DNA from: Alphaproteobacteria bacterium
GTDB taxonomy: Bacteria > Pseudomonadota > Alphaproteobacteria > UBA9219
Direction of reading: 5' to 3'
Assembly (NCBI GenBank): GCA_009779135.1
Contig: WREW01000001.1
Coordinates: 173,498-237,497, forward strand
Length of the DNA stretch: 64,000 nucleotides
Shown: piece after piece, positions 1-64,000 of the stretch
Numbering within the stretch: the first letter of the stretch is position 1
Layout of the letters: the number at the start of each line of letters is the position of its first letter
The notes under the pieces: generated by a model
The model's input: only the letters and a program-made list of their open reading frames with translations
What the model was told of the DNA's origin: nothing
The model's database searches: none
Made by a program: the position numbers and the translations under genes

Positions 1-49
1 ACGCCGTGGAAATCATCCCTTCCCATAACGAATAAAAAGAAGGTTTATA

Positions 50-3000
50 ATGGCAGGATTTTTTATCAATCGCCCTATTTTTGCATGGGTTGTCGCCATC
101 CTGATTATGATGTTCGGCGCCGGCGCGTTGGCCAGACTGCCTGTGGCGCAATATCCCAGCATCGCGCCGCCTGAAGTGACGATCACAGCCCGCTACCCGG
201 GCGCATCCGCCAAAACGCTGGAGCAGACCGTCACGCAAGTGATTGAACAGCGGATGAAGGGTCTGGATCACCTTCTTTACATGTATTCAAGCAGCGATTC
301 CGCAGGCTCGGCAAGCATCAGCTTTGCGTTTGAGGCGGGCACCGACATCAACATCGCGCAGGTTCAGGTGCAGAACAAATTGCAGCTTGCCATGCCTCTT
401 TTACCGCAGGAGGTGCAAAGGCAAGGCGTCATGGTAGCCAAATCAACGCGCAATTACCTGATGATTATGTCCTTCCTGACGGAAGATGGGAGCATGACCA
501 ACACGGATATTGCGGACTATATCGCCGCCAATATTCTGGATACGATCGGCCTTCTTGACGGCGTGGGCGAGGTTTCTATTTTCGGCGCGCAATATGCCAT
601 GCGCATCTGGCTTGATCCTTATAAGTTTGAGCAATACAAGCTTAATCCTTCGGATGTGATTGCAGCCATTCAGGCGCAAAACGCGCAGATTGCCGGCGGG
701 CAGGTCGGCGCGGCACCAGCCGTGAAGGGCCAAGAAATCAACATCACCGTCAATGCTTCATCGCGCCTTGAAACGCCCGCGCAGTTCGAGCAGATTTTTT
801 TACGCAACAATCCGGACGGCTCGGTTTTGCGTTTGAAAGATGTGGCGCGGATTGAACTTGACGGAGAAGGATTCAACGCCTTTTCCCGCTATAACGGCCA
901 GCCATCTGCGGGCCTTGCGATCAAGCTGGCCTCAGGCGCCAATGCGCTGAATACGGCGGATATCGTTAAAAAGGAAATGCAAAAACTTTCGACCTTCTTC
1001 CCGACGGGCCTCAAGGTTGTTTATGCCTATGACACAACGCCCTTTGTCAAACTTTCCATCGAGTCCGTTTTTTATACGCTGGGCGAGGCGATTATTCTGG
1101 TCTTTCTTGTCATGTGGCTCTTTTTGCAAAACTTCCGCGCGACATTAATCCCTACTATTGCCGTGCCGGTTGTTTTGCTCGGCACCTTCGGCGTTCTTGC
1201 CGCCTTTGGCTTTTCCATCAACACGCTGACCATGTTCGGTCTGGTTTTAGCGATCGGCCTTTTGGTGGATGACGCGATTGTCGTTGTGGAAAATGTCGAG
1301 CGCATTATGCGGGATGAACATCTCCCCCCCAAAGAAGCGACTGAAAAATCCATGGGGCAGATTACATCCGCGCTTGTGGGCGTGGCGCTTGTGATTTCAG
1401 CCGTTTTTGTACCGATGGCTTTTATAGGCGGCGCAACAGGCGTTATTTTCCGGCAGTTTTCCGTAACCATTGTTTCAGCGATGCTGCTTTCCCTTTTGGT
1501 GGCGCTTGTGCTGACGCCGGCCTTGTGCGCAACCATGTTAAAGCCGCATATTGAAAGGGAGCGCAAAGGCTTTTTCGGATTCTTCAACACATGGTTTCAC
1601 TATATCACGCTGCGCTACCAGCGCGCGGTGCGGGTGATGGTTGGCAAGCCCGTGCGTTATCTTTTGATTTTTGCGCTTGGCCTTGCGCTGATGGCCGTGG
1701 TGTTCATGCGCATCCCCACAAGCTTTTTACCCGAAGAAGATCAGGGCATGCTGCTTATCTCCGTCCAGCTTCCCTCAGGCGCCACGTTCGAGCGCACGCA
1801 AGATGTTCTAAGTCTGGTGACAAAATATTTCCTTGAAACCGAGGAAAAAGCAGTTGCCTCCGTCATGACCGTGGCGGGCATGAGTCACGGCGGCGGCGGG
1901 CAGAATACGGGCATGGCCTTTGTGCGTCTGAAACCCTGGCATGAGCGCAAAGATAAAAACCTGAAAGTCCCTGCGCTGGTGGCGCGGGCCTTTGACGCTT
2001 TGCAAAAGATTCCGCAGGCGCAGATTTTCGCCTTTGCGCCACCGGCGATTCTTGAGCTTGGCGCGGCGTCGGGTTTTGATTATGAGCTAATTGACCGAGG
2101 CAATAACGGGCATGAAGCCATGATGGCGGCGCGAAGCCAGCTTTTGAGCATGGCCCGCGCGGATCAAAGGCTGACGAATGTGCGCCCCAACGGCCTTGAT
2201 GATGTGGCGCAGTATGAACTTGATATGGATCTGGCCAAAGCGGGCGCTTTGGGCCTGACCAAGGGCGATATCAACAACGCCATCGCTTCTTATTGGGGCA
2301 GCACTTATGTGAATGACTTTACGCATGGCCGCCGCACGAGGAAAGTTTATATTCAGGCCGATGCGCCTTTCCGCATGCAGCCGCGCGATTTCGAGCGCTA
2401 TCATGTCCGCAACAATCAAGGCGAGATGGTTCCGTTTTCAGCCTTTCTTACGGTTAAGGCGGTGCAAGGCTCGCCAAGGCTAGAGCGGTATAACGGCGTT
2501 CCTTCCATGGAAATTATGGGCCAAGCGGCAGAAGGCCGAAGCTCGGGCGAGGCGATGAAGATCATGGAAGAACTGACGGCCAAACTCCCCCCCGGGTTTG
2601 ATTTTGCGTGGACAGGCATGTCTTATCAGGAAAAACTGGCCGGAAAGCAGGCTTTCCTGCTTTATGCGCTTTCGGCCATGGTGGTCTTTTTATGTTTGGC
2701 GGCGCTTTATGAAAGCTGGTCTATACCTTTTTCGGTGATCCTTGTGGTGCCGACAGGCATTATCGGCGCCGTTTGCGGCGCATGGGCGCTTGGCAAGCAT
2801 AATGACATTTATTTCCAGATCGGCCTTTTGACGATCATGGGCCTGTCGGCGAAAAACTCGATTTTGATTGTGGCGTTCGCCAAGGATCTTTATCTGCAGG
2901 GCATGGACATTATCAAAGCCACAGGGCTTGCCGTAAAAATGCGTCTGCGGCCGATTATCATGACCTCGATGGCTTTTATCCTCGGCGTTTTGCCGCTTGC

Positions 3001-4525
3001 GTTAAGCACAGGCGCAGGCTCGGGCGGACAAAACGCCATCGGCGCCACGGTTGTTTTCGGCATGCTCGTGGCCACAAGTCTGGGCCTTTTCTTCACGCCG
3101 CTGTTCTTTGTTTTGATTACGAACATCTTTGGCCGCGTGCGCCTGCCTAAAGCTGCTTTGGCCGTCTGCCTTGTGCTTTTGTCCGGCTGCACGATGGCGC
3201 CGACTTATAAAAGGCCTGATGCGCCCATCCCAAATAACTATGCGGCCCAAAGCGCGGACAATGACAAGATCGCAACACTTCCTGCGCCCGCGCAGTTTTT
3301 CAAGGATGAACCGATGGCGCGCCTTATCGGACTTGCGCTTGAAAATAATCGTGATCTGCGCCTTGCGATGCTGAATATTGAAAAAACGCGCGCGCAATAC
3401 CGCATCCAGCGCGCAGATCTTTTGCCCACGATAAACGCTACAGGCAGTTTAAACTGGCAGCATTTGCCAGCTGATATTGCAGGCGGCGGGGTCGAAAAAA
3501 CAACAAGGCAATATACGGCCAGCCTTGGTTTCAGCGCGTTTGAGCTGGATCTGTTTGGCCGTATCCGCAGCCTGAAAGATCAGGCGCTTGAAAACTTCTA
3601 TGCCGTTCAAGAAGAAGCCCGCGCCGCCAAGCTGAGCCTGACGGCAGAAGTTGCAGCCGTTTATCTGCAGCTTGTGGCAGATCGGCAGCAATATGATCTT
3701 ACGCAGGCTACGCTTGAGAACAGAAAAAAGAATCACGACATTATTTATCGCAAGTTCAAAGCGGGCATCGCCTCTGATCTCGAGCTCAGTCAGGCGGAAA
3801 GCGTTTTAAATGAAGCGCAAGCCAATCTGGCCGTCTCCGCCGCCATGATCGGGCAGGATGAAAATCACCTGATGCTTTTGATCGCCGCACCTTTGCCAAA
3901 GGATTTGCCGGGTGTGCGCAGGCTTGCCGATGTCAAGGCGTTTGAGGATGTATCTTCAGGCGCGCCGTCTTTGTTGCTGGCGCGGCGTCCCGATATTCGC
4001 GCGGCTGAACATATGTTGAAAGGCGCAGGCGCCAATATAGGGGCGGCGCGGGCCAATTTTTTCCCCATCATAAGCCTGACGGGAAATTTCGGAACGATGA
4101 GCCTTGATATGCGCAATCTTTTCGAAGGCCCAAGCCAGAGCTGGAGTTTCTTCCCGCAAATCGTGCTGCCGCTTTTCGATACGGGCCGCAACATTGCGCG
4201 TCTTGAAGTTGCCAAGGCTGAGCGCGCCATGGCCGTGGCGCGTTACGAAAAAGCCATCCAGACCGGTTTTCGTGAAGTTACTGACGCGCTGATCCAGCGC
4301 GACAATATGGCCGCTCGCCTGATGGCGCAGGAATCGCTCGTCGCTTCCACAACGCGCAGCATGGATCATGCCACGGCGCGCTATGAGGCGGGGATTGATG
4401 CTTATATCAATGTGCTTGATGCGCAGCGCTCGCTTTTCAGCGCGCAAAGCACCATGATTGCCGTGCATCTTTTGCGGGAGACCAACGCCCTAACGCTCTA
4501 TAAGGCGCTCGGCGGCGGGTGGTAG
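50..4525 (+). CDS. RND efflux permease (AcrB/HAE1 family, about aa 1-1029) continuing in frame into an outer-membrane factor lipoprotein (NodT/OprM family, from GTG at 3137); single 1491-aa ORF
   Basis: The N-terminus [45 protein letters not shown] is canonical AcrB. The C-terminal 460 aa start with a lipoprotein signal ([10 protein letters not shown]) and carry OMF motifs ([30 protein letters not shown]). No stop codon separates the two parts. Good SD (aagaagg) lies before the ATG at 50. Confidence 0.8.
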
Positions 4526-5752
4526 GAAGATTTTGGCCTTGTCATCTTTCAAAGCCACAACCCAAGGAAAGATAGTAAGGCGGTAAAAAGACTCCTGCCC
4601 GTTTTCTCTCAGGGCAAGATGGCGCGCGGGATCATCCTGCTCCCGCGCCAGCCAGAAAATCAAGAAAGGGGCCTGATCTGACGCCCTTTTCGCGCGCAAA
4701 ACCCAGACATCATCGGCACCGACATCCACGCGCTCCAAAATTATCAAGCCTTTGAGTTTTTCAAGCCCCTGCGCCACAAGCGCAAGGCTTTCCTTGACAT
4801 GGCCGCGCCCGTCCAGAAAACCGAATTGATCTTCAGCATTGTCAGGATCAGAGCCCAAGCTTTTCCATTCATACCAGATCGTCACATCAACGCCTTGACT
4901 TTTGTTAATCAGGTAAGAGCGCAGCGCATAAGCCGCCTGCTGCTGCGGTGAAGCATACCGCGTGGAATAGCCCCATTCCGTGCTTAAAAGCGGGAAGTTT
5001 TTCAAACCATGCTTTGCAAAAAAAGCACGCACCGCGTCATAAAATCCGACAACGCTTTCCGGCCTTATCGCGCCATCGCGGTAGGGATGAAGCGAAAACC
5101 CGTCAAGACAGGAAAAATCAGGATGACGCACAAGCGCGTTGAGAAAAGGATCCGCCACCACATCGCCTTGAGAGGCAAAAGCCAAATCAGGCGCCGCAAT
5201 AAAAGCATCAGGGCGCACTTCGCGCATGACTTTGCAAACCTGCATCGCCAAAGAAGTATAAGCCTTTGCGTCAGGCGCAGGCGGCCAGAAAATCGCATGA
5301 TCCGGTTCATTCCAGATCGTCCATATAAGAGGGATATTGTGATAGCGTTTCACAGCCTCCCGCGCAAAAGCGGTAAAAGCAGCGCGCGCTTCATCGCTTG
5401 CGGGCGCGGCCTGCACGCGCGTCATGCCAAAAGCGTTGGGCGGCGCTTCAATCAAACCACCGTAAAACACATGACCGACTCCAAGATGAATCACGGCGCC
5501 CAGATGATGTTTTTCAAGCTTTTCTATCAAACGATCATAAAAGCGCCAATCATAGCGCCCCTTTTGATGTTCGACATAAGGCCAAGGCATATCAAAACGC
5601 ACGCGGTCAAACCCCATGGCGGCGATTTGTGCCAGTTCCTGATCGGTGATGCGATCCGCTTTAATCTGAATGCCAAAACCGGACACGGCCTGCGCAAAGC
5701 TTTCCATGCTTGTCAAAACAAGCAAAAGACATAAAAGGACGACGCGAGCCAT
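4490..5752 (-). CDS. secreted glycoside hydrolase family 5 (cellulase-like) protein
   Basis: Signal peptide [24 protein letters not shown]5-like core with IWTIWNEPD and the TEWGY catalytic nucleophile region. I used the internal start because the longer ORF start would overlap the upstream glycosyltransferase. Confidence 0.7.
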
Positions 5753-5753
5753 C

Positions 5754-6878
5754 TTAGCGTTTTTGAAGAAGCTCTTGATAAAGAGCCATGGTTTTAAGTC
5801 CGACATCCTCGGATTTAAACCGCAAAGCCTGCGCTTTGCAAGCGTGAGCCATTTGCGCGCGCTGCCCTTCATCTAAAGAGGCAAGGCTGAGAATGCCGCG
5901 CGCCAGATCGCGCGGATCAAAAGTGCCGAGAAAACCGGTCTGTCCCGTAATCACGGTTTCCTGCGCGATGCCCATGGGCGTTGTAACGACAGGCACGCCG
6001 GCAACCAGCGCTTCAATAATCACAAGGCCGAAGCTTTCAAAATCGCTTGAGTTCACAAGCACGTCAAAAGCCGGATAATAATCCCGCGCCGGAAGACCGG
6101 AGAAAACGCGGACATGCCCCGTTTTATCCCAGCCCTTTTGCGCGATAAGCGCGATAATCTGCTCTTTAAGATGACCGTCGCCTAAAATGACCAGATGAAG
6201 ATCAGGTTTTTCAACCTGCGCGATGGCGAAACTCTCCAAAAGGCGGGGAAGGTTTTTTCCTTCGACAATGCGCCCCACAAAACCGACCAGAAAAACATCC
6301 TCGCTATAGCCCAGTTTCGCGCGCGCCTGATGCCGCTCGGCCTTGTAAAGAACATTGGTGCCGTTCCAGATGGTGTAAAGCTTGCGCGCCGGAAGATGGA
6401 GAAACTTGCGCGCATGCTGATATTCATAATCTGAAGTTGTAATGATCGCATCGCAAAAGAAGCTTAAAAACCATTCAATAACGCGGTAAATCCAGCAAGC
6501 GCCTTTATCAAGCGTGACAAAACCATGAGGTGTATAAAGTATTTTGGCGCGCGGCCAAAACACGCCCGCAAGCCGCGTCAGAGCGCCGGCTTTTGAGCTG
6601 TGTGCATGAATAATATCAAAAGGCCCGAGCTTGCGCACAAGCTTCCACAAGGAAAACCCGTCCATAACGTCATGAAGCCCCACTTGGCGGCGCATCGGCA
6701 GCGCAAAGACCGTGAGATGAGGAATAGCGTTGAGTTCCTGAACGAATAAAGCTTCAGCGCGGCTTGTGCCGTAAATCACATAGACCTGATGACCATCCTG
6801 ACTTTGCGCGCGCGCAAGATCTAAAACAATCTGGCCGGTTCCTGCACCGGCGGCTTCAACGATGTGGCAGATTTTCAT
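5754..6878 (-). CDS. glycosyltransferase family 4 (GT-B fold)
   Basis: MKICHIVEAAGAGTG N-terminus and a C-terminal EX7E-like region (ESFGLVIIEALVAGVPVV). The ORF runs to 6944, but MKICHIV at 6878 is the typical GT4 start. Confidence 0.75.
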   Translation of the reverse strand: MKICHIVEAAGAGTGQIVLDLARAQSQDGHQVYVIYGTSRAEALFVQELNAIPHLTVFALPMRRQVGLHDVMDGFSLWKLVRKLGPFDIIHAHSSKAGALTRLAGVFWPRAKILYTPHGFVTLDKGACWIYRVIEWFLSFFCDAIITTSDYEYQHARKFLHLPARKLYTIWNGTNVLYKAERHQARAKLGYSEDVFLVGFVGRIVEGKNLPRLLESFAIAQVEKPDLHLVILGDGHLKEQIIALIAQKGWDKTGHVRVFSGLPARDYYPAFDVLVNSSDFESFGLVIIEALVAGVPVVTTPMGIAQETVITGQTGFLGTFDPRDLARGILSLASLDEGQRAQMAHACKAQALRFKSEDVGLKTMALYQELLQKR

Positions 6879-7160
6879 GAAAGTACCAACCAAGACCTTA
6901 TAAGAAGATGGGGGAGTATAGCCCCTAAATCCTAACAGTTTCACCCCAGAATATTATTTTCAACCCGAATGTGAAAGTTTTTAGGCCGCCTGAAAAAATA
7001 AATATTTTCCACACTTTTCTAGGGGGTTAAAAAATGGCAGAAAAGCTGGATCCCAACAATTTAAGCTAAAAGCAGAAATATTCAATCCTATCAATAATTA
7101 AGCGGTAGTTAGAACGATAGCGATACAATAAAGCTGTCACACAAATTAAAGACGGCTACT

Positions 7161-7691
7161 ATGAAATACGTTTTACTAACACTGCTGATGGCGTTCCTTT
7201 TTATCGCCGCCCCCCACAAGGCCGAGGCGCAGGCGAGCTATAAGGATGGCGCTCTTGTTTCTCAAGAGGTTATCGCCCCGCTGATGCGTTGGGTGGAAGC
7301 TCAAACAGGGGTGCGCGTGCCCTATTTGCCCAAGGTTCTGGCCTCGCGCAGTCAACTTGTTGATATTGTTGGAAAGATGGATCGCCTGCCCGGGCGTGCG
7401 CGGGCTCTTTATACGAACGGAACCGTGGTTCTTGACCATCAGCGCTTTGACAGCAGAGATTCAACCCAGTTAAGCCTTTTGGTGCATGAGCTGGTTCATT
7501 TTGCGCAATCCTTTAGAAATCAAAGCGCCTACGCCTGTGCGCAGGCCAAAGAGGTAGAGGCTTATCAGTTACAAAACAAATGGTTAGAAGAACGTGGCCA
7601 CAGGCCTTTCGTGAGGGCGTCTTGGATTGAGCGGGTTTCGACCTGCCCCGCGACCCCCGCGCGTACCATTGCCGTGGCGGCGGCTTACTGA
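7161..7691 (+). CDS. small secreted protein with HExxH zinc-binding motif (putative metallopeptidase-like)
   Basis: Signal peptide MKYVLLTLLMAFLFIAAPHKAEA. HELVH motif in LSLLVHELVHFAQSF. Confidence 0.55.
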   Translation: MKYVLLTLLMAFLFIAAPHKAEAQASYKDGALVSQEVIAPLMRWVEAQTGVRVPYLPKVLASRSQLVDIVGKMDRLPGRARALYTNGTVVLDHQRFDSRDSTQLSLLVHELVHFAQSFRNQSAYACAQAKEVEAYQLQNKWLEERGHRPFVRASWIERVSTCPATPARTIAVAAAY

Positions 7692-7713
7692 AAATAAGCC
7701 GATTCAACAAGGT

Positions 7714-7749
7714 AGGGGGGGGCCCACAGCAATGTGGGGCCTTTTTTTT
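7714..7749 (+). terminator. rho-independent terminator
   Basis: GC stem ggggcccacagcaatgtggggcc followed by T8, directly after the 7161-7691 CDS. Confidence 0.6.
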
Positions 7750-7884
7750 GCTTATTAAGCATTAATCAAGAACTATTTTCTAAAATGCGTAAGTAAAGGA
7801 AGAAAAAAAGCTGGCGAAAAGCCGCCTTTTTGTCTAATAATAGCCGCACATTGACCCTTTCTTTTGGCAAGGAGATAACACGCT

Positions 7885-8472
7885 ATGATTTTCAAAAGAA
7901 CCCTTCTGACCGCTGTCTGCACTTTGAGCTTCTCGGTGCTGGCCGGCACGGCATTTGCGCAGATGACGGATTCGCAAATCGCCACAGCGCTCGATCAAAA
8001 AGATCTCGCCTCCATTCAAAACACCATGTCGCGCAGCACGGATAATGTTGATCCCATCGTGCGCGCCATGACTCAGAAAACGCAGGCTGTGATGGCGCAG
8101 GATCCTGATTTCTCGACACAGATGATGAATCTTGTCGGACAGAACGCCGCGCATATTCAGCCGGCTTCCGTTCCTGTTGTTTGTGCTGATATGCGCCGGA
8201 TTGTCTCCGGACTTTCGCCTGAACAAAAGGAAACACCGTTGTTTGCCGCCGCGATGGGGGCCACGCTCCAGCTTTCAAAGGCGCCTGTTGTTATCAGCGC
8301 GGGCCGTCCGAATGATTGCGATCAAGCGTTGCTTCAAGCGCAGCGGGAGCCAGGCCAACCTCTTGATGACGAGACGTTGCTGATGCAGCTTCCCGGCATG
8401 AGTGGCCCGGGCCTGCCGCCTTCCACCATTCGTCCCGGTATCCCGCCGGCCCAACCCGCCAGTCCCAACTGA
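7885..8472 (+). CDS. secreted hypothetical protein with Pro-rich C-terminus
   Basis: Signal peptide MIFKRTLLTAVCTLSFSVLAGTAFA. SD ggaga sits 8 nt upstream. Confidence 0.5.
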   Translation: MIFKRTLLTAVCTLSFSVLAGTAFAQMTDSQIATALDQKDLASIQNTMSRSTDNVDPIVRAMTQKTQAVMAQDPDFSTQMMNLVGQNAAHIQPASVPVVCADMRRIVSGLSPEQKETPLFAAAMGATLQLSKAPVVISAGRPNDCDQALLQAQREPGQPLDDETLLMQLPGMSGPGLPPSTIRPGIPPAQPASPN

Positions 8473-8521
8473 GGGTTTGGTTGACGCCTCAAGTTAGAAA
8501 AAGTTTCAAAAAGGAAGAGAG

Positions 8522-9862
8522 ATGCGTATGTCCAGAAAAAGTTTAAGTTACAGCGTCCTTCTTGCGGGACTGATGACTGTCATCATGTCGCCTGCGGCTC
8601 AGGCTTACGGGCCTGAGGGGCTTTTTGGCGGTCGTCCCAAGCCGGACGGTACCATCGCTTTGGGCAATCCTGTCGATCTGCGGCAGGACCGCCCCGAGCG
8701 CGCGCAATCCGTGCTGGAGCATCCGCGCCCCGATTTTGATCCCGTGCCGCTTGAGTTCGGGAGCTTTGAACTTTACACCACGCTTGAGCTTGGCGAATCT
8801 TACGACAGCAACATCTATGCCACGCGCAGAAACACACGCGATGACGCGGTAGGAACCATCCGTCCGATCGTCAATCTTTTCTCCAACTGGAATCGTCATG
8901 CCGTGTCGATTACGGCGTTCGGAGATTCCAACTATTTCGCCTTCCATCCCGATGAAAACTACAATAACGGCGTGATTGATGTCAGTGGCCGTTATGATAT
9001 TGCCAATCAGGTTTGGGTCAATACGCGCGGCGGCTATCAGCGTCTGGCTGAATCGCGGACATCGCCCAACTCTTTGGGTGTGCTGGCCGAGCCGACTCGC
9101 TTTGGCATGGCAACAGGCGGTGTGCAGGGCTATTATGGTCCGGGCAAGATCAAGCTCAGCGGTGGTTATGATTACAGGCGTTTTGATTACAACAACACCC
9201 CGATCATTGGGGGCGGAACTTGGGATCAAAAAGTACGCGACCGCAATGAGCATGTGGTGGGCGGCAAGGTTGCTTATGAAGCCTCCGCAAACTTCAAGCC
9301 TTACATCAGCGCCGCTTATAATCGCCGCGATTATGATCGCGCTGACGCGCTCCATGACTCCAATGGCTATGAAGGCCTGATCGGGTTTGAAGCGGATCTG
9401 GGCGGTATCACCTCGGTTGAACTTTTTGCCGGATGGATGACCCAGCACTACAAAGACTCCCCCTACAGCAAAAAAAGGATAAGCAGTCCGCGTCTGGGGG
9501 CGCGTGTGGATTGGAACGTTACGGGTCTGACCTCTGTGGCGTTTGAAGCCAACCGCACGATTGAGGAAACCTCGCTGCTCGGCTACAACAGCTTTTATCA
9601 GACAGGCGGTTCGGCCACGATCACGCATGAGCTGTTGCGCAATGTTCTGTTGGAAGGCAATGTCGGCTACTCCCATTTTGACTTCAACGGCGACGGCAAT
9701 CGTAAAGATAACGGCCTAAGCAGTGGTGTAGGAACGCGCTATCTTGTCAATCGCAACCTTTACGGCGATTTGATTTATAATTACGAGCGGCGCTTCTCAA
9801 ACGATCAGGATTCACGGTTCGGGCGTCACATCGCGATGCTGCGCGTCGGCATCCATCTGTAA
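8522..9862 (+). CDS. outer-membrane beta-barrel protein (BBP2/DUF2320-like porin associated with polysaccharide export)
   Basis: Signal peptide ending AQA. Alternating-residue beta-strand character throughout, with a C-terminal IAMLRVGIHL strand. Located directly upstream of the short Wza-like export protein, which is the usual genomic partner. Confidence 0.6.
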   Translation: MRMSRKSLSYSVLLAGLMTVIMSPAAQAYGPEGLFGGRPKPDGTIALGNPVDLRQDRPERAQSVLEHPRPDFDPVPLEFGSFELYTTLELGESYDSNIYATRRNTRDDAVGTIRPIVNLFSNWNRHAVSITAFGDSNYFAFHPDENYNNGVIDVSGRYDIANQVWVNTRGGYQRLAESRTSPNSLGVLAEPTRFGMATGGVQGYYGPGKIKLSGGYDYRRFDYNNTPIIGGGTWDQKVRDRNEHVVGGKVAYEASANFKPYISAAYNRRDYDRADALHDSNGYEGLIGFEADLGGITSVELFAGWMTQHYKDSPYSKKRISSPRLGARVDWNVTGLTSVAFEANRTIEETSLLGYNSFYQTGGSATITHELLRNVLLEGNVGYSHFDFNGDGNRKDNGLSSGVGTRYLVNRNLYGDLIYNYERRFSNDQDSRFGRHIAMLRVGIHL

Positions 9863-9904
9863 GAGGGTCTAAAAGGCAAACTGTAAATAAGGGCGAGGTG
9901 TGAG

Positions 9905-10573
9905 ATGATAGTACGGTTTTTCACAATCTTCTGCCTGAGTTTGCTGCTCCTTTGCCCCATGCAGGCTGAAGCCTATGCACCTTATGGTGCCCATGCGCGG
10001 CAGCAGGCAGGGTCAAATGAAGCCTATGCCGGCCAGCCGGCAGTCCCCAATATGCCGTCCTACCAACAGCCTCAGCAAAATTACGCCCCCATGCCGCCGG
10101 AGGTGGCAAACGGGCAGGAATATATTCTGGGAACGGGTGACCGCATTCGCCTGACCGTGTATGGCGAGGCGGAATTATCCGGCGATTATGAGGTGGGAAG
10201 TACGGGTATTATCGCGCTCCCCCTGATCGGCGATGTTCCGGCCAAAGGCTACAGTTTAAGCAGCTTTGAGCAAGCTGTGCGCGCGCGTCTGGCGCAGGGC
10301 TATTTAAAGGACCCGCGCGTAAGCGCGCAGGTGACCAATTACCGGCCCTTTTTCATTTTGGGCGAGGTCGCCAAGCCCGGAAGCTATCCTTATGTCAACA
10401 ACATGACCGTGGTGAATGCGGTGGCGCTGGCGGGGGGCTACACCTACCGCGCCAATAAAAACAAGATCACCATTGTCAGAGCCAGCGACCCGAGCAAGGC
10501 GGAAGCCCCCGTTTCCGAGGCCGCCATTGTCATGCCCGGCGACATCATCCGCGTACCGGAACGTTTCTTTTAG
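9905..10573 (+). CDS. polysaccharide export protein (short Wza/OPX family)
   Basis: Signal peptide plus the polysaccharide export sequence domain (YILGTGDRIRLTVYGEAELSGDYEVGSTGIIALPLIGDVPAKG) and a SLBB-like segment. Confidence 0.8.
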   Translation: MIVRFFTIFCLSLLLLCPMQAEAYAPYGAHARQQAGSNEAYAGQPAVPNMPSYQQPQQNYAPMPPEVANGQEYILGTGDRIRLTVYGEAELSGDYEVGSTGIIALPLIGDVPAKGYSLSSFEQAVRARLAQGYLKDPRVSAQVTNYRPFFILGEVAKPGSYPYVNNMTVVNAVALAGGYTYRANKNKITIVRASDPSKAEAPVSEAAIVMPGDIIRVPERFF

Positions 10574-10594
10574 CGGATTTATTCAGTATATCCA

Positions 10595-10722
10595 CCCTCT
10601 TGTCATCCTCGTGGCTTGTCTGCCGTAGGCAGACAAGAGCACGGGGATCTACCGCCAGAGCGCACGTTCGCCGTCAGATCCCCGAGCGCTTGCTTCGCAA
10701 GCCTCGAGGATGACAAAGAGGG
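10595..10722. repeat. REP/MITE-like palindromic element, head-to-head dimer of an approximately 54-bp unit
   Basis: The left arm ccctcttgtcatcctcgtggcttg...gagcacggggatct and the reverse-complemented right arm agatccccgagcgcttgcttcgcaagcctcgaggatgacaaagaggg match the monomer at 18287-18340. Each unit carries an internal hairpin. Confidence 0.6.
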
Positions 10723-10810
10723 AGGATTGGGATAACTATATTTAAAGAGTTTGCCCTTATCCTGAAAGCCTCTTGAGGCTTAGGGTAAAAATATACTAAG
10801 GATAAAGGCC

Positions 10811-13042
10811 ATGACAGAAATCGCCGCACCGCCCGCCATCCTGCCGAAAAGAAGATCGAGTCCCGAGCGTGTCTCCGCACGCCAGTTTTTGGCCTCGTCT
10901 CTTTTCAAGACGATTGACTTGCGTGAAACCGGACGGCTTTTGCGCCGGCGCATCAAGATTATCTCGCGCATGATGATTTTATGTGCGGCTCTTGGTCTGG
11001 TTCTGGCGCTGATGATTCCGGCGCAGTACCGCGCGGAAGTGACTCTTTTGATGGACCAGCGGCAAAGCAGGATTCTTGATATAGGCGCAGGTCTTGCCGC
11101 CGCCATTTCCGGCGACAACGCCGCGCTGCGCAGTGAGATTGATATCATCACTTCGCGCGCCGTGCTTGATCGCGTGATTAAAAGACTTAACCTTCTGGAT
11201 GATCCCGAGTTTAACGCGCAAGGCGGTGCCTGGAAGCAATGGCTTAATCCGCTTCGTCTTTTCGGCAAAGATCAAATAAGTGACGAAGAAGCGCGGGAAC
11301 GTGAAACCGTGGCCGTGGTGCGGGCGCTTCAAGAACGCCTTAGTGTTTCTTCAACGCCGCGATCCCTCAGCCTTTATCTGACATTCCGCTCCAGAGATGC
11401 CCGCAAAGCGGCCCTGATCGCCAACACCATTGCTGATGAATATCTTGTGGACCAGCTCGAGGCCAAATATGAGGTTACAGCCCGCGCCAACAGCTGGCTG
11501 AGCGAACGTCTGGCCAATTTGCGCGAACAGGTGCAGATCACCGAACGCGCGGTTGAAGATTTTCGTCAAAAAGCCAATCTGGTTCAGATTGACGGCGGCA
11601 CTATTGCAGCCGGACAGATTCAGGGAATCAACACGCAGCTGATTACGGCGCGCGCGGCCACCTCGCAGGCTGAAGCGCGTTTGCGCAGCGCGCAGGCCAT
11701 GCTCAAGGCTGGCAACAGCATTGAAGGGGTTGCGGATGTTCTTGCCGCGCCCTTGATTCAGAAATTGCGCGAACAGGAAGCCGAAGTACGCCGCCGCGAA
11801 TCCGAACTTGCCACACGTTACGGCGAACGCCACCCCATGATGATTAACATCCGCGCCGAGCGTGAAAGCCTGCAGCGCAAAATTGCGGAAGAGATGCAAA
11901 AGATTCTTAAATCTCTGGAAGGCGAAGTTGCCGTAGCGCGCGCCAAAGAACAGCAGCTGCGCCATGATTTATCGCAGCTTGAGGTTCGCGCCGGCACCGA
12001 ACTTAAAGACACCGTCCAGCTTCGCCAGCTGCAGCGTGAGGCGGACGCCAACCGGACTTTGTATGAAAACTTTCTGGGCCGCTTCAAACAAACTTCGGAG
12101 CAGCAGGAACTGCAACTGCCCGACACCCGCATCATTGCGCGCGCGGATGTGCCGCTTAGACCCTTTTTCCCGCAGACATGGCTTTTTGTAGCTCTGGGCG
12201 CGCTTTTGGGCGGCGGGCTTGGGGTTTTGATGACCTATCTGATCGAATATTTCGATCGAGGTTTTCGCACCGCGCCGCAGCTTGAAGAAGCCATCGGCAT
12301 CCCTGTGATCGGTCAGGTGCCGAGCCTCAAGCGCATCACCGAAAAAACGCCCGAAGATTATGTTGTCAGCAAACCGCTTTCAGCCTTCAGCGAAGCTTTG
12401 CGCACAGTGCGCACGGCCATACATTTCTCCAATGTGGATCGCCCGCCGCGCAGCGTGATGGTGACAAGCTCGGCCCCGTCGGAAGGCAAAACGACATTTT
12501 GCTTTTCGCTCGCGCGTTCGTTGGCCATTGCGGGTAACAAGATTTTGCTGATTGACGCGGATCTTCGACGCCCGCGCCTTGCGCGTATTCTCAAAATCCG
12601 CGCGGATCGCAGAGATCTCACGACAATTTTAACCGGCGAAAGCAAGGTAGAGGATGTTTTGCGCACCGATCCCACCACGCCCAATTTATCGGTTATTCCG
12701 GCTTTTGGCCGCTCGCCCAACGCGCAGGATCTTCTCGGCTCCAACCAGATGAAAAACCTGATGGAGGAGCTTTCCAAAAACTATGACCTTATTATTGTCG
12801 ATACGCCGCCTATTTTAGCTGTTTCCGATGCGGCGATGGTGGCGCGCGTGGTGGATACCAGCCTTTTCATCGTCAAATGGGCCGATACATCGCGCGATAC
12901 CGTGACGCAAGCGCTTAAACAGCTGCAAAGCTTCGGCTCTCGCATTGCCGGTGCCGTGCTCAATCAGGTCAATCTCAAGGAAGTCGCAAGCTATGGAGAC
13001 GGCTATTACAGCCACAGCTACCATGCCTACTATACCGATTAA
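10811..13042 (+). CDS. polysaccharide co-polymerase / tyrosine autokinase (Wzc/ExoP/GumC family, PCP-2a)
   Basis: N-terminal chain-length-determinant region with a TM segment, a long coiled coil, and a C-terminal P-loop kinase domain (VTSSAPSEGKTTFCFSLARSLA, DLIIVDTPP). The C-terminal Tyr cluster is YGDGYYSHSYHAYY. Confidence 0.85.
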   Translation: MTEIAAPPAILPKRRSSPERVSARQFLASSLFKTIDLRETGRLLRRRIKIISRMMILCAALGLVLALMIPAQYRAEVTLLMDQRQSRILDIGAGLAAAISGDNAALRSEIDIITSRAVLDRVIKRLNLLDDPEFNAQGGAWKQWLNPLRLFGKDQISDEEARERETVAVVRALQERLSVSSTPRSLSLYLTFRSRDARKAALIANTIADEYLVDQLEAKYEVTARANSWLSERLANLREQVQITERAVEDFRQKANLVQIDGGTIAAGQIQGINTQLITARAATSQAEARLRSAQAMLKAGNSIEGVADVLAAPLIQKLREQEAEVRRRESELATRYGERHPMMINIRAERESLQRKIAEEMQKILKSLEGEVAVARAKEQQLRHDLSQLEVRAGTELKDTVQLRQLQREADANRTLYENFLGRFKQTSEQQELQLPDTRIIARADVPLRPFFPQTWLFVALGALLGGGLGVLMTYLIEYFDRGFRTAPQLEEAIGIPVIGQVPSLKRITEKTPEDYVVSKPLSAFSEALRTVRTAIHFSNVDRPPRSVMVTSSAPSEGKTTFCFSLARSLAIAGNKILLIDADLRRPRLARILKIRADRRDLTTILTGESKVEDVLRTDPTTPNLSVIPAFGRSPNAQDLLGSNQMKNLMEELSKNYDLIIVDTPPILAVSDAAMVARVVDTSLFIVKWADTSRDTVTQALKQLQSFGSRIAGAVLNQVNLKEVASYGDGYYSHSYHAYYTD

Positions 13043-13742
13043 ACTGGACGTGGAAAAATCGCCGATCATTTTTCCAAGAACAGCTACGGCTCTTTTGGCG
13101 TTTATCCTTGTTGTTTTCAGCCTGCCGCCTTTGGCGGCGCGGCTTATGGCGCTTGAAGGCGATAGCATCAAACAGACTTTGATGGAGTCCGAAAAGCTCA
13201 CGCCGGACATGCTTTCTTCTCTGGATCAAAATCGCGGGCGGACTTTGCGTTTTTTCAAACGGGCGGAGCTTTACAATGACCGCGCTCTGGCGGCCTTTGA
13301 GCATGCTCGTCTGGCCACAGCCGGCAAAGCCCCGCCGCAGGAGATTGTAAGACTCTATCAGGAAGCTGAGAAATGGCAGATTTTTGCGCTAAGGCGCGCG
13401 CCGGCCGATCCTTTCGGCTGGTATCGTCTGGCGTATATTTACTATCTCAAGCAGGGCGCATCACAGGCTGTGGCGCGGCTTTGGCATCTTTCGATGCTTA
13501 CAGGCCCCTATGAGACTCAGCTTTCCGTGCCGCGCCTTCAATTGGGCATTGCGCTCGGCGCGCTGCTGGGGCCGCAGGGCGATGCTTTGATCGCGCGTCT
13601 TGCGCAGGATGCTTTCAGGGATTTCCCCTACGGCCTGCCGGATCTGGCCGTACAAGGCTACTTTGTAAGCGTCATCGAAAACGCCTTACAAAATGACCCA
13701 CCGGCCCTTGCTCTTTTCCGTGAGCGCGTGGCGGCGCGTTAA
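12993..13742 (+). CDS. membrane-anchored hypothetical protein (EPS locus)
   Basis: ORF with an SD (aaggaag) before the internal ATG at 12993. One N-terminal TM segment (LLAFILVVFSLPPL). The start is uncertain; candidates are 12945, 12993 and 13023. Confidence 0.45.
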   Translation: METAITATATMPTIPIKLDVEKSPIIFPRTATALLAFILVVFSLPPLAARLMALEGDSIKQTLMESEKLTPDMLSSLDQNRGRTLRFFKRAELYNDRALAAFEHARLATAGKAPPQEIVRLYQEAEKWQIFALRRAPADPFGWYRLAYIYYLKQGASQAVARLWHLSMLTGPYETQLSVPRLQLGIALGALLGPQGDALIARLAQDAFRDFPYGLPDLAVQGYFVSVIENALQNDPPALALFRERVAAR

Positions 13743-15151
13743 GTTTCCTGCCGCGAAGACCAGCTTTGCGCCACGCCAACCCCAAGCAAGGCCATCGCTG
13801 TGGCCGCAATCGCAGGGATGTGCATGCTGAAATCCATAAAGGCATGCGTGCCCACAAGCGCCAAAGCGCCGCAGGCCAGAGCAGGATAAACCCCGCCGCG
13901 TTTGCGGCCCCACACCCCTTGAAGGCAGCAGCTTAAAAGCGCAAACAACGCCATCATCAAAAGAGAGAAGGCCGGCAGCCCAAACTCGAACGCTGTTTCC
14001 AGATAATCATTATGCGCATGATGAAACCATACAGGCAGTGAGGAATCGCGGTAAAGCCGGAACGCATTTTCAAAACTCCCAAGCCCGAACCCAAGCCAAG
14101 GATTGTCCATGATCGCCTGCCGAACCAGATTATAACCGGCCAGACGCATGGAGCTGTCTTCATCCAGCTGCGCCTGATCCAGCCCCATCAAAAGCGCGTC
14201 CCCCCCCAGCGTAAGGAAGAACAAAAACACGCCAAGGCCGAGCGCGGTTAAAATCCCCCACAGCCGCATGCCCCAGCGGCGGTTGACGGCCAGCGCCATA
14301 AAAAAGACTCCCATCCCGACAAGCGTACTGGCCACGCCCGCGCGCGAACAGCTCAGCGACAAGGCGGCCACATAAATAAAGGGCAGGGTCAGCCAGAGAA
14401 TCTCCTTAAACCCCAAAGAGGCTATAAAAGCCGCCTTGCGCGATTGCGCGGCCAAGGCGACATCTTCGATCCGCATATGGCGAAAATACTGGATCAGAAA
14501 AGCAAGCGTGCATAAAAGCCCCAGACCGCCATAAGTGGCATAGCTGTTTTTATTGACGAAGGTCGAGGAAAGGCAGGCCTCATAAGCCCATTTTTCATAC
14601 CATAGGATGGTCGTGCCGCCCGCCGCCTGAACCACAAGCCCGTAAAGAGCATAAAAAACACCCGCAAAAGCGAGCGCTTTAACAAGAGAAAAAGCGCCAT
14701 GACGATCCCGCCCGCCTGTAAAGGCAACCAGAAAGCAAAGCCCTAAAGCGCCGAACCGCAAAAAAGCTTCCCAGAAAGCATCAGGATCAAGGGAGATAAA
14801 AGAAGGCCCCGCGCCTAAAACGCTCTGCGCCTCGGCCCATAAAGGGTGATGCCAAGAGGTCGGCATAAAAGACGCCGTTTGCAGATAAGTCCACAAAAGA
14901 ACCAAAGCAAAACATGCGGCCGCAAAAAGCAGCCTTTTACGCGGCGCCGGCCCGATAAAGGGCTTGGCGTGGTAAACATCAAAAAGCATCCAAAGCGTCA
15001 AAGCCCCCGTCAGCAGAGCAAAGAGATCCGAAGCCCAAGGACGATTGCTCCCAAAGGGCAAAGGCATCAACACCAGAAGAAGAAGAAAAAGCTCAAACCA
15101 TAAAGGCTGCCGCGTTTTAACTTTTTGCGTGATGAGCTTTTTGTCGGTCAT
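13739..15151 (-). CDS. O-antigen ligase / Wzy-like polysaccharide polymerase family membrane protein
   Basis: About 12 TM segments. O-antigen-ligase-like loop region. Alternative start MTDKK at 15151 overlaps the peroxiredoxin stop (TGATG). Confidence 0.7.
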   Translation of the reverse strand: MTDKKLITQKVKTRQPLWFELFLLLLVLMPLPFGSNRPWASDLFALLTGALTLWMLFDVYHAKPFIGPAPRKRLLFAAACFALVLLWTYLQTASFMPTSWHHPLWAEAQSVLGAGPSFISLDPDAFWEAFLRFGALGLCFLVAFTGGRDRHGAFSLVKALAFAGVFYALYGLVVQAAGGTTILWYEKWAYEACLSSTFVNKNSYATYGGLGLLCTLAFLIQYFRHMRIEDVALAAQSRKAAFIASLGFKEILWLTLPFIYVAALSLSCSRAGVASTLVGMGVFFMALAVNRRWGMRLWGILTALGLGVFLFFLTLGGDALLMGLDQAQLDEDSSMRLAGYNLVRQAIMDNPWLGFGLGSFENAFRLYRDSSLPVWFHHAHNDYLETAFEFGLPAFSLLMMALFALLSCCLQGVWGRKRGGVYPALACGALALVGTHAFMDFSMHIPAIAATAMALLGVGVAQSWSSRQET

Positions 15152-15690
15152 CAAGCAGCATCCAAAGGCTTTTGTCCCGGATGCCAGTTGCACGGCATCA
15201 GCCCGCCATTTTGCAAGGCTTCAAGAACGCGCAAAACCTCATCCACATTGCGCCCGACATTCAGGTCTGTAACGCTGACAAAGCGGATCATGCTGTCAGG
15301 ATCGACAATATAGGTTGCCCGCTGCGCCACGCCGGCCTTGGGATCTAAAATGCCAAGCTCGGACGCAAGCTCGCGCTTAATATCCGCCAGCATGGGAAAG
15401 GGAAGATCTTTCAGATCAGGATGGCTTTTCCGCCAAGCCAAATGCACATATTCTGAATCGATGCTGCACCCTAAAAGCTGCGTCTTGCACTGGGCGAACT
15501 TGTCATTGGCCTGCCCGAAAGCGGCAATTTCCGTCGGGCAGACAAAAGTAAAATCCTTGGGCCAGAAGAACACAACAAGCCATTTGCCCTTGTAGCTCTT
15601 ATCAGTCAGAGTCTGAAAGGATTTTTCGCCCTCCACGGCCACGGTTGCCGTAAGAGAAAAAGAGGGAAACATCTGCCCAACACCAAGCAT
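15151..15690 (-). CDS. 2-Cys peroxiredoxin (AhpC/Prx1 family)
   Basis: FTFVCPTEI peroxidatic Cys motif plus a resolving Cys near the C-terminus (PCNWHPG). Confidence 0.85.
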   Translation of the reverse strand: MLGVGQMFPSFSLTATVAVEGEKSFQTLTDKSYKGKWLVVFFWPKDFTFVCPTEIAAFGQANDKFAQCKTQLLGCSIDSEYVHLAWRKSHPDLKDLPFPMLADIKRELASELGILDPKAGVAQRATYIVDPDSMIRFVSVTDLNVGRNVDEVLRVLEALQNGGLMPCNWHPGQKPLDAA

Positions 15691-15749
15691 CGCTATACTC
15701 CTTGTTTTTATGTGTAAATAAGAGAAAAAACGATACCCGATTCTCTCTT

Positions 15750-16799
15750 TTAAGGGAAGAGCGATAAAACCTCATCCATCACAGCAATCCCGCGCTCCGC
15801 ATCCTCGACCGTCAAAGGCCCCATCAGGGCCAGCTGGATCCAGTTGCGCGCTGGCAAATAGCTGCCCTGATAATAAAGCCGGACGCCGCGCGCCTCTAAA
15901 GCCTGCCCCAAATCCTGCGCGGAAATGGAAGGGGGCAGCGCCAAGCTCCAGACAAAATCCGCCTGTCCCTCTGCGGCGGGCGTTTGAAGCTGATGCCTTG
16001 CCATCATCGCGCGGATCAGCGCGGCCATTTTTGCGGTCTCTTCGAGTTTTTTCTTAAAGTCGGTATGAACAAGCGCCGCATGCAGCGCCAAAAGAAGATG
16101 GGACAAAAGCGTAAAAGGAACGCAAGCCTCATCATGAAAAACACCAAGATCAAGATAGGCAGGAATAGAAGGCGAGGGCGCGACCTCATGATTGTAAAAC
16201 ACAAGCGCAAGCCCCGCAAAAGCACCAAGCCCTTTGCCGCTGGTGCCGCTTGCAAGATACACATCGCGCAGATCAAGCTTCATGTTGCCAAGCGCGCTGA
16301 TCGCATCAAGACAAAGCCTGATCCCGCGCGGCTTGCAAAAAGCCAACACGTCTTCATAGGCGTTAATCATACCGGTGGAAGTTTCACAAAGCACAAACCA
16401 AACCCAAGCCTTATCCTGAAGTTTCTGAAACAGGGCAGGGCGGTCAAACCCCACACTCCATTCTTGCGCATGAACATCAAAATCAAGCCCGTGCCGCAAA
16501 GCTTGCATGGCAAGCCTTTCCCCAAACGCCCCATTAGAAAGAACAAGGCCGCGCCCTTGAATCTGTAAAAGCTGCTGCGCAATCATCTCATTGGCCAAAG
16601 TCGCGCTGCCCATCGTAAGCGCACAATGCCGCGCATGAGTCAAACCCCTAAGTCGCGCCAGCGTGTCCGCCCGCACAGCAAGAAAAGCCTCACTGCGGTG
16701 CGAGATTATCTCAGCTGCAAAAGCAGCCCTCACCTCGGGCAAAACCGCAATCGGGCCAGGAAGGAAGTTTAAAGTCGTCATCTCATGATTTTCAAACAT
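15750..16799 (-). CDS. class V aminotransferase (alanine-glyoxylate / serine-pyruvate aminotransferase family)
   Basis: PLP-lysine region LASGTSGKGLGA and overall class V architecture. 349 aa. Confidence 0.75.
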   Translation of the reverse strand: MFENHEMTTLNFLPGPIAVLPEVRAAFAAEIISHRSEAFLAVRADTLARLRGLTHARHCALTMGSATLANEMIAQQLLQIQGRGLVLSNGAFGERLAMQALRHGLDFDVHAQEWSVGFDRPALFQKLQDKAWVWFVLCETSTGMINAYEDVLAFCKPRGIRLCLDAISALGNMKLDLRDVYLASGTSGKGLGAFAGLALVFYNHEVAPSPSIPAYLDLGVFHDEACVPFTLLSHLLLALHAALVHTDFKKKLEETAKMAALIRAMMARHQLQTPAAEGQADFVWSLALPPSISAQDLGQALEARGVRLYYQGSYLPARNWIQLALMGPLTVEDAERGIAVMDEVLSLFP

Positions 16800-16864
16800 A
16801 TACCAAGGCTCTTGACCAGAATCTTTTTTGAAAGAATACTGTGATATAGGGGGAGGATGACGCC

Positions 16865-17134
16865 ATGCCGGTACAAATGCTCACTTTCGGGGAATATCGC
16901 CGCTTAACGCCGGAGATCAAATTAAAGTCGGAGATCAAAACCGCCGCTGCCAGCCTATGCACAAGCTGCAAAGGCATGATCGAAAAAAACGACCCTGCCG
17001 GAGATCAATATATCAACAAAAAGCGAGTTTGCAGTGACTGTTATTTCGGTGCTTTAGGCCAAGCGATCGACAAGCGGCCCATCGGCTTGCCGTGCATGGG
17101 TCAAGGCTTTAAGCCGCACAAACGTGTCCTTTAA
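16865..17134 (+). CDS. small Cys-rich protein (CxxC-x14-CxxCY zinc-ribbon-like), paralog A
   Basis: Strong SD gggggagga before the ATG. CTSCKG...CSDCYFGALGQAIDKRPIG. Paralogous to the 17362-17589 protein. Confidence 0.5.
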   Translation: MPVQMLTFGEYRRLTPEIKLKSEIKTAAASLCTSCKGMIEKNDPAGDQYINKKRVCSDCYFGALGQAIDKRPIGLPCMGQGFKPHKRVL

Positions 17135-17242
17135 CGCGGCCGTGAACACCTCACTACGATGCGAGATTGTCGCGGCAACAAAAGCAGCCTTCACCGCAGA
17201 CAAAGGCGCAATCGAACCCGGAAGACAGTTTAAAGCTGCCAT
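17054..17242 (-). pseudogene. remnant of class V aminotransferase N-terminus (duplicated fragment)
   Basis: MAALNCLPGSIAPLSAVKAAFVAATISHRSEVFTAALKDTFVRLKALTHARQ aligns to the N-terminus of the 15750-16799 aminotransferase (MTTLNFLPGPIAVLPEVRAAFAAEIISHRSEAFLAVRADTLARLRGLTHARH) at roughly 55 percent identity, then terminates. Confidence 0.45.
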
Positions 17243-17361
17243 GTTTTAAAGTAAAAAAGACGATTGTTGCAAAATTATGGAATCATTTGTTATAATGAAC
17301 ACTTGCTACTAACCATACAAATATGTTCGTAGTCAATTTTCCTTTTATTATGGAGAATGCG

Positions 17362-17589
17362 ATGCTTTTTACGGAATATCTCCAACTTCCTGATGATGTT
17401 CTGGACATTCATGCGGTTTCATGCAACCTGTGCGCCCGATGTAGCACACCGGAGAACAAGATTGTGGAAGACCATCAGCGCCTCGGCAAAGATCATGTTT
17501 GTAGTAACTGCTATTACGATGAGTGGGGTAAAAGGCTTGACAAGCAACCGATTGGTTTTCAGGGAATAAGAGGACACTCCCTTAAATAA
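17362..17589 (+). CDS. small Cys-rich protein (CxxC-x15-CxxCY zinc-ribbon-like), paralog B
   Basis: SD ggaga before the ATG at 17362. CNLCARC...CSNCYYDEWGKRLDKQPIG. The ORF could start as early as 17323. Confidence 0.5.
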   Translation: MLFTEYLQLPDDVLDIHAVSCNLCARCSTPENKIVEDHQRLGKDHVCSNCYYDEWGKRLDKQPIGFQGIRGHSLK

Positions 17590-17599
17590 GCCATTCTGA

Positions 17600-17674
17600 T
17601 GGCTGGGGCGGGAGGGATCGAACCTCCGCATGGTGGAATCAAAATCCACTGCCTTACCGCTTGGCTACGCCCCA
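17600..17674 (-). tRNA. tRNA-Gln (anticodon UUG)
   Basis: Cloverleaf readable on the minus strand: TGGGGCG acceptor pairs with CGCCCCA, anticodon loop TTTTGAT, T-arm GGTTCGATCC, discriminator G plus CCA. Confidence 0.85.
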
Positions 17675-17804
17675 ATTTTGCGCACCATAACTTGCTCGGC
17701 AGCGTTTGGCAACGCTCTTAAAAGGGAAAAAACCTTTAAACCCCTTTTTAAGATTCAATATGCTAAAGAAAATAAAGACGTTTTTTTTCGTGGAGGAAGC
17801 TCCT

Positions 17805-18278
17805 ATGCCCAAAACCGCCACCTTGCTTGACCGCACTTTTGATGAGGGTGTCGCGCTCACCGTTGAAGCGCGCAATTATATAGCCTTTCAGGATCAGACG
17901 TCGGCCGAGCGCAAAAACCTGCCGCATAATCTTCATGTGGGCTACCAGCATACGCGCGTTTCGGCACGGCTTATTCAGGTGATGACATGGCTTTTGGCGA
18001 TGAAAGCCCTTCTGGCGGGTGAGATTTCGCCCGAGCAGTTTTCATCCCCGCAATATACACTACCCTCAGCCGAGGAGTGTGAGAACCCCACAGGCCCCGA
18101 GCTGGCCGAGCTCCCCGACGGGCTGCGCTCGCTGCTGGAGCGCACCCACGCGCTCTATGCGCGTATTTTGCGCCTTGATGCCATGGTGCGTGTAAAGCTG
18201 GAGGCTGGCGAGGTTCCCAATTTCGGCATGATCCAAGGCATCCAGATTATCGACCCCCCCACAGACCCCTGTAATTAA
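17805..18278 (+). CDS. DUF1465-family protein (RcdA-like regulator of CtrA degradation)
   Basis: Strong SD ggaggaag before the ATG at 17805. I assign it to the DUF1465/RcdA family, conserved in alphaproteobacteria, by recollection. Confidence 0.55.
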   Translation: MPKTATLLDRTFDEGVALTVEARNYIAFQDQTSAERKNLPHNLHVGYQHTRVSARLIQVMTWLLAMKALLAGEISPEQFSSPQYTLPSAEECENPTGPELAELPDGLRSLLERTHALYARILRLDAMVRVKLEAGEVPNFGMIQGIQIIDPPTDPCN

Positions 18279-18286
18279 GCGCTAGG

Positions 18287-18340
18287 CCCCCTTTTGTCAT
18301 CCTCGTGGCTTGCGAAGCAAGAGCACGGGGATCTGACGCC
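18287..18340. repeat. REP/MITE-like palindromic element, monomer copy
   Basis: cccccttttgtcatcctcgtggcttgcgaagcaagagcacggggatctgacgcc is near-identical to the arms of the 10595-10722 dimer and has the internal hairpin GCTTGCgaaGCAAG. Confidence 0.55.
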
Positions 18341-18372
18341 TACCCTCTTCTATGGGCTTGACAAGGAAACAG

Positions 18373-18387
18373 GAACTAAAGTAGAAC
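18373..18387 (+). promoter_or_regulatory. LexA (SOS) box, alphaproteobacterial type GAAC-N7-GAAC
   Basis: GAACtaaagtaGAAC sits 47 bp upstream of the lexA start. Confidence 0.7.
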
Positions 18388-18433
18388 ATAGAGAATATTC
18401 CTGTTTTGTTCCTATGGCTCGGGGGAGGCTCTG

Positions 18434-19069
18434 ATGCTGACACGCAAACAAAAAGAACTTTTGTTCCTGATCCGCAAGCGGCTGGAGGAAGGCGGCGTTT
18501 CGCCTTCTTTTGATGAGATGAAAGCGGCCCTGGGCCTGCGCTCGAAATCGGGCATCCACCGGCTTGTCTCGGGGCTGGAGGAGCGCGGCTTTATCCGCCG
18601 CCTGCCGCACCGCGCGCGGGCTCTTGAAATTGTGCGCATGCCGGAAGGCGAGGCGGCCACGCAAGGCTCAGGGGCGCCGGAATCCTCGCTGGCCTTGCCC
18701 CTCTATGGCCGCATAGCCGCCGGAACCCCGATCGAGGCCATCAGCGACCCCCAAGCCCATATCCCCGTGCCTTTAAGCCTTCTATCTGCCGCGCAGGAAC
18801 ATTATGTGCTGGAAGTCGCCGGCGACTCTATGATCGAGGCCGGAATCTTGGACGGCGACAAAGTCATCATCAGCCGCGCCCAGACAGCCGACAATGGCGC
18901 GATCGTCGTGGCGCTTATCGATGATAACGAAGCCACCCTAAAATATCTGGAAAAGCGCGGCCCCCAAGTGGCTTTAAAGCCCGCCAACGCCAGCTACGAA
19001 ACCCGCCTCTTACCCGCTGCCCGCGTTAAGATCCAAGGGCGGCTGGTGGGGCTTTTGCGGTCTTATTAA
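18434..19069 (+). CDS. lexA: LexA repressor
   Basis: N-terminal winged HTH ([28 protein letters not shown]) and C-terminal S24 peptidase with Ser (GDSMIEAGI) and Lys (KPAN) catalytic residues. Confidence 0.9.
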
Positions 19070-19211
19070 ACATCGCTGCCCCATATAACCATAATTTATT
19101 TATTGATAAGTGTGGTTTGGACAAAAATGAGGGAAAAATCCATAAATGAAATTATTTCTTAATAGTTTCATGCTATGATAACCCCGTAATGAAAACAATA
19201 AGGCTTTATAT

Positions 19212-19688
19212 TTGATGTTTGAAAAACCCCCATCTGCCTTAGCAAACCAAACGGTTATTGTCACCACATGGCGGCCAAAACTGTTGCAAGGATTGCAAAA
19301 CGCTTGGGAAATTGGCAAACTGCTCCTCAATAAACCACAAGATTATGGGGGGTATGTCATGACGGAATCAACAACGCTAGGGGGGCGCATAAAGGGCTTC
19401 TTCGCTAACGCATGGCATCGCGCTGGGGAGGAAGTGAATGGATTCATAAATAGGCCAAGAAAGCCAACTCTGCATGAATTGGCTAAGGAATTGGCTCGAT
19501 CAAATCAGGCTCAGATAGATATATTGGAGCAGCTTATAAAGGACATAGAAGCGGTTCCACGCAAGACACCTGAAGAGCGCGAAGCGGAGAAGAAACAGGA
19601 TCAAGAAGAATTGGCTGCCTTAGTGCGCCGCGCGGTTGCGGAGCATCACGCTAAGAAAGCTCAAGGACTCCCTGCGGAACCGCGTTGA
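19212..19688 (+). CDS. hypothetical protein (AT-rich region)
   Basis: ORF in a low-GC stretch with a charged coiled-coil C-terminus. The start is uncertain; alternative ATG at 19359. Confidence 0.4.
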   Translation: MMFEKPPSALANQTVIVTTWRPKLLQGLQNAWEIGKLLLNKPQDYGGYVMTESTTLGGRIKGFFANAWHRAGEEVNGFINRPRKPTLHELAKELARSNQAQIDILEQLIKDIEAVPRKTPEEREAEKKQDQEELAALVRRAVAEHHAKKAQGLPAEPR

Positions 19689-19752
19689 ATAGAAGTTGAT
19701 ATTTATTCTGCTCGTTCCAAGGTGTTTTTTTTGTTGTTACACGGAGGTTTTT

Positions 19753-20397
19753 ATGGACGAGCAAGATCCCGATAGTTTGGCGGAGCTTCGCAAGGCTCTT
19801 GATGATGCTTTTCCCTCATCGCAGTTGCCTAAATCTGTGCGCAGGGCGGCCGTAGACATCTCTCTTGATTTTACAAAGAACCTTTCCGCTGAAGACACCA
19901 TGGCGACTTTAAGGAGAGCGGACTTCGCTCAAAAATGCTTAATTGCCGCTTATAAAGAAGTCGAGGATGAAAAAAATCAGTACATTCAAAAACAGAACGA
20001 CTACACCCATGTTGTCCTGCGTGAACTCTTGCACGGCTACCGAATCAACCAAGCTTCGATAGCTCAAATTGCAGCTAACACAGATCCCAAAAAAACACGG
20101 AAAACAGCGGCTAAAATAGCGGCCGTTACCCTTGCTGCCGGCGTGCCGGTTTCTTGGGCAGTCGGAAAATATTTTGAAACCAAGCTGGAAGATTTTCAAA
20201 AAGCCGTGGAAAATGTTATCGACAAAAAGATTTCACCCGCATGTATCCAGCAGGATCCCGTAACAGGAAAGATCATTTATACGCTTCCTAATGGAGCCGC
20301 ATTCACAACGAACGAGTGTCAACAAAAGGCCCCATCCAAACCCGAAGAGTCGACGATCTCAACCAGCCCGCTTACTGCTTTAAAGGGGCCTGATTGA
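19753..20397 (+). CDS. hypothetical protein
   Basis: SD ggagg before the ATG at 19753 (MDEQDPDSLAELRKAL). Confidence 0.5.
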   Translation: MDEQDPDSLAELRKALDDAFPSSQLPKSVRRAAVDISLDFTKNLSAEDTMATLRRADFAQKCLIAAYKEVEDEKNQYIQKQNDYTHVVLRELLHGYRINQASIAQIAANTDPKKTRKTAAKIAAVTLAAGVPVSWAVGKYFETKLEDFQKAVENVIDKKISPACIQQDPVTGKIIYTLPNGAAFTTNECQQKAPSKPEESTISTSPLTALKGPD

Positions 20398-20423
20398 TCG
20401 ACTCTAGCTCTGGCATAAGCCTC

Positions 20424-22601
20424 CTAAAACATAATCTCCGCCGCGTCCCAATCATCGCGTGGTGGTAAATCCGGCTGCGACCATGGTCTTTGGCCGCGTC
20501 CTGTGCGGCTGGTTTTAAGAATGGTCTGGCCGCCATGGCGCGTTATCATCAGCGCGCCATGCGCGCGTTGTTTTTGGCCGTCTATCACAAGGACGCCTTC
20601 GCAGGAGGGCAGCTCTTCAAACCCGATCACCATATCTGTTTGCGCGCATAGATTTTTAGGCTCAAGCGCTGCGGCGCGGGCCTTAGGATCTAAAGGATGT
20701 TTTTTGGTCGGCTTTCGCGCTTCTTTAACAAAGCTGATGCGCAACCCGTCTTTAGTATAACGGCAGACAAAATCATCGCACACAAGATCGCCTGAAGCAC
20801 TTTCAAAAGATTCTTGTTTGGAAAGATAAAAGGCAGGCACATAGCCTGCGCGTTGACGCCATTGCGCGATGGTGACATTTTCCTTGCGCCGCCCATACAC
20901 GGCCAGACGCCCGTCATTAAGTTTCACGGCCCAAAGCGGCGCATCGGCGGCCACAAAAACATTGGGGTAGGGCGTAATCGGCAGGTAAGACATCGCCAAA
21001 ACCATCGGCACAAGACCAAAAAACCGCCACCTTGCTTTCCAAAGGCAAAGCCACAGCCCGCCGCCGACCATCAAAAGAAAAGACCAAAGCGGCGGTCTGG
21101 GCGTTGTGATCTCGGCCAGCGGCCAGTGGCTGACATGCGTGGCCATCGCAATCAAAGCGTCCGCGCCAAGCCCCGCCCCTTGAAGAAAAAGCGAGGACAT
21201 GCCAAGCGGCGCCGTCAGATATGTCAAAAGAAGGCAGGGCATAATCCACAAAGTGGTAAGCGGAATCGCAAGAATATTGGTAAAAACGCCGTAAAAATGA
21301 AAAACCTGAAAAACATAAAGCGAAAAAGGCAAAGTCGCCGCCGTGGCGAGCAGTGAGGTTACAACAAGCCCGCCCCCGTGACGACCCAAAGAAGCCAGCC
21401 GGTTTTTGGGCGCTGCGGGTTGTTTGTTCTTTTTCTCATAAAAAGCCGTCAGCGCCAGAACGGCGGCAAAAGAAAGCTGAAAACTTACGCCTGTGGCCAT
21501 AAAAGGATCCAAAAGCATCAAAGCGCAGGCGGCCATCGCCAGAACGCGCAGGCTTATGGCTTTGCGGTCAAGAACAATGGCAAAGAAAACCAAACCGATC
21601 ATCAAAGCCGCACGCATGGTCGGCGGGCTTGCGCCGACAAGCACGGCATAAAACGCCGTTAAAATAATCGCCGCCAAAGCCGCGATTTTCTTAATAGGAA
21701 AACGCAGCGCCACAAAGGGAAACAAAGCCAGAAAAAACCTGAGCGGCACATAAATCAAAAGCGCCATCATCCCGACATGAAGCCCGGAAATGGCCAGAAG
21801 ATGAACGATTCCGGCCATGCGCATGGCTTGCACCGTATCAGGATCCATGCTGGAGCGCTGCCCCGTTAAAGTCGCCACGGTTAAAGTCTGCGCCGGCCCG
21901 TCAAGCTGCGCGCGCGCCGTCACCATCAAAAACCAGCGCGCGCGTTCAAACCCGATCCTGATCCCGTCAAAGAAAAAAGAAACAGCCTTGCGCTCGTCCC
22001 TCAGACGCGGCGGCACATAAGACATGCCGCTTGCGCCGAGTTTTTCAAAATAAGCCTGACGCCTGAAATCAAACCCGCTTGGCACAGCACTTTCCGCCGG
22101 TGGCCATAAAGGCCCCCAAAGATTAATGCGGCTTCCGACCAGCGGGACGTCCTCCAGCGCCTGCCTCACCCTCATGCGCACATAAACAGGCTTTGAGGGC
22201 AGCACATTGCCGTAAATCAAGGGATCTTTAAGCAAAAGTCGCGATCCCTCCTGCAAAGGCTCGACCCGCATCAAAATCCCTGTTACCGAGGCGGTTTCAA
22301 GCGGATAAGCCAAAACAGGCCTTTGCACGCGCCATGTTTGAAACTGCGCGGCATGAAACCCTGTTGCAAAGGCAAGCAAAGGCGCCAAGGCCAGCACCAT
22401 GCCAAGCCGCCGCCGACCCAAAAACAGCATACAAGCCAAAGCGGGCGTCAGCAGCGCAAGCCCCAAGGGCGGCTCAAAGCTCAGGGCAAAATAGGTAGAA
22501 ATCCCTGCCAGAAGAAAGACCGGCACCCACAAAAACCAGCGCGCGCGATCATCAAAAAAGCTGCGCTGAAGAAAAGGAAGAGGGTTCACAAAAGAGGGCA
22601 T
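20424..22601 (-). CDS. comEC: ComEC/Rec2-family DNA internalization membrane protein
   Basis: 725 aa polytopic membrane protein with DUF4131-like N-terminus and the competence domain. Confidence 0.75.
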   Translation of the reverse strand: MPSFVNPLPFLQRSFFDDRARWFLWVPVFLLAGISTYFALSFEPPLGLALLTPALACMLFLGRRRLGMVLALAPLLAFATGFHAAQFQTWRVQRPVLAYPLETASVTGILMRVEPLQEGSRLLLKDPLIYGNVLPSKPVYVRMRVRQALEDVPLVGSRINLWGPLWPPAESAVPSGFDFRRQAYFEKLGASGMSYVPPRLRDERKAVSFFFDGIRIGFERARWFLMVTARAQLDGPAQTLTVATLTGQRSSMDPDTVQAMRMAGIVHLLAISGLHVGMMALLIYVPLRFFLALFPFVALRFPIKKIAALAAIILTAFYAVLVGASPPTMRAALMIGLVFFAIVLDRKAISLRVLAMAACALMLLDPFMATGVSFQLSFAAVLALTAFYEKKNKQPAAPKNRLASLGRHGGGLVVTSLLATAATLPFSLYVFQVFHFYGVFTNILAIPLTTLWIMPCLLLTYLTAPLGMSSLFLQGAGLGADALIAMATHVSHWPLAEITTPRPPLWSFLLMVGGGLWLCLWKARWRFFGLVPMVLAMSYLPITPYPNVFVAADAPLWAVKLNDGRLAVYGRRKENVTIAQWRQRAGYVPAFYLSKQESFESASGDLVCDDFVCRYTKDGLRISFVKEARKPTKKHPLDPKARAAALEPKNLCAQTDMVIGFEELPSCEGVLVIDGQKQRAHGALMITRHGGQTILKTSRTGRGQRPWSQPDLPPRDDWDAAEIMF

Positions 22602-22667
22602 TCGCTATAACGTAAGAACCGGTCGGGCTGCCTTTCCCACTTTAAACATCTTTTTGCGGTTGTCACC

Positions 22668-24095
22668 ATGTCTGTTGTTGTTCGTTTTCCTCCTTCGCCC
22701 ACGGGGTTTTTACATATCGGCGGGGCGCGCACAGCGCTTTTCAACTGGCTTTACGCCCGCCATATGGGGGGGCGCTTTCTTTTGCGCGTGGAGGATACGG
22801 ATCAGGCGCGCTCAACGCCCGAGTCGGTCGAGGCTATTTTGGACGGCATGCGCTGGCTTGGGTTTAACTGGGACAATGATGATCCGGCGCAAAATAACGG
22901 CAAAAGCTACTATTCGCAGTACGACATGGCCCCAAGACATGTCGAAGTGGCAAAGGAAATGGTGGCGCGCGGTGCGGCCTATTACTGCTATGCAAGCCCC
23001 GAAGAGCTTGAGGCCATGCGCGCCGAACAAAAAGACAAAAGCCTGCCGCAGCGCTATGATGGAAGATGGCGCGAGCGGCCCGCAAGTGAAGCACCCGAAG
23101 GCGTCAACCCCGTTATTCGTCTGAAAGCTCCGCTGGAAGGAGAAACCATTGTCAATGACCTCGTGATCGGCTCGGTGACGGTTCAAAACAGCCAGCTTGA
23201 TGATATGGTGCTGGTGCGCGCGGACGGAACGCCGACCTATATGCTGGCCGTGGTGGTGGACGATCATGATATGGGCGTTACGCATGTGATCCGTGGTGAC
23301 GATCATTTTACGAACACCTTCCGCCAGATTCAGATTTACAAGGCGATGGAATGGGAGATCCCTGCTTTTGCACATCTGCCGCTTATTTTAGGGCCGGATG
23401 GCGCCAAGTTTTCCAAGCGCCACGGCGCGCCGGCTGTGTCCTCTTACCGCGATATGGGCTATTTGCCCGAGGCGATCCGCAACTATCTTTTACGCCTTTG
23501 CTGGTCGCATGGAGATGATGAGATTATCTCAACCCAGCAGGCGATTGCGTGGTTTGATTTTGACGGCATCGGCCACTCGCCCGCGCGCTTTGATTTTGCC
23601 AAGCTTAATCATTTGAACGCGCATTATATCATGCAAAAAGACATTAAAACATTGACGGATCTGGCGCTGCCTTTTGTCGTCAAGCATCTTGGAAAAGAAC
23701 TGACTCCGGCGCAAAAAGAAATCCTGGCCGCAGCCTTGCCGGATATTCAACCGCGCATCCAGCTGCTCAGCGAAATCGGGCCGGCGGTTCAATTTTACTT
23801 TGATCTGATCGAGCCGGACGAAAAAGCCCGCAAAATCTTAACCCGCGAAGCCCAGACCCATTTAAGAGCGCTTGCCGATCAGATCCGACAAAACCCCGAT
23901 TTCTCCGGCGCGATGCTTGAAGATTTATTTCGTGGTTATGCCGAGCAGGAAGACCTCAAACTCGGCGCAGTGGCGCAACCTTTACGCGCTGCGCTGACAG
24001 GCCGCGCAGTCTCTCCGCCCATCTTCGCAATCGCCGCTCTTTTAGGCCGCGATGAAGTTCTGCGGCGCATAGACCTTACCTGCGCACTGGATTAG
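22668..24095 (+). CDS. gltX: glutamate--tRNA ligase
   Basis: HIGH motif (PSPTGFLHIGGARTALFN) and KMSKS-like KFSKR. 475 aa. Confidence 0.9.
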   Translation: MSVVVRFPPSPTGFLHIGGARTALFNWLYARHMGGRFLLRVEDTDQARSTPESVEAILDGMRWLGFNWDNDDPAQNNGKSYYSQYDMAPRHVEVAKEMVARGAAYYCYASPEELEAMRAEQKDKSLPQRYDGRWRERPASEAPEGVNPVIRLKAPLEGETIVNDLVIGSVTVQNSQLDDMVLVRADGTPTYMLAVVVDDHDMGVTHVIRGDDHFTNTFRQIQIYKAMEWEIPAFAHLPLILGPDGAKFSKRHGAPAVSSYRDMGYLPEAIRNYLLRLCWSHGDDEIISTQQAIAWFDFDGIGHSPARFDFAKLNHLNAHYIMQKDIKTLTDLALPFVVKHLGKELTPAQKEILAAALPDIQPRIQLLSEIGPAVQFYFDLIEPDEKARKILTREAQTHLRALADQIRQNPDFSGAMLEDLFRGYAEQEDLKLGAVAQPLRAALTGRAVSPPIFAIAALLGRDEVLRRIDLTCALD

Positions 24096-24210
24096 GAGGA
24101 AATGGCGTCCCCTAATAGACGCAATTCGAAAAGACTATAGACAAAATGCGTTGAATCTCAACAAGATTCGGCCATTGTCATTGAGATAAACGGGTAAAAG
24201 CTTCGATTCT

Positions 24211-24273
24211 GGTTTTCAGGGCATTTGGGTCATTCTCAAACCCTTCCGGCATAGGGGGTTTTTGCCCCAAAGC
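24211..24273. repeat. degenerate duplicate of the thrC 3' end (direct repeat flanking inserted islet)
   Basis: ggttttcagggcatttgggtcattctcaaacccttccggcatagggggtttttgccccaaagc aligns, with a 39-bp internal deletion, to 25426-25527 inside the thrC C-terminal coding region. Confidence 0.55.
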
Positions 24274-24279
24274 AGAAGG

Positions 24280-24897
24280 TCATATGATAATCACATCACC
24301 ATCCTGCATGGTTTTGTAAATAATGCCGTGCTGCTTGCAATATTCAACGGCTTTGTCCGCAAGCTCCGTTTCAAAATGATCTGATTGGTAATGGGGGATA
24401 GGCATGAAATCCAACAGACCGACACCTTCATGAATAATGGAGCCATAATTATAGGGATCCGCCTCAGGCACATCCATGACAGAAATGCCATCCAGCTTGT
24501 CCGCCAACACGCAAATGCCCGCGCTATATCCGGCGTATAAAAAATCTCTGTTATTCATCTTGTTTTTTAAAAGTTCATCAAATCCGCTTAATGCCATGGC
24601 CCTGCGCAAAACATAAGTATTGCCGCCGGAAACATAACAGGCACTAAAGGCCTTTAAATAATCTTCAAGTTCTTTTTGTTTGCCGAAATAATCCTTTAAA
24701 TCGAGCTTGACGGCATCAAAGCCGATATTGGTTAAATCATTGATATTTGCAAGGATTCTTTCTTCTATGCCGTCCGGATCATCTCTGTAGTCGATCGCGT
24801 TCGGGATGACGGCAATTTTATTATTATGCGCATGTTGCCATGCTTTTAAATAATCAACCCTGTCCCCCAACTTAAATGATGATAAATACAGCTTCAT
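24280..24897 (-). CDS. peptidase S51 (dipeptidase E / PepE-like) family protein
   Basis: Size and sequence character fit PepE; the nucleophile Ser context is YAGYSAGIC. AT-rich codon usage. Confidence 0.65.
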   Translation of the reverse strand: MKLYLSSFKLGDRVDYLKAWQHAHNNKIAVIPNAIDYRDDPDGIEERILANINDLTNIGFDAVKLDLKDYFGKQKELEDYLKAFSACYVSGGNTYVLRRAMALSGFDELLKNKMNNRDFLYAGYSAGICVLADKLDGISVMDVPEADPYNYGSIIHEGVGLLDFMPIPHYQSDHFETELADKAVEYCKQHGIIYKTMQDGDVIII

Positions 24898-24941
24898 TTT
24901 TAGCTCCTTTTCAGCTCCTTTTTCTTCCTATAGACCTATTA

Positions 24942-25241
24942 TTAGCCCAAGTTGAGTTGTTTTTTCACAATGGCGTTGAGTTCGGCTATATCAACCGCTC
25001 GAACGGCTTGGCCGAGAGTCTCTTGTGTGATGACGATGGGGCCTTGCGGCTGTTTCACCGAGTGACCTTTTTCTTTGTGAGTCAGAACATAGGGCTTTTT
25101 CGGTGAGGGGGTTCGTTTTTTAGCTGTGATTCCAAACTCAGCAGGGTCACAGACGCGAATGGTCTCACCACAGAACTCCTCAAAAATCGGGATACCCTTA
25201 CATTCTGTAGAGTTTTGATCGAGTCTTTCTTGTTTCGTCAT
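24942..25241 (-). CDS. small hypothetical protein (islet)
   Basis: ORF in the AT-rich islet. Probable start MTKQERLDQ at 25241; the ORF runs to 25307. Confidence 0.4.
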   Translation of the reverse strand: MTKQERLDQNSTECKGIPIFEEFCGETIRVCDPAEFGITAKKRTPSPKKPYVLTHKEKGHSVKQPQGPIVITQETLGQAVRAVDIAELNAIVKKQLNLG

Positions 25242-25404
25242 GGTATGTTTCCTCTTCAAATGGCGTGGAAACATACTTTGCCAGACCGCGCTTTTTGTTC
25301 TCAACACATCCTTTCATCGAAAAACATCTATATCGCAGCGTATTACGGTCTCAAGCCTTCCATTTTTATAAAACATATACATATCGTAGATTTTAGCGTT
25401 CTTC

Positions 25405-26835
25405 TCATGCAAAAGCCTTGATCTTGGCTTTCAGAGCATCCGCATCATTTTCAAGCGTTTCGACTTTCTGCGGCAATGCTGTCAGATTCTCAAACCCTTC
25501 TGGTATAGGCGGCTCTTGTCCCAAAGCTTCGCTTATCGTAGAGGAAAACTTGGCCGCCTGTGCGGTTTCAAGGATAATCATGGTCTCGCCAGCCTTGCGT
25601 TGTTCAACCGCGCCTTTCACGCCATCTGCCGTGTGAGGATCAATAAAGATGTTCCATTTTTCATATGCCAGCTTGATATGCGCGATCCGATCCGCATGTG
25701 TGCTAGTAGTAGAGGAAAGGCCCATTGCGGCCAGCCTTGTCCAAACTTCGGGGTAATCCTTAGAAAAATCAATTTTCCGTTCTAAAGCCAGCCGTTCCCA
25801 CATTTCAGTAATGAGTCGTCCATCATGCTGCGCGGCTTCCCATATGACGCGCTCGAAGTTGCTGGCTTTGGTGATGTCCATTGAGGGGGAAGACGTCACC
25901 AGCGCGGTTTGTGCGGGCGCGTAGCGGCCTGTTTGCAAGGTGCGGTGTAAGACATCATTTTCATTGGTGGCAATGATGATACGACCAACGGGGACGCCCA
26001 TGAACTTGGCCACAAGTCCGGCAAAGGCATTGCCGAAATTGCCGCTAGGCACACAGAAAGAAACAGGATCGCCGACATTTTTGGCAGTCTGTAAGTAGGC
26101 AGCGATATAATAGGCCGTTTGCGCAATCACCCGCGCCCAGTTGATTGAGTTGACGGCTCCAAGGCGGTGTTTGTCTTTAAATGCCGTATCAGCATTCAAG
26201 GTTTTTACAAGATCCTGACAATCATCGAACATGCCGTTGATAGCTATATTTAAAATATTATCATCCAAAACCGAATACATTTGCGCACGCTGAAAATCGC
26301 TCATGCGGCCTGATGGGGAAAGTATCACGACTTTTATGCGCTCTTTGCCGCGCAACGCATGGATCGCCGCGCTGCCTGTGTCGCCAGAGGTAGCCCCGAG
26401 GATGGTCAGGGTTTTGCCTTGCTCCTCTAGCGTCCAGTTGAGTAGGTGGGCAAGAAGCTGCATCGCGGCGTCTTTGAAAGCGAGCGTTGGGCCATTGGAA
26501 AGTTGAAGTAGATAAAGCCCGTCTTCAAGTTGCCGCGTTGGAAAGATTTTGTTTGCGTTCTCGCTTTTACGAACATGACAGAACACATCAGGATTGTAAG
26601 CCGCGCGGGTCAAAGCACGGAGCGTTTCTTGCGGGATTTCCGGCGCGAACTTGGCAAGCAGGGTTGCTGCCAATTCCGCATAAGGCAGCTCTTTCCATGC
26701 CGCGAGTTCTTGTAACGAAACTTTAGGCCAGACTTCCGGCACATAAAGCCCGCCATCAGGCGCGAGGCCTTCAAGCAGGATTTCCGAAAACAAAACGGAT
26801 TTTGCGCCGCCGCGCGTTGAAACATATTTCATCAT
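25405..26835 (-). CDS. thrC: threonine synthase
   Basis: MMKYVSTRGG N-terminus and PLP-lysine region. 476 aa. The start overlaps the thrB stop (ATGA). Confidence 0.9.
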   Translation of the reverse strand: MMKYVSTRGGAKSVLFSEILLEGLAPDGGLYVPEVWPKVSLQELAAWKELPYAELAATLLAKFAPEIPQETLRALTRAAYNPDVFCHVRKSENANKIFPTRQLEDGLYLLQLSNGPTLAFKDAAMQLLAHLLNWTLEEQGKTLTILGATSGDTGSAAIHALRGKERIKVVILSPSGRMSDFQRAQMYSVLDDNILNIAINGMFDDCQDLVKTLNADTAFKDKHRLGAVNSINWARVIAQTAYYIAAYLQTAKNVGDPVSFCVPSGNFGNAFAGLVAKFMGVPVGRIIIATNENDVLHRTLQTGRYAPAQTALVTSSPSMDITKASNFERVIWEAAQHDGRLITEMWERLALERKIDFSKDYPEVWTRLAAMGLSSTTSTHADRIAHIKLAYEKWNIFIDPHTADGVKGAVEQRKAGETMIILETAQAAKFSSTISEALGQEPPIPEGFENLTALPQKVETLENDADALKAKIKAFA

Positions 26836-27773
26836 AAAGCCTTTCTTGTGCGTAGGATATTGCCAAAATGGTCGGGATCAAGGGCTTTGCCGTTCGGATT
26901 TCTCGGCCAATGATAATCGACAAGACGCGAGAGGTAAAAGCGCAAAGCGGCCAGACGCAGAGCCATCGGCCAAGCTTCTTTCTCGGCTTTGGTGAGGGGC
27001 AAAATCTCTTCCCGCGCTTTGAGGAGGATGTTCAGTTTTTCTTGATCCAACATATAACCGCCTTCTTTCAGGCACCAATCATTAGCAACGATGGCGAGAT
27101 CGTAAAGGAGAGGTTCTTCACTGGCACAAAAACCCCAATCAATCACCGCGCCAAGCGAACCATCCGGCTTGAACATCACGTTGTTGCGGAAAAGATCGGC
27201 GTGAACAGGGCCGCGCGGCACGTCCGCGCCAGCACCACTTTTCCAGAAATCACGATGTTCATCCATTTCCTCAAGTAACTCCTGTTGCAAATCATGTTCG
27301 AGAATCGCACACACACGCGCGGCGGTATCCTCAAACCAAGGCCAGCCGCGCGGGTTTGGCCTTTCCCAGTCCGCGCAACGCGCCGTGCCGTCTTTTGCCA
27401 TCCGGCCCATAAAACGGCCTATTTCCGCAATTTGTTTGTTTGAAGGCCATGCAACCCATGTTCCTTCAATCCATGGAAACAAACAGGCCGGTTTGCCTTT
27501 GAGCGGCACAAGAATACGGTTTGAGCTGTCCTCGATAGGCGGACAAGTCGGCAGGCCGCAGTCGGCAAGTTTTCTGGCTATCATCACAGGGCCAAGAGCT
27601 TCTGTCCGTTCAAACAGGCGCAAACAGGCCGAAGATCCATCGGCGAAATCCAGACGGAAAACGCTGTCTTCAACCCCGTCTTCAATCGGATGGATGGCGA
27701 TGGCTTTGTTAAAGGCTCGCTCTTTAAGCCATTCATTGGCTTCTTCAAGAGACACAGATGTCCAGACAGTCAT
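26832..27773 (-). CDS. thrB: homoserine kinase, APH-fold type (ThrB of alphaproteobacteria)
   Basis: APH/ChoK-like kinase with HADLFRNN and DWGF motifs and the MTVWTSVSLEEANEWL N-terminus. The GTG at 27788 is an alternative start. Confidence 0.75.
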   Translation of the reverse strand: MTVWTSVSLEEANEWLKERAFNKAIAIHPIEDGVEDSVFRLDFADGSSACLRLFERTEALGPVMIARKLADCGLPTCPPIEDSSNRILVPLKGKPACLFPWIEGTWVAWPSNKQIAEIGRFMGRMAKDGTARCADWERPNPRGWPWFEDTAARVCAILEHDLQQELLEEMDEHRDFWKSGAGADVPRGPVHADLFRNNVMFKPDGSLGAVIDWGFCASEEPLLYDLAIVANDWCLKEGGYMLDQEKLNILLKAREEILPLTKAEKEAWPMALRLAALRFYLSRLVDYHWPRNPNGKALDPDHFGNILRTRKAL

Positions 27774-28031
27774 GGCAACACTCCACACCGTTCAAACTTA
27801 GAAAATTGATGCAATGACCCTGTCGGGCTTTTTGCGGTTTTTGTTTTTGAGAGTGTGTCTGGGGCGGAACGTAAGCGTCAGGCGCCGGACAAAGGAAATA
27901 ACGGCCTCAAGCCGTTGTTTGAAGCGTGCGTGTCGTTGTGAAAATGGACAGAGCGTTCCTTTGCATAGAAAGACTCTACACAAAGTTGTGCGCAGAAGCA
28001 AGAAGTTTTTCGTTTCCACCACAACATAACC

Positions 28032-29390
28032 TTAGTTTGTCAAACTGCGAATAGGGGCCGGAACACGACCGCCACGCGCAATCAAGGCGTTTGGTCTAAA
28101 CGGGTTGACAGCCATGACGGGCGCACTTCCGAGCAAACCGCCATATTCAATCAAATCACCCACTTTCTTGCCCGGTACAGGAATGATGCGAACGGCAGTC
28201 GTTTTGTTGTTAATCATGCCGATGGCCGATTCATCGGCAATGATAGCTGAAAGCGTTTCTGCTGTGGTATCGCCCGGCACCGCGATCATGTCGAGACCGA
28301 CAGAGCAAACGCTTGTCATAGCCAGAAGCATTTCGATATTCAGGCTTCCACGCTTGACAGCAGCGATCATGCCCGCGTCTTCACTTACAGGAATAAAGGC
28401 CCCACTCAAACCGCCAACACGTTCGGCAGCCATAACACCACCTTTTTTGACGCAATCATTAAGGAGAGCCAGAGCAAAAACCGTTCCCGCTCCACCACAG
28501 CTTTCTACCCCGATTTCTTCAAGAATATGCGCAACGCTGTCGCCTATGGCCGGAGTAGGCGCTAAAGACAAGTCAATAATGCCACATTGTGCGCCAAGCC
28601 TTGCGGCTGCTTCCTGTGCCACCAGTTGGCCCACGCGCGTAATTTTGAAGGCTGTGCGCTTGATGGTCTCGGCCACAACATCAATCCCTTTGCCGCGCAC
28701 ATGTTCAAGAGCGCGTTTAACGGCACCAGGGCCGCTTACACCTACATTGATCGTTGTGTCGCTTTCACCTACACCGTGGAAGGCTCCGGCCATAAAGGGA
28801 TTATCGGACGGTGCGTTGCAAAAAACGACCAGCTTGGCACAACCAATCGCGCCGCTATCTTTTGTAAGCTCAGCCGTTTTCTTGATAATACCGCCCATTT
28901 GACACACAAGATCAAAGTTGATTCCAGCTTTGGTGGAACCGATATTGACCGAGGAGCAAACAATCTGCGTTTGGGCCAAGGCTTCGGGTATTGAACGGAT
29001 CAGTTTTTGATCGCCTGCAGTCGTGCCTTTTTCGGCCAGTGCTGAAAACCCACCAATAAAATTGATGCCCAATTCTGTCGCGGCGGCTTGAAGAGCTTTT
29101 GCCATAGGAACGTAATTGTCCGTTTTGCAACTTTCTGCCGCAATGGCTATGGGCGTGACAGCAATGCGTTTGTTGATGATTGGCACACCAAGTTCTGCCT
29201 CAATTTCCTCACCAGTCCGAACAAGGTTTTTTGCCTTTGTTGTAATCTTGTCATAAATATTCTGGCAAAAGGCCCTTGGATTAGGATGGGCACAATCACG
29301 CAAACTGATGCCCATTGTGATGGTGCGAACGTCCAGCGTGTCTTCTGTAATCATTTTTTGTGTTTCAAAAATCTCTTGAATAGTAAGCAT
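28032..29390 (-). CDS. UPF0210 / DUF711 (PFL-like) family protein
   Basis: [30 protein letters not shown]. 452 aa. Adjacent to its usual ACT-domain partner. Confidence 0.7.
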
Positions 29391-29417
29391 GTTTAATAAC
29401 TCCCGTTTTTATGGATT

Positions 29418-29714
29418 TCACGTCATCGGATCAAGATCCGTCGGGACGATACGGTGCATAGCAAGAAACAAGCATGGTCTTAATGCCTTGATTTCAAGCC
29501 CTTGATTTTCACCTTCTTCCTTCATGCACTCTTGCAGATCCTTCAGATTTGTAATTTCTGAGCCGAAATCAGCAATCGCCGCGAAACACGCGCGGCCACC
29601 GATATTTTCTTGTCCATTACAAACAAACGCCACTTTTTTTCTATTTAGAACGTCATAAACGCGGTTGCAGACGTCAGAACCTTCTTTGCCAAATGCCATT
29701 ATGATAGCTTTCAT
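29418..29714 (-). CDS. ACT-domain protein UPF0237
   Basis: MKAIIMAFGKEG start with SD aaggaaag. About 98 aa. FRAMHRI C-terminal motif. Confidence 0.7.
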   Translation of the reverse strand: MKAIIMAFGKEGSDVCNRVYDVLNRKKVAFVCNGQENIGGRACFAAIADFGSEITNLKDLQECMKEEGENQGLEIKALRPCLFLAMHRIVPTDLDPMT

Positions 29715-29855
29715 TTTTTCTTTCCTTGTCAAAATAGGATTATTTCAGTGTTATTCATTTTCTTTTTCGGTTTCTTGTTCAACGAATCTTTGTATATGTG
29801 AGTGCTATATGCGCGTAGTCTTTGATGCCTCTTTTTGGTTAACAAGCGCAAAAAT

Positions 29856-30548
29856 CTATCCTGCTGATATGTTGACTTTCTCATTGGGGGCAAGGTAACT
29901 AGGTGTAGCCTTTTCCCACATAGAGAAAAACTGGCGGCGGAAGCCCTCGGAAACGGATCTCGATTTCACAACCGTTATTTTCGGCCATATCTCTTTGTCG
30001 GTCGGGATAAGCGCGTATTTATTGCCATAGACATAAAAGGAAACTGCATCAATATACTGTTTCGAGATGGTTCGGAATTGTAAACGTGGGCTTGAAAGCT
30101 GAGGCTCGCCCACTTCCGTCAAAAGGCATTTGATAGAAAGATCATCGTTATATTTAAGCAAGGCCTCAAGTTTTGGACAATCACCAGCACCGCATATTTT
30201 TTCTAACTCCTCAAGGCAATTCGCTACAATGATAAGCTCATGACGCGCTTGACGGGTTGTTTCCTTGATGTCATCCAGTAATTGATCCGTACTACCCACG
30301 CCATGAAAGACAGCAATATCCTCAAGTTTCCGCCGAACACCGTCAGGATCAATAAACTCAAGCCCAGCGTCTTCCATCGCCTGATAAATCAAACGAGTTG
30401 TTTCACTGCGCGGGGAAATATGACCAAGTTCCAGCTTTCGAATGGTGGCAATAGAAAGCTGTGCTGCATAAGCCAATTCTTCTTGCGACCAATCAAGAAG
30501 CGCCCGCGCGGCCTTGATTTGTCTTGCACTAAGAGGGCGTATTATCAT
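29856..30548 (-). CDS. XRE-family HTH protein with conserved C-terminal domain of unknown function (paralog 1)
   Basis: Cro/C1-type HTH (LSARQIKAARALLDWSQEELAYAAQLSIATIRKLELG), EDAGLEF...GVRR linker, C-terminal YGNKYAL segment. The ORF extends to 30626. Confidence 0.6.
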   Translation of the reverse strand: MIIRPLSARQIKAARALLDWSQEELAYAAQLSIATIRKLELGHISPRSETTRLIYQAMEDAGLEFIDPDGVRRKLEDIAVFHGVGSTDQLLDDIKETTRQARHELIIVANCLEELEKICGAGDCPKLEALLKYNDDLSIKCLLTEVGEPQLSSPRLQFRTISKQYIDAVSFYVYGNKYALIPTDKEIWPKITVVKSRSVSEGFRRQFFSMWEKATPSYLAPNEKVNISAG

Positions 30549-30795
30549 TGGCTGCTCCGATACTCTTCCATCAAATCCCCCGTTTTTCTTTTTTCGATGG
30601 TTCAGGATGCGCATAGCAAGCCACATAAAAAAAAGAGCTTTTTTTGACCTTTTCGGGCTTGTTTCTTGACCCTTAGGATCAATACAGGGGGATTTTGACC
30701 TTAAAGGCCATTTTCTTGGCCTTTTCTGCTATCCCAACAAACAAAAAGCCATGCGTGTTGGTATGGCTTGGAATATTTTTGTTTTCTTGTGTGTT

Positions 30796-31485
30796 CTAGG
30801 CGCGGATTTGTTGTTCTGTAGCGCGCGGCTGAGGCTGGATAAACGGCACAGCAAGTTCCCAGATCAGATTAAACTTGTTCTTACATTGAAGCGCCAGATC
30901 AAGGTCGCTGAATATAACAAACGTAAAATGCTCCCCAGACTTTGCCCGTAAGATAATATGGCTGTTGTTGTAAATGAAATGAGACCCCTCACTAAGATAA
31001 GTATTAGAGGTCAGCCGTGCCGTGCAGTTTTCCAGCACAGCCACCCGTTCGTGAGACCGCGCAAAAAGGCACCTCATATCAGCAAAAAGAAGGAGTTTTT
31101 GTAAGGCTTGCCAAGAACTTTTCTTGTCCATGCCAAAAGTACGCAAAAGAAGCTCTGGGTCGTCAAAAACAGCTAAAATCTCGCCTTTGTTCCTTTTGGC
31201 GTTTTGGAGCAAAAACTCAAAAAACGCTTGGCGGCTATCCGCGCCTTGAATAACTTTAAGGTCAGGTCTAAGGCGGCGAACGCCTTCGTTCTCGGTAAAC
31301 TCAAACCCAGCCCCCTCAATGGCCTTGCACAAAAGTTCCAGCGTTTTGCCGCGCGGGGAAAGGATGCCTTGCTCAAGGTTGTGAATAGTACCGCGTGAAA
31401 TGCCTGAGGCGTCCGCCAACTCCTCGCGCGTCCAGCCGAGCATCGCTCTGGCTCCTTTAATCTGATCCGGTGTGACAAATTGCAT
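30796..31485 (-). CDS. XRE-family HTH protein with conserved C-terminal domain (paralog 2)
   Basis: Same architecture: TPDQIKGARAMLGWTREELA...EGAGFEF...GVRR. Confidence 0.65.
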   Translation of the reverse strand: MQFVTPDQIKGARAMLGWTREELADASGISRGTIHNLEQGILSPRGKTLELLCKAIEGAGFEFTENEGVRRLRPDLKVIQGADSRQAFFEFLLQNAKRNKGEILAVFDDPELLLRTFGMDKKSSWQALQKLLLFADMRCLFARSHERVAVLENCTARLTSNTYLSEGSHFIYNNSHIILRAKSGEHFTFVIFSDLDLALQCKNKFNLIWELAVPFIQPQPRATEQQIRA

Positions 31486-31497
31486 AATGAGACTCGA

Positions 31498-31848
31498 TCA
31501 GTTAACGAGGTGCGTAAAATCAACTTCCATCAGGAAACAAACAGCATCTTCATAATGTCCGGAAGGAATATCTTTCACGTCTTTGACGTTAAACATTGCC
31601 GTGACAATGGCCTCCACTGTGGCCTCATCGACTTTCTCAAAAAGGGAAACATAAGATATGATGTTCTCAATCGCTTGAAGCTCCCTTTCGTTAAGGGGCG
31701 CGGCGTCCGCCTCGCGCAGGGCCTTGAGGCCTTGAGCGAGAAGCCGCAGGATGGCAGGCGGTGGGTTGTCAAAGCCAAGCTGCTTTATGGCCTGAGTGTA
31801 GAGTTCGTCAGCGGAAGGGCGTGATTTAAGGTCAGCGGGATCCATCAT
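31498..31848 (-). CDS. hypothetical protein
   Basis: 116-aa ORF immediately upstream of paralog 2 in the same orientation. Confidence 0.4.
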   Translation of the reverse strand: MMDPADLKSRPSADELYTQAIKQLGFDNPPPAILRLLAQGLKALREADAAPLNERELQAIENIISYVSLFEKVDEATVEAIVTAMFNVKDVKDIPSGHYEDAVCFLMEVDFTHLVN

Positions 31849-31860
31849 GGGGTATCTCTC

Positions 31861-32043
31861 TTAGGCAGAAGTGGCTTGGGTAAGGGGGGCGCTGTTATCG
31901 TTGGTTTCTTGGATGAAACGCGCCCAACGGTCTTCGAGGGAACGGGGTTCTTGGCAGATATGGTTGTAACGCTCCCACGTTTCCACAATTTGCCGGATCA
32001 AGGTTTCGCTGTGCTTCTTTGTGACTGTATCGAAATCAAGCAT
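31861..32043 (-). CDS. small hypothetical protein
   Basis: 60-aa ORF, first in an apparent three-gene minus-strand operon. Confidence 0.3.
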   Translation of the reverse strand: MLDFDTVTKKHSETLIRQIVETWERYNHICQEPRSLEDRWARFIQETNDNSAPLTQATSA

Positions 32044-32379
32044 TATGTCCCCTCACTTCAAAATTATTTAAGCAAGGCCGTCATGGCCGCCTCATTTTGG
32101 TAGTGTAATAGATATTGCCATAGAAGACAAGATAAAAGTTTATAATAAAGATTGTTATAATTACTCTAAAAATAACTTAAACCATTACAGAATGCATGAT
32201 CCCAACCAAAGCCGCTTAATTTAGCCTTTAGTGGTTAATGGTTATTTACCAAAAATAGGTAAGAATAGACCAAAAAAAGGTAGAATCTTGCCAATTAGCC
32301 CTTTTCTTTACTTGTGAAACTATTTCTGATAAGATAATTCAAAATTATTCTGAAAGATAGACCAACGTCAGGAAAGACC

Positions 32380-33021
32380 ATGCCTACAGGAAAACAAGTC
32401 AGAGCTGCCAGAGTTCTTGCTGGATGGGATGCAGAGCATCTTGCGAAGAAAACGAAGCTCACGGCCGTAACCATTCTTAAAATTGAACGCGAAGAAGCTA
32501 CGGCACGCCCAGCTACCATGGAAAAAATTATAAAAGCCTTTTTCGAAAACGGCATTGAGTTTCTTGATAATGAAGGCCTGCGCCGCAGGAATGACATGCT
32601 TAGGGTTTTTGAGGGAAAAACACCGTACCTTGACGTTTTGGATGATGTTTTTCTAACACTGCGGGAGACAGGTGGCGAGGTTCTTTTTTCTTTTGTTTGC
32701 AACAAGCTTTCCCCACCAGAAGTTATTGAAAGCCAGATCCGTCTTCGGCGGCTTGGCATTAAGTTTCGTAGTCTCATTGAAGAAGGGGACGCCTATTGCC
32801 TATACCCTCTTAACGAGTACCGTGCTGTACCCAAGCAGTTTTTTCACCACAACATACTGGTAATATACGGGGACAAGGTCGCTTTATTTCTAAGCAAGGA
32901 CAAGCGGGCGATTATTATCCGTGATAGTGAGTTTGTGGAAACACAGCGCAAAATGTTTGAAATAGCATGGAATAATTATACAGCCCCGACAAAAACAACT
33001 GCCCCTAAGACGTATGGGTAA
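32380..33021 (+). CDS. XRE-family HTH protein with conserved C-terminal domain (paralog 3)
   Basis: GKQVRAARVLAGWDAEHLA...ENGIEFLDNEGLRRR. C-terminal IYGDKVAL segment. Its stop overlaps the CDPS-like start. Confidence 0.65.
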   Translation: MPTGKQVRAARVLAGWDAEHLAKKTKLTAVTILKIEREEATARPATMEKIIKAFFENGIEFLDNEGLRRRNDMLRVFEGKTPYLDVLDDVFLTLRETGGEVLFSFVCNKLSPPEVIESQIRLRRLGIKFRSLIEEGDAYCLYPLNEYRAVPKQFFHHNILVIYGDKVALFLSKDKRAIIIRDSEFVETQRKMFEIAWNNYTAPTKTTAPKTYG

Positions 33022-33739
33022 AACTATGGATTCGTGTCAAGAATATCGTGTCCGCGTGCGAAACAGATCAGACTGGCGAAATTATGCTCGTCTAAGGCTT
33101 CTGATTAGTGTTGGAAAACCGTATCATGAGGGCGAAAAACTCCAAGCTGTTGTTGATTGGATCAACAAAAATCCACACATAACAGAAGTTCAAGTGTGTG
33201 TTGGCGATTTTCTCCAGCGACATAATCTTATTGCCTATGGTGAAGATGAAGAACGCGCTAGTTACATGGCCTTGCTTGCCGGAACTTCATGGATAGAACG
33301 CAACGAATCCATATTATCCGGTTTACAACCTAAATGGTCATTCACACGCTGGACTGATTGGTTCGGGATAGAGGAGTTTTATAGAACCCACGCCGCTATT
33401 TTAAGATTGGAAACTGAAAATCATGCTTTCAAAAAAAGTCTTGATCTGGACGCATCCTCACTGGCGAAAAGGAAAGAACTACGGGGTGAATCCGTCCCCA
33501 AAGATCTTGTTCAGCACTCTTACAACTTCGTCACGGAAGAACTAGCTGTTTTTACCATGCTGAGTCGATGTCTGCCCGCTGCTGAAGTCTATCCCGGAAC
33601 AAGCTTGGAGGCTGTAAAATATTTACACGGAAAAGACCTTCCAGAAATACTTATCCCCTTAAAGACCAGATATATTGTTCGTATTAATTTTGAAAGGATA
33701 AAACTTTCCTCCGATGTCCTTTTGGACGGTGCCGCCTAG
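33014..33739 (+). CDS. cyclodipeptide synthase (CDPS, tRNA-dependent)-like protein
   Basis: 241 aa. LLISVGKPY matches the CDPS catalytic-Ser strand (GISAGNSYF / GVSPGNSFF). VVDWINKNPHITEVQVCVGD matches LLQW...TDVVYVD. FVTEELAVF matches YVLAELPLF. SLEAVKYLHG matches SSVLCYH. Comparisons are to AlbC, YvmC and Rv2275 as I recall them. Confidence 0.5.
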   Translation: MGKTMDSCQEYRVRVRNRSDWRNYARLRLLISVGKPYHEGEKLQAVVDWINKNPHITEVQVCVGDFLQRHNLIAYGEDEERASYMALLAGTSWIERNESILSGLQPKWSFTRWTDWFGIEEFYRTHAAILRLETENHAFKKSLDLDASSLAKRKELRGESVPKDLVQHSYNFVTEELAVFTMLSRCLPAAEVYPGTSLEAVKYLHGKDLPEILIPLKTRYIVRINFERIKLSSDVLLDGAA

Positions 33740-34227
33740 CGCAAATGCCTCATCAGATCGCGCTTTGCTTCAAAGCACACGGCATTTAAGCGAACTTTTG
33801 ACACAACTTGAAGCATGACGAAAAAGTCTTCCGCATCATCCCAATATTGCTTGTTCAAAAAAAACTAACCATTCGTAATTTTCATATTCTTCAAACCACC
33901 AATCACATTCACACCCGGCATCATAGGCTTGTTGCCGAAGATGCGGAGACGCGCGCCGAGGGTGGCGAGCGCATCAAGCATTGGCCTGTCATTGATTATA
34001 AAAATATGCGCCTCAGGCACAGGCGGAATGAAGGTGCTTGGTCGAGCCTCAGGGCTGGCCGTCAGATCATTTCCACAAGCCGCGCTTACCTTTGTGCTGT
34101 TGTTTCGGACGTTCGTGTTGTCGGCGATCATTTAAGATTATCCGGCGAAAACAAGGACATTGCCAATCTTATTGCGGCAAACGGCCAAATCAGCCTAACA
34201 AATAAAGTTCGCAGATCTATCTATGAA

Positions 34228-34303
34228 TGGCGACCCCTACGGGATTCGAACCCGTGTTACCGCCGTGAAAGGGCGATGTCCTAGGCCTCTAGACGAAGGG
34301 GTC
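34228..34303 (-). tRNA. tRNA-Glu (anticodon UUC)
   Basis: Reverse complement GACCCCTTCGTCTAGAGGCCTAGGACATCGCCCTTTCACGGCGGTAACACGGGTTCGAATCCCGTAGGGGTCGCCA. Confidence 0.85.
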
Positions 34304-34451
34304 GTAAAACAAAGGAAAGGCACTCTTAGCAGGTCAAGACAGCGTCCTGCAACAAAAAACTTCTTTGAAAGCCGTCTTCTTTTCAGAATGTTAAGAGGAT
34401 TGAGCCTCAAGCACCCATCTGTATAACCCCCTTTTTGAAGGAGCTTTCTTC

Positions 34452-35078
34452 GTGGATCAATCGGCTAAGAACAGCAAAACCCATGCGGTTTGCCTTACCG
34501 CCACGGCTGCGCTGCCGACGCGGTTTGGCGTTTTCAAGGCGCAAAGCTTTATCGGCCAGCATGCGCGGCATGGCGGGCAGGATGTGGTCGTGTTTGCCCT
34601 CAGCATGGGCGAGGTCGCCGATGATTGCATGGTGCGGTTGCACTCGGAATGTTTGACGGGCGATGTGATGGGATCTTTGCGCTGCGATTGCGGCCAGCAG
34701 CTTGCGGCGTCTTTAAACATGATTGCGCAGGAAAAGCGCGGTCTTTTGCTGTATCTTCTGGGCCATGAAGGTCGCGGTATCGGGCTTTCGGACAAACTCA
34801 AAGCCTATGTTTTGCAAGATCAGGGCATGAACACGCTGCAGGCCAATTGCGCACTGGGTCATGCGGGGGACGAGCGCAATTATGACGCCGCGATCGCGGT
34901 GCTGCATGATTTCGGTCTGAAATCCATTCGCCTGCTGACGAACAATCCGGAAAAGATCGAAGCGCTTGAGCTCAGCGGAATCCGCATCACCGCGCGCCTG
35001 CCCTTATGGCTTGAAGAAAATCCTCACAACGCCACATATCTTGAAACAAAGCGCGATCTGATGGGACATTTGCGCTAG
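34452..35078 (+). CDS. ribA: GTP cyclohydrolase II
   Basis: RLHSECLTGDVMGSLRCDCGQQL zinc site, EGRGIGL, RLLTNNP. Closely parallels E. coli RibA. Confidence 0.85.
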   Translation: MDQSAKNSKTHAVCLTATAALPTRFGVFKAQSFIGQHARHGGQDVVVFALSMGEVADDCMVRLHSECLTGDVMGSLRCDCGQQLAASLNMIAQEKRGLLLYLLGHEGRGIGLSDKLKAYVLQDQGMNTLQANCALGHAGDERNYDAAIAVLHDFGLKSIRLLTNNPEKIEALELSGIRITARLPLWLEENPHNATYLETKRDLMGHLR

Positions 35079-36358
35079 AGACTGGGCTTGTAATAAAAGC
35101 CCTGCGGCGGCACGAAATTGAACGTAAAGTAGCGGTGCATCAGGCCCATTTCGAACGCTTCAAGCATAGCGCGCTCAAAGGTGCGCTTGGTACGTTGTTC
35201 AAGACAGACTTCCCATGCCACAGCTGATGCTTTTTCGGGATTATCCAAAACCGCCTCAATCGCCGCGCCGAGAGAAGCGTCTTTGAAATTGTAAGTATAA
35301 GGCAAAAGATCAGGACATGTCTGATGAAGCCAGTCATTGGCGTCCGTAATGGGCAGCGCGCCGGCGCCCAAAGCGGACAAAACGCGCTCATGCGGCGCAT
35401 CCGTCACATTGGAGTTCATGGACACGACAGCCAGCGCCTTTTGATAAAGAGGAACCAGTTCCGTGCTGTTGACTGCAGGCAGGATCATGGCGCGCGCTTT
35501 TTCTATATCAAGATGATCCACTTTGTTGGTGTGGATCGTCACAGGGTAGGGCAAAAGCTCCTTAATAAGCCGCGTTGATTTCACGCGCTTGGTGTAATCA
35601 TCAAGCTGCGTCAGGAAAAAGCTGAATAAAGCCACGTCGTGACGGAGTTCAATACCATTTGCATCCGCGCTGCGCAGCACAGAAGTCTCAACAGGCCCGC
35701 TTGCCGCCAAAGACCAGTAATCATCCAAAGCATCGTGAATGATTTTTTGAATAAGATCAGGAAGGACTTTCCACGCGCGCTGCAGATCTTCAGGATCATG
35801 CGTGTTTTTAGGACAGAGGATCAGAGGCTGAACGCCCTTTTCAAAATGGCGCGGCTTGGGATTGGTGCCGTGTGTAAAAACCCCCCAGGGCAAATAGCCC
35901 TTACGGCCCTGATGCTTGATGTAGTTCGTGTGAAAAGTAAGAAAATCACGCGAATTATAAAGCGGCATAATGGCCTGCGCCGGATGGCTGTGACGATCCA
36001 GATTATAGCTCGGATGACCCGCAAGAAGATTCAGCACGGGAATCTTATAGGCCTGCCAGATATTTCCATGTTCGGCCAGATCGCCGAAATCAATGCCCAG
36101 ACCCTGAAAGGTGACGGCAAAAAGAATATGATACGCCTTATAGGTCTGCAGAGCTTGGTCAAGCTGGCGCAACGCCAGATTGGTGTCGCGCAAATCCACA
36201 AAGATAGGATTGCAGCCGAACTTCACAGCAGCGCGCGCAATTTCATTGTTGAAAGGCGTCAGAAAATCATGCGCCGCTGCGCCATGCAAAATGACAATCG
36301 CATAATCCGAAACGCTGGATGAAACAGGCATAAAGCTGACCCCAAGAGGCGCGAGCAA
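35075..36358 (-). CDS. hypothetical protein, C-terminal half resembles GT-B glycosyltransferases
   Basis: 427 aa. C-terminal ERVLSALGAGALPITDANDW resembles a GT1/GT4 nucleotide-sugar-binding segment. Confidence 0.45.
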   Translation of the reverse strand: MLAPLGVSFMPVSSSVSDYAIVILHGAAAHDFLTPFNNEIARAAVKFGCNPIFVDLRDTNLALRQLDQALQTYKAYHILFAVTFQGLGIDFGDLAEHGNIWQAYKIPVLNLLAGHPSYNLDRHSHPAQAIMPLYNSRDFLTFHTNYIKHQGRKGYLPWGVFTHGTNPKPRHFEKGVQPLILCPKNTHDPEDLQRAWKVLPDLIQKIIHDALDDYWSLAASGPVETSVLRSADANGIELRHDVALFSFFLTQLDDYTKRVKSTRLIKELLPYPVTIHTNKVDHLDIEKARAMILPAVNSTELVPLYQKALAVVSMNSNVTDAPHERVLSALGAGALPITDANDWLHQTCPDLLPYTYNFKDASLGAAIEAVLDNPEKASAVAWEVCLEQRTKRTFERAMLEAFEMGLMHRYFTFNFVPPQGFYYKPSL

Positions 36359-36594
36359 GCGAGAATCTTAACTTACATCGTAAGCCCTTTGCTGGGTAGA
36401 GCAAAAAACGAAGACGGGCGTAGGCGCTCATCATAGGTTTTTCTTTTCCGTATCAAGCTATTAAGGTTTTTCCTTTTCAAAAAACACCTGTATGCGATAA
36501 TTTTCTTGTACTGGGACGCGAAGGTTTTCGCGCGCAGCACCGTGTCTGAGGGAGAACGCAGATGCGTTTCACAAAACAAGAAAGGAAAAATCCC

Positions 36595-37095
36595 ATGAGA
36601 AGACAATCTCTCTATACTGCTTCGGCGCTGATGGCTGTGATGCTTGTGATGGCGTCACCTTTGGCGGCACAGGATAATGGTTCAGCGACGGAGGCCGCGC
36701 AAGAGGTCGGACGGGGCTTGATGGAAAACAAAGCCAATCTCTCACCTCAGGGCCGCGAGATTATGCAAAATGCCATGGACAATATGCGCGCGAAAAACAA
36801 AGTGCTCTTTGATGAAATCAACGCCAAAGAAGCGGAAAAAACAGCTCTTCTTAAAGCGCCTGTGCTCGACAAAGCAGCTTTAGAGGCCAAAGAGTCTGAA
36901 ATCAAAGCGCTGAAATCAAAAGCCATGCAGGCACGCAGCGATTCAATGAACGAAGCTTTGGGCAAATTGTCTGCGGAAGACCGTGCTGCTTGGGCCGAAG
37001 CACGCGGCAAGAAGATGGAGCGCATGAGAGACAAGTTTCAAGGCCACAAACCCATGCATGGCATGAAGAATAAACAGCCCCAGAACGGACAGTAA
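36595..37095 (+). CDS. periplasmic Spy/CpxP-family-like protein
   Basis: SD aaggaaaa. Signal peptide, then a Lys/Glu-rich helical protein with repeated MxxAM/LxxxQ-like motifs. Confidence 0.5.
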   Translation: MRRQSLYTASALMAVMLVMASPLAAQDNGSATEAAQEVGRGLMENKANLSPQGREIMQNAMDNMRAKNKVLFDEINAKEAEKTALLKAPVLDKAALEAKESEIKALKSKAMQARSDSMNEALGKLSAEDRAAWAEARGKKMERMRDKFQGHKPMHGMKNKQPQNGQ

Positions 37096-37107
37096 GGGGG
37101 GACGGGG

Positions 37108-37146
37108 AAAACGCATGGCATCCACCCATGCCATGCGTTTTTTCAA
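37108..37146 (+). terminator. rho-independent terminator
   Basis: aacgcatggcatccacccatgccatgcgtt stem-loop followed by a T-run. Confidence 0.6.
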
Positions 37147-37164
37147 AAAGGAAGGACGGCAAAA

Positions 37165-37620
37165 ATGAAAACGGCCACGATAACCATAGCAAGCCTTGCG
37201 GTACTTTTAGCGTTGACGGCGCCGGCAGCAGCGCAAAGGCAGGGGGCCTATGATACAAGATATAGACCCGTTTTCCGCGCGGCGCCGCCCGCGCCTTTCA
37301 TAGGCATGGCCTACCGGCAGCCCACAATAGTGCGCAATGCGCAGCCTTATTTTTTCCCAAGCCCTGTTGCGTCCTATTACAGCGCGCGCTTTATCGGCTC
37401 GCGGATCAGTTTTACGCCATCGCCGGTGGTGATGGTGATGCCGACTTTGGCAGCGGCGCCAAACGTGATTTTCGCCAACCCCACTGTGGTCACCTATGTG
37501 GATCAAATGGGCCGCCTCTGCCGTGGCTATGAAAGCCAGATCAGCACAGGCGCGGGCTTTCAGCTTCTTTCAGGTGTGGCCTGCCTTTATAATGACGGGG
37601 CATGGCGTGTCGTTCAGTAA
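37165..37620 (+). CDS. small secreted hypothetical protein
   Basis: Signal peptide MKTATITIASLAVLLALTAPAAAQ. Confidence 0.45.
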   Translation: MKTATITIASLAVLLALTAPAAAQRQGAYDTRYRPVFRAAPPAPFIGMAYRQPTIVRNAQPYFFPSPVASYYSARFIGSRISFTPSPVVMVMPTLAAAPNVIFANPTVVTYVDQMGRLCRGYESQISTGAGFQLLSGVACLYNDGAWRVVQ

Positions 37621-38194
37621 TCTTACGGCAAGAAAACAAGCTGCAAGAAAAGAGCTGCGCCGTACCCGCGCTTTGGCAAGCGTTGAAAAAATACAAGCTT
37701 CCGCTGCCATGTGCGATCTTTTCAGGCAGGAAATCAAACTGCCGCAGAGCGCTGTCGTAGCCACTTATGTTGCAGACGATCACGAGATTGATCCCGCCGC
37801 CTTGAGTGAAATATTATGGGATAAAGGCCATAGGCTTTGCCTGCCCTGTTGCGGTCTGCCGCAAACGCGCCTGACCTTTCGGCTTTATGAAAAAAACATG
37901 ATCCTGCAGCAAAGCAGCTGGAAACTTTTTGAGCCGCCCGCCCGCGCGCCGTTGATGGAGCCTGATATTCTTTTGGTTCCTCTTTTGGGTTTTGATCGAC
38001 AAGGAAACCGCATGGGCCGTGGCGGCGGCTATTATGATTTGACTTTGCAAGCCCTGCGCCGGATCAAACCCGTCACGGCCATCGGCCTTGCCTATAGCGC
38101 TCAGGAAGTTCCCACCATTCCCGTTGAAGGCCATGACCAGCTTTTGAATGCCGTTCTGACCGAGCGTTTTTATAAAACTTTTGCCCTCGATTGA
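37595..38194 (+). CDS. 5-formyltetrahydrofolate cyclo-ligase
   Basis: LLVPLLGFDRQGNRMGRGGGYYD motif. Internal start at MTGHG. Confidence 0.75.
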   Translation, partial: TGHGVSFSNLTARKQAARKELRRTRALASVEKIQASAAMCDLFRQEIKLPQSAVVATYVADDHEIDPAALSEILWDKGHRLCLPCCGLPQTRLTFRLYEKNMILQQSSWKLFEPPARAPLMEPDILLVPLLGFDRQGNRMGRGGGYYDLTLQALRRIKPVTAIGLAYSAQEVPTIPVEGHDQLLNAVLTERFYKTFALD

Positions 38195-38373
38195 AAAATG
38201 ACTCAAACAAAGCCTCGTTTCGATCATGTTAGAAACGCAAGCGAATCAAAAGCGAGTCGTTCCTGCAACAGGTTGGCGAATGGTTAGGAAAATCTTAACG
38301 AAAGCGTTGCCTGACGCCTGCGCGACTCTTACGCTGCAAGGTGTGATTCGTTTCCTTGGGAGTGCTTTGACAG

Positions 38374-38871
38374 GTGATGCGTTCTCGGCCTTTTCTGGTT
38401 CTTTTTTTATCGACAGGCAATGCGGCGCGCTCGATTATGGCGGAGAGCCTGCTTAACGCCAGAGAAAGCGACCTCTACCGCGCCCGCAGCGCTGGCATAA
38501 CCCCGCTGCCGGCGTTGGATCCGCAGACGATCACGCTGCTCCGGCAGGCAGGCTATGAAACAGAAAAGCTTCACGCCAAGGGATGGCAAGATTTTTATGC
38601 CGCTTCAGCTTTTGTTAAAATTGATGTGATCGTGACGCTTTCGGAGGAGGCGCGTATAAGCTGCCCCGAGATTTGGCCGCATGATCCCGTAAGGGTTCAC
38701 TGGGCCGTGGATGATCCTTTGGGCGTTACGCAAAGCGACATCCGTGAATGGAAGTTCCGCAAACTGCTGACGACGTTGGATCGGCGCATTACAACCCTCC
38801 TGCGCCACCGTCCCCCGTCTTCGGCCATGGAAATGCTGGTCATGCTCAAGGAAGTCGGCATGGTGGTTTAA
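38374..38871 (+). CDS. LMW-PTP / ArsC-fold protein with Ser in place of the P-loop catalytic Cys
   Basis: LFLSTGNAARSIMAE corresponds to CTGNSCRS. The second Cys position is also Ser (TLSEEARISCPE). Confidence 0.7.
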   Translation: MMRSRPFLVLFLSTGNAARSIMAESLLNARESDLYRARSAGITPLPALDPQTITLLRQAGYETEKLHAKGWQDFYAASAFVKIDVIVTLSEEARISCPEIWPHDPVRVHWAVDDPLGVTQSDIREWKFRKLLTTLDRRITTLLRHRPPSSAMEMLVMLKEVGMVV

Positions 38872-38916
38872 AAAAGATAAAACATTCCGCCACACCCAAA
38901 CGCAAAGGGGGAACCT

Positions 38917-39321
38917 ATGAAAGCCTATCAATTCCTGTCCCAAAAACTGCAAAAGTTCACGCTGGTCGAGTTCGCCATGGTTGAATGGATCTATATCATT
39001 TTTGGCGTTCTGGTTGCCTCGCTCTACAGGCCTTTGCTGGTCGTGTCCGGCTGGTTTTATCTGTTTGTTACCCTCATCGCTGCGGCGCCGCTGCTTATTT
39101 ATTTCCTCAACTTTGAAGGCAGCCTGATCCAGAGGGCCAGACAATATATCGCGGGCAACAACCCCTCAAATCAGGTTCTGACCTTGCTGAGCTGCGCCTT
39201 TTTCGGTATCGCCGCCACAGCCTTTTTCCCCATCCTGACCCGCTGCGATTGGTGGATCTATGCCGGCCTTATGATCCTCCTCTTTATAAAACCCTTCACG
39301 CATTTGTTTTTGAGGGATTAA
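38917..39321 (+). CDS. small membrane protein (4 predicted TM segments)
   Basis: Hydrophobic ORF with an SD. Confidence 0.5.
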   Translation: MKAYQFLSQKLQKFTLVEFAMVEWIYIIFGVLVASLYRPLLVVSGWFYLFVTLIAAAPLLIYFLNFEGSLIQRARQYIAGNNPSNQVLTLLSCAFFGIAATAFFPILTRCDWWIYAGLMILLFIKPFTHLFLRD

Positions 39322-39389
39322 AAACCGCTTGACGTCGGCCATGTTTTAGTGTATTAACATGATAATATACTAAAACCCTCGGTGCGCTT

Positions 39390-39659
39390 ATGAAAAGCCT
39401 TTATAATGCTTTGGCATGCATCAAGACGGAAAAGGAGCTCAATCTTTTCCTGAAGGATCTGTGCACGCCCGGGGAAATCAATGCTTTAAACGAACGCTGG
39501 GAAATCGCGCAAATGCTGTATAAAGGCGCGATGTCCTATCGTGATATTGCACAAAAAACGGGGGCTTCCATTACCACGGTGACCCGTGTCGCCCGCTTTT
39601 TGAAGGATGAGCCGAACAAAGGCTATCTGACGGTTTTAAACCGCATCCATCACGCCTGA
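39390..39659 (+). CDS. TrpR-like YerC/YecD family protein
   Basis: 89 aa. ELNLFLKDLCTPGEINALNERWEIAQML...SYRDIAQKTGASITTVTRV is typical of the family. Confidence 0.7.
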   Translation: MKSLYNALACIKTEKELNLFLKDLCTPGEINALNERWEIAQMLYKGAMSYRDIAQKTGASITTVTRVARFLKDEPNKGYLTVLNRIHHA

Positions 39660-39726
39660 GGCGTGAACTTCTTTCCCCATCTTATTTTTATCGCCGCTCT
39701 CAATCCCTTTATTAAAGGAGTTTACC

Positions 39727-41016
<1,290 letters not shown>

Positions 41017-41087
41017 TCATGTAGGCTTCTCTTATAGCACAGAAGGCCGTGGCGCAAGAAAAATAACATTTGGCCGTGTTTTTATGC

Positions 41088-42119
41088 TTAACGGCGGTTC
41101 AGGCGCAGCCATTGGCTGACATTATTGTTGTGCTCGCTCAGCGTTTTGGCGAAGGCATGGCCGCCCGTGCCGTCCGCGACAAAATAAAGATACTCGTTTT
41201 TCTCAGGGTGCAAAGCCGCTTCAAGGGCCGCGCGGCCCGGGTTGCAGATGGGCTTGGGCGGCAGGCCGGGCGTAACATAGGTGTTCATGGGCGAAGAGGT
41301 CAAAAGATCGGCGCGCGTCAGGCTGCGGCCCAAAGATTGAAGCCCGTCCGTTAAAGCATAAATCACGGTCGGATCCGACTGCAAAGGCATCCTAAGGCGC
41401 AGGCGGTTAACAAAAACGCCCGCAACCCGCGCGCGCTCATGCGCCTGAGGGCCTGTTTCTTTTTCGATGATCGAGGCCAAAATCACAGCCTCCTGCGGCG
41501 TTTTCAAAGGAAGATTATCCTGCCGCTCCGCCCAGAGCTTGGCCAAAAGAGCTTGCGCGTCTCTTTGCATCCAAGCCGTAAGGCCCGTGCGGTCGTCACC
41601 ATGCGTGAAATGATAGGTTTCCGGCAAAAGAGAGCCTTCCGGCGGAATCTGCTCAATCGTGCCGCTGAGATAGGGATTAGAGATCAGAAGGTTGACAATC
41701 TCGTAAGAAGTGCGCCCCTCCGGCACCGTGATTTGCCGCACAATCGTCTTGCCGTCACGAAGCTTTGCGGTGACGTCCAGAACATTCATGCCGGGCTCGA
41801 ACCTGTATTCACCAGCGCGCAGCCTGTCATCCGCCATCAGCCGCGCCGTAACGCGGAAAAGAAGAGGGTTAACGAGGATGTTGTTATCATCCAGAATCTG
41901 CGCGATTTCCTGCACCGAGCTCCCTTTGGGGATCATCACGGTTGCAACTTTTTCATAAGGGCCGGAAACATGAAGCGCGAGGATAAAAAGGGGCCCCGCA
42001 AAAAAAGTGATGAGAAACACAAAGAGAAGGGAATAGGGCAACGCATAATATTTCCGTACCGCTTTGGCCGGCTGTGGCGGCGGCACGGGAGGCTCAATTT
42101 CTAAGTCGGTCTGGTTCAA
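41088..42119 (-). CDS. mltG: endolytic murein transglycosylase MltG (YceG-like)
   Basis: N-terminal TM segment, YceG domain with the conserved Glu region (IIEKETG). Confidence 0.85.
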   Translation of the reverse strand: MNQTDLEIEPPVPPPQPAKAVRKYYALPYSLLFVFLITFFAGPLFILALHVSGPYEKVATVMIPKGSSVQEIAQILDDNNILVNPLLFRVTARLMADDRLRAGEYRFEPGMNVLDVTAKLRDGKTIVRQITVPEGRTSYEIVNLLISNPYLSGTIEQIPPEGSLLPETYHFTHGDDRTGLTAWMQRDAQALLAKLWAERQDNLPLKTPQEAVILASIIEKETGPQAHERARVAGVFVNRLRLRMPLQSDPTVIYALTDGLQSLGRSLTRADLLTSSPMNTYVTPGLPPKPICNPGRAALEAALHPEKNEYLYFVADGTGGHAFAKTLSEHNNNVSQWLRLNRR

Positions 42120-42155
42120 GAGGCGCTGCCTTTTTTACGGTGGTCTCTAAAGCAA

Positions 42156-42242
42156 ATGGTGCGGTCAAGAAGACTCGAACTTCCACGAGATTTCTCCCAC
42201 AGCGACCTCAACGCTGCGCGTCTACCAATTCCGCCATGACCG
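42156..42242 (-). tRNA. tRNA-Leu (anticodon GAG)
   Basis: Reverse complement GCGGTCATGGCGGAATTGGTAGACGCGCAGCGTTGAGGTCGCTGTGGGAGAAATCTCGTGGAAGTTCGAGTCTTCTTGACCGCACCA, with a long variable arm. Confidence 0.85.
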
Positions 42243-42313
42243 CACATCAAAGCCTCAGGCCGGTAGCCAAGAAGGCCTTAGCAGAGATCCGCATCTCAAG
42301 GCAAGCAGCTTTT

Positions 42314-42350
42314 ACAAAAAAACCCGCCTGAAAACAGGCGGGTTTTTAAT
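42314..42350 (-). terminator. rho-independent terminator (downstream of phaR; possibly bidirectional)
   Basis: aacccgcctgaaaacaggcgggtt stem flanked by an A7 run on one side and T-rich tail on the other. Confidence 0.6.
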
Positions 42351-42368
42351 CCTTTTTCAAAAGAGGGC

Positions 42369-43205
42369 TTAGGCCCGACTTTTTGCCAGGTCAGCCAGTT
42401 GACGTTGCAGATTCGCAATTTTTTGCTGCATGTCCTCAGCGCTGCTGTTGGCGGCCACGGCGGCTTGCACATGAGGCATGGTTGCCGTTGTCGTGGTTAT
42501 TTTAGCCGAGGCCTCCTGACGGGGTTTAAGGCTTGTCACCGAAGCGCTTGTCGAAGCCGTGGTTGTTGTTGTCCCCGTATCGGCGGACACCTGAAAAGGC
42601 TGAGTCATGGCGCTTACCGGTGGCGTTGCAGCGCTTGTTGTGGCCGTGGTTGTCGCTGTGCTGCTTGCCGTCGTTGTTGTGCCTGTCGCGTCTGTTGCGG
42701 CTGTCTTTCCGAAACCAAGCGTATTCAAGGCGTTAAACGAGGCCGTCGGCGAAAACATGCGCAGGACATTTTCAAACAGAGCCATATTTTGCTTGCCCAT
42801 TTCCTCGAACGTGGTGCCGAAAGGAAAGATTGAGCCGAGCGAATTTTGGAAGTAAGCCGCAATTTTCTCCTGATTATCAGAGAGATTATTCAGGCTATGT
42901 TCCAGATATTTGGGAACCATCCACTGCAGATTGCTGCCGTAAAAGCCGATCAGCTGGCGCAGGAAATCGATGGGGAGGAGATTAGTCTGATCCCCTTTAT
43001 TTTCTTCATCCACGATAATCTGGGTGAGAACCGAGCGGGTGATATCCTCACTGCTCTTGGCGTCATAGACATTAAACTTAACGCCATCCTTCACCATGAC
43101 CGAAAGATCCTGCAAGGTCACATACGAGCTTGTGGCCGTATTATACAGGCGCCGGTTGGCATATTTCTTGATGGTGATGGTTTGGTTGGGATTTTGGTTG
43201 CTCAT
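42369..43205 (-). CDS. phaR: PHA synthesis repressor PhaR with Thr/Ala-rich low-complexity extension
   Basis: IKKYANRRLYNTATSSYVTLQDLSVMVKDG is the PhaR N-terminal DNA-binding signature. Start chosen at MSNQNPNQ. Confidence 0.75.
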   Translation of the reverse strand: MSNQNPNQTITIKKYANRRLYNTATSSYVTLQDLSVMVKDGVKFNVYDAKSSEDITRSVLTQIIVDEENKGDQTNLLPIDFLRQLIGFYGSNLQWMVPKYLEHSLNNLSDNQEKIAAYFQNSLGSIFPFGTTFEEMGKQNMALFENVLRMFSPTASFNALNTLGFGKTAATDATGTTTTASSTATTTATTSAATPPVSAMTQPFQVSADTGTTTTTASTSASVTSLKPRQEASAKITTTTATMPHVQAAVAANSSAEDMQQKIANLQRQLADLAKSRA

Positions 43206-43535
43206 GATGACCGTTCCTGATGAAGTTTCGGATAAGGTGATGGAAAAGGGCAAGAACACCTCTTTCCCAAAAGCGCATACATGCTGATTCTGGTTCAAAG
43301 ACAGCGTTTGATGATTGTGGTCGTATTGCGCAAAAAACTCAAGACGCTTTTTTGCATCAGACGCATTTTTTTGCTGCGGCCGCACGCGCGTATGGGCCGG
43401 AAGATTGTGCGCATGGGTAAAAGCCGTATTCTGCAAAAATAGGCTTTGACGCACAGGGTCAAACAGAGGTAGTATAACGTCCGTGCCTTACCTTGCTACG
43501 GGAAGGAAGATCCCTCTAAATGGCGGAAAAACAAC

Positions 43536-44501
43536 ATGACAAATAACAAGACGACCGAACGTGATTGGAGCGAGCTTGCACAAGACGCGCTCAATTTATG
43601 GCAGGATCAGCTGACCGCGATCGCCACTGATCCGCAGACCAAGGATGAAATGGCCCGCCTTGTTAGCCCGATGGGCGAGGTGATGACGCAATGGACATCT
43701 TTTTTGCAGGCCAGCTTGCAAGGCATGTCAAACACCGCAGCGGCTTTTCAGGAAACGGCGTTGGCCCCGATTGCCACAGACGTCTTTACGGCCACGGCGC
43801 CTGCCGCCAGCACGGCCAAAGCGTCGGAGGAACCTCTTGTTTCTGATGTTTTTGTGGCCTCCTCCACCGCAAAGGCGGGAACAGGACTGGATCCGTCCTA
43901 TTTAGATTCCTCTTATTACAACCAGACCAAAAGCCATGACGAAAAGGCTATTGAGGATGATCTGACCGTTCTCGAATCACTTCTGGCTCAGGCGCGCGCC
44001 TGGCGCAAAAGGGAGCTTGAGGGCACCATCCCTTCCGCGCAGGAAGCGCTGCAAAAGGCTGGCCTGCGCGTAGCTCCTGCGGCCGCCAGAAGCGGGACGG
44101 ATACGACCGCCATTGCGGCGTTGCAAGGGCTTGATTCGGGCAGTGTCTTTGTGGATCCGGTGCTGTGTCTGGCAGGCCTATCCTTCTCAGCCAAGCAAGG
44201 AGCGCTTGAATATGCCGTCACCCAAACCCCCGCAGCAGTCGCAACAGCCGCAACAGCCGCAACATTTGAAACCTTCGTCACAGAGCCTTTCATCGACACG
44301 GCCCTCGCAGCAACCGCACAAACTGATACGCAGCAAAGTGTGCGCGGCCCTTCTGCCGAAGGCTCTCGGGACTTGGCTGAGCTTGCCAGCCGTCTGGCCC
44401 AGCTTGAGCGCGAGCTGGACGGGATGCGAAGCGCCGCCAGCGACTCTGACGCCGCCGCTGCAGGAGACCTTGAGCAAGTGGCTTCAGCCACTTCGCGCTA
44501 A
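43536..44501 (+). CDS. PHA-associated protein, possible PhaE-like partner of class III PHA synthase
   Basis: 321 aa, Ala/Thr-rich with a coiled-coil C-terminus, immediately upstream of the PhaC-like gene and overlapping it. Assigned by position only. Confidence 0.35.
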   Translation: MTNNKTTERDWSELAQDALNLWQDQLTAIATDPQTKDEMARLVSPMGEVMTQWTSFLQASLQGMSNTAAAFQETALAPIATDVFTATAPAASTAKASEEPLVSDVFVASSTAKAGTGLDPSYLDSSYYNQTKSHDEKAIEDDLTVLESLLAQARAWRKRELEGTIPSAQEALQKAGLRVAPAAARSGTDTTAIAALQGLDSGSVFVDPVLCLAGLSFSAKQGALEYAVTQTPAAVATAATAATFETFVTEPFIDTALAATAQTDTQQSVRGPSAEGSRDLAELASRLAQLERELDGMRSAASDSDAAAAGDLEQVASATSR

Positions 44502-45597
44502 GATCCCTGCGGATCTGAACGCACAGGAACAAAAAGCCCTTGCGGACGCAATCCAGAAAGAAGCGCTGAAACGCGCGGATCTTTTTCTTGCGGGCCTGCG
44601 CTCTTATCAAGCCTCATCCTTCAAGCGCGAAGACGCAACAGATATGGCCTGTCTCTGGTCTGCGGGATCTGCGCGGTTGCTGGATTATGCGCCGGATACA
44701 GATGCGCCCGTTGTCTTCATCGTGCCCTCTCTGGTCAACGGGTATGAGATTTTGGACATGGCGAAAACGCAGTCTTTCGTGCGGTTTTTAGCGGCGCAGG
44801 GCTTTCGTCCTTTGGTGATGGATTGGGGCGTGCCGGCCGAGGCGGAGAAAGATTTCACCCTTGATGATTATCTGCGCCATTATCTCAAAAGCGCTTGGCA
44901 AAAAGCCTGCACGGTGGCGGGTGCGCGAAAATGCCATATGGTCGGCTATTGTATGGGCGGCGTGATGGCCATGGCGCTGGCGCAGCATGTTCAAAAAAAT
45001 AAGCTTGCTTCTTTGACCTTGATCGCCACGCCTTGGGATTTCGGCGCGCAGGGTGTTGCGGGCGTGCCTGCGGCAGATACGCAAGGCGGGATTTCTTTTT
45101 TAACGCAGGCGCGGCAATGGATGACCGCGCTTGAACAATACGGCTTTCTTCCGCCCCAGCTTTTGCAGTTTGTGTTCACAACTTTTCAGATCAGGCATAT
45201 TTTGGACAAATATCAAAAGTTCGGTCAGGCCACGATGGATGAAGATTCCATGCGTCGGTTTGTTTTAACCGAAGACTGGCTCAATCGCGGCATTCCCTTG
45301 ACCTTGCCCGTGGCGCGTGAATGTCTTGAAGGCTGGTATCAGAGAAATGATCTTTTTGAGGGCCGTTTTCGCGCTTTGGATGCCGTGCTTGATCCCAAAA
45401 CCCTGACGGTTCCCACTTATATTTTAATGGCGCGCGATGACAATATTGTTCCCCGTGCCTGCGCCGCGCCGCTAACCGCGCTTATCAAAAACACCAAAAC
45501 GCAGGAAGCACAGACGGGGCATATAGGCCTTATGATAGGCCACAAGGCCCCCACCCAGATCTGGCCCTCTTATGCGCGTTGGCTGAAAGCGGCGTAA
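44470..45597 (+). CDS. phaC: class III-like poly(3-hydroxyalkanoate) synthase PhaC (alpha/beta hydrolase with GxCxG lipase box)
   Basis: HMVGYCMGGVMAMALA lipase box with Cys, and a C-terminal GHIG region. The start is uncertain: TTG at 44470, or the ORF back to 44113, which overlaps the upstream gene in another frame. Confidence 0.6.
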   Translation: MSKWLQPLRAKIPADLNAQEQKALADAIQKEALKRADLFLAGLRSYQASSFKREDATDMACLWSAGSARLLDYAPDTDAPVVFIVPSLVNGYEILDMAKTQSFVRFLAAQGFRPLVMDWGVPAEAEKDFTLDDYLRHYLKSAWQKACTVAGARKCHMVGYCMGGVMAMALAQHVQKNKLASLTLIATPWDFGAQGVAGVPAADTQGGISFLTQARQWMTALEQYGFLPPQLLQFVFTTFQIRHILDKYQKFGQATMDEDSMRRFVLTEDWLNRGIPLTLPVARECLEGWYQRNDLFEGRFRALDAVLDPKTLTVPTYILMARDDNIVPRACAAPLTALIKNTKTQEAQTGHIGLMIGHKAPTQIWPSYARWLKAA

Positions 45598-46139
45598 TGA
45601 ACGAAGAAAAACGCATATGCATAGGTCGATTTTCCGGCGCTTACGGCGTTAAGGGCCTTGGGCGACTCCAGAGTTTCACGCAGGAACCCGCCTCGATTTT
45701 CCACTACAGCCCCCTGACGGATGAGGCGGGAGAGCGTATTTTTACGCTTACGAATGAAGGGCAGGGCGATGGATTTTTTGTCGTGGCCGTAAAAGGTTTT
45801 TCAACGCGCGAAGAAGTTGAATCCTTAAACGGCATCCGCCTTTACATCGCGCGCGCAAATCTGCCTGAGCCTGAAGATGAAAACACCTATTATTTTGCTG
45901 ATCTGATCGGCCTTGATGTGCGCACGCCAAAAGGATTGAGCATCGGCATCATCGAAAATGTCTATGATTTCGGCGCGGGCACTATTTTGGAAATCAAGCC
46001 AGAGCAAGGCGCCGGTTTTATGCTGCCTTTCAAGGATGCTTATGTGCCCGAGGTTGATCTTGAGCAGCGCTTTGTCACCATCATCATCCCGCGCGGCTGG
46101 CTGGCCGAAGAAAAACAGCCCGTAGGTGATCCGTCATGA
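45597..46139 (+). CDS. rimM: ribosome maturation factor RimM
   Basis: MNEEKRICIGRFSGAYGVKG start overlaps the phaC stop (TAATG). PRC-barrel C-terminus. Confidence 0.85.
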   Translation: MNEEKRICIGRFSGAYGVKGLGRLQSFTQEPASIFHYSPLTDEAGERIFTLTNEGQGDGFFVVAVKGFSTREEVESLNGIRLYIARANLPEPEDENTYYFADLIGLDVRTPKGLSIGIIENVYDFGAGTILEIKPEQGAGFMLPFKDAYVPEVDLEQRFVTIIIPRGWLAEEKQPVGDPS

Positions 46140-46864
46140 AGGAACCCCTTTGGCAGGTTCAGATCCTTACGCTGTTTCCCGAACTTTACCCGGGGCCGCT
46201 GGATTGCTCGCTGATCGGGCGCGCGCTGAAAGAAAATCTTTGGACTCTGGATGTTTTGGCGTTGCGCGATTTCGGGCTGGGCCATCACAAAGCCGTGGAT
46301 GATACGCCCTATGGCGGTGGGGCAGGGATGGTCTTACGCGCGGATGTTTTAAAGGCCGCCTTGGACAGCGCCAAAGAAAAGTTCGGCCATACCTCGCGCC
46401 GCCTTTATCTTTCCCCGCGCGGGCGGGTTTTGGATCAGAATCTCGTCAAGGAGCTTGCGGCCTGTCCTTCCTTGTTGCTTGTGTGTGGGCGGTTTGAAGG
46501 GGTGGATCAGCGCGTCCTTGAACATGAAGCGTTTGAGGAAGTTTCTCTGGGCGACTTTATTCTGGCTGGTGGCGATCTTGCGGCCATGGCCCTTTGCGAG
46601 GCTTGCGTCCGGTTGCTTGACGGCGTCATGGGCAACGCGGCCACAAAGGAGGAGGAAAGCTTTGAAAATTTCCTTCTTGAATACCCCCATTACACCCGCC
46701 CGCCTCTTTGGGAAGGGCTTGCGGTGCCGGAAGTGTTAAGCTCGGGCCACCACGCCAATATAGCCGCTTGGCGCCTTGAGCAGGCCCGGGCCTTAACCCG
46801 CGAAAAGAGGCCGGATTTATGGAAAAAGAGGCAGGATAAGGAAAAAAGTGAAAAAAATGGTTAA
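46136..46864 (+). CDS. trmD: tRNA (guanine37-N1)-methyltransferase
   Basis: Canonical TrmD sequence (ILTLFPELYPGPL, DDTPYGGGAGMV). Confidence 0.9.
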   Translation: MKEPLWQVQILTLFPELYPGPLDCSLIGRALKENLWTLDVLALRDFGLGHHKAVDDTPYGGGAGMVLRADVLKAALDSAKEKFGHTSRRLYLSPRGRVLDQNLVKELAACPSLLLVCGRFEGVDQRVLEHEAFEEVSLGDFILAGGDLAAMALCEACVRLLDGVMGNAATKEEESFENFLLEYPHYTRPPLWEGLAVPEVLSSGHHANIAAWRLEQARALTREKRPDLWKKRQDKEKSEKNG

Positions 46865-46936
46865 AATGGCCGCTGAAACCGTTGAGCTTGGGGCAAAAAC
46901 CATGTATAGCAAAGCCCTCGGTTAAGGAGAAAAACG

Positions 46937-47335
46937 ATGAATATTTTACAAAAGTTTGAAGCCGCGCAGCTGGAAAAACTGAAGGACAAAGTCCCTTCTT
47001 TCGCCCCGGGCGATACCGTGCGCGTGAATGTGAAAGTCATTGAAGGCACGCGCTCGCGCCTTCAGGCTTATGAAGGCGTATGCATTGCGCGCAAAAATGC
47101 GGGGATCAACTCCTCCTTCACCGTGCGCAAAATCAGCTATGGCGAAGGGGTGGAGCGCGTTTTCCCGCTTTACAGCCCCAATCTTGATTCCATCAAGGTC
47201 GTGCGCAAAGGCGATGTACGCCGCGCCAAGCTTTACTTCCTGCGCGACCTGCGCGGCAAAGCAGCCCGCATTACAGAAAAAACCACCTACGGCAAAACAA
47301 CCATAGAAAGCGTTGGGGTTGATTCCGAGGCCTGA
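46937..47335 (+). CDS. rplS: 50S ribosomal protein L19
   Basis: [12 protein letters not shown]...[16 protein letters not shown]. Confidence 0.9.
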
Positions 47336-47343
47336 GAGGCCCT

Positions 47344-48642
47344 ATGACCATCTCTCCCGCGATGTTTGAAGCGCTGATGAAACCTTTTGATCCTTTGTGT
47401 CAGGAGGGGCCTGTGGCTGTAGCGTTTTCGGGGGGGCCTGACAGCACGGCGCTTGCTTTTTGTCTTCAACATTATCTGTCCTGCCGGCTTGTGGCGCTGC
47501 TTGTGGAGCATGGCCTGAGACCTGAATCAAAGGAAGAAGCGGAAAAAGCCGCCAAAGCAAGCCGCGATCAGGGTATCGAAACCTTCATTCTTCCATGGCA
47601 CCACGATCCGCTGCAAGGTCGCCTTCATGTCAAAGCGCGTCAAGCGCGCTATGCGCTGTTGTTTGAAGCCTGCCGCGCACGCGGCATCAAAACGCTTTTT
47701 CTGGCGCATCATGCGGACGATCAGGCCGAAACGGTTCTGATGCGTTTTGCCAAAGGAAGCGGCGTTGACGGTCTAAGCGGCATGCCGGCCATCGCGCGCC
47801 GTCAAGGCATCACACTTGCGCGCCCTTTTTTGGATATTCCCAAGGAAACGCTTGTTGAAACATGCCGGCATCACGGACTTTTTTACGTTATCGATCCGAG
47901 CAATGAAAAAGAACAATATGCGCGCGGACGTTTGCGCAAAATCATGCCGCTCCTTGCGCAGGAAGGTTTAAGCCGCGCAAGCCTTTTGGATATGGCCGCC
48001 CGTGCGAGGGAGGCTTCGCAGGCGCTTGATTTTTACGCGCGTGATTTTTTGCGCAAGGCAGCGCAAGCCGATCAATATGGCGGGGTTTTTCTTGAATTAA
48101 GCAATTTGCGCGGTCTGCCTTTGGCTGTAGCAGGCCGCGTAGTGCGTTTGGTTATGGACGATATGCACAAGAAAAATTACGCGCCGCCGCGCAGCAAGGC
48201 CGAGCCTTTTTTGCGCTGGTTGCGAGATCCTGATGAAAAAGGCGTTAAAACATGGCAAGGCTGCCTGATTAAAAAAGGCGAGCAGTGCGATCGCGCGCTG
48301 TTTGTGCGCGAACGCATGGCCATCAAAACGCGCCCCGTCCTCAAGCGTGGCCAAAGCCTGCGCTTTGATGAATGCTGGCAGATCACTTGGCCGCAAGAGG
48401 TTGAAATCGGTGCCTTTCAAGCCTTAACACTTGCCCCTTTGGGCCATCCGCCGCATGCGCTTCTTGATCGGCTGGCCCCCGATTTACGAAAAACCTGCCT
48501 GCAGGCCTATGTGCGCGCCAGCCTGCCGGCCCTTTGGGATGGGGATGAGCTTGCCTCTATCCCCGCTTTTGTTGAAGAAAAGCCGCCCGAGGGCTATTCT
48601 CATGTTTTTGCGTATCGAAGGATGCCATCTTGGTTGCAATAA
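47344..48642 (+). CDS. tilS: tRNA(Ile)-lysidine synthetase
   Basis: PP-loop VAFSGGPDSTAL. Confidence 0.85.
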   Translation: MTISPAMFEALMKPFDPLCQEGPVAVAFSGGPDSTALAFCLQHYLSCRLVALLVEHGLRPESKEEAEKAAKASRDQGIETFILPWHHDPLQGRLHVKARQARYALLFEACRARGIKTLFLAHHADDQAETVLMRFAKGSGVDGLSGMPAIARRQGITLARPFLDIPKETLVETCRHHGLFYVIDPSNEKEQYARGRLRKIMPLLAQEGLSRASLLDMAARAREASQALDFYARDFLRKAAQADQYGGVFLELSNLRGLPLAVAGRVVRLVMDDMHKKNYAPPRSKAEPFLRWLRDPDEKGVKTWQGCLIKKGEQCDRALFVRERMAIKTRPVLKRGQSLRFDECWQITWPQEVEIGAFQALTLAPLGHPPHALLDRLAPDLRKTCLQAYVRASLPALWDGDELASIPAFVEEKPPEGYSHVFAYRRMPSWLQ

Positions 48643-48693
48643 GCCCCAAGCTTCCTATATCTTAATGGCGGCCATGGCATTTGAAAGGTTTGA

Positions 48694-50619
48694 ATGGTGA
48701 ACAAAAACACAAAAAACATTCTTTTGGTGGCGGGCATTGTCCTGATGCTCTATGCCTTTTTTAATCTGCTGACAGGCGGCAGCGCGGTCAGCCAGCCTTC
48801 CATGCCCTTCAGCGACTTTCTGGCGCGCGTGGAGGAAGGCAAGGTTTCAGACGTCAAGATCCGCGAAGATCTGATCTACGGCCATTTTGTAGATGGAGGC
48901 ATCGGCTTTATCACGCGCATGCCGCCGAACACCAATGTGGTGGATCGTCTTTTGGACAAGGGCGTTAAAATTGACGTACTGGCGGACACATCGCGTGATC
49001 CTACATTCTTAGGTGTTTTGATTTCCTCTTGGCCGATTTTGCTGATGATTGCGGTTTATGTGTTTTTCATGCGGCAGATGAACAGCGCAGGGGGCAAAGC
49101 CATGGGCTTTGGCCGCAGCAAGGCGCGCCTTTTGACCGAAAAGGAAGGAAAAGTCACGTTTGAAGACGTCGCCGGTGTGGAAGAAGCCAAGCAGGAGCTT
49201 GAAGAAGTCGTCGAGTTCCTGCGCGATCCGCAGAAGTTTCAAAAACTGGGAGGCAAGATTCCCAAAGGCGTTTTACTTGTCGGCCCCCCGGGGACAGGCA
49301 AAACCTTGATCGCGCGCGCTGTGGCGGGCGAGGCGGGCGTGCCTTTCTTCACGATCTCAGGCTCGGACTTTGTCGAGATGTTTGTCGGCGTCGGCGCAAG
49401 TCGCGTGCGCGATATGTTTGAGCAAGGCAAGAAAAACGCGCCCTGCATCATCTTTATTGATGAAATTGACGCGGTAGGCCGCCATCGCGGCGCGGGCTTG
49501 GGCGGCGGCAATGATGAGCGCGAGCAAACGCTCAACCAGCTCCTTGTCGAGATGGACGGGTTTGAATCCAATGACGGCGTGATTTTGATCGCCGCCACCA
49601 ACCGCCCTGATGTTCTGGATCCTGCCTTGCTGCGCCCGGGCCGCTTTGACCGTCAGGTGGTGGTTCCCAACCCCGATATTCTGGGCCGCGAGCGTATTTT
49701 AAAGGTTCACATGCGCAAAGTGCCCTTGGCCAAAGACGTGGATCCGCGCACCATCGCGCGCGGCACCCCGGGCTTTTCGGGCGCTGATCTGGCTAATCTT
49801 GTCAATGAAGCAGCGCTTTTGGCCGCGCGCAGCGACAAGGCCGCTGTGGACATGCAGGATTTTGAATCCGCCAAAGACAAGGTCATGATGGGCACCGAGC
49901 GCCGCTCCATGGTGATGACGGACAAGGAGCGCGAACTGACAGCCTATCACGAAGCGGGCCATGCGCTTGTAGGGCTGAACACGCCGCAAAGCGATCCCTT
50001 GCATAAGGTCACGATTATCCCGCGAGGTCGTGCGCTTGGCGTCACGATGAATCTGCCCGAGCGCGACAAATACAGCCAGACCATCACCGAGCTGAAATCG
50101 CGCCTTGCCATGATGTATGGTGGCCGCGTGGCCGAGGAAATGGTTTTTGGCCGCGATCAGGTAACCACCGGCGCCAGCAGCGATATCGCGCAAGCCACCA
50201 ATCTGGCCCGCCGCATGGTGACCGAGTTCGGCATGTCCGACAAACTTGGCCGCGTGCGTTATAACGCCAATGAGCAAGAGGTGTTTCTTGGCCACTCCGT
50301 CACGCAAACACAAAATATTTCGGAAGAAACCGCCAAGATTATTGATGATGAAATCCGCCGCTTTGTGGAAGAAGGCGAGGGCACAGCGCGCCGGATTTTG
50401 CTTGCCAAACGCGCGGATCTTGAAGTGGTTGCGCAGGCGCTTTTGGAATATGAAACCTTGTCGGGCGATGAGGTGAAAGCGCTTTTGCGCGGCGAAAAAA
50501 TAGACCGCAGCGATACGCCCGCGCGCGTTTCTTCCGCGCAAAACACATCAACCAGCCGCCGTGGCTCAGTCCCTTCGGCCAAAGACGTCCGTCCCAACGA
50601 AACAGGAATCACTGTATGA
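48694..50619 (+). CDS. ftsH: ATP-dependent zinc metalloprotease FtsH
   Basis: Walker [12 protein letters not shown] motif, HEAGHAL zinc site. Confidence 0.95.
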
Positions 50620-51953
50620 GCACAGAGCGCAAACTTTTCGGCACGGACGGCATCCGTGGCCGCTCCAATGAAGAGCCTATGACGGCCACAACAGCCCTGC
50701 GCGTGGCCATGGCGACCGCGCAGTTTTTCCGGCGCGGCGAACATCGCCACCGCGTTGTGATCGGCAAGGATACGCGCCTTTCGGGTTATATGCTGGAGCC
50801 GGCCTTGACGGCGGGTTTTATCGCGCAAGGCATGGATGTAATTCTGCTCGGCCCGATCCCCACGCCGGCGGTGGCGCTTTTGACCAAGAGTCTAAGGGCG
50901 GATCTGGGCGTGATGATTTCAGCCTCGCATAATCCTTATGAGGATAACGGCATCAAGCTTTTCGGCCCCGATGGCCGCAAGCTTTCCGATGCGATCGAAC
51001 TTCAGATTGAAGCCTTGATGGATGAAGACGTAACCCTTGTGGATTCGTCCGCGCTCGGCAAGGCGGCGCGTCTTGAAGACGCTTTGGGAAGATATGTTGA
51101 GTTTGTCAAAATGACTTTTCCTCATGGCCTGCGCCTTGACGGGTTGAAAATCGCCATTGATTGCGCCAATGGCGCGGCCTACAAAGTCGCGCCTTCCGTT
51201 TTGTGGGAGCTGGGCGCTGAGGTTATCCCCTTGGGGGTCGAGCCGAACGGTCGCAACATCAACCGCAAATGCGGCGCCACGGACATAGGCCTGCTGCGTG
51301 AAAGCGTGCTTTTGCACGGCGCGGATGTCGGTATCGCTTTGGATGGCGATGCGGATCGCCTGATGATGGTGGATGAAAAAGGTCAGGTGATTGACGGCGA
51401 CCAAATGATGGCGCTGATTGCCCTTGAATGGAAGGAAAAAGGCCGGCTTAAAGAACAAGGCCTTGTCGCAACCGTCATGTCGAATCTCGGCCTTGAGCGC
51501 TTTTTAAACCAGCATGATCTGAAACTTTTCCGCACCAATGTGGGCGACCGTTATGTTTTGCAGGCCATGCAGGAATATGGCTACAATTTCGGCGGCGAAC
51601 AGTCGGGCCATATGATTTTCAATGATTATTCAACCACGGGCGACGGGCTTTTGGCGGCGCTTCAGGTGCTTGCCGTGATCTGTCGCCGTGGCCAACCGGC
51701 CAGCACGGTCTGCCGCCTTTTCGAGCCGGTTCCGCAAAGGATGAAAAGCATTTACACAACAAAAGATGTTTTAAACGATCCTGCTTTTCAAAAGGCCGTT
51801 AAAGCCGCAGAAAAAGCGCTTGACGGCACAGGCCGCCTGCTGGTTCGCAAATCCGGCACAGAAGCGCTTATCCGCATCATGGCCGAAGGCGACGACGAAG
51901 CCTTGGTCGAAAAACAAGTCGATGATCTCGCCGCGCTTGCGGAAAAAATATGA
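50616..51953 (+). CDS. glmM: phosphoglucosamine mutase
   Basis: FGTDGIRG N-terminus and SASHNP phosphoserine loop. Confidence 0.9.
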
Positions 51954-51956
51954 GAT

Positions 51957-52472
51957 TTAAGCCCGCTTGCCGGAATCGCGCTTCTTGAGCAGCGCCTTAT
52001 AAACGCTTTCGCCGACAAAAGGCGCGACATCGCCGCCCAGAAGGGCGATTTCCTTGACGAAACGCGAGGATATAAATTGATGGCGGTCTGAAGCCATCAA
52101 AAAGACCGTCTCAATATCATAGCAAAGATAATGATTCATCCCCGCCATCTGAAACTCATATTCAAAATCAGAAACGGCGCGCAGGCCGCGAATGACAAGA
52201 TCCGCGTCAATCTCCTTGGCAAAATGGACAAGAAGATTGTCAAAGGTCTGCACCTCAATCGCCGCGCCCTTATCCACCAAAGACTGCACTTCCGCCTGCA
52301 CAAGTTTGACGCGCGTTTTGGAATCAAACATCGGACCCTTGCCGGCATTCTGGGCCACGCCGATCACCAAATGATCGACAAGTTTGGTGGCGCGCGCGAT
52401 GATTTCATAGTGCCCGCGCGTGATCGGATCGAAAGTTCCGGCATAAAGGCCTTTGCGGAGTTTGCGTCTCAT
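51957..52472 (-). CDS. coaD: phosphopantetheine adenylyltransferase
   Basis: [10 protein letters not shown] nucleotidyltransferase motif. 171 aa. Confidence 0.85.
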
Positions 52473-55189
52473 GCCGTCTGCTCCTCGCCGTTATTGTCCG
52501 TTTCGTCCGCCTCAAGCGCTGCCACCGCGACGACTTTTTCGCCATCATCAATTCTGAAAAGGATTACCCCTTGCGAAGCGCGCCCCGTGATGCGCACGTC
52601 ATGGATAGGCATGCGGATAAGCTTGCCGCCGTCCGTGACCATCATGATTTCCTGACTCTGAAGCACGGGGAAAGTCGCCACGACATGATCGCCGCGCTTG
52701 GCAAGATTCATATTGGCAATCCCCATCCCGCCGCGTCCGGAGGCGCGATAGGCATAAGAGGATGTTCGTTTGCCAAAGCCTCGGTCGGAAACGGTTAAAA
52801 GGAACTGCTCTTTTTCCTCAAGCTCTTTATAGCGGCCTGAGTCGAGCACGAGCGCGCTTTCCTCTTCAGCCTCATCCTCCGCCGTCGTCTCTTCCGCCGC
52901 CATCATCAAAGCGCGCCGTTGTTTAAGATAAGCCGCACGTTCCTCGGCTGAGGCATCGACATGCCCGAGAATGGACATGGACATCACCGCATCATCCTTG
53001 CCGAGCTTGATGCCGCGCACACCGGTTGAAGTACGTCCCGCAAACACGCGCACATCCTCGGCAGGAAAACGAATGGCGCGTCCCAGTTTTGTCGCAAGAA
53101 CGATGTCATCATGCGGCTCACAAGTGCGCACGGCAATGAGCTGATCGCCCTCTTCAAGCTTCATCGCAATCAGGCCGCTGGCGCGCACATTCTGAAAATC
53201 AGAAAGCTTGTTGCGCCGTACGGTGCCCGCCGCCGTGGTGAAAACAATATAGAGCTGATCCCACGCGCTTTCATCTTCGGGAAGATGCAAAGTGGTTGAG
53301 ATGCTTTCCCCTGGCTCCAGCGGCAAAAGATTGACCAAAGCCTTGCCCCGCGCTTGGGGCGTGCTTAAAGGAAGCTTATAGACTTTAAGCTTATAGACCT
53401 TCCCACGAGTCGAGAAAAACAGCATGGGCGTGTGCGTATTGGCGACAAAAATGTCCGAGACAAAATCCTCGTCCTTGGTGCTCATCCCCGCGCGGCCTTT
53501 GCCGCCACGGCGCTGCGCGCGATAGGTGGAAAGCGGCACCCGCTTGGCGTAACCCGAAAGCGAGATTGTGACGACCATCTCCTCGCGCTGAATCAGAGCT
53601 TCGACGTCTTCCTCATATTCCTGCGCTTCGATGTCTGTGCGCCGTGGCGTGGCAAAACGCTCGCGCACGGCCTCAATCTCCTCTTTCATAATCATCAGAA
53701 TGCGCGGGCGGTTGGCCAAAATATCAAGATAATCTTTAATTTGCGCCACAACAGCGTGAAGATCATGGCCGATTTTGTCGCGCTCAAGCCCCGTCAGCCG
53801 GTGAAGCCGCAGATCCAAAATCGCTTTGGCCTGCGTTTCGGACATTTTATAGCTGTTGTTTTCCGCAAGCTTGCCTTCATCCACCAGCGCGATTAAAGGC
53901 GCAATGCTCTCAGCCGGCCAGTCCCGCGCCAAAAGCTGCTGCTTGGCCACAAGGGGATCGGCGGCCTTGCGGATCAAAGCAATCACCTCATCAATATTGG
54001 CCACGGCCACCGCAAGACCCAGCAAAATATGCGCCCGCGCGCGTGCTTGTTTAAGTTCGAAGATCGTGCGCCTTGTGATGACTTCCTCGCGGAAAGCGAT
54101 AAAGGCCGTCAGCACATCGCGCAAAGACATTTGCTCAGGCCGCCCCTTGTTAAGGGCCAGCATATTGACGCCAAAGCTTGTTTGGAGCGGCGTATGTTTG
54201 AAAAGCTGGCTTAGAACGACATCGGCCACAGCCTCGCGTTTAAGCTCGATCACAATGCGCACGCCGTCACGGTCTGACTCGTCACGAAGATCGGAAATGC
54301 CTTCAAGCGTTTTGTTTTGAACATTCTCCGCAATAATTTCAATCAGGCGCTTTTTGTTCTGCTGGTAGGGAACTTCCGTCACCACAATCGCAAAACGATC
54401 CTTGCGTATTTCTTCGATGGATGTGCGTGCGCGCATGACGATACTGCCGCGCCCCGTCATTTCCGCCGCGCGGCATCCCGCATAACCCAAAATCAACCCG
54501 CCTGTAGGAAAATCAGGGCCCGGAACCAAAGATAAAAGTTCGTCATGGCTGAGGGAGGGATTATCAATCAGCGCCACAGTTGCCGCGCAAACCTCGCCCA
54601 GATTATGGGGCGGAATATTCGTGGCCATGCCGACAGCAATGCCGCCCGCCCCATTGACAAGGAGATTGGGATAACGCGCCGGCAGCACCACAGGCTCCAG
54701 CGTGATTTCGTCATAATTAGGTTGGAAATTGACGGTCTCTTTTTCAATATCATCCAAAAGCGTTTCGGCAACCTTAGCTAAACGCGCTTCGGTATAACGC
54801 ATGGCGGCCGCAGGATCGCCGTCCATCGAGCCGAAATTGCCCTGTCCGTCCACAAGGGGAAGGCGCATTGAAAAATCCTGCGCCATACGCACCATAGCGT
54901 CATAAATGGCGGCGTCACCATGCGGGTGATATTTACCCATGACGTCACCGACAATGCGCGCCGATTTTTTATAGGGCTTGCCGCTGTCATATCCGCCTTC
55001 CTTCATGGCGTATAAAATGCGCCGGTGAACAGGCTTGAGGCCGTCACGCACATCCGGCAAAGCGCGGCTTACGATCACGCTCATGGCATAATCAAGGTAT
55101 GAGCGGCGCATCTCATCTTCAATAGTAACGGGAAGAACAACAGAAACCGGCGCAGCTTTTTCAGCGTCAGGGGAAGAGGAATCAGTCAA
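52469..55189 (-). CDS. gyrA: DNA gyrase subunit A
   Basis: 906 aa. Active-site Tyr region ([11 protein letters not shown]). GyrA-box-bearing C-terminal beta-pinwheel. Confidence 0.9.
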
Positions 55190-55300
55190 GGGAACACCTA
55201 AATGCTATGTCATTGTTTTTCATCAAAGGGTCTGTCTTTATCAATCTAGCATTTTGTGCCCCAAACACCAAACAAAAAAAACAGATAAAGGTAATATTTT

Positions 55301-56167
55301 TCAATGTGTTACGTGATGAGCTCGCAAACTTCCGACCCTTCCCAGAAAGGCTGAAACCAGCGCCCACAAACCGGCGATAAGAATAATGGCCGGCCCCGAG
55401 GGCACGCCGCCATGATAGGACAAAAGAAGCCCGCCATAAGCGCTGAAAACGCCGAAAATCATGGCTGAAAAAATCATGCTGTCAAGATCGCTGCACCAAA
55501 AGCGTGCCGCCAGCGCCGGCAAAATCATCAAGCCCAAAGCCATCAGCGTTCCCATGGTCTGGAAGGAAACGACAAGGCAAAGCATCAAAAGAAGAAAGAA
55601 CAGAAAATGACTTGTACTGCGGCTTTTCCCCGCGCCTTGCATAATGTGAAGAAAAACCGGATCAAACCCTTCGACAACAAGACGCCTGTAAAGCGCCGCC
55701 AGAGTTAAAAGCGCAAAACAACCGACGCCCGCGATCATGAAAAGCGAAGCGGGATCAATCGCCAGAACATGGCCGAAAAGAAGATGCATCAGCTCAAGCT
55801 GTCGGCCTTTAAGGGACATCAATATAACGCCGCAGGCCAGCGCCAGAAGATAAAGAAGCGTAAAAGCGGAATCCTCTTTAAGAGATGTCGCGCGCGTTAA
55901 AAACCCCGCCAGCACAGCCACCAAAAGCGCGGCGCAAAGCCCGCCCAGCGTCATGGCCCAAAGCGAAAAACCGGCTAGCAAAAACCCCACCGCCACACCC
56001 GGCAAAAGCGCATGCGCAATGGCATCGCCCACAAGCGTCATGCGGCGCAGCGCAAGAAAGACGCCGAAAGGTGTTGTGGTGATCGCCAGAACAAGCGCCG
56101 CGACAAGCGCGCGTTTCATAAAGACATGTTCAAAAAAAGGATCAAGGAAAAAGGCAGAAAGATTCAT
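55301..56167 (-). CDS. znuB: zinc ABC transporter permease
   Basis: ABC-3 family polytopic permease, operonic with znuC. Confidence 0.8.
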   Translation of the reverse strand: MNLSAFFLDPFFEHVFMKRALVAALVLAITTTPFGVFLALRRMTLVGDAIAHALLPGVAVGFLLAGFSLWAMTLGGLCAALLVAVLAGFLTRATSLKEDSAFTLLYLLALACGVILMSLKGRQLELMHLLFGHVLAIDPASLFMIAGVGCFALLTLAALYRRLVVEGFDPVFLHIMQGAGKSRSTSHFLFFLLLMLCLVVSFQTMGTLMALGLMILPALAARFWCSDLDSMIFSAMIFGVFSAYGGLLLSYHGGVPSGPAIILIAGLWALVSAFLGRVGSLRAHHVTH

Positions 56168-56931
56168 GCCGAGATCCTTGTCTCAAAATCGGAAAAAAGA
56201 ATCTTTTGCTCCAACAGATCATGCGTTAAGCCCTTGCCGATGCAGTGATGGCATAGCACGAAAGCCTCAGGAAAATAGCGGCGGATCACCAAAGGATCAT
56301 GCAGAACGCAAAGAATAGTCCGCCCCTGCCTATGCCAGGCAAGAAGCCGCTCCATAAGCTGCGCGGTTGTTTTTGTGTCGATGCCGGAGAAAGGCTCATC
56401 CAAAAGGATCAGCGCGGGATCCTGCACAATCAGCCGCGCAAACAAAAGCCTTTGAAACTGCCCGCCGGAAAGCGCGCTGAGCGGGCGTTTTTCAAACCCT
56501 TCAAGCCCGACCTCGTGCAAAGCTTCAAGCGCCCGCTGTTTCAAAGTGGGCGTAATGGCGTGGTGCGCGCCGGCCTGCGGCCAGAAGCCTGTGTAAACGG
56601 CCTTTAAAACATGAAGGGGATAATCGCGCCTCACCGTGCTGGTTTGCGGCATATACCCCACAGCGCCCTGTGAAAAGGAACAGCTCACGCGCCCCTTTTG
56701 CGGCTTAAGGAGACCGGCGATGATCTGGAGCAAAGTGCTTTTTCCGGCGCCGTTAGGGCCCGTCAAAGCCGTCAGCGACCCCGGCAGGAATTGGCCGCTG
56801 ACATCCTGCAAGGCGCTTTGCGCCCCGTAGGCGTAAGAAACATGCTCAAGCGTCAGTTTAGGCCCGATCATCTTAAACCGCCCAGAACACAAGGGCGAGC
56901 GCCAAGAGACAGAAAAGGCTTGCAACGCCAA
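56164..56931 (-). CDS. znuC: zinc ABC transporter ATP-binding protein
   Basis: Walker A GPNGAGKST, signature LSGGQFQR, Walker B ILLDEP. Alternative start at 56871. Confidence 0.8.
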   Translation of the reverse strand: MALQAFSVSWRSPLCSGRFKMIGPKLTLEHVSYAYGAQSALQDVSGQFLPGSLTALTGPNGAGKSTLLQIIAGLLKPQKGRVSCSFSQGAVGYMPQTSTVRRDYPLHVLKAVYTGFWPQAGAHHAITPTLKQRALEALHEVGLEGFEKRPLSALSGGQFQRLLFARLIVQDPALILLDEPFSGIDTKTTAQLMERLLAWHRQGRTILCVLHDPLVIRRYFPEAFVLCHHCIGKGLTHDLLEQKILFSDFETRISA

Positions 56932-56975
56932 GACGCGCGGTCAGACTTTTTTCAAACATCAACATATCCTGATTT

Positions 56976-56993
56976 TTCTGAACCGCTATGTTA
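56976..56993. promoter_or_regulatory. putative Zur box in znuCB/znuA divergent intergenic region
   Basis: Perfect 12-bp palindrome ATGTTATAACAT (56979-56990) with partially palindromic flanks, between the divergently oriented znuC and znuA. Confidence 0.55.
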
Positions 56994-57032
56994 TAACATG
57001 GCAGGATCAAAAAAAGAAAGCGTGAAAAACTT

Positions 57033-57941
57033 ATGAAAAAAACTCAAAAATACGGCCTTTTCCTCTTTTTTCTCTTGGGTTTTTACGGCGCGGGAGGGCC
57101 TCTTTATGCGCAGCAGCCCGTTCGCGTTGTGGCAAGCTTTTCCATTCTCGGCGATATGGTGGCGCAGATCGGGGGGGCAGAGGTTGCGCTGACGACTCTG
57201 GTAGGCCCCGCGCAGGACCCTCACAGCTTTGATCCTGTGCCCGCGCAGGTGAGCGCCTTGACGCAGGCGGAGATTATCGTCATCAACGGCCTGCACTTTG
57301 AGCCTTGGATGAACCGCCTGATTAAAGCTTCACAGACAAAAGCCAAGCTTCTTGTCGCTTCAGCCAAAATCAAGCCGCTCTATCTTCAGGGTGATGAGAA
57401 AATCCCCGACCCCCATGCTTGGCAGGATCTTGAGATGGCGCAGCAATATGTGCGCAATATAGCCTCAGCCCTGATAGCCGCCCGTCCGGACAAGGCTGAG
57501 ATTTTCAGGCAAAGAGCCAAGCAGTATAATGAACGCCTGCAAACACTTCACACGCAGGCTAAAGAAGCGTTTGACGCCATCCCACCCGTTTTGCGCAAGG
57601 CGGTCACAGATCATCAGGCCTTTAATTATCTGGGCGCGGCCTATGGCGTGGATTTTTATGCGCTGCAAGGCGTGGACACGCATGACCAGCCGACTTATGC
57701 CGACATCAAGCGTCTGACGGATCTTATCGCAAAGAAAAATATCAAGCTTGCTTTCACGCAAGCCATGACCGACCCACGGCTTTTAAAGCAAATAGTCGAG
57801 GCAACAGGCCTAACCCTTGCCGGTGAACTTTATGCGGACGCGCTAAGCGAGCCTCAAGGCCGCGCAGGCACTTATGAGGCCATGATGCGCGCCAATTTAA
57901 GGACTATTCTCACCGCTCTGGGCCAAAAGCCTGATTTTTAG
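57033..57941 (+). CDS. znuA: zinc ABC transporter periplasmic substrate-binding protein
   Basis: Signal peptide; TroA-like SBP with His/Asp-rich metal-site residues. Confidence 0.8.
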   Translation: MKKTQKYGLFLFFLLGFYGAGGPLYAQQPVRVVASFSILGDMVAQIGGAEVALTTLVGPAQDPHSFDPVPAQVSALTQAEIIVINGLHFEPWMNRLIKASQTKAKLLVASAKIKPLYLQGDEKIPDPHAWQDLEMAQQYVRNIASALIAARPDKAEIFRQRAKQYNERLQTLHTQAKEAFDAIPPVLRKAVTDHQAFNYLGAAYGVDFYALQGVDTHDQPTYADIKRLTDLIAKKNIKLAFTQAMTDPRLLKQIVEATGLTLAGELYADALSEPQGRAGTYEAMMRANLRTILTALGQKPDF

Positions 57942-58009
57942 CGCGTATTTTTATTTTTCTATTGACCTGAAAGCTAAGGCTTTCTAGTTTGGCGTCTTGT
58001 CTTTTCCAA

Positions 58010-58085
58010 GACCTCGTAGCTCAGCTGGTAGAGCATTTGACTTTTAATCAAAGGGTCGCGGGTTCGAATCCCGCCGAGGTCACCA
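58010..58085 (+). tRNA. tRNA-Lys (anticodon UUU)
   Basis: GACCTCGTAGCTCAGCTGGTAGAGCATTTGACTTTTAATCAAAGGGTCGCGGGTTCGAATCCCGCCGAGGTCACCA. Confidence 0.9.
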
Positions 58086-58099
58086 GAGAAGAGCTACGC

Positions 58100-59443
58100 C
58101 TATTCAATATCCAGCAGCCATTTCAATACATTTAGGTGCTGGATTCCGCCGTAGTCGTTATTGTTGGTATCTCGGGTTAGGATAAACTTCGGATGATGGT
58201 CTTTGATTGCTTCGAGTGACGCAAGTTCGCGAGCAAGCGTGGTTTCATCCATCACGCTTTGGGCAACCTGATAATATTCTGTTTTTCCGCCTTCCTTTTG
58301 CGCCACAAAATCTATTTCTATATCGCCGGTTTTGGTTTCTATTTTGCCAACCTCAACCTTATTATATCCACGCCGTAAAAGTTCCAGATACACAATGTTT
58401 TCTAATACATGTCCGGCATCCTTGTTCGGCGCACCGCCAAGCAAATGATAGCGTAACCCCATATCTACAGCATAATATTTAGCTTTCGGGCGAAGCATCT
58501 TTTTCCCAAAGCGCTGAACCTCAGCTTTATAGAACAAGAAACTGTCAAGAAGTGCCTGAAGATATGTTTCAAGCATGGGGGCGTAAAAAGTCTTGCCTGA
58601 TTTCAATTCGTCATTTATCACATTTTTCATGTTATTTATGGATGTTTCGCTCCCTATATTGCTGAACATAAAATTGATAACGCGCGTAAGTTGAGGCAGT
58701 TCTTTTACCCCTTCATGTGTCATGATGTCGCGCGTAAGGATACTGTTGTAGATATTATCAAGGTATTCGCGGATGGCTCCTCCATCCCAACGAGTCTCTA
58801 TAAGCTCAGCTAAACCGCCCTGCAGAGTCATGCCAAAACCCACTGGAAAGGGATTTGGATAGACATAAGTAAGAGCTTCAGGAAACGAGCTGTGTTCAAG
58901 ATAAAATTGAAATATCATATCCCAACCAAGGTGTGGAGTGGGATTCCTATGGATTTTTTTGTAATACGCCTCTCCATATTCCTTAAACGACAAGGGAAAC
59001 ATATGGATTTGAATATACCGCCCGCTAAGGATTTTAGGCAGATTATGGGGTAGAATTTGTGCGTTTGAGCCTGTCACATATAAATCCAGATTATCTCTCA
59101 GGCGCAGACTATTTATAACATCGGCAAAATCGGAAACCAATTGTACCTCATCCAAAAATACATAGACAAGTTTCTCTGCCTTTTCAGCATACTCTTTTAC
59201 AAACTTGTGTAAGGCCATACCGTCCCGAAGCGCCTTATTGTCCAAATTTTCGAGTTTTATGACAAGGATTTGGTCATCTGTTATGCCATTGGATTTAAGC
59301 TTCTCTGTATATATGTCAAACAGAGTAGATTTTCCGCAACGCCGGACGCCCGTTACGATCTTGATAAGATCTGTTTGCTCCGTGTGCCTTTCCAGTTTGG
59401 CAAGGTAGTCGGGGCGTGGGATAAGGGTTTGCATCTTGGTCAT
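58100..59443 (-). CDS. AAA+ ATPase (AAA_14 domain) with C-terminal DUF4143
   Basis: Walker A GVRRCGKST, Walker B VFLDEV. Low-GC codon usage. Immediately downstream of tRNA-Lys. Confidence 0.75.
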   Translation of the reverse strand: MTKMQTLIPRPDYLAKLERHTEQTDLIKIVTGVRRCGKSTLFDIYTEKLKSNGITDDQILVIKLENLDNKALRDGMALHKFVKEYAEKAEKLVYVFLDEVQLVSDFADVINSLRLRDNLDLYVTGSNAQILPHNLPKILSGRYIQIHMFPLSFKEYGEAYYKKIHRNPTPHLGWDMIFQFYLEHSSFPEALTYVYPNPFPVGFGMTLQGGLAELIETRWDGGAIREYLDNIYNSILTRDIMTHEGVKELPQLTRVINFMFSNIGSETSINNMKNVINDELKSGKTFYAPMLETYLQALLDSFLFYKAEVQRFGKKMLRPKAKYYAVDMGLRYHLLGGAPNKDAGHVLENIVYLELLRRGYNKVEVGKIETKTGDIEIDFVAQKEGGKTEYYQVAQSVMDETTLARELASLEAIKDHHPKFILTRDTNNNDYGGIQHLNVLKWLLDIE

Positions 59444-59500
59444 TTGAGTCCCATTTGCTATTTTCTATGATTTTAGCAGATTTTTTGGAACAATCAAGAT

Positions 59501-59557
59501 ATTTCTACGAAAATCGTAGAAAAGAACAGTGTTTTTGCCCCTTTCTACGAAAATCGT
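59501..59557. promoter_or_regulatory. pair of 17-bp direct repeats with internal palindrome (putative operators)
   Basis: TTTCTACGAAAATCGTA occurs at 59501-59517 and again at 59541-59557 (40-bp spacing). Each contains CTACGAaaaTCGTAG. Located between the ATPase start and the phage-like module. Confidence 0.4.
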
Positions 59558-59772
59558 AAAAAACCACCCCAGGGCATCTATTTTTTCAAAGACATAAAGA
59601 AAGACGCCCACCCCACCAGCAAAAAAATCCCAACAAAGTAATTTTTTCCTTGACCTGGCCCCCGCCGCGTGCTATTGACAATACCAAGCGGAGCTATGTC
59701 CGCGTGACCAAAAGGCGTTTCCTCTTTGAGGAACGCCTTTTTTGTTTTGCAAAACAGGAAAGGAAAACCCCT

Positions 59773-60123
59773 ATGTCTTTGAAAGATACTTATATTTCGG
59801 CGCTTGAGACAATCAGCCTTGTCATGCCTGCCGGCAGCGCGCCCAGTGATCCGGTTAATCTTGGCGGCTTGCGCCTTTTTGCCATCGCGCTTTCTTCCGC
59901 TTTTACGGCCTGTTCTTTGACCTTCCAGATGTCGCCGGATGACGGACAAAGCTGGTTTGATCTTTTGGATCAGAACGGGCAGGAAGTCACCGCCACGGCC
60001 CTGCCGTCAAGCTGCGTGGTGCTGGAGCCCAAGCAGTTTGCTTGTCTGAAACATATACGCATCCGCTGCGGCACGGCGCAGGTGCAAGGCAGCACGATGA
60101 TGCTGGTGGCAAGGGCGGTGTAG
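59773..60123 (+). CDS. hypothetical protein (first gene of phage-tail-like module)
   Basis: SD aggaaagg before the ATG at 59773. 116 aa. Confidence 0.45.
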   Translation: MSLKDTYISALETISLVMPAGSAPSDPVNLGGLRLFAIALSSAFTACSLTFQMSPDDGQSWFDLLDQNGQEVTATALPSSCVVLEPKQFACLKHIRIRCGTAQVQGSTMMLVARAV

Positions 60124-60124
60124 C

Positions 60125-61342
60125 ATGAACCAGCTGCTTTTTGACAGCGCGGATACGCAGGCGGTTTCATGGTCTTTCCGCGCGGCACTGCCGCCTTCTT
60201 TGGCGCTGAGTCGCGCCACGGGCGCAAGCTGCGTGGATGAACAGGGCCTTATCAAAATGCTTGAGGTGAACAAGCCGCGCTTTGACTTTGATCCGGTCTC
60301 GCGTAAGGCGCGCGGCCTTCTTTTGGAATCGCAAAGCACAAATCTGGTCTGGCCCTCTGTCCCCGGCAGCGGTTATTCCCTGCAGCTGGCGTCTTTAACG
60401 CCTGCGCAGGAGAGTGCGCCGGACGGGACGCAGGCGGTTTTGTTTGCGGATGATTTTACTTCGGGCACGCATGATGCTTTGTCGGCAAGCATGACGGATT
60501 TTGAAACAGGTCAAACCTACACCGTAAGCATTTACGTCAAAGCGCAACAACAGACGGTTTTGCAGCTGCGTTTAAGTACCACGCTTTCGTCAGCGATGTA
60601 CGCAAACTTTGATGTAGCGCAAGGGCTGGTAAGCCGCGTGGCAGGCGGCGTTGAAGCCAAAATCGAACCGGCGGGCAGGGGATGGTATCGCTGCGTGATG
60701 ATCTTTACCGCGCAAGCAACCGTTAATGCGCGCACATTGGGGCTTAGTCTGACGGGCAGCAATCCTCAAGCCGTGCGCATGCCAAGCTATCTGGGAACGC
60801 AAACCGGTGTTTATATTTGGGGCGCGCAGTGCGAGGTCGGGTCTTTTGTGTCTTCTTACATTCCCACGACCAACATGATTGTGACGCGAGGCCGCGATAC
60901 ATTGGCAACAGGTGCCTTGTCATGGTTTAACCCTCAGCAGGGAACATTTTTGGTGGATTTCACTGATGTTCCCGCAGCATCCGGGACGCAAGCTTTTACG
61001 GCGCGTTTTTACGGAGACGGCACAAGCAATTTCATCGGCGTGACCAACAGCGGTTATGTGGGAGGAAATGTCCTGATGCAGATCTACAGCGCCGGAGCGT
61101 TGCAATGCCAGATCAACACGAACATCTCACCCGCGCAGAATGTAAAAGCGCTTGTGCGTTATAAACTGGGCGATCACGCTGTTTGCGTGAATGGACAGGA
61201 ACCTCAAGTCAGGACAACAGGCCTTTTGCCGGATCCCTTGCCGAATATGCTGGCCTTTCAGGGCGTGCGCATGCATTTGCGAGGCTTTCAATATTGGCGG
61301 CAGCCGCTTTCCAACAACGCGATGAAAAGGAAATCACAATGA
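60125..61342 (+). CDS. phage tail fiber-like / carbohydrate-binding beta-sandwich protein
   Basis: 405 aa, Ser/Thr/Gly/Ala-rich with beta-sandwich-like composition. Translationally coupled to flanking small ORFs. The family assignment is tentative. Confidence 0.4.
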   Translation: MNQLLFDSADTQAVSWSFRAALPPSLALSRATGASCVDEQGLIKMLEVNKPRFDFDPVSRKARGLLLESQSTNLVWPSVPGSGYSLQLASLTPAQESAPDGTQAVLFADDFTSGTHDALSASMTDFETGQTYTVSIYVKAQQQTVLQLRLSTTLSSAMYANFDVAQGLVSRVAGGVEAKIEPAGRGWYRCVMIFTAQATVNARTLGLSLTGSNPQAVRMPSYLGTQTGVYIWGAQCEVGSFVSSYIPTTNMIVTRGRDTLATGALSWFNPQQGTFLVDFTDVPAASGTQAFTARFYGDGTSNFIGVTNSGYVGGNVLMQIYSAGALQCQINTNISPAQNVKALVRYKLGDHAVCVNGQEPQVRTTGLLPDPLPNMLAFQGVRMHLRGFQYWRQPLSNNAMKRKSQ

Positions 61343-61581
61343 TCGACACATATCTCAAAGCCGGAGACAAAGAAGCGCTTTTGGCCTTGCAAGGTTTTTT
61401 AACCAACGTCACTTTGCCCCAACAAGGCCGCGCGGCCGGCGAAGAAGAAGGCCAAACAGCAGCAGGCGATCCCGTCTATTGGTATGTCTGCGTCCGCTTC
61501 CTAGCCGCCATCGCCCCCTTCGGCACAATTGAGGCCTGCACCCCGCAAGAGGGGAAAGCGGTGTGCGGCGTATGGACGTGA
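61339..61581 (+). CDS. small hypothetical protein
   Basis: ATGA overlap with the upstream gene. 80 aa. Confidence 0.4.
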   Translation: MIDTYLKAGDKEALLALQGFLTNVTLPQQGRAAGEEEGQTAAGDPVYWYVCVRFLAAIAPFGTIEACTPQEGKAVCGVWT

Positions 61582-61585
61582 GTTT

Positions 61586-62818
61586 CTAAAAAGCTGTTTG
61601 TGCTTCACCCGCAAGCATGCGTTCCATGCGGCACAGGAGGGGGGCTTTGCTAAGTTCTGCTTGCGCGTGCGCGCGGCCTTGGGCACCCATTTGGGCGCGC
61701 AAAGCGCCATCTTTGGCGAGAGTTAAAATCGCATCGGCGAAGCTTGCCGCGTTTTCGGGCTCTACGGCAAGGCCGCAGCCTTGAACTGCGTCATAGACTT
61801 GCGTGCCTTGGGCCGCGCCGGCCACGACAGGACGGCCGCTTGCCAGAATGTTGCAAAGCTTGGAAGGCATCACAAGATCCGCCGCGCCGGCTTTTTGCGG
61901 GAGCATATGAATATCAGCTGCAATCATCAGATGAACAAACGCCTCCATCGGCTGGACGGGAAGGAAGGTAAGGTTGGAAAGGCCTTGGGCCTGTTCTTCC
62001 ATCATCGGACGCGCCGCGCCATCGCCGCTGATGATGAAGTGAAGATGAGATTCATTCTGTAAAATCCGCGCGGTTTGTACGAGCGTTTCAAGCCCTTGCT
62101 TGTTCCCGAGATTGCCGGAATACACCACAAGAATCGTGGAAGGATCTTTTTTAAAGCGTTCCGCCCATGAGCCCGGGCCTTTGGCCGGATCAAAGGCTTC
62201 AACATTAGACCAGTTGGGAATCAAAAAAGCGCGGCTCGCCTCAACGCCTTTTTCCAAAAGCTTTTTACGCATATTGGGCGAGATGGTGCTCACGCCCGTA
62301 AAGCGCCGCATGATAAAGCGTTCTATTTTAAGCGCCAGACGATAAAGCCATGGTTTTTTCAAAAGACCCAGCTGGAACGCCGCATCAACTTCAAAGTCCT
62401 GAACATGCAAATAAGTCCGCGCGCCGCCAAGCAGGCCCGCGCATAAAGCTGCCGGGGTGACCATCAAGGTCGGCTCGGTCACCAAAAGCGCATCGGGCCG
62501 CCAGACAAGCCCAAGCCACAGGCAAAGAGGAAAAGAGCTCGCCGCATAACTGGCCAGATGAACAAGCCTTTTAAGGCCAGTCGGCTTGGCGGGCACATAA
62601 AGAGGAACGCGATAAACCGTGCAGCCATCCAGCTTTTCGCGCCGGTAAAGCCAGCTTTTATAGGTTTGCGCAACTTTCCATGCTGGATAGTAAGGAGGCG
62701 CGGCCACAACGCGGACTTCATGCCCTTGCGCGGCAAGCCAAGCGGCCATTTCGCCTTGATATTTGCCGGTGCCCGTTTGCTCGGGGGCATGGTTGGCGCA
62801 AAGAAGGAGTATTTTCAT
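61586..62818 (-). CDS. glycosyltransferase family 4 (WcaI-like, exosortase-locus associated)
   Basis: MKILLLCANHAPEQTGTGKYQGEMAAWLAAQGHEV N-terminus typical of WcaI-type GT4. Divergent from the exosortase gene. Confidence 0.8.
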   Translation of the reverse strand: MKILLLCANHAPEQTGTGKYQGEMAAWLAAQGHEVRVVAAPPYYPAWKVAQTYKSWLYRREKLDGCTVYRVPLYVPAKPTGLKRLVHLASYAASSFPLCLWLGLVWRPDALLVTEPTLMVTPAALCAGLLGGARTYLHVQDFEVDAAFQLGLLKKPWLYRLALKIERFIMRRFTGVSTISPNMRKKLLEKGVEASRAFLIPNWSNVEAFDPAKGPGSWAERFKKDPSTILVVYSGNLGNKQGLETLVQTARILQNESHLHFIISGDGAARPMMEEQAQGLSNLTFLPVQPMEAFVHLMIAADIHMLPQKAGAADLVMPSKLCNILASGRPVVAGAAQGTQVYDAVQGCGLAVEPENAASFADAILTLAKDGALRAQMGAQGRAHAQAELSKAPLLCRMERMLAGEAQTAF

Positions 62819-62917
62819 GGCGGTTTTCTATTTTGTTGCGTGGCCGACAGGGGCGTTGTAGGAATGAAAAAAAAGACCATGAAGGTCAATTATCGTGACA
62901 GGTAGAAGAAAAAGCGA

Positions 62918-64000
62918 ATGAATGCAAGATTTTTTATCGGCACGCCTCTCTTTGCAGGGCTTGTCTTTCTCCTGAGCCTGAGCGTTCTCGCGGCAAGCTT
63001 TCATTGGGCTATCAAGGATCTGATGCACGCTTGGGACAGCAAGGAATATGGACATAGCTATATCCTTCCCTTGCTCGCGCTTTGGATGGCTTTGCATCGC
63101 ATGCGCCAAAAGCCTTTGTCGGCGCAGCCTTCAAAAAGCGGCCTTTTATGCGTGTTTGGCGCTTTCGGACTTTTGATGATGGGCGAGCTTGCGGCGTTCC
63201 GCCAGCTTGCGCATTACGGTTTTTATCTTGGGCTTTTGGGGCTTTGTCTTGCCTTTTTGGGTAGGAAAATCACAAAGCAAGTGGCACCGGCTTGGATTCT
63301 TTTGCTTTTTGCCATCCCGTTTCCTTTGCAGCTGTCCAATGTGATGGCGGTGGAGTTGAAATTGCTGTCCTCGTCTTTGGGCGCTTTTTTCCTTGAGCTT
63401 TTAAATATTCCTGTTTTTCAGGATGGTAATGTTATTGATCTCGGGACGGTTAAACTTCAAGTTGTGGACGCGTGCAGCGGCTTGCGCTATCTTTTTCCTT
63501 TGATGAGCTTCGGATTTCTTGTGGCTTATCTGATAAAGGACAGATTTTACAAGCGCGCCATCGTTTTTCTTTCCACCATTCCGATCGCTATTTTTCTCAA
63601 CGCGCTGCGCATCGCGGTGATCGGCATCACGGCGCAGTGGGGCGCGGAAACCTATCACGATCTTGAAGGCTGGATTGTTTTCAGCCTGTGTCTGGCTGTT
63701 TTGTGGGGGATTGTGTTGATCTTTCTGAAAACAGGAAAAGGCCGTTTTGACTGGGATTTCTTTGCGCTGCCTGCGCCGCCTTACTGGACGAAAGCCCCAA
63801 AGTCTGGCGAGGTCACATGGGGCGTTTTGGGCCTTTGTCTTTTGGGCGCGGCGCTGGCGCATGGTAATCTCTGGCAAACGCATCAAAAAGAGCCGGCCCA
63901 ACATCAGGAGCTTGTGCTTTTCCCGCTGGAGCTTGGCCCTTGGCAGGGCCGTCAGCTGGCTTTGGAAGATAAAGTGCGCAAACAGCTGGATTTAACGGAA
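62918..64000 (+). CDS. exosortase with fused EpsI domain (XrtA-like), 3'-truncated by window end
   Basis: Hand translation from the ATG at 62918 is open to the window end. Exosortase motifs: W...YGHSYILPL, catalytic DACSGLRY, NALRIAVIG. After about 290 aa the EpsI-like region begins (LPLELGPWQGRQL). Not in the ORF track because no stop falls within the window. Confidence 0.75.
   Translation, partial: MNARFFIGTPLFAGLVFLLSLSVLAASFHWAIKDLMHAWDSKEYGHSYILPLLALWMALHRMRQKPLSAQPSKSGLLCVFGAFGLLMMGELAAFRQLAHYGFYLGLLGLCLAFLGRKITKQVAPAWILLLFAIPFPLQLSNVMAVELKLLSSSLGAFFLELLNIPVFQDGNVIDLGTVKLQVVDACSGLRYLFPLMSFGFLVAYLIKDRFYKRAIVFLSTIPIAIFLNALRIAVIGITAQWGAETYHDLEGWIVFSLCLAVLWGIVLIFLKTGKGRFDWDFFALPAPPYWTKAPKSGEVTWGVLGLCLLGAALAHGNLWQTHQKEPAQHQELVLFPLELGPWQGRQLALEDKVRKQLDLTE

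Follow-up and report, generated by a model that had tools for sequence, protein, structure and literature searches.

The region at positions 15750-17674 of the window (the whole 64-kb stretch of DNA that was analysed) raises the question of how two small cysteine-rich genes came to lie one behind the other, each head-to-head with the 5' end of an aminotransferase sequence, and of whether this doubled pairing reflects a functional link. From left to right, the region comprises a class V-fold aminotransferase gene of 349 codons (15750-16799, minus strand; GenBank MCL2468779.1); a small plus-strand gene, A, for an 89-residue protein (16865-17134; GenBank MCL2468780.1, FWF24_00900, a hypothetical protein of an Alphaproteobacteria MAG); a 62-codon ORF on the minus strand (17054-17242); an AT-rich spacer of 119 nt (17243-17361; GC ~34%); a second small plus-strand gene, B, for a 75-residue protein (17362-17589); and a minus-strand tRNA-Gln(UUG) gene (17600-17674; ARAGORN, and Rfam tRNA with 63.5 bits), the 3' end of which faces gene B at 10 nt from its stop codon. 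These features lie where a sequence-only reading of the DNA had described them, and the similarities among them are well beyond chance (BLASTP E=3e-12 and E=3e-17).

The surroundings are those of an ordinary chromosome, with an exopolysaccharide cluster and AhpC, and then RcdA, LexA, ComEC, and GltX. The possibility of an integrated-element origin was examined by means of att-like repeats and integrase or phage genes, and found no support: no att-like repeat of the tRNA-Gln 3' end was detected, nor was any integrase or phage gene in the 64-kb window. An Rfam scan of positions 16500-17900 matched the tRNA and no other element. A metagenome scan with RcdA as the query yielded 46 related loci (RcdA 59-93% identical), in ~36 of which the tRNA-Gln/RcdA adjacency is kept. 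The aminotransferase, A, and B are absent from all 46, and the gene content past the tRNA 3' end varies among these relatives, one of which has a large serine recombinase at this place. The three genes are thus lineage-specific and occupy a variable site. An assembly artefact was rejected, because neither misjoining nor a repeat left uncollapsed at k=141 can yield copies that are only 52-78% identical.

The small proteins A and B and their family

A BLASTP comparison of A with B gave 43 bits and 25 identical residues out of 80 (31%; E=3e-12), and across measures the identity amounts to 31-33%; the homology proposed from the sequence is borne out, at a value lower than the ~40% originally assigned to it. 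Identity between the two genes amounts to 60-61% at the first two codon positions and drops to 33% at the third, implying that both frames are under constraint at the protein level. Overall, the comparison supports the assignment of A and B as diverged paralogs. The cysteines are C32, C35, C56, and C59 in A and C21, C24, C47, and C50 in B, which contains an additional C27. The two CxxC pairs are separated by 20 residues in A and by 22 in B, and not by the 13-15 of the shared motif that had been put forward; the CxxC...CxxCY core and the PIG tail of that motif hold, but its N-terminal part (MLFTEY in B) is shared with A only if a gap of one residue is allowed. The C-terminal motif G-x2-(I/V/L)-(E/D)-K-x-P-I-G is present as GQAIDKRPIG in A and as GKRLDKQPIG in B. 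The C-terminus of B is of the family type (PIGFQGIRGHSLK), and nothing in B or the family alignment corresponds to the last 13 residues of A (CMGQGFKPHKRVL).

Both genes have a properly spaced Shine-Dalgarno sequence, as read from the DNA (GGAGG at 16852-16856 for A and GGAG at 17352-17355 for B), and an upstream sigma-70-like site. The promoter candidate of A (TTGACC-17-AATACT; 16812-16840, plus strand) is a match to the consensus only, at 9 of 12 positions; the promoter-like site upstream of B (TTGCAA-18-TATAAT with an extended -10 TG; 17267-17296) has 10 of 12 and is the best of the region. Both genes are presumably expressed. B is a family member that the GenBank annotation of this MAG omits, and the JGI and ENA callers place its start at 17323 (88 aa); the Shine-Dalgarno sequence, like the alignment of the family, favours the start at 17362. 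The GC3 values are 0.447 for B, 0.595 for A, and 0.56-0.70 for the neighbouring genes.

An exhaustive phmmer search with A (1.8 billion representatives, E<1e-3) retrieved 16 small proteins of 50-97 aa with E values from 1e-6 to 1e-3; it also returned two obvious eukaryotic false positives. A profile search gave 16 hits with nine further members. The resulting family of ~25 proteins (P0004-P0029; 50-126 aa) is rare, has no name, and is known from metagenomes only. In an alignment of 18 sequences, including A and B, residues C32, C35, C56, C59, and Y60 (A numbering) are invariant and G65, P72, and P76 are nearly so, G65 and P72 being conserved in at least 90% of the members. The family pattern comprises an N-terminal L.EF helix, the segment CxxC-x(15-22)-CxxC-Y-(F/Y), and a tail G..(I/V)(E/D)K.PIG.P, with the consensus L.EF...C..C...VCSDCYF..G..IEKHPIG.PR. 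An HMM built from the 25 other members, and hence without A and B, scores A with 78.8 bits and B with 44.6 bits. Judged by their sequences, A and B belong to the family and retain every one of its invariant residues; A differs from it in its chimeric tail, and B is an outlying member. Considering the phmmer matches, the HMM scores, and the codon-position pattern together, the two small ORFs can be regarded as conserved coding sequences. No model in Pfam, NCBIfam, or PHROGs matches A, B, or the family, and tblastn searches of GenBank phages with A and with P0014 gave no match. No third family copy was found in the 64-kb window, and a word-indexed search with B alone matched only B itself.

The genomic context was read for seven distinct members across nine loci; contig L015 is too short for this purpose. 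Two of the contigs (L008 and L009) are from T4-like phages and encode a RegA translation repressor, homing and HNH endonucleases, and a tail tube protein, in addition to rows of small co-directional ORFs. A third (L010) carries a dCMP deaminase and phage-only PHROGs, and a fourth (L014) an RNA ligase, a cold-shock protein, and small co-directional ORFs. The remaining members adjoin topoisomerase VI A/B, HisRS, or a GNAT together with an ADP-ribosylglycohydrolase. Each of the nine loci contains exactly one family copy, and most have a GC content of 30-41%. The relatives are thus single-copy genes on mostly low-GC, phage-like contigs, whereas A and B are chromosomal, in tandem, and next to a tRNA gene. 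This delineates a family of small, mostly phage-borne proteins, defined by four invariant cysteines and an EKHPIGxPR tail. The conserved tail and the phage early-gene-like contexts suggest that the family may provide a small binding or adaptor module for a protein or nucleic-acid partner.

The AlphaFold2 model of A has a mean pLDDT of 69, with values of 74-91 over residues 31-70 that reach 91 around the second CxxC. In it, a helix at the N-terminus is followed by a CxxC knuckle and a beta-hairpin, and then by another helix, which begins with the second CxxC; this predicted geometry resembles a treble-clef zinc finger. Considering this model and the invariant cysteines, A and B are predicted to be binding modules of the treble-clef type for a single zinc ion. 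The model has the knuckle, the beta-hairpin, and the helix headed by the second CxxC in common with treble-clef fingers such as half LIM and ZZ domains, but the resemblance is one of fold type only, with no sequence relationship, E values of 0.3 or more, and Foldseek TM values of at most 0.4. LIM halves and ZZ domains are the best Foldseek matches, none of them significant (for LIM, E 0.3-2 and TM 0.23-0.34, with a model of mean pLDDT 69); in Foldseek searches of the PDB and BFVD no match was better than E=0.18, and in a sequence profile search of the PDB none was better than E=0.014. DksA/TraR-type C4 zinc-finger proteins of phages and plasmids are likewise small, often phage-borne, and equipped with four cysteines in two CxxC pairs. 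An assignment to this group (PF01258) was rejected: neither A nor B matches Pfam even at E<=1, the CxxC spacing and the flanking motifs differ, and 6ptg (E=3.6) is the only DksA-family structure among the Foldseek matches to the A model.

The aminotransferase fragment and the probable duplication junction

The N-terminus of the resident aminotransferase aligns with the translated ORF at 17054-17242 with 31 of 52 residues identical (60%; BLASTP E=3e-17), a similarity that formal alignment shows not to be due to chance. The ORF had been taken as a 62-residue remnant of about 55% identity; the N-terminal fragment is real, but it is confined to 52 codons (17087-17242, minus strand). It covers residues 7-58 of 349; the rest of the fold is missing, and with it the region of the PLP lysine. 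The ORF closes with 10 codons that do not come from the aminotransferase and lie antisense to the AIDKRPIG segment of A. The corresponding segment of the resident gene (16626-16781, minus strand; MTTLNF...THARH) is 71% identical to the fragment at the nucleotide level, and the two contain a 94-nt direct repeat (16688-16781 and 17149-17242) that is 78% identical at a spacing of 461 nt. Searching the window with the whole aminotransferase by tblastn recovered the gene itself and one second site (17087-17245); no further aminotransferase-like sequence was found in the 64 kb. Among 120 clade members, the best protein match of the fragment is the resident enzyme. The true start of the latter is probably M7 (position 16781), since P0031 and the fragment both begin at the equivalent of this residue.

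The similarity of the fragment to the aminotransferase reaches as far as ~17087, and that of A to its family as far as P76 (17092); the two meet without a gap, codons L75-P76 of A (17087-17092) abutting aminotransferase codon ~58 on the opposite strand. That both homologies end at one point identifies it as the single junction of a segmental tandem duplication, and on this reading there is no need to assume that a second aminotransferase was ever present in full. The units lie collinear at a spacing of 461-485 nt, and outward from the junction the interrupted genes are intact, the aminotransferase to the left and the small gene to the right. The proposal that a unit of aminotransferase 5' end, spacer, and small gene was repeated long ago is thereby upheld. 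We consider it fairly probable that the locus as a whole represents one old segmental tandem duplication of ~465 bp in head-to-tail orientation, and we infer that a single event took place.

In such an event, the breakpoints would have fallen at codon ~58 of the aminotransferase gene and at codon ~76 of a divergently transcribed small gene located beside the 3' end of the tRNA-Gln gene. The left copy would have stayed joined to the rest of the aminotransferase and the right copy to the small gene's original 3' end, while at the junction the cut small gene would run into the antisense strand of the copied aminotransferase 5' end. Three products would have arisen in one step. Gene A would have had its native C-terminus exchanged for 13 codons and a stop codon taken from the antisense strand of the fragment (17093-17134, plus strand, overlapping the fragment coordinates). 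The second product would be the 156-nt aminotransferase 5' fragment, which would never have been part of a complete second gene, and the third would be gene B, with its native C-terminus. The ancestral single-copy arrangement was present in no genome found; a scan of genome contigs with the aminotransferase gave only homologs of 35-44% identity, none of them with the small gene.

The locus resembles bacterial segmental tandem duplications in general in its collinear units, its single junction, and the retention of one intact copy of each interrupted gene. It differs from them in its great age (29-48% nucleotide divergence), in the unequal divergence of its halves, and in the chimeric tail of A that lies antisense to a fragment of the neighbouring gene. 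It thus provides a clean example of a duplication junction that gives rise to a chimeric gene end antisense to a neighbour's fragment. The finding is real yet belongs to ordinary genome history, is of modest practical value, and opens no long-standing question.

Unequal divergence of the two halves

The aminotransferase pair differs at 29% of its nucleotides, with third positions 60% identical, pS of 0.50, dS of 0.83, dN of 0.25, and dN/dS of 0.30. The A/B pair differs at 48% of its nucleotides; its third positions are at the random level, and its pS of 0.75-0.79 indicates saturation. The difference between the two pairs is supported by Fisher tests on third positions (p=0.004) and on synonymous differences (p=0.04), and a similar neutral divergence along the whole unit is thus not observed. 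Homology between the spacers of the two units was undetectable (P=0.37). A scores 47-53 bits against at least 10 metagenomic relatives and 42.7 bits against B, and the best match of B is P0008 rather than A. Of the two copies, B evolves faster. One clean duplication does not by itself explain this unequal divergence, which calls for gene conversion or a second event.

Three reconciliations were considered: gene conversion of the aminotransferase part; replacement of B and its spacer by a foreign allele; and an A/B pair older than the aminotransferase fragment, that is, two events. The first is favoured, because one tandem duplication yields collinearity and a single junction without further assumptions. 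The lower divergence of the aminotransferase part would then stem from later gene conversion, which may have kept the fragment like the resident gene while A and B diverged freely or were driven apart.

The other two reconciliations amount to separate events, in which A and B would be older tandem paralogs, or separately acquired phage-derived members, or B and its spacer would have been overwritten by a foreign allele of lower GC content, the aminotransferase fragment having arrived separately and later. Several observations are in line with such a history. Synonymous sites are saturated in A/B and not in the aminotransferase pair (p=0.004), and within their family A and B do not pair up as mutual best matches. 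Moreover, B and the spacer in front of it are atypical in base composition, most family contigs being at 30-41% GC, and the site on the 3' side of a tRNA gene is variable among relatives, with a serine recombinase in one of them. On the other hand, the fragment would have had to land in the correct orientation exactly between two small genes and so mimic the resident arrangement, a position that a tandem duplication provides for free. Two family copies occur at no other locus, and att-like repeats of the tRNA end and an integrase are absent from the window. On balance, we regard separate events as unlikely, and prefer a single tandem duplication followed by gene conversion.

Following this preferred history, the most likely picture is that an old duplication left A and B as paralogs that are both expressed, each a small and probably zinc-binding protein of the treble-clef type and of phage ancestry. 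A more elaborate scenario, which we consider distinctly improbable, would have a phage-derived zinc-finger gene domesticated beside tRNA-Gln and then duplicated, with A acquiring an overprinted tail, B evolving rapidly under positive selection, and the aminotransferase fragment being kept similar to its parent because it encodes either the tail and stop of A or a 62-residue peptide. If true, this would show on a small scale how a gene can be born where duplicated segments meet, and how sub- or neo-functionalisation can proceed in a zinc-finger family not described before.

The fragment, the aminotransferase clade, and the repeated pairing

The fragment itself is most likely a non-functional by-product, the antisense strand of which supplies the end of gene A. 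The alternative, that it is kept because it yields a 62-residue peptide or because, acting in cis or as an antisense partner, it influences expression of B or of the 3' end of A, appears highly unlikely. Its frame runs open for 62 codons from an ATG, but in simulations of neutral decay, with a neutral fragment set against a constrained parent, the 52-codon frame stayed open in ~47% of runs. The first 94 nt are 78% identical to the resident gene, the dN/dS of the fragment is 0.30, and the observed pN/pS was reached in only 4-10% of the same runs, a marginal result; gene conversion from the selected resident copy would give the same pattern. No Shine-Dalgarno sequence precedes the ATG of the fragment, the ORF is reported by no gene caller, and no Rfam element coincides with it.

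The resident enzyme matches Pfam Aminotran_5 (PF00266) with 23.8 bits, above the cut-off of 21.5. Its best NCBIfam match is PhnW-AepZ, with 107 bits. An identity as PhnW/AepZ 2-aminoethylphosphonate aminotransferase was rejected, because the scores are far under the cut-offs (107 versus 360.8 bits for TIGR03301 and 63 versus 400.8 for TIGR02326); these are nevertheless the nearest named enzymes. Lys189, located in an SGK motif, is invariant across 16 clade homologs and, by analogy with the known class V motif, probably corresponds to the lysine that forms the Schiff base with PLP. The identity to clade members is 41-52%. The class V fold and the SGK lysine are common to the GNAT(FeeM)-aminotransferase clade, but the resident enzyme differs in that it stands alone, without a GNAT upstream: no FeeM-type GNAT was found in the 64-kb window. 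A literature search on GNAT-aminotransferase fusions gave nothing relevant.

The sequence-only reading had held that a complete unit with a full aminotransferase was duplicated, that the second aminotransferase decayed to a stump, and that the preserved pairing signals functional or regulatory coupling. This account is hardly tenable: although the head-to-head arrangement is present twice, only 65-83 nt separate A from the aminotransferase, a short distance of the kind often seen between a regulator and its divergent target, and the fragment frame is open with a pN/pS somewhat below neutral expectation, the aminotransferase homology abuts the A coding sequence at codon ~58, where the homology of A also stops, and leaves neither residue of nor room for the other ~290 codons. 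Both head-to-head pairings stem from one duplication and hence do not constitute independent evidence of coupling, which serves as a caution that a duplicated adjacency is not evidence of a functional connection. The search of relatives that had been suggested did uncover the family of ~25 members, but not its synteny with aminotransferases. An aminotransferase lies beside a family member in 0 of 9 loci (seven distinct members), and a family member lies near an aminotransferase homolog in 0 of 9 loci (six genomic loci, L001-L006, and L063-L065 with the two closest homologs). A functional link between the small protein and the aminotransferase is therefore not supported. The usual partner of the aminotransferase clade is not a zinc finger but a FeeM-type GNAT: the two closest homologs (52% and 46% identical) are each preceded by an overlapping gene for a FeeM-type GNAT N-acyltransferase, and most of the clade consists of GNAT-aminotransferase fusions of ~545 aa.

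The aminotransferase and its acyltransferase partner

Most members of the clade to which the class V-fold aminotransferase of the window belongs are fusions of approximately 545 aa with an FeeM-type GNAT N-acyltransferase (PF13444/PF21926), and other members have such an acyltransferase encoded directly upstream; GNAT/aminotransferase loci were located at positions 3492-5038 of L063 and 3096-5122 of L064. The aminotransferase of the window (15750-16799, minus strand) is solitary, and no FeeM-type GNAT was detectable across the 64-kb window. The enzyme may be what is left of an N-acyl-amine pathway with two components, now lacking its partner.

The second-closest homologue of this aminotransferase, P0032, is encoded at locus L064 in the ENA assembly ERZ27257342. 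Among the closest family relatives of the small four-Cys protein A is P0007 (50% identity over 50 aa), encoded at locus L015 in ERZ27256827. Both accession numbers adjoin that of the window's own sample, ERZ27257295, so other carriers of both families are present in the same habitat.

The tRNA-Gln site

The tRNA-Gln(UUG) gene and the gene for RcdA (DUF1465), arranged head-to-head at 17600-18278, are kept as a pair in about 36 of the 46 related metagenome loci (L017-L062). Neither the downstream LexA nor the region past the 3' end of the tRNA is conserved among these loci. A large serine recombinase is found near the tRNA in L019, which suggests that the site serves as an integration hotspot.

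Protein B and short sequence elements

The GenBank annotation of the metagenome-assembled genome omits protein B (17362-17589), while its neighbors, protein A (MCL2468780.1) and the aminotransferase (MCL2468779.1), are annotated. In the JGI and ENA gene calls, protein B starts at 17323 and comprises 88 aa; the family alignment and a Shine-Dalgarno sequence favor a start at 17362.

Minus-strand terminator-like hairpins, each followed by a T-run, lie inside the aminotransferase fragment (17184-17207) and the 5' region of the resident gene (16688-16705), at non-homologous positions. The number of such hairpins, 3 versus 1.7 expected after shuffling, shows no excess. An exact 18-nt repeat, AAAACCGCCACCTTGCTT, with a chance expectation of just 0.02 occurrences, is located at the start of the RcdA open reading frame (17811-17828) and within that of ComEC (21020-21037), with a partial inverted match of 22 nt at 12638-12659.

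Follow-up and report, generated by a model that had tools for sequence, protein, structure and literature searches.

We found that two of the three related regulator genes in the window (the whole 64,000-nucleotide stretch of alphaproteobacterial DNA analysed here) belong to a recurrent, portable cassette that is sometimes borne on mobile elements. The cassette consists of an A-type and a B-type regulator, two small proteins (s60 and s116) and paired candidate operators. The cassette is found again in Micavibrio-like bacteria and in other Alphaproteobacteria, its one changing part being the enzyme that follows the A-type regulator. By sequence comparison, the tail of the regulator co-varies with the partner enzyme and the HTH does not. 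The tail is, as judged from a predicted structure, a catalytically dead PLD-fold domain of the TrmB/TrmBL2 type.

Table 1. Features of the cassette and its surroundings (positions are those of the window)
Feature	Position	Strand	Description
par1	29856..30548	-	Subfamily C, XRE-HTH + TrmB-like C-terminal domain, stand-alone type, 230 aa
Terminator-like hairpin	30746..30769	.	3' of par2; pattern scan, consensus match only
par2	30796..31485	-	Subfamily B, XRE-HTH + TrmB-like domain, 229 aa; final gene of the s60-s116-XRE operon
s116	31498..31848	-	Small partner protein; predicted-helical conserved C-terminal domain of ~65 aa
s60	31861..32043	-	Small partner protein, first gene of the operon
Divergent AT-rich control region	32044..32379	.	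Between the s60 operon and par3-CDPS; 336-bp spacer
Operator candidate 1	32247..32261	.	Palindrome TACCAAAAATAGGTA
Operator candidate 2	32268..32282	.	GACCAAAAAAAGGTA, one mismatch, 21 bp from site 1
par3	32380..33021	+	Subfamily A, XRE-HTH + TrmB-like domain, 213 aa; tightly linked to the CDPS gene
Cyclodipeptide synthase (CDPS)	33014..33739	+	XYP-type relatives; output enzyme of the cassette
Inverted copy of ribA 3' end	33736..33775	-	33/36 nt identical in alignment
tRNA-Glu(UUC)	34228..34303	-	Flanking landmark; ARAGORN, Rfam

Three regulators and their family

An earlier note on this DNA had placed three open reading frames at the positions given for par1, par2 and par3, and had read each as an XRE HTH joined to a common C-terminal domain. 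We confirmed both points; the homologous C-terminal domain is ~150 aa long. Pfam HTH_3 (PF01381) matched all three proteins above its cut-off of 23 bits (28.6 for par1, 41.7 for par2 and 26.3 for par3). In the AlphaFold (AF2) model of par1 (pLDDT 90.8), a beta-hairpin comes after a five-helix HTH. In structure, this HTH was closest to C.Kpn2I (Foldseek; TM 0.84-0.86, 32% identity).

The likeness of the HTH to restriction-modification controller proteins, together with the low-GC island, might favour an anti-phage defence system, as the earlier note had suggested. We found no support for this and consider it very improbable. PADLOC Control_protein matches (E 1e-7 to 4e-8) were confined to the HTH. 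The CDPS, s60 and s116 had no meaningful PADLOC match, and neither a nuclease, an NTPase nor another typical defence effector is present.

The three genes represent old subfamilies. Full-length identity among par1, par2 and par3 is 27-29%. Their C-terminal domains alone are related by BLASTP for par1-par2 (E=1e-6) and par1-par3 (E=3e-6), and the par2-par3 comparison was not significant; a tail-domain HMM matched par2 at E 6e-16 and par3 at E 9e-7. In the tree there are three deep clades, one per window gene: subfamily A is enzyme-coupled (par3), B is the last gene of an s60-s116-XRE operon (par2) and C stands alone (par1). Nine of the 11 members of clade B come after s60/s116 on the same strand, and par3 groups in a CDPS-coupled sub-clade with the regulators of loci L003 and L038. 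Orthologues of par1 with 80% and 72% identity lie at the equivalent position in L001/L004 and L005. A profile of the tail retrieved 1,667 clusters at 50% identity, from Micavibrio-like and unclassified Alphaproteobacteria and often with many copies per genome. The set of genes that had been thought specific to this island is part of this far larger family and is not a local threefold expansion. A recent local triplication is ruled out by the 27-29% identity and the three old subfamilies.

The gene arrangement suggested two divergent units. The genes s60, s116 and par2 lie on one strand with 12 nt between s60 and s116 and 12 nt between s116 and par2, and the end of par3 overlaps the start of the CDPS gene by 8 nt. 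The operon and the par3-CDPS coupling proposed in the earlier note are both supported by these spacings, and the operon arrangement also occurs in other genomes. The terminator-like hairpin separates the s60-s116-par2 operon from par1, which is upstream of an ACT-DUF711 pair. A promoter and terminator scan gave nothing above background, and an Rfam scan found the tRNA-Glu only, with no Rfam family in the control region. G+C content is 0.40-0.44 at 29-34 kb and ~0.53 in the flanks. The inverted ribA end marks the right-hand edge of this low-GC segment; the intact ribA ends at 35078.

The tail domain and its kinship with TrmB

The tail had been called uncharacterised. It is indeed unnamed in any family library and absent from Pfam and NCBIfam: at E<=0.1, Pfam returned only HTH families (Cro/C1-type) and neither PF01978 nor PF11495 (Regulator_TrmB). 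However, it has relatives. In the AF2 model of par1 this domain adopts the TrmBL2/TrmB type of PLD fold. Foldseek matched it to TrmBL2 (E 7e-7), the TrmB effector domain (E 1.5e-4), Nuc, NucT and Zucchini. In addition, the tail profile matched proteins bearing PF01978 (the TrmB winged helix) at E 1e-21 to 5e-31; in these, 2-6 tail repeats (mostly 5-6) come after the winged helix. The same profile found nothing at E<=10 among all PDB sequences, so it is the fold search and the profile matches to TrmB-winged-helix proteins that link the tail to TrmB. The suggestion that these are modular regulators is supported.

The tail cannot be an HKD enzyme, since its 118 aligned members have no conserved His and no HKD motif (HxK(x)4D). 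Only one column is rich in His (54%), and its surroundings are not those of an HKD motif. The conserved residues are G83, D93, R159, Y174, A179, F207 and W211. The (I/V)YG(N/D)K segment does not mark the end of the domain, as had been thought; ~50 residues come after it, including an invariant F..W helix.

The model of par1 ends ~15 residues past the last helix of the PLD-like domain and has no extra sugar-binding subdomain. TrmB binds sugar mainly through such an extra C-terminal subdomain, and TrmBL2, which has the same C-terminal domain without it, is tetrameric (PMC4877046). Because the sugar-binding subdomain is absent here, the fold alone favours oligomerisation over ligand sensing.

The cassette, its candidate operators and its partner enzymes

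We found the arrangement xre(-)|s60 s116 xre(+) or s116(-)|xre(+) in more than 20 loci. The gene neighbourhood is therefore conserved across genomes, which speaks against the refuting case named in the earlier note, an ordinary XRE effector-binding domain that lacks any such conservation. Some cassettes have no s60.

The spacer between the divergent units contains paired TACC-N7-GGTA sites, which are candidates for operators shared by the A and B regulators. The exact motif occurs once in the 64 kb (at candidate site 1), compared with 0.12 occurrences expected. The palindrome was present in the equivalent spacer at 10 further sites in nine other loci, plus L084 and L085. Across 1.23 Mb, 11/18 exact occurrences fell inside cassette spacers, and half of the cassettes (6/12) had a pair of sites exactly 21 bp apart.

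The small protein s116 belongs to no named family and is weakly anti-repressor-like in sequence. It gave weak matches (E 1e-2 to 3e-5) to phrog_5825, phrog_6521 and Ant families in PHROG, and also to Pfam ORF6C. We found 21 homologues that adjoin XRE-CTD genes; a word-indexed protein search returned only three relatives and a metagenome scan a single locus. A profile search of s116 against PDB sequences gave chance-level matches only, and an AF2 model made from a 3-sequence alignment was unusable (pLDDT 51).

In an alignment of 10 homologues, s60 had invariant ER and LExRW motifs. Its homologues often end in -AA, and a profile search against PDB sequences found nothing. The N-terminal part of s60 is conserved and its C-terminal tail variable, and the classes of partner enzyme resemble RiPP tailoring enzymes, so s60 might be the precursor peptide of a RiPP-like system, with the variable enzyme as its modifying enzyme. 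We rejected this idea, to which we attach hardly any probability. L029 and L031, which are in the same MAG, have nearly identical s60 proteins and different partners (Methyltransf_33 and GNAT, respectively). Furthermore, s60 is divergent from the enzyme gene and is not in every cassette, and CDPS substrates are aminoacyl-tRNAs rather than peptides.

Alternatively, a mobile element might have decayed here, and the cassette would be its immunity or control region. XRE-A would then correspond to CI and s60, s116 and XRE-B to Cro plus Ant, the tail would only oligomerise, and the enzyme would be moron cargo with no sensing link. We regard this as unlikely, if a serious contender. It is consistent with divergent HTH paralogues around paired palindromes, with the weak Ant and ORF6C matches of s116, and with the tetramerisation of the equivalent TrmBL2 domain, which has no known ligand. 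The G+C dip, the neighbouring tRNA-Glu and the duplicated ribA end in the window are also in its favour, as are the integrase, AlpA, Toprim/DUF7146, ArdC and relaxase genes that adjoin the cassettes of L084, L082 and L001. In contrast, we found no integrase, replication or transfer genes near the cassettes of the window, L003 or L083, and no phage genes near that of the window. No viral protein in BFVD joins an XRE HTH to a PLD-like tail, and tblastn with s116 gave no match in 50,697 phage records. A plasmid tblastn with par1 found no full-length relative: matches were limited to the first 70-120 residues of par1, and most of them (to residues 1-75) were genes annotated as HTH-domain proteins or transcriptional regulators, chiefly on rhizobial plasmids. 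Many family members instead lie in chromosomal arrays or in regulator-methyltransferase pairs that are conserved across Micavibrio genomes. The tail also tracks enzyme type independently of the HTH, as described below.

About 50 of ~120 family genes have a tightly coupled enzyme gene downstream. Methyltransf_33 accounted for 21/54 of the coupled enzymes scanned; the others included further methyltransferases, GNAT, LPG_synthase_C, Asn_synthase, Orn/Arg decarboxylase and CDPS, as well as dehydrogenases. Within the cassette, the enzyme slot holds a CDPS, an EgtD-like methyltransferase (the commonest partner), a GNAT, or an LPG-synthase-C-like or AsnB-like protein. Family genes without an enzyme are numerous and include arrays of up to 11 genes.

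We take the partner gene of par3 to be a genuine XYP-type CDPS. It matched solved CDPSs by phmmer (9i5m and 5mlq at E 5e-15, 5ocd at 2e-12 and 5mlp at 8e-7), and in this comparison its segment LLISVGKPYHEGEKL aligned with LLVSVGADYHEGEKL. Its scores are below the curated cut-offs of Pfam PF16715 (20.9 vs 27 bits) and TIGR04539 (37.2 vs 45). It belongs to a divergent alphaproteobacterial clade of 48 clusters. The earlier note had proposed checking whether homologues co-occur with CDPS genes or the small ORFs; an XRE gene was upstream of the CDPS in all seven loci examined (7/7), and the s60/s116 cassettes recur.

The tail differs with the enzyme. The regulator at L033, which has an AsnB-like partner, is 79% identical to par3 in the HTH and 22% identical in the tail. 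The regulator at L003, which has a CDPS partner, is 58% identical in the HTH and 76% identical in the tail. In every bin of HTH identity, median tail identity was higher when two regulators had the same type of enzyme (35-55%) than when their enzymes differed (27-33%). This co-variation could partly reflect physical linkage, the 3' half of the regulator gene being next to the enzyme gene.

The co-variation might also be expected of a toxin-antitoxin-like or addiction pair, in which the XRE-A tail would neutralise a harmful enzyme acting on aminoacyl-tRNA or amino acids and the HTH would autoregulate. Many pairs begin with the regulator gene, which runs 4-31 nt into the enzyme gene. Several of the partner types (CDPS, LPG_synthase_C, GNAT) either work on aminoacyl-tRNA or are GNATs, and some of the cassettes are linked to mobile elements. 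However, the prevalence of the EgtD-like methyltransferase and the presence of AsnB-like proteins, dehydrogenases and decarboxylases argue against such a pair. The partners are metabolic-type enzymes of 225-600 aa and none is of a known toxin family, and the PADLOC and NCBIfam matches are at the level of the HTH only. We consider this reading improbable.

Proposed function and comparison with known systems

Based on these results, we suggest with about even confidence that the cassette works as a switch with two regulators, the tail being matched either to the partner enzyme or to the small molecule of that enzyme. The mechanism that we infer is as follows. The three proteins would be one-component transcription factors, each with a Cro/C1 HTH and beta-hairpin and a TrmB/TrmBL2-type tail. 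Regulator dimers may bind the two operators, which are separated by two helical turns, with cooperativity provided by the TrmBL2-like tails, and operator binding would balance the enzyme operon against the s60-s116-XRE-B operon. The A-type tail would be the input module matched to the partner enzyme, sensing either the amino-acid-derived substrate or product of the enzyme (here perhaps a cyclodipeptide) or the enzyme itself. The protein s116, together with s60, might modulate the regulators. As the stand-alone member, par1 would possibly control the adjacent ACT-DUF711 genes.

A more speculative reading, and a rather doubtful one, is lineage-specific signalling. The A-type regulator and its enzyme would form a synthase-receptor pair for an amino-acid-derived molecule, with the tail as receptor, the enzyme-less paralogues as solo receptors and s60-s116-XRE-B as a shared controller. 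The co-variation of tail and enzyme bears only indirectly on whether the regulator would bind the product of the adjacent enzyme. If true, this would be a new form of chemical communication or prey-sensing in Micavibrio-like, possibly predatory, Alphaproteobacteria, with receptor specificity evolving by shuffling of HTH and tail modules. Candidate molecules would be a cyclodipeptide, a betaine, or an N-acyl or aminoacyl compound.

With these results, the tail found throughout a large, unannotated transcription-factor family has a fold and a name. In Micavibrio-like bacteria, for which almost no regulatory genetics exists, this may be one of the major regulator families. The cassette defined here is compact and portable; it comprises two regulators, two small proteins, the paired candidate operator and a slot for one exchangeable enzyme. 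It can be tested in E. coli and could explain the control of orphan CDPSs and EgtD-like methyltransferases. If the tail of the two-regulator switch senses the product of the enzyme, the pairs would be a new family of small-molecule receptors and synthases.

Several known systems are similar in part. LuxI/LuxR pairs and LuxR solos are a functional analogy only: they too combine a single small-molecule enzyme with a dedicated transcription factor and have many enzyme-less solo paralogues, but there is no homology. Phage CI/Cro/anti-repressor switches also have divergent HTH paralogues at a common operator region and a small protein to which s116 bears a faint Ant/ORF6C-like resemblance, and the cassette is present in some integrative elements. 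Unlike those switches, the family has no peptidase S24 or other phage-repressor tail and no viral homologues, and many copies are chromosomal and outside prophages.

The controller (C) proteins of restriction-modification systems (C.Kpn2I, C.Esp1396I) share the structure of the HTH, the coupling of the gene just upstream of an enzyme gene, and paired palindromic operators. However, they consist of the HTH only (~80 aa) and control endonucleases, whereas the regulators described here are 213-230 aa long with a 150-aa tail and have small-molecule enzymes as partners. XRE regulators with sensor tails (XRE-cupin, e.g. PsdR; MmyB-like XRE-PAS; RRNPP XRE-TPR) likewise join an N-terminal XRE HTH to a C-terminal input or oligomerisation domain. 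Their families are lineage-expanded, and their genes are beside the metabolic or biosynthetic genes that they presumably control. They differ in the type of tail and in having no dedicated small partners like s60 and s116; in the literature searched, neither an XRE HTH with a TrmB/PLD-like tail nor these cassettes were described.

The closest likeness of the tail is to TrmB and TrmBL2 of Thermococcales (PDB 5bpd, 2f5t, 3qph-type). These have a PLD-like C-terminal fold without HKD, and TrmBL2, like par1, ends after that domain with no sugar-binding subdomain. In contrast to their TrmB winged helix and dimerisation helix, the proteins described here have a Cro/C1 HTH and a beta-hairpin, and the family is bacterial and restricted to Alphaproteobacteria. 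The type of C-terminal domain known from archaeal sugar regulators and chromatin proteins has thus been put to a second use in bacteria, joined to a Cro/C1 HTH.

Three regulators with a common tail and their surroundings

We found that three genes of the window, par1, par2 and par3, encode regulators with an XRE-type helix-turn-helix (HTH) head and a common C-terminal domain, here called the tail. An earlier note on this DNA had described these three reading frames and their common layout, and we could confirm both. All of them (3/3) exceeded the Pfam gathering score for HTH_3. When only the C-terminal domains were compared, par1 was significantly similar to par2 (E 1e-6) and to par3 (E 3e-6); the similarity between those of par2 and par3 was not significant. 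An HMM made solely from par1-type C-terminal domains matched par2 (6e-16) and par3 (9e-7), both E-values being for a nominal database of 1e6. Because an HMM from par1-type homologues matches the other two proteins, the C-terminal domain is truly common to all three. The earlier note had called the domain uncharacterised. Pfam, NCBIfam and PADLOC recognized the HTH alone in the three proteins, with no match for the tail, and public annotation of the window's uncultured 'Alphaproteobacteria bacterium' MAG (MCL2468793-98, locus tags FWF24_) lists them as just helix-turn-helix proteins. The suggestion of a defence-type system was rejected, since PADLOC matches were confined to the HTH.

The surroundings were also as first described. 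Two genes for small partner proteins, s60 and s116, are head-to-tail with par2, and par3 overlaps the start of a cyclodipeptide synthase (CDPS) gene by 8 nt. The segment is AT-rich, with a G+C content of 0.40-0.44 between 29 and 34 kb compared to ~0.53 around it.

Coordinates of features in the window and in other fetched loci
Feature	Location	Strand	Remarks
par1	29856-30548	minus	230 aa; start is the ATG picked in the earlier note; ORF extendable to 30626
par2	30796-31485	minus	229 aa
par3	32380-33021	plus	213 aa
s60	31861-32043	minus	60 aa
s116	31498-31848	minus	116 aa
CDPS	33014-33739	plus	
Candidate operator 1	32247-32261		exact TACC-N7-GGTA
Candidate operator 2	32268-32282		one mismatch; exactly 21 bp from operator 1
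ACT and DUF711/UPF0210 genes	28032-29732	minus	104 and 452 aa
Inverted copy of ribA 3' end	33736-33775	minus	36 nt; 33/36 identical
88-aa ORF	33865-34131	minus	no Pfam match
ribA	34452-35078		matching 3' end is 35040-35078 (plus)
G+C dip	24001-25000		
G+C dip	58001-60000		
tRNA-Lys	58010-58085		
HTH-only paralogue	L001 6198-6470		90 aa
CDPS cassette	L003 7355-8732		
Family array	L013 1-8600		MAG STD2_238
Regulator-methyltransferase pair	L059 10004-11687		Micavibrio aeruginosavorus HCB189

Directly downstream of par1 are genes for an ACT-domain protein and a DUF711/UPF0210 protein. The trio is also present in locus L001 and probably in L005, where the par1 orthologue was the sole gene checked; a shorter contig (L002) has the same protein. 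In two related MAGs, par1 orthologues (80% and 72% identity) lie upstream of the ACT-DUF711 pair. Because relatives have kept the trio, par1 may control its two neighbours. The 3' end of ribA (GTP cyclohydrolase II) recurs in inverted form directly after the CDPS stop. The two copies of this end flank tRNA-Glu and ribA, and an insertion or inversion possibly left them as a scar at the border of the low-G+C segment. The 88-aa ORF between the inverted ribA fragment and tRNA-Glu is perhaps not a gene. G+C also dips (to 0.43-0.45) at two other places, the second of which adjoins tRNA-Lys; both may be further islands.

Relatives occur in MAGs labelled Alphaproteobacteria, Rhodospirillaceae, Micavibrio or 'Bdellovibrionales', and in cultured Micavibrio aeruginosavorus HCB189. 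Scanning species-representative genomes, we confirmed at least 535 stretches. Genomes carry many copies of the family: the closest relative, MAG STD2_238, has at least 19 across three contigs. In one array of this MAG (L013), 11 family hits follow each other directly over 8.6 kb, uninterrupted by enzyme genes, and L023 has a similar array of six. Tandem arrays of transcription factor genes without targets are unusual. The plasmid collection contained no full-length relatives: matches there were limited to the first 70-75 residues, and a head of ~75 residues is a small HTH gene of its own on rhizobial plasmids. Short HTH-only family hits were also found in L013 and L024, and an HTH-only paralogue in L001 overlaps the end of a par2-like gene.

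In a neighbour-joining tree, the 118 full-length members included fell into three deep clades, with par3, par2 and par1 in clades A, B and C, respectively. Clade A genes are followed by an enzyme gene at -31 to +60 nt. Most clade B members (9/11) follow s60 and/or s116 immediately and in the same direction, and clade C consists of tandem arrays and stand-alone genes. The earlier note had seen a family expanded threefold on the spot. The three genes are 27-29% identical over their full length and each belongs to a different deep clade, which rules out a recent local triplication.

Fold and ancestry of the tail domain

An AlphaFold2 model of par1, from an alignment of 51 family sequences, was confident (mean pLDDT 90.8, pTM 0.74). 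It has a five-helix HTH (residues 8-60), a beta-hairpin at the 'AGxEF...EGVRR' segment (63-73), and an alpha/beta domain (77-213). In Foldseek comparisons with the PDB, the HTH was closest to restriction-modification controllers (C.Kpn2I, TM 0.84-0.86, 32% identity). The best matches of the tail were TrmBL2, an archaeal chromatin protein (5bpd, E 7e-7), nucleases that consist of a single PLD-fold domain (Nuc, 1byr; NucT; Zucchini; PLD3), and the TrmB effector domain (2f5t, E 1.5e-4).

A tail profile run against 1.84 billion representative proteins matched 1,667 clusters (E<=1e-3); at the stricter E<=1e-10, 624 remained. Nearly all matches are 210-240 aa long with the tail at residues ~73-220. 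A few long matches contain the tail four to six times in succession, and P0232 consists of two complete XRE-tail units fused head-to-tail. Six of seven scanned multi-repeat proteins (P0207, P0214, P0244, P0286, P0296 and P0318; 375-1,061 aa) begin with a TrmB winged helix (PF01978) followed by 2-6 tandem tail repeats. Because the repeats stand behind PF01978 heads, sequence and model together indicate that the tail and the C-terminal domain found in the TrmB family are homologous, the TrmB head having been exchanged for an XRE head.

Among the 118 members, the tail has no conserved His and lacks the catalytic HKD motif known from PLD enzymes; we therefore predict that the domain is non-catalytic. 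Its conserved residues are G83, D93, R159, Y174, A179, F207 and W211. TrmB and TrmBL2 have this C-terminal domain in common; sugar binding by TrmB is aided by an additional subdomain that is missing from TrmBL2, which is a tetramer (PMC4877046). Like TrmBL2, the proteins described here stop right after the PLD-like domain. We consider it very likely that par1, par2 and par3 represent a transcription factor family that joins an XRE-HTH to a dead-PLD domain of the TrmB type.

A recurrent cassette with an exchangeable enzyme slot

The small genes and two regulators form a recurrent cassette. An enzyme-coupled clade A regulator (XRE-A) is separated by a spacer from a divergent s60-s116-XRE-B operon that ends in a clade B regulator. 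This layout, XRE-A(-) / spacer / s60(+) s116(+) XRE-B(+), was found in the window, L001/L004, L005, L019, L025, L029, L030, L031, L032, L033 and L085, some copies being without s60 or s116 or ending at a contig edge. A short form, s116(-) / XRE(+), was found in L003, L007 (twice), L040 (twice), L042, L044, L047, L050, L054, L063 and L083. Homologues elsewhere thus do co-occur with the small ORFs.

The cassette spacer contains a palindrome, TACC-N7-GGTA, with an A/T-rich centre. The window has a single exact copy (0.12 expected), and 11 of 18 exact sites in 1.23 Mb of fetched loci were in cassette spacers, with two more spacer sites coming from L084 and L085. Counted from the XRE-A start, most of the spacer palindromes are 75-125 bp upstream (range 2-204 bp); where s60 was called, they are 167-216 bp upstream of it. 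Paired sites exactly 21 bp apart were present in 6/12 cassettes. This distance is two helical turns, the geometry expected when two dimers bind cooperatively. Clades B and C have a recognition helix ((S/T/A)T(I/V)R(N/K)) that varies less than the one of clade A, which weakly suggests that a B-type protein reads the conserved palindrome. The cassette is likely to be a functional unit.

The N-terminal half of s116 is variable. Its conserved C-terminal domain of ~65 aa is predicted to be helical (low-confidence model, pLDDT 51). Single-sequence scans of 21 homologues gave weak matches to phrog_5825 (7/21), phrog_6521 (6/21), Pfam ORF6C (3/21) and several anti-repressor (Ant) PHROGs, with best E-values of 3e-5 to 5e-2; we take the anti-repressor resemblance as a lead, short of an assignment. 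The s60 protein has invariant ER and LExRW motifs and a variable C-terminal tail that ends in -AA in 6/10 homologues (LAA, IAA, SAA, RAA, AAA) and in -TSA in the window. One might speculate that the -AA ends resemble C-terminal, ssrA-type ClpXP degrons.

Approximately 50 of the ~120 family genes are tightly coupled to a gene behind them that encodes 200 aa or more. When we scanned 54 downstream genes of this kind with Pfam, we identified Methyltransf_33 (EgtD-like; 21/54), other SAM methyltransferases (~6), GNAT acetyltransferases (4), LPG_synthase_C-like proteins with an aminoacyl-tRNA-dependent transferase fold (3), CDPS (3), 2-hydroxyacid dehydrogenases (2), formyltransferase-like proteins (2), an AsnB-like amidotransferase (1) and an Orn/Arg decarboxylase (1). 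All of these are single enzymes whose substrates are amino acids or aminoacyl-tRNAs. The slot is exchangeable: in L001, the syntenic locus of the closest relative, s60-s116-XRE-B is kept, and Methyltransf_33 replaces CDPS behind the A-type regulator. Regulator and enzyme could be read as a toxin-antitoxin-like pair, which their gene order and overlaps would fit; the partner families do not, and we regard this as very unlikely. In Micavibrio aeruginosavorus HCB189, an A-type regulator and a Methyltransf_33 gene are separated by a 13-nt gap (L059), providing a tractable experimental entry to the family.

The window CDPS is a genuine relative of XYP-type CDPSs of known structure (E 5e-15), although its scores do not reach the curated cut-offs of Pfam and TIGRFAM. 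Co-occurrence with CDPS genes extends beyond the window: a gene with XRE head and tail is immediately upstream of CDPS at 7/7 loci examined (including the window, L003, L038, L082, L083 and L084), with small ORFs divergent from it except in L038. In L003, between flagellar genes and xerD/DUF484, a cassette combines an A-type regulator with small ORFs (55 and 116 aa) and with a CDPS that is 79% identical to that of the window. Because L003 has the locus-tag prefix of the window's MAG (FWF24_), the window genome very probably holds this second CDPS cassette.

We found that the tail of A-type regulators co-varies with the enzyme. Identity was calculated once for the HTH (residues 5-72) and once for the tail (residues 76-215). 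par3 and the L003 regulator, both with CDPS, are 58% identical in the HTH and 76% in the tail. In contrast, par3 and the L033 regulator (AsnB-like) are 79% and 22% identical, and the L003 (CDPS) and L031 (GNAT) regulators 84% and 22%. Among 666 pairs of A-type regulators of typed enzyme, median HTH identity was 41.8% for same-enzyme and 42.6% for different-enzyme pairs. Median tail identity was higher for same-enzyme pairs in each HTH-identity bin (35-55% versus 27-33%). All pairs with HTH identity >=70% and tail identity <=30% had different enzymes (4/4), and 17/22 pairs with HTH <=40% and tail >=40% had the enzyme in common. Because tail identity tracks the enzyme and HTH identity does not, A-type regulators are mosaics in which tail and enzyme travel as a unit. 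The s60-s116-XRE-B module, in contrast, is generic, as it is nearly identical in L029 and L031 (one MAG) despite different enzymes. The near identity of s60 at these two loci also led us to reject a RiPP system.

The co-variation bears on whether the cassette is instead the immunity region of a mobile element that carries the enzyme as cargo. Cassettes adjoin integrase, AlpA, Toprim, ArdC or relaxase genes in L084, L082 and L001, and the low G+C, the neighbouring tRNA-Glu and the inverted ribA-end copy in the window would fit such an origin. However, no mobility genes are near the window cassette, no viral relatives were found (BFVD), plasmid matches were never full-length, and the tail co-varies with the enzyme. 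We therefore consider a mobile-element region unlikely.

A proposed switch and known XRE regulators

We propose that the cassette works as a switch with two arms, XRE-A plus enzyme versus s60-s116-XRE-B. Regulator dimers would bind the paired palindromes and be joined via their TrmBL2-like tails. The A-type tail would be an input domain, matched either to the small molecule of the enzyme or to the enzyme itself, and its input would lead to feedback or autoinduction; s116 and s60 would modulate the regulators. We see an about even chance that this explanation holds as a whole, with its regulator family, cassette switch and tail as input. The specific sensing mechanism is somewhat less likely than not.

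In the literature we found neither the XRE-HTH plus TrmB/PLD-like architecture nor s60 or s116 proteins nor these cassettes described. XRE regulators of the one-component type that carry a sensor tail are well known (XRE-cupin, MmyB-like, RRNPP). Compared to these, the modular cassette, the shuffling of domains and the large arrays without enzymes are unusual.

Follow-up and report, generated by a model that had tools for sequence, protein, structure and literature searches.

An XYP-type cyclodipeptide synthase homolog encoded next to a two-domain XRE regulator in an alphaproteobacterial genome

Results

A CDPS homolog and an XRE regulator gene in an AT-rich stretch

The window, i.e., the complete 64-kb stretch of alphaproteobacterial DNA analysed here, contains an AT-rich region (GC 0.40-0.51 over 29-34 kb as compared to 0.52-0.54 in the flanks), which harbours a gene for a homolog of the tRNA-dependent cyclodipeptide synthases (CDPSs) and a regulator gene directly upstream. 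The features are as follows:

29856..30626, minus strand: XRE_C, a second paralog without enzyme partner (MCL2468793.1)
30796..31485, minus strand: XRE_B, a paralog of XRE_A (GenBank 215-aa version MCL2468794.1)
31498..31848, minus strand: orf116, hypothetical protein MCL2468795.1
31861..32043, minus strand: orf60, a small divergent ORF without family match
32044..32379, no strand: divergent AT-rich regulatory region of 336 bp between orf60 and XRE_A
32246..32262, no strand: putative operator O1, palindrome TTACC-N7-GGTAA
32267..32283, no strand: putative operator O2, AGACC-N7-GGTAG, centre 21 bp from O1
32380..33021, plus strand: XRE_A, a two-domain regulator of 213 aa (GenBank MCL2468797.1)
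33014..33739, plus strand: homolog of XYP-subfamily CDPSs, 241 aa from ATG 33014
33736..33773, no strand: left arm of a 38-nt inverted repeat (92% complementary), beginning at the CDPS stop codon
34228..34303, minus strand: tRNA-Glu (UUC), right edge of the low-GC stretch

An earlier note on this DNA had described the ORF of 241 aa, which indeed exists, but its start is likelier to be ATG 33026, yielding 237 aa and matching both the GenBank call and the N-termini of the family. The residue numbers given below follow the 241-aa numbering. XRE_A ends at 33021, i.e., it overlaps ATG 33014 by 8 nt or stops 4 nt before ATG 33026. Likewise, the AT-rich stretch next to the tRNA-Glu gene is as the note had described it. 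A search for island boundaries revealed neither an integrase nor a direct repeat that would mark the tRNA-Glu terminus as an att-like site, and Rfam detected five tRNAs in the window and nothing else. The right arm of the inverted repeat (35041-35078) forms the 3′ end of a GTP cyclohydrolase II gene, and the repeat is possibly a rearrangement scar.

XRE_B belongs to the same length class as XRE_A and carries the same helix-turn-helix (HTH) domain, together with a second C-terminal subtype, and lacks an enzyme partner. Homologs of orf60 (38-51% identity) occupy the same position at the related loci L081, L082, L086 and L089, as do homologs of orf116 at L081 (55%), L086 (35%) and L089 (30%). Across subclades, the small divergent ORFs show no profile similarity (hhalign probabilities <4%). 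Judged by this distribution, orf60 and orf116 are accessory to a single cassette lineage.

The protein has the predicted fold and the catalytic residues of XYP CDPSs

Profile and structure comparisons agree with the core claim of the earlier note, namely a protein of the CDPS family. Phmmer searches against CDPSs in the PDB yielded Nbra-CDPS (E=5e-15), Fdum-CDPS (E=2e-12), Rgry-CDPS (E=8e-7) and BcmA (E=3e-4). The profile search that the note had suggested as a check gave significant matches to TIGR04539 (37.2 bits, E=2e-9) and PF16715 (20.9 bits, E=3e-4), neither of which reaches its curated cut-off (45 and 27, respectively), a detection threshold and not a biochemical feature. The structure prediction suggested as a further check resulted in a model with a pLDDT of 93.5, whose best 46 Foldseek matches comprise CDPS chains only, including one annotated as 'putative' (E down to 6e-15). 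The leading matches are the XYP CDPSs 5OCD, 5MLQ/9IAM, 9J61 and 5MLP with TM-scores of 0.74-0.86, as compared to 0.61-0.67 for structures of the NYH subfamily, and TyrRS stands at the tail of the list. The predicted structure thus displays the class-I aaRS-like Rossmann fold of CDPSs. By sequence comparison, the ORF is a real gene and a CDPS homolog, with a resemblance far beyond chance, and the GenBank entry for the same protein (MCL2468798.1) bears the name 'tRNA-dependent cyclodipeptide synthase'. Moreover, comparison with the closest relative gives dN/dS values of 0.27 and 0.23 for CDPS and XRE_A, respectively, i.e., both genes are under purifying selection.

The equivalents of Ser37, Glu182 and Tyr202 (AlbC numbering) are present as Ser32, Glu176 and Tyr193. 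All of the 33 homologs compared carry S32, E176, P194 and G195, and nearly all carry Y193. Ser32, located in the LLISVG strand that had been taken for the catalytic one, aligns with Ser34 of Nbra-CDPS, which is the exact column of the Ser-to-Ala variant in PDB entry 9IAM. The second strand, EVQVCVGD, was also placed correctly, as it corresponds to β-strand 58-63 of the model and bears the pocket positions 65 and 67, and the FVTEE helix carries the equivalents of Tyr178 and Glu182, with Phe172 replacing the tyrosine. The Tyr202 equivalent, by contrast, is Y193, followed by P194 in the near-invariant AAEVYPG. The stretch SLEAVKYLHG, which the note had read as the Tyr202/His203 region, was therefore misassigned, KYLHG lying 13 residues downstream.

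The XYP subfamily is defined by a variable residue at position 40, Tyr202 and Pro203 (PMC5935735, PMC11580168). Here, the NYH hallmarks Asn40 and His203 are missing, and Lys35 and Pro194 take their places. Together with Tyr193 and the higher TM-scores to XYP than to NYH structures, this assigns the protein to the XYP subfamily. AlbC, YvmC and Rv2275, the comparators of the earlier note, are NYH enzymes and hence stem from the wrong subfamily; they have the superfamily fold and the Ser/Glu/Tyr core in common with the window protein, but are only 9-15% identical to it. The solved XYP enzymes Nbra-CDPS (5MLQ/9IAM, which makes cAE), Fdum-CDPS (5OCD), Rgry-CDPS (5MLP) and BcmA (9J61) share its fold, the X40/Y202/P203 signature and the catalytic Ser, Glu and Tyr, but are only about 20-23% identical to it when aligned by structure. 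They differ in their hydrophobic P1 pocket, which is polar in the window protein (Arg28, Glu191), and in the position of Tyr178, which is Phe here.

The residues lining P1 are R28, L30, C62, G64, W113, V179, F180 and E191, and those lining P2 are D146, S149, L150, R153, G195, S197 and L198. The gene belongs to a widespread clade that is functionally uncharacterised and has a polar P1 pocket. Clade-wide, the pocket has Arg at position 33, a bulky residue at position 35, where Gly or Pro is usual, and an acidic one at position 200. In the subclade of the window, pocket positions 65 and 67 are altered as well. The pocket motifs fall outside all characterised specificity groups, and a product prediction from them was discarded. 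In the 2017 census, as far as its text was accessible, the pocket ending WVFD is listed only for CDPS 35 and one untested Mesorhizobium protein, and the further endings searched are absent from that text. Like the window protein, Nbra-CDPS has a Leu at pocket position 35 (Leu32), and its L32A and L32G variants shift the product from cAE to cLE (PMC13062777). As Leu30 occupies the site at which Leu32 limits P1 of Nbra-CDPS to alanine, the first residue incorporated is probably small.

Tyr178, which anchors the first aminoacyl group, is highly conserved, though not strictly invariant, and the Y178F variant of AlbC is 'poorly active' (PMC3105412). Among the 84 CDPS sequences taken from the loci and compared, 8 have Phe at this position, and in P0002, the closest relative, Cys occupies the position of Tyr202. 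The presence of Phe172 therefore lowers the confidence in full activity, but leaves the homology unaffected.

Alphaproteobacterial CDPSs and earlier tests of relatives

The earlier note had considered a CDPS in an alphaproteobacterium unexpected. However, 65% of the XYP CDPSs stem from Proteobacteria, dozens of alphaproteobacterial loci exist and the GenBank name was already in place. Moreover, CDPSs from Alphaproteobacteria were already tested between 2015 and 2018, namely CDPS 27 and CDPS 35 from Micavibrio and CDPS 88 from Geminicoccus (PMC5816076), so that the claim does not hold.

CDPS 35 (MICA_581) is the sole tested member of the XRE-linked group to which the window protein belongs. The two share the pocket type (RDSAWVFD / AQYRGIL in CDPS 35) and are 33.5% identical, and CDPS 35 retains Tyr178, in contrast to the window protein. 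Upon expression in E. coli no cyclodipeptide was detected (PMC5816076, supplement), for which the authors offered an incorrect start codon or tRNAs that do not suit the enzyme as possible explanations. In the native genome an XRE_A homolog overlaps the start of the gene by 4 nt, and the missing XRE partner may be another trivial explanation. As CDPS 35 was expressed alone and yielded no detected cyclodipeptide, no functional assignment can be derived from it.

The XRE gene is a conserved partner of the CDPS clade

The XRE gene might have been taken for an incidental neighbour; it is, however, a conserved partner of the whole clade. At 46 of 80 species-level GTDB loci an XRE_A homolog is located immediately upstream of the CDPS gene on the same strand, and the pairing is additionally found at L081, L082, L083, L085 and L090. 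The paired genes typically overlap by 4-14 nt. The pairing follows the pocket type, Arg33 being present in 42 of 49 paired CDPSs as compared to 2 of 35 unpaired ones, and it is missing from the sampled XYP loci of Legionella, Photorhabdus, Vibrio and actinobacteria. Three cultured carriers of the pair were found, M. aeruginosavorus ARL-13, Roseobacter sp. HKCCA0434 and Aestuariibius sp.

No families other than XRE and CDPS recur at all 48 paired loci; all-against-all clustering of the ORFs within 6 kb yielded no third conserved gene. The apparent ORF clusters 3 and 4 turned out to be shadow ORFs on the strand opposite to the CDPS and XRE genes. Furthermore, no tailoring gene, transporter or conserved exporter recurs at these 48 loci, and the lack of an adjacent tailoring enzyme that the earlier note had reported was confirmed at the locus itself. 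The pairing of an entire CDPS clade with a two-domain, possibly product-sensing regulator appears not to have been reported before.

The N-terminus of XRE_A (about residues 1-66) is an HTH_3 domain above the Pfam cut-off that resembles the controller proteins of restriction-modification (R-M) systems. Its best match is C.Kpn2I; HipB-type domains match as well, and ComR and PlcR are among its structural matches in the PDB. The C-terminal domain (about residues 70-200), a putative sensor domain, has a phospholipase-D (PLD)/Nuc-like fold. Its HxK(x)4D site reads FFHHNILVIYGDK, i.e., Lys and Asp are replaced, and the His is conserved in less than 80% of the 46 paired XRE_A orthologs. The domain is therefore probably PLD-like by fold only and non-catalytic. 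Near-invariant are instead Y147, R148, N157, R123, R130 and W197. XRE regulators with such a domain, which is not modelled by Pfam, form a family of 544 clusters.

Co-inheritance of sensor domain and enzyme behind putative shared operators

The divergence of XRE correlates with that of the CDPS (Mantel r 0.71 overall); the sensor domain taken by itself gives 0.70, the HTH 0.47. The segment 32523-33696, comprising sensor domain and CDPS, is 82.5% identical to L081, whereas 32247-32561, comprising operators and HTH, is 75% identical to L086, a cassette encoding an Asn synthase, the sensor domain of which is only 27% identical to that of XRE_A. Sensor domain and enzyme are thus co-inherited, while the L086-type cassette retains operators and HTH and exchanges sensor and enzyme. 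In related cassettes the gene following XRE encodes an Asn synthase, a methyltransferase-like protein (L089) or a protein without family call. The label 'GCS2' for the partner at L088 goes back to a weak precomputed match that was not reproduced, and the idea that the variable slot always holds an amide-bond-forming enzyme is ruled out by the methyltransferase-like gene at L089.

The strict motif TACY-N7-RGTA occurs once in the window and is ~13-fold enriched upstream of XRE genes. The layout of two palindromes 21 bp apart is found in the window and at L081, L082 and L086. At distant loci, which evidently use other sequences, the TACC-N7-GGTA operator was not found. A sigma-70 scan beside the putative operators yielded no convincing promoter.

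Discussion

In our judgement the chances are about even that the XYP CDPS-fold enzyme and its dedicated upstream two-domain XRE regulator are co-expressed as a self-contained, autoregulated module. In such a module Ser32 would accept an aminoacyl group from an aminoacyl-tRNA, a second aminoacyl group would be added with Glu176 positioning the intermediate, and Tyr193 would mediate the cyclisation of the dipeptidyl group, releasing an untailored cyclodipeptide. Dimers of XRE_A would occupy both TACC-N7-GGTA operators within the region of the divergent promoters and regulate the operon, and the PLD-like domain of XRE_A may sense the product of the enzyme or the enzyme itself, thereby closing a feedback loop. 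On the other hand, the downstream gene is variable in the related cassettes, and their logic may therefore be that of a regulator with variable cargo and not product sensing.

It is unlikely that in the polar-pocket clade, and above all in its Phe172 copy in the window, the CDPS fold has lost or never had cyclodipeptide synthesis and serves another purpose, be it aminoacyl transfer to some other acceptor, hydrolysis or sensing of aminoacyl-tRNAs, or a purely regulatory role together with XRE. The sub-threshold HMM scores would be in line with such a purpose, as would the replacement of Tyr178 in the window and of Tyr202 in P0002; nevertheless, the equivalents of Ser37, Glu182, Tyr202 and Pro203 are kept in nearly the whole clade, and Phe178 recurs and coincides with purifying selection in the lineage of the window (omega 0.27). 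The clade-wide Arg at 33, bulky residue at 35 and acidic residue at 200 point in the same direction, but the active Nbra-CDPS has Leu at position 35, too. Finally, the inactivity of CDPS 35 has the trivial explanations given above, i.e., tRNAs, start codon or partner.

We consider it quite unlikely that the pair acts as a toxin-antitoxin or abortive infection-like system, in which a CDPS-fold effector drains or misuses aminoacyl-tRNAs and XRE controls transcription and neutralises the effector via its C-terminal domain. The order of regulator and effector gene, the overlaps of 4-14 nt and the palindromic operators would suit such a system, although both proteins exceed the size of typical type II pairs. 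The likeness of the HTH to C.Kpn2I and HipB-type domains also fits, whereas PADLOC gave no match for the CDPS and only generic HTH matches for the XREs, PHROGs likewise returned HTH matches only, and the conserved polar site of the PLD-like domain is typical of small-molecule or phosphate binding. The lack of product from CDPS 35 alone has to be set against the many characterised CDPSs whose products were analysed after expression in E. coli (PMC5816076). The presence of several diverged pairs in a genome, a patchy distribution across phyla, the location of some copies near transposases or a T4SS coupling protein and a downstream gene that varies as in effector-swapping systems speak for this explanation; yet, viral contigs (2 loci) and plasmids (one symbiont) hardly ever carry the module.

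An ordinary secondary-metabolite CDPS, as envisaged in the earlier note, which makes a diketopiperazine scaffold for tailoring enzymes encoded elsewhere under a generic pathway regulator, is improbable: CDPS homology and fold are established and pathway-specific regulators are common in biosynthetic clusters, but a tailoring enzyme or transporter recurs at 0 of 48 paired loci, the sensor domain and not the HTH co-varies and is co-inherited with the enzyme, and both genes relocate together between unrelated genomic contexts.

The autoregulated module bears likeness to several known systems. TrmB regulators combine DNA binding with a sugar-binding effector domain (PF11495), for which XRE_A has no Pfam match, but employ a winged helix instead of an XRE HTH; moreover, the XRE_A family is bacterial and enzyme-linked. 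Compared to the R-M controllers C.Kpn2I and C.Esp1396I, XRE_A carries an additional sensor-like domain of 140 aa, R-M genes are missing at the locus, and the enzyme to be regulated would be a CDPS. As in signalling pairs of synthase and receptor such as LuxI/LuxR, and in the RRNPP-type XRE-HTH peptide receptors (ComR, PlcR), a signal-synthase-like gene adjoins the gene for a one-component regulator, and there are multiple diverged pairs per genome as well as regulator paralogs without synthase. The PLD-like sensor fold is unrelated to the TPR fold of RRNPP and to the autoinducer-binding fold of LuxR, and the likeness is an analogy only.

A bolder version of the module, which we put forward as a doubtful, albeit conceivable proposal, is a synthase-receptor system, in which a small polar diketopiperazine, made by the CDPS and bound specifically by the PLD-like domain, would switch the operon; the joint inheritance and joint divergence of sensor domain and enzyme would support it indirectly. 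In Micavibrio, Pseudobdellovibrionaceae and other Alphaproteobacteria the system would have multiplied and diverged, so that each genome holds several 'channels', and it would represent one branch of a wider, undescribed family of cassettes that exchange a matched sensor and enzyme (CDPS, Asn synthase and others) behind a common operator and HTH.

If none of these proposals holds, the gene is still correctly annotated and an otherwise ordinary CDPS homolog. For decades it has been debated if diketopiperazines act as genuine bacterial signals that have receptors of their own, largely because no genetically linked pair of synthase and receptor is known to be at hand. The clade offers a compact two-gene candidate for such a pair, conserved in dozens of species. 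The apparent inactivity of CDPS 35 may reflect expression without its partner, and polar products were possibly missed. For CDPS enzymology, the clade provides a large pocket class (Arg33, bulky 35, acidic 200) without known product, in addition to natural Tyr178-to-Phe variants, and for the biology of regulators it adds a family of XRE proteins with a PLD-like sensor domain.

A cyclodipeptide synthase homolog of the XYP subfamily

The gene under study lies in a low-GC island of the window (GC 0.40-0.51 across 29-34 kb vs 0.52-0.54 in both flanks), with the following features:

28032-29390, minus strand: DUF711 protein (629 bits), left flank of the island
29418-29732, minus strand: small ORF adjoining the DUF711 gene, left flank of the island
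32246-32262: putative operator TTACC-N7-GGTAA, in the 336-bp divergent region
32267-32283: putative operator AGACC-N7-GGTAG, in the same region, 21 bp centre to centre from the former
32380-33021, plus strand: XRE_A, XRE-family regulator
33014-33739, plus strand: cyclodipeptide synthase (CDPS) ORF, 241 aa
34228-34303, minus strand: tRNA-Glu

The DUF711 gene and the neighbouring small ORF appear to be ordinary chromosomal genes. The 241-aa form of the CDPS, used here for residue numbers, is the JGI and ENA gene call. GenBank MCL2468798.1 ('MAG: tRNA-dependent cyclodipeptide synthase [Alphaproteobacteria bacterium]') is the 237-aa version starting at the in-frame ATG 33026, with which the N-termini of homologs agree better. 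The last base of XRE_A is 33021, which gives an 8-nt overlap with the CDPS gene if ATG 33014 is the start and a 4-nt gap if it is ATG 33026.

The protein is a CDPS by homology and fold. The profiles PF16715 (Pfam CDPS; E=3.3e-4, 20.9 bits, cut-off 27 bits) and NCBIfam TIGR04539 (E=2.2e-9, 37.2 bits, cut-off 45) matched below threshold, and a PDB sequence search was clearer, yielding the CDPSs of Nocardia brasiliensis (E=5e-15) and Fluoribacter dumoffii (2e-12) and, more weakly, that of Rickettsiella grylli (8e-7) and BcmA (3e-4). An AlphaFold2 model from 33 homologs reached a mean pLDDT of 93.5. In a Foldseek comparison with the PDB its first 46 matches were all CDPS chains, led by four XYP enzymes (E down to 6e-15, TM 0.74-0.86), with the NYH enzymes AlbC, YvmC and Rv2275 next (TM 0.61-0.67) and TyrRS at the tail. 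The PDB matches and the Foldseek result uphold the assignment to the CDPS family in the earlier note; that note had named a missing profile match or a different fold as counter-evidence, and we found significant, if sub-threshold, profile matches and the CDPS fold in the model. The assignment is right but ordinary; the gene is already annotated as a CDPS in GenBank.

In the alignment, Ser32 (motif LLISVG) shares a column with Ser34, the catalytic residue of the N. brasiliensis enzyme (Nbra-CDPS); this is precisely the column at which the S34A variant (PDB 9IAM) departs from 5MLQ. The equivalents of Tyr178 and Glu182 lie inside FVTEE as Phe172 and the invariant Glu176, and the Tyr202 equivalent is Tyr193-Pro194 in AAEVYPG, near-invariant across the family. 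Lys35 at position 40 and Tyr193-Pro194 thus constitute the XYP signature and not that of NYH (PMC5935735, PMC11580168). Three of the four motifs proposed earlier stand, including the catalytic Ser and the Phe at the Tyr178 position, which is indeed residue 172; the Tyr202/His203 site had been misplaced in KYLHG instead of AAEVYPG, and the NYH enzymes used for comparison belong to the wrong subfamily.

Likewise, the view that a CDPS is unexpected in an alphaproteobacterium does not hold. Proteobacteria are the source of 65% of XYP CDPSs, and alphaproteobacterial enzymes were assayed earlier: CDPS 27 of Micavibrio aeruginosavorus EPB makes cGN, CDPS 35 of M. aeruginosavorus ARL-13 was inactive, and CDPS 88 of Geminicoccus roseus gave no product (Gondry et al. 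and tables therein, PMC5816076). Moreover, many of the 80 CDPS loci from a scan with one genome per GTDB species are alphaproteobacterial (Rhizomicrobium, Xanthobacteraceae, Rhizobiaceae, Micavibrio, Roseobacter, Aestuariibius, Rickettsiales). Among plasmid records, a CDPS relative (24.5% identity, annotated as hypothetical protein) occurs only in MK748462-MK748465 of the sponge symbiont Candidatus Endohaliclona renieramycinifaciens.

A polar substrate pocket and a Phe in place of Tyr178

Pocket positions were assigned by reference to CDPS 35 (MICA_581), for which pocket strings have been published. On this basis the window protein has P1 = RLCGWVFE and P2 = DSLRGSL. Members of its close clade (44-79% identity) show almost exclusively RMSNWVFE/DALRGNL, and a wider set of relatives P1 = R[QEH]CNW[VA]FD. 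The polar P1 group is marked by Arg33, by a bulky residue other than Gly at 35, and by Asn/Gly at 67 and Asp/Glu/Ser at 200, and hydrophobic P1 pockets (e.g. ILAAWIMV) occur in relatives from Legionella, Photorhabdus, Xenorhabdus, Vibrio and Streptomyces. CDPS 35 (RDSAWVFD/AQYRGIL) belongs to the polar group, as do all of its best matches. Within the accessible part of the 765-member CDPS census from 2017, the ending WVFD appears only in CDPS 35 and an unassayed Mesorhizobium protein, and the other polar-group endings searched there were not found; no member of the group has a reported product. In Nbra-CDPS, Leu32 (AlbC position 35) limits P1 to alanine; replacing it by Ala or Gly (L32A, L32G) leads to leucine (PMC13062777). 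Leu30 of the window protein occupies this position, so that by analogy a small first residue is plausible.

In AlbC, the Y178F substitution leaves the enzyme 'poorly active' and lowers acyl-enzyme formation (PMC3105412). Phe at this position is common to the window protein and its two nearest relatives and is found in 8 of 84 locus-derived CDPS sequences (Leu in one more); positions 65 and 67 are also altered in the window's subclade. The closest relative, P0002 from comparison locus L081 (10001-10732, 79% identity), combines this Phe with EVCPG, i.e. Cys at the near-invariant Tyr202 equivalent. Comparison of the window with L081 yields dN/dS values of 0.27 (CDPS) and 0.23 (XRE gene), which count against decay and indicate that the window protein is maintained by selection.

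The CDPS gene is paired with an XRE regulator

Homologs of XRE_A were surveyed by tBLASTn of the window proteins against all fetched loci. In 46 of the 80 GTDB loci, as well as in comparison loci L081, L082, L083, L085 and L090, a homolog of ~210-220 aa directly precedes the CDPS gene in the same orientation, the XRE stop and the CDPS start usually overlapping by 4, 8, 11 or 14 nt. Paired loci are mostly Alphaproteobacteria, at least ten being Micavibrio; further paired taxa are Pseudobdellovibrionaceae, three Bacteroidota, one Nitrospinaceae and one Solirubrobacterales MAG. Pairing follows pocket type, as Arg33 is present in 42/49 paired vs 2/35 unpaired CDPSs, and upon clustering of ORFs within 6 kb, XRE and CDPS were the only families present in all 48 paired loci examined. 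In the M. aeruginosavorus ARL-13 region (L083), CDPS 35 (99% identity) follows an XRE_A homolog with a 4-nt overlap; hence, the assay of CDPS 35 lacked its conserved partner. A literature search retrieved no published link between XRE regulators and CDPSs.

Residues 7-54 of XRE_A form an HTH_3 domain (26.3 bits, cut-off 23), and the best match of its family profile is the R-M controller protein C.Kpn2I (E=7e-12). No Pfam model covers the C-terminal, PLD-like putative sensor domain. Its HKD motif is degenerate, the His not being conserved among 46 CDPS-linked orthologs, in which Tyr147, Arg148, Asn157, Arg123, Arg130, Arg190 and Trp197 are near-invariant (Asn157 is the consensus residue; the window XRE_A has His). 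A search with the sensor domain alone retrieved 544 cluster representatives (E<=1e-3) out of 1.84 billion. Almost all of these are 200-225 aa long and carry the domain at ~70-212, which indicates a fixed architecture. Rare long proteins (P0210, 787 aa; P0232, 1061 aa; P0188, 441 aa) contain 2-5 tandem matches, nearly all other members having one domain in ~215 aa.

Tandem CDPS genes with different pocket types were observed in L004 (793-2153), L011 (8001-9408), L055 (413-1869) and L057 (8001-9359), in L004 and L011 both behind one XRE gene. In L006 (6433-8313), the longest ORF joins a RMSNWVFE-type CDPS to an apparent C-terminal extension of ~380 aa (fusion or read-through) that has no Pfam match.

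Sensor domain and enzyme are exchanged together

Pairwise identities of XRE proteins and CDPSs are correlated across 46 pairs (Mantel r=0.71; 0/2000 permutations reached that value), the sensor domain (0.70) exceeding the HTH (0.47). Where a genome has two pairs, these are deeply diverged from each other, and closer orthologs of each exist elsewhere. The most telling evidence that sensor domain and enzyme travel together is a mosaic of the window, L086 and L081. Window 32247-32561 (operators, promoter region, HTH codons 1-61) shares 75% DNA identity with L086, which is lost at the domain junction; the L086 sensor domain is only 27% identical to that of the window, and the gene downstream of the L086 XRE encodes a glutamine-hydrolysing Asn synthase (TIGR01536, 339.9 bits vs cut-off 267.1). 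Window 32523-33696, comprising sensor domain and CDPS, is 82.5% identical to L081.

Homologs of the small minus-strand ORFs orf60 and orf116 and of the minus-strand paralogs XRE_B and XRE_C are also found on the divergent arm of L086 and L089, and the gene after XRE encodes a methyltransferase-like 347-aa protein in L089 and a 428-aa protein in L088. L086, L088 and L089 each contain, at ~3500-6500, a bidirectional cassette like the window's island. Given these shared arms, the whole low-GC island is one member of a cassette family with XRE paralogs, orf116 and orf60 on one arm and XRE plus a variable enzyme on the other.

The 5+7+5, 4, 5+7+5 operator layout is common to L081 (inverted), L082 and L086. 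Across the 64 kb of the window, the strict pattern TACY-N7-RGTA has a single occurrence; upstream of XRE genes it is ~13-fold enriched. The two palindromes are presumed binding sites, and a promoter scan did not establish the promoter geometry around them. The double-operator element of L081 (9249-9285) is 86% identical to window 32247-32283 but is flipped with respect to the XRE gene of L081.

Repeats were noted as well. A 38-nt inverted repeat (92% complementary) has its left arm at 33736-33773, beginning at the CDPS stop codon; the right arm (35041-35078) is the 3′-terminal part of the GTP cyclohydrolase II gene (34452-35078). As the arms flank tRNA-Glu and the cyclohydrolase gene, they may be the trace of an inversion or insertion at the right edge of the island. 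An exact 15-nt direct repeat, TATTTAAGCAAGGCC, is present at 30151-30165 (inside XRE_C) and 32065-32079 (between orf60 and XRE_A); by our own estimate, chance alone would produce ~0.03 pairs of this kind in 8 kb.

A proposed two-gene synthase and sensor module

Taken together, the reading with the most support is an autoregulated module of two genes, in which the XYP CDPS would synthesize an untailored, probably polar cyclodipeptide, and the cognate one-component regulator, with a sensor domain matched to the CDPS, would sense this ligand and bind the operators. The analysis documents the homology and fold of the enzyme, its pairing with XRE, selection on both genes, the operator layout and the joint inheritance of sensor and enzyme; catalysis, the product, ligand sensing and DNA binding are inferred. 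A toxin-antitoxin or controller-type module agrees with gene order, overlaps, the presence of several copies and the changing gene downstream; however, PADLOC lends it no support, and the XRE-CDPS pair is nearly absent from phage and plasmid collections. It is also possible that the CDPS fold serves another activity, in keeping with Phe172, the unusual P1 pocket and the inactive CDPS 35. A classical tailored-diketopiperazine pathway is least supported, as neither a tailoring enzyme nor a transporter recurs within 6 kb in the 48 paired loci.

In L050 (8001-9815, Rickettsiales MAG) and L072 (8001-10229, Pseudomonadota MAG), both with approximate ends, a single ORF joins an XYP CDPS domain to PAS_4-HisKA-HATPase_c, in L072 also with a receiver domain. 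These sensor-kinase fusions provide context for a possible signalling role of CDPSs. To our knowledge, the searchable literature describes none of what this analysis adds to the family: a conserved XRE-sensor/CDPS cassette, a polar-pocket clade and the modular exchange of sensor plus enzyme.
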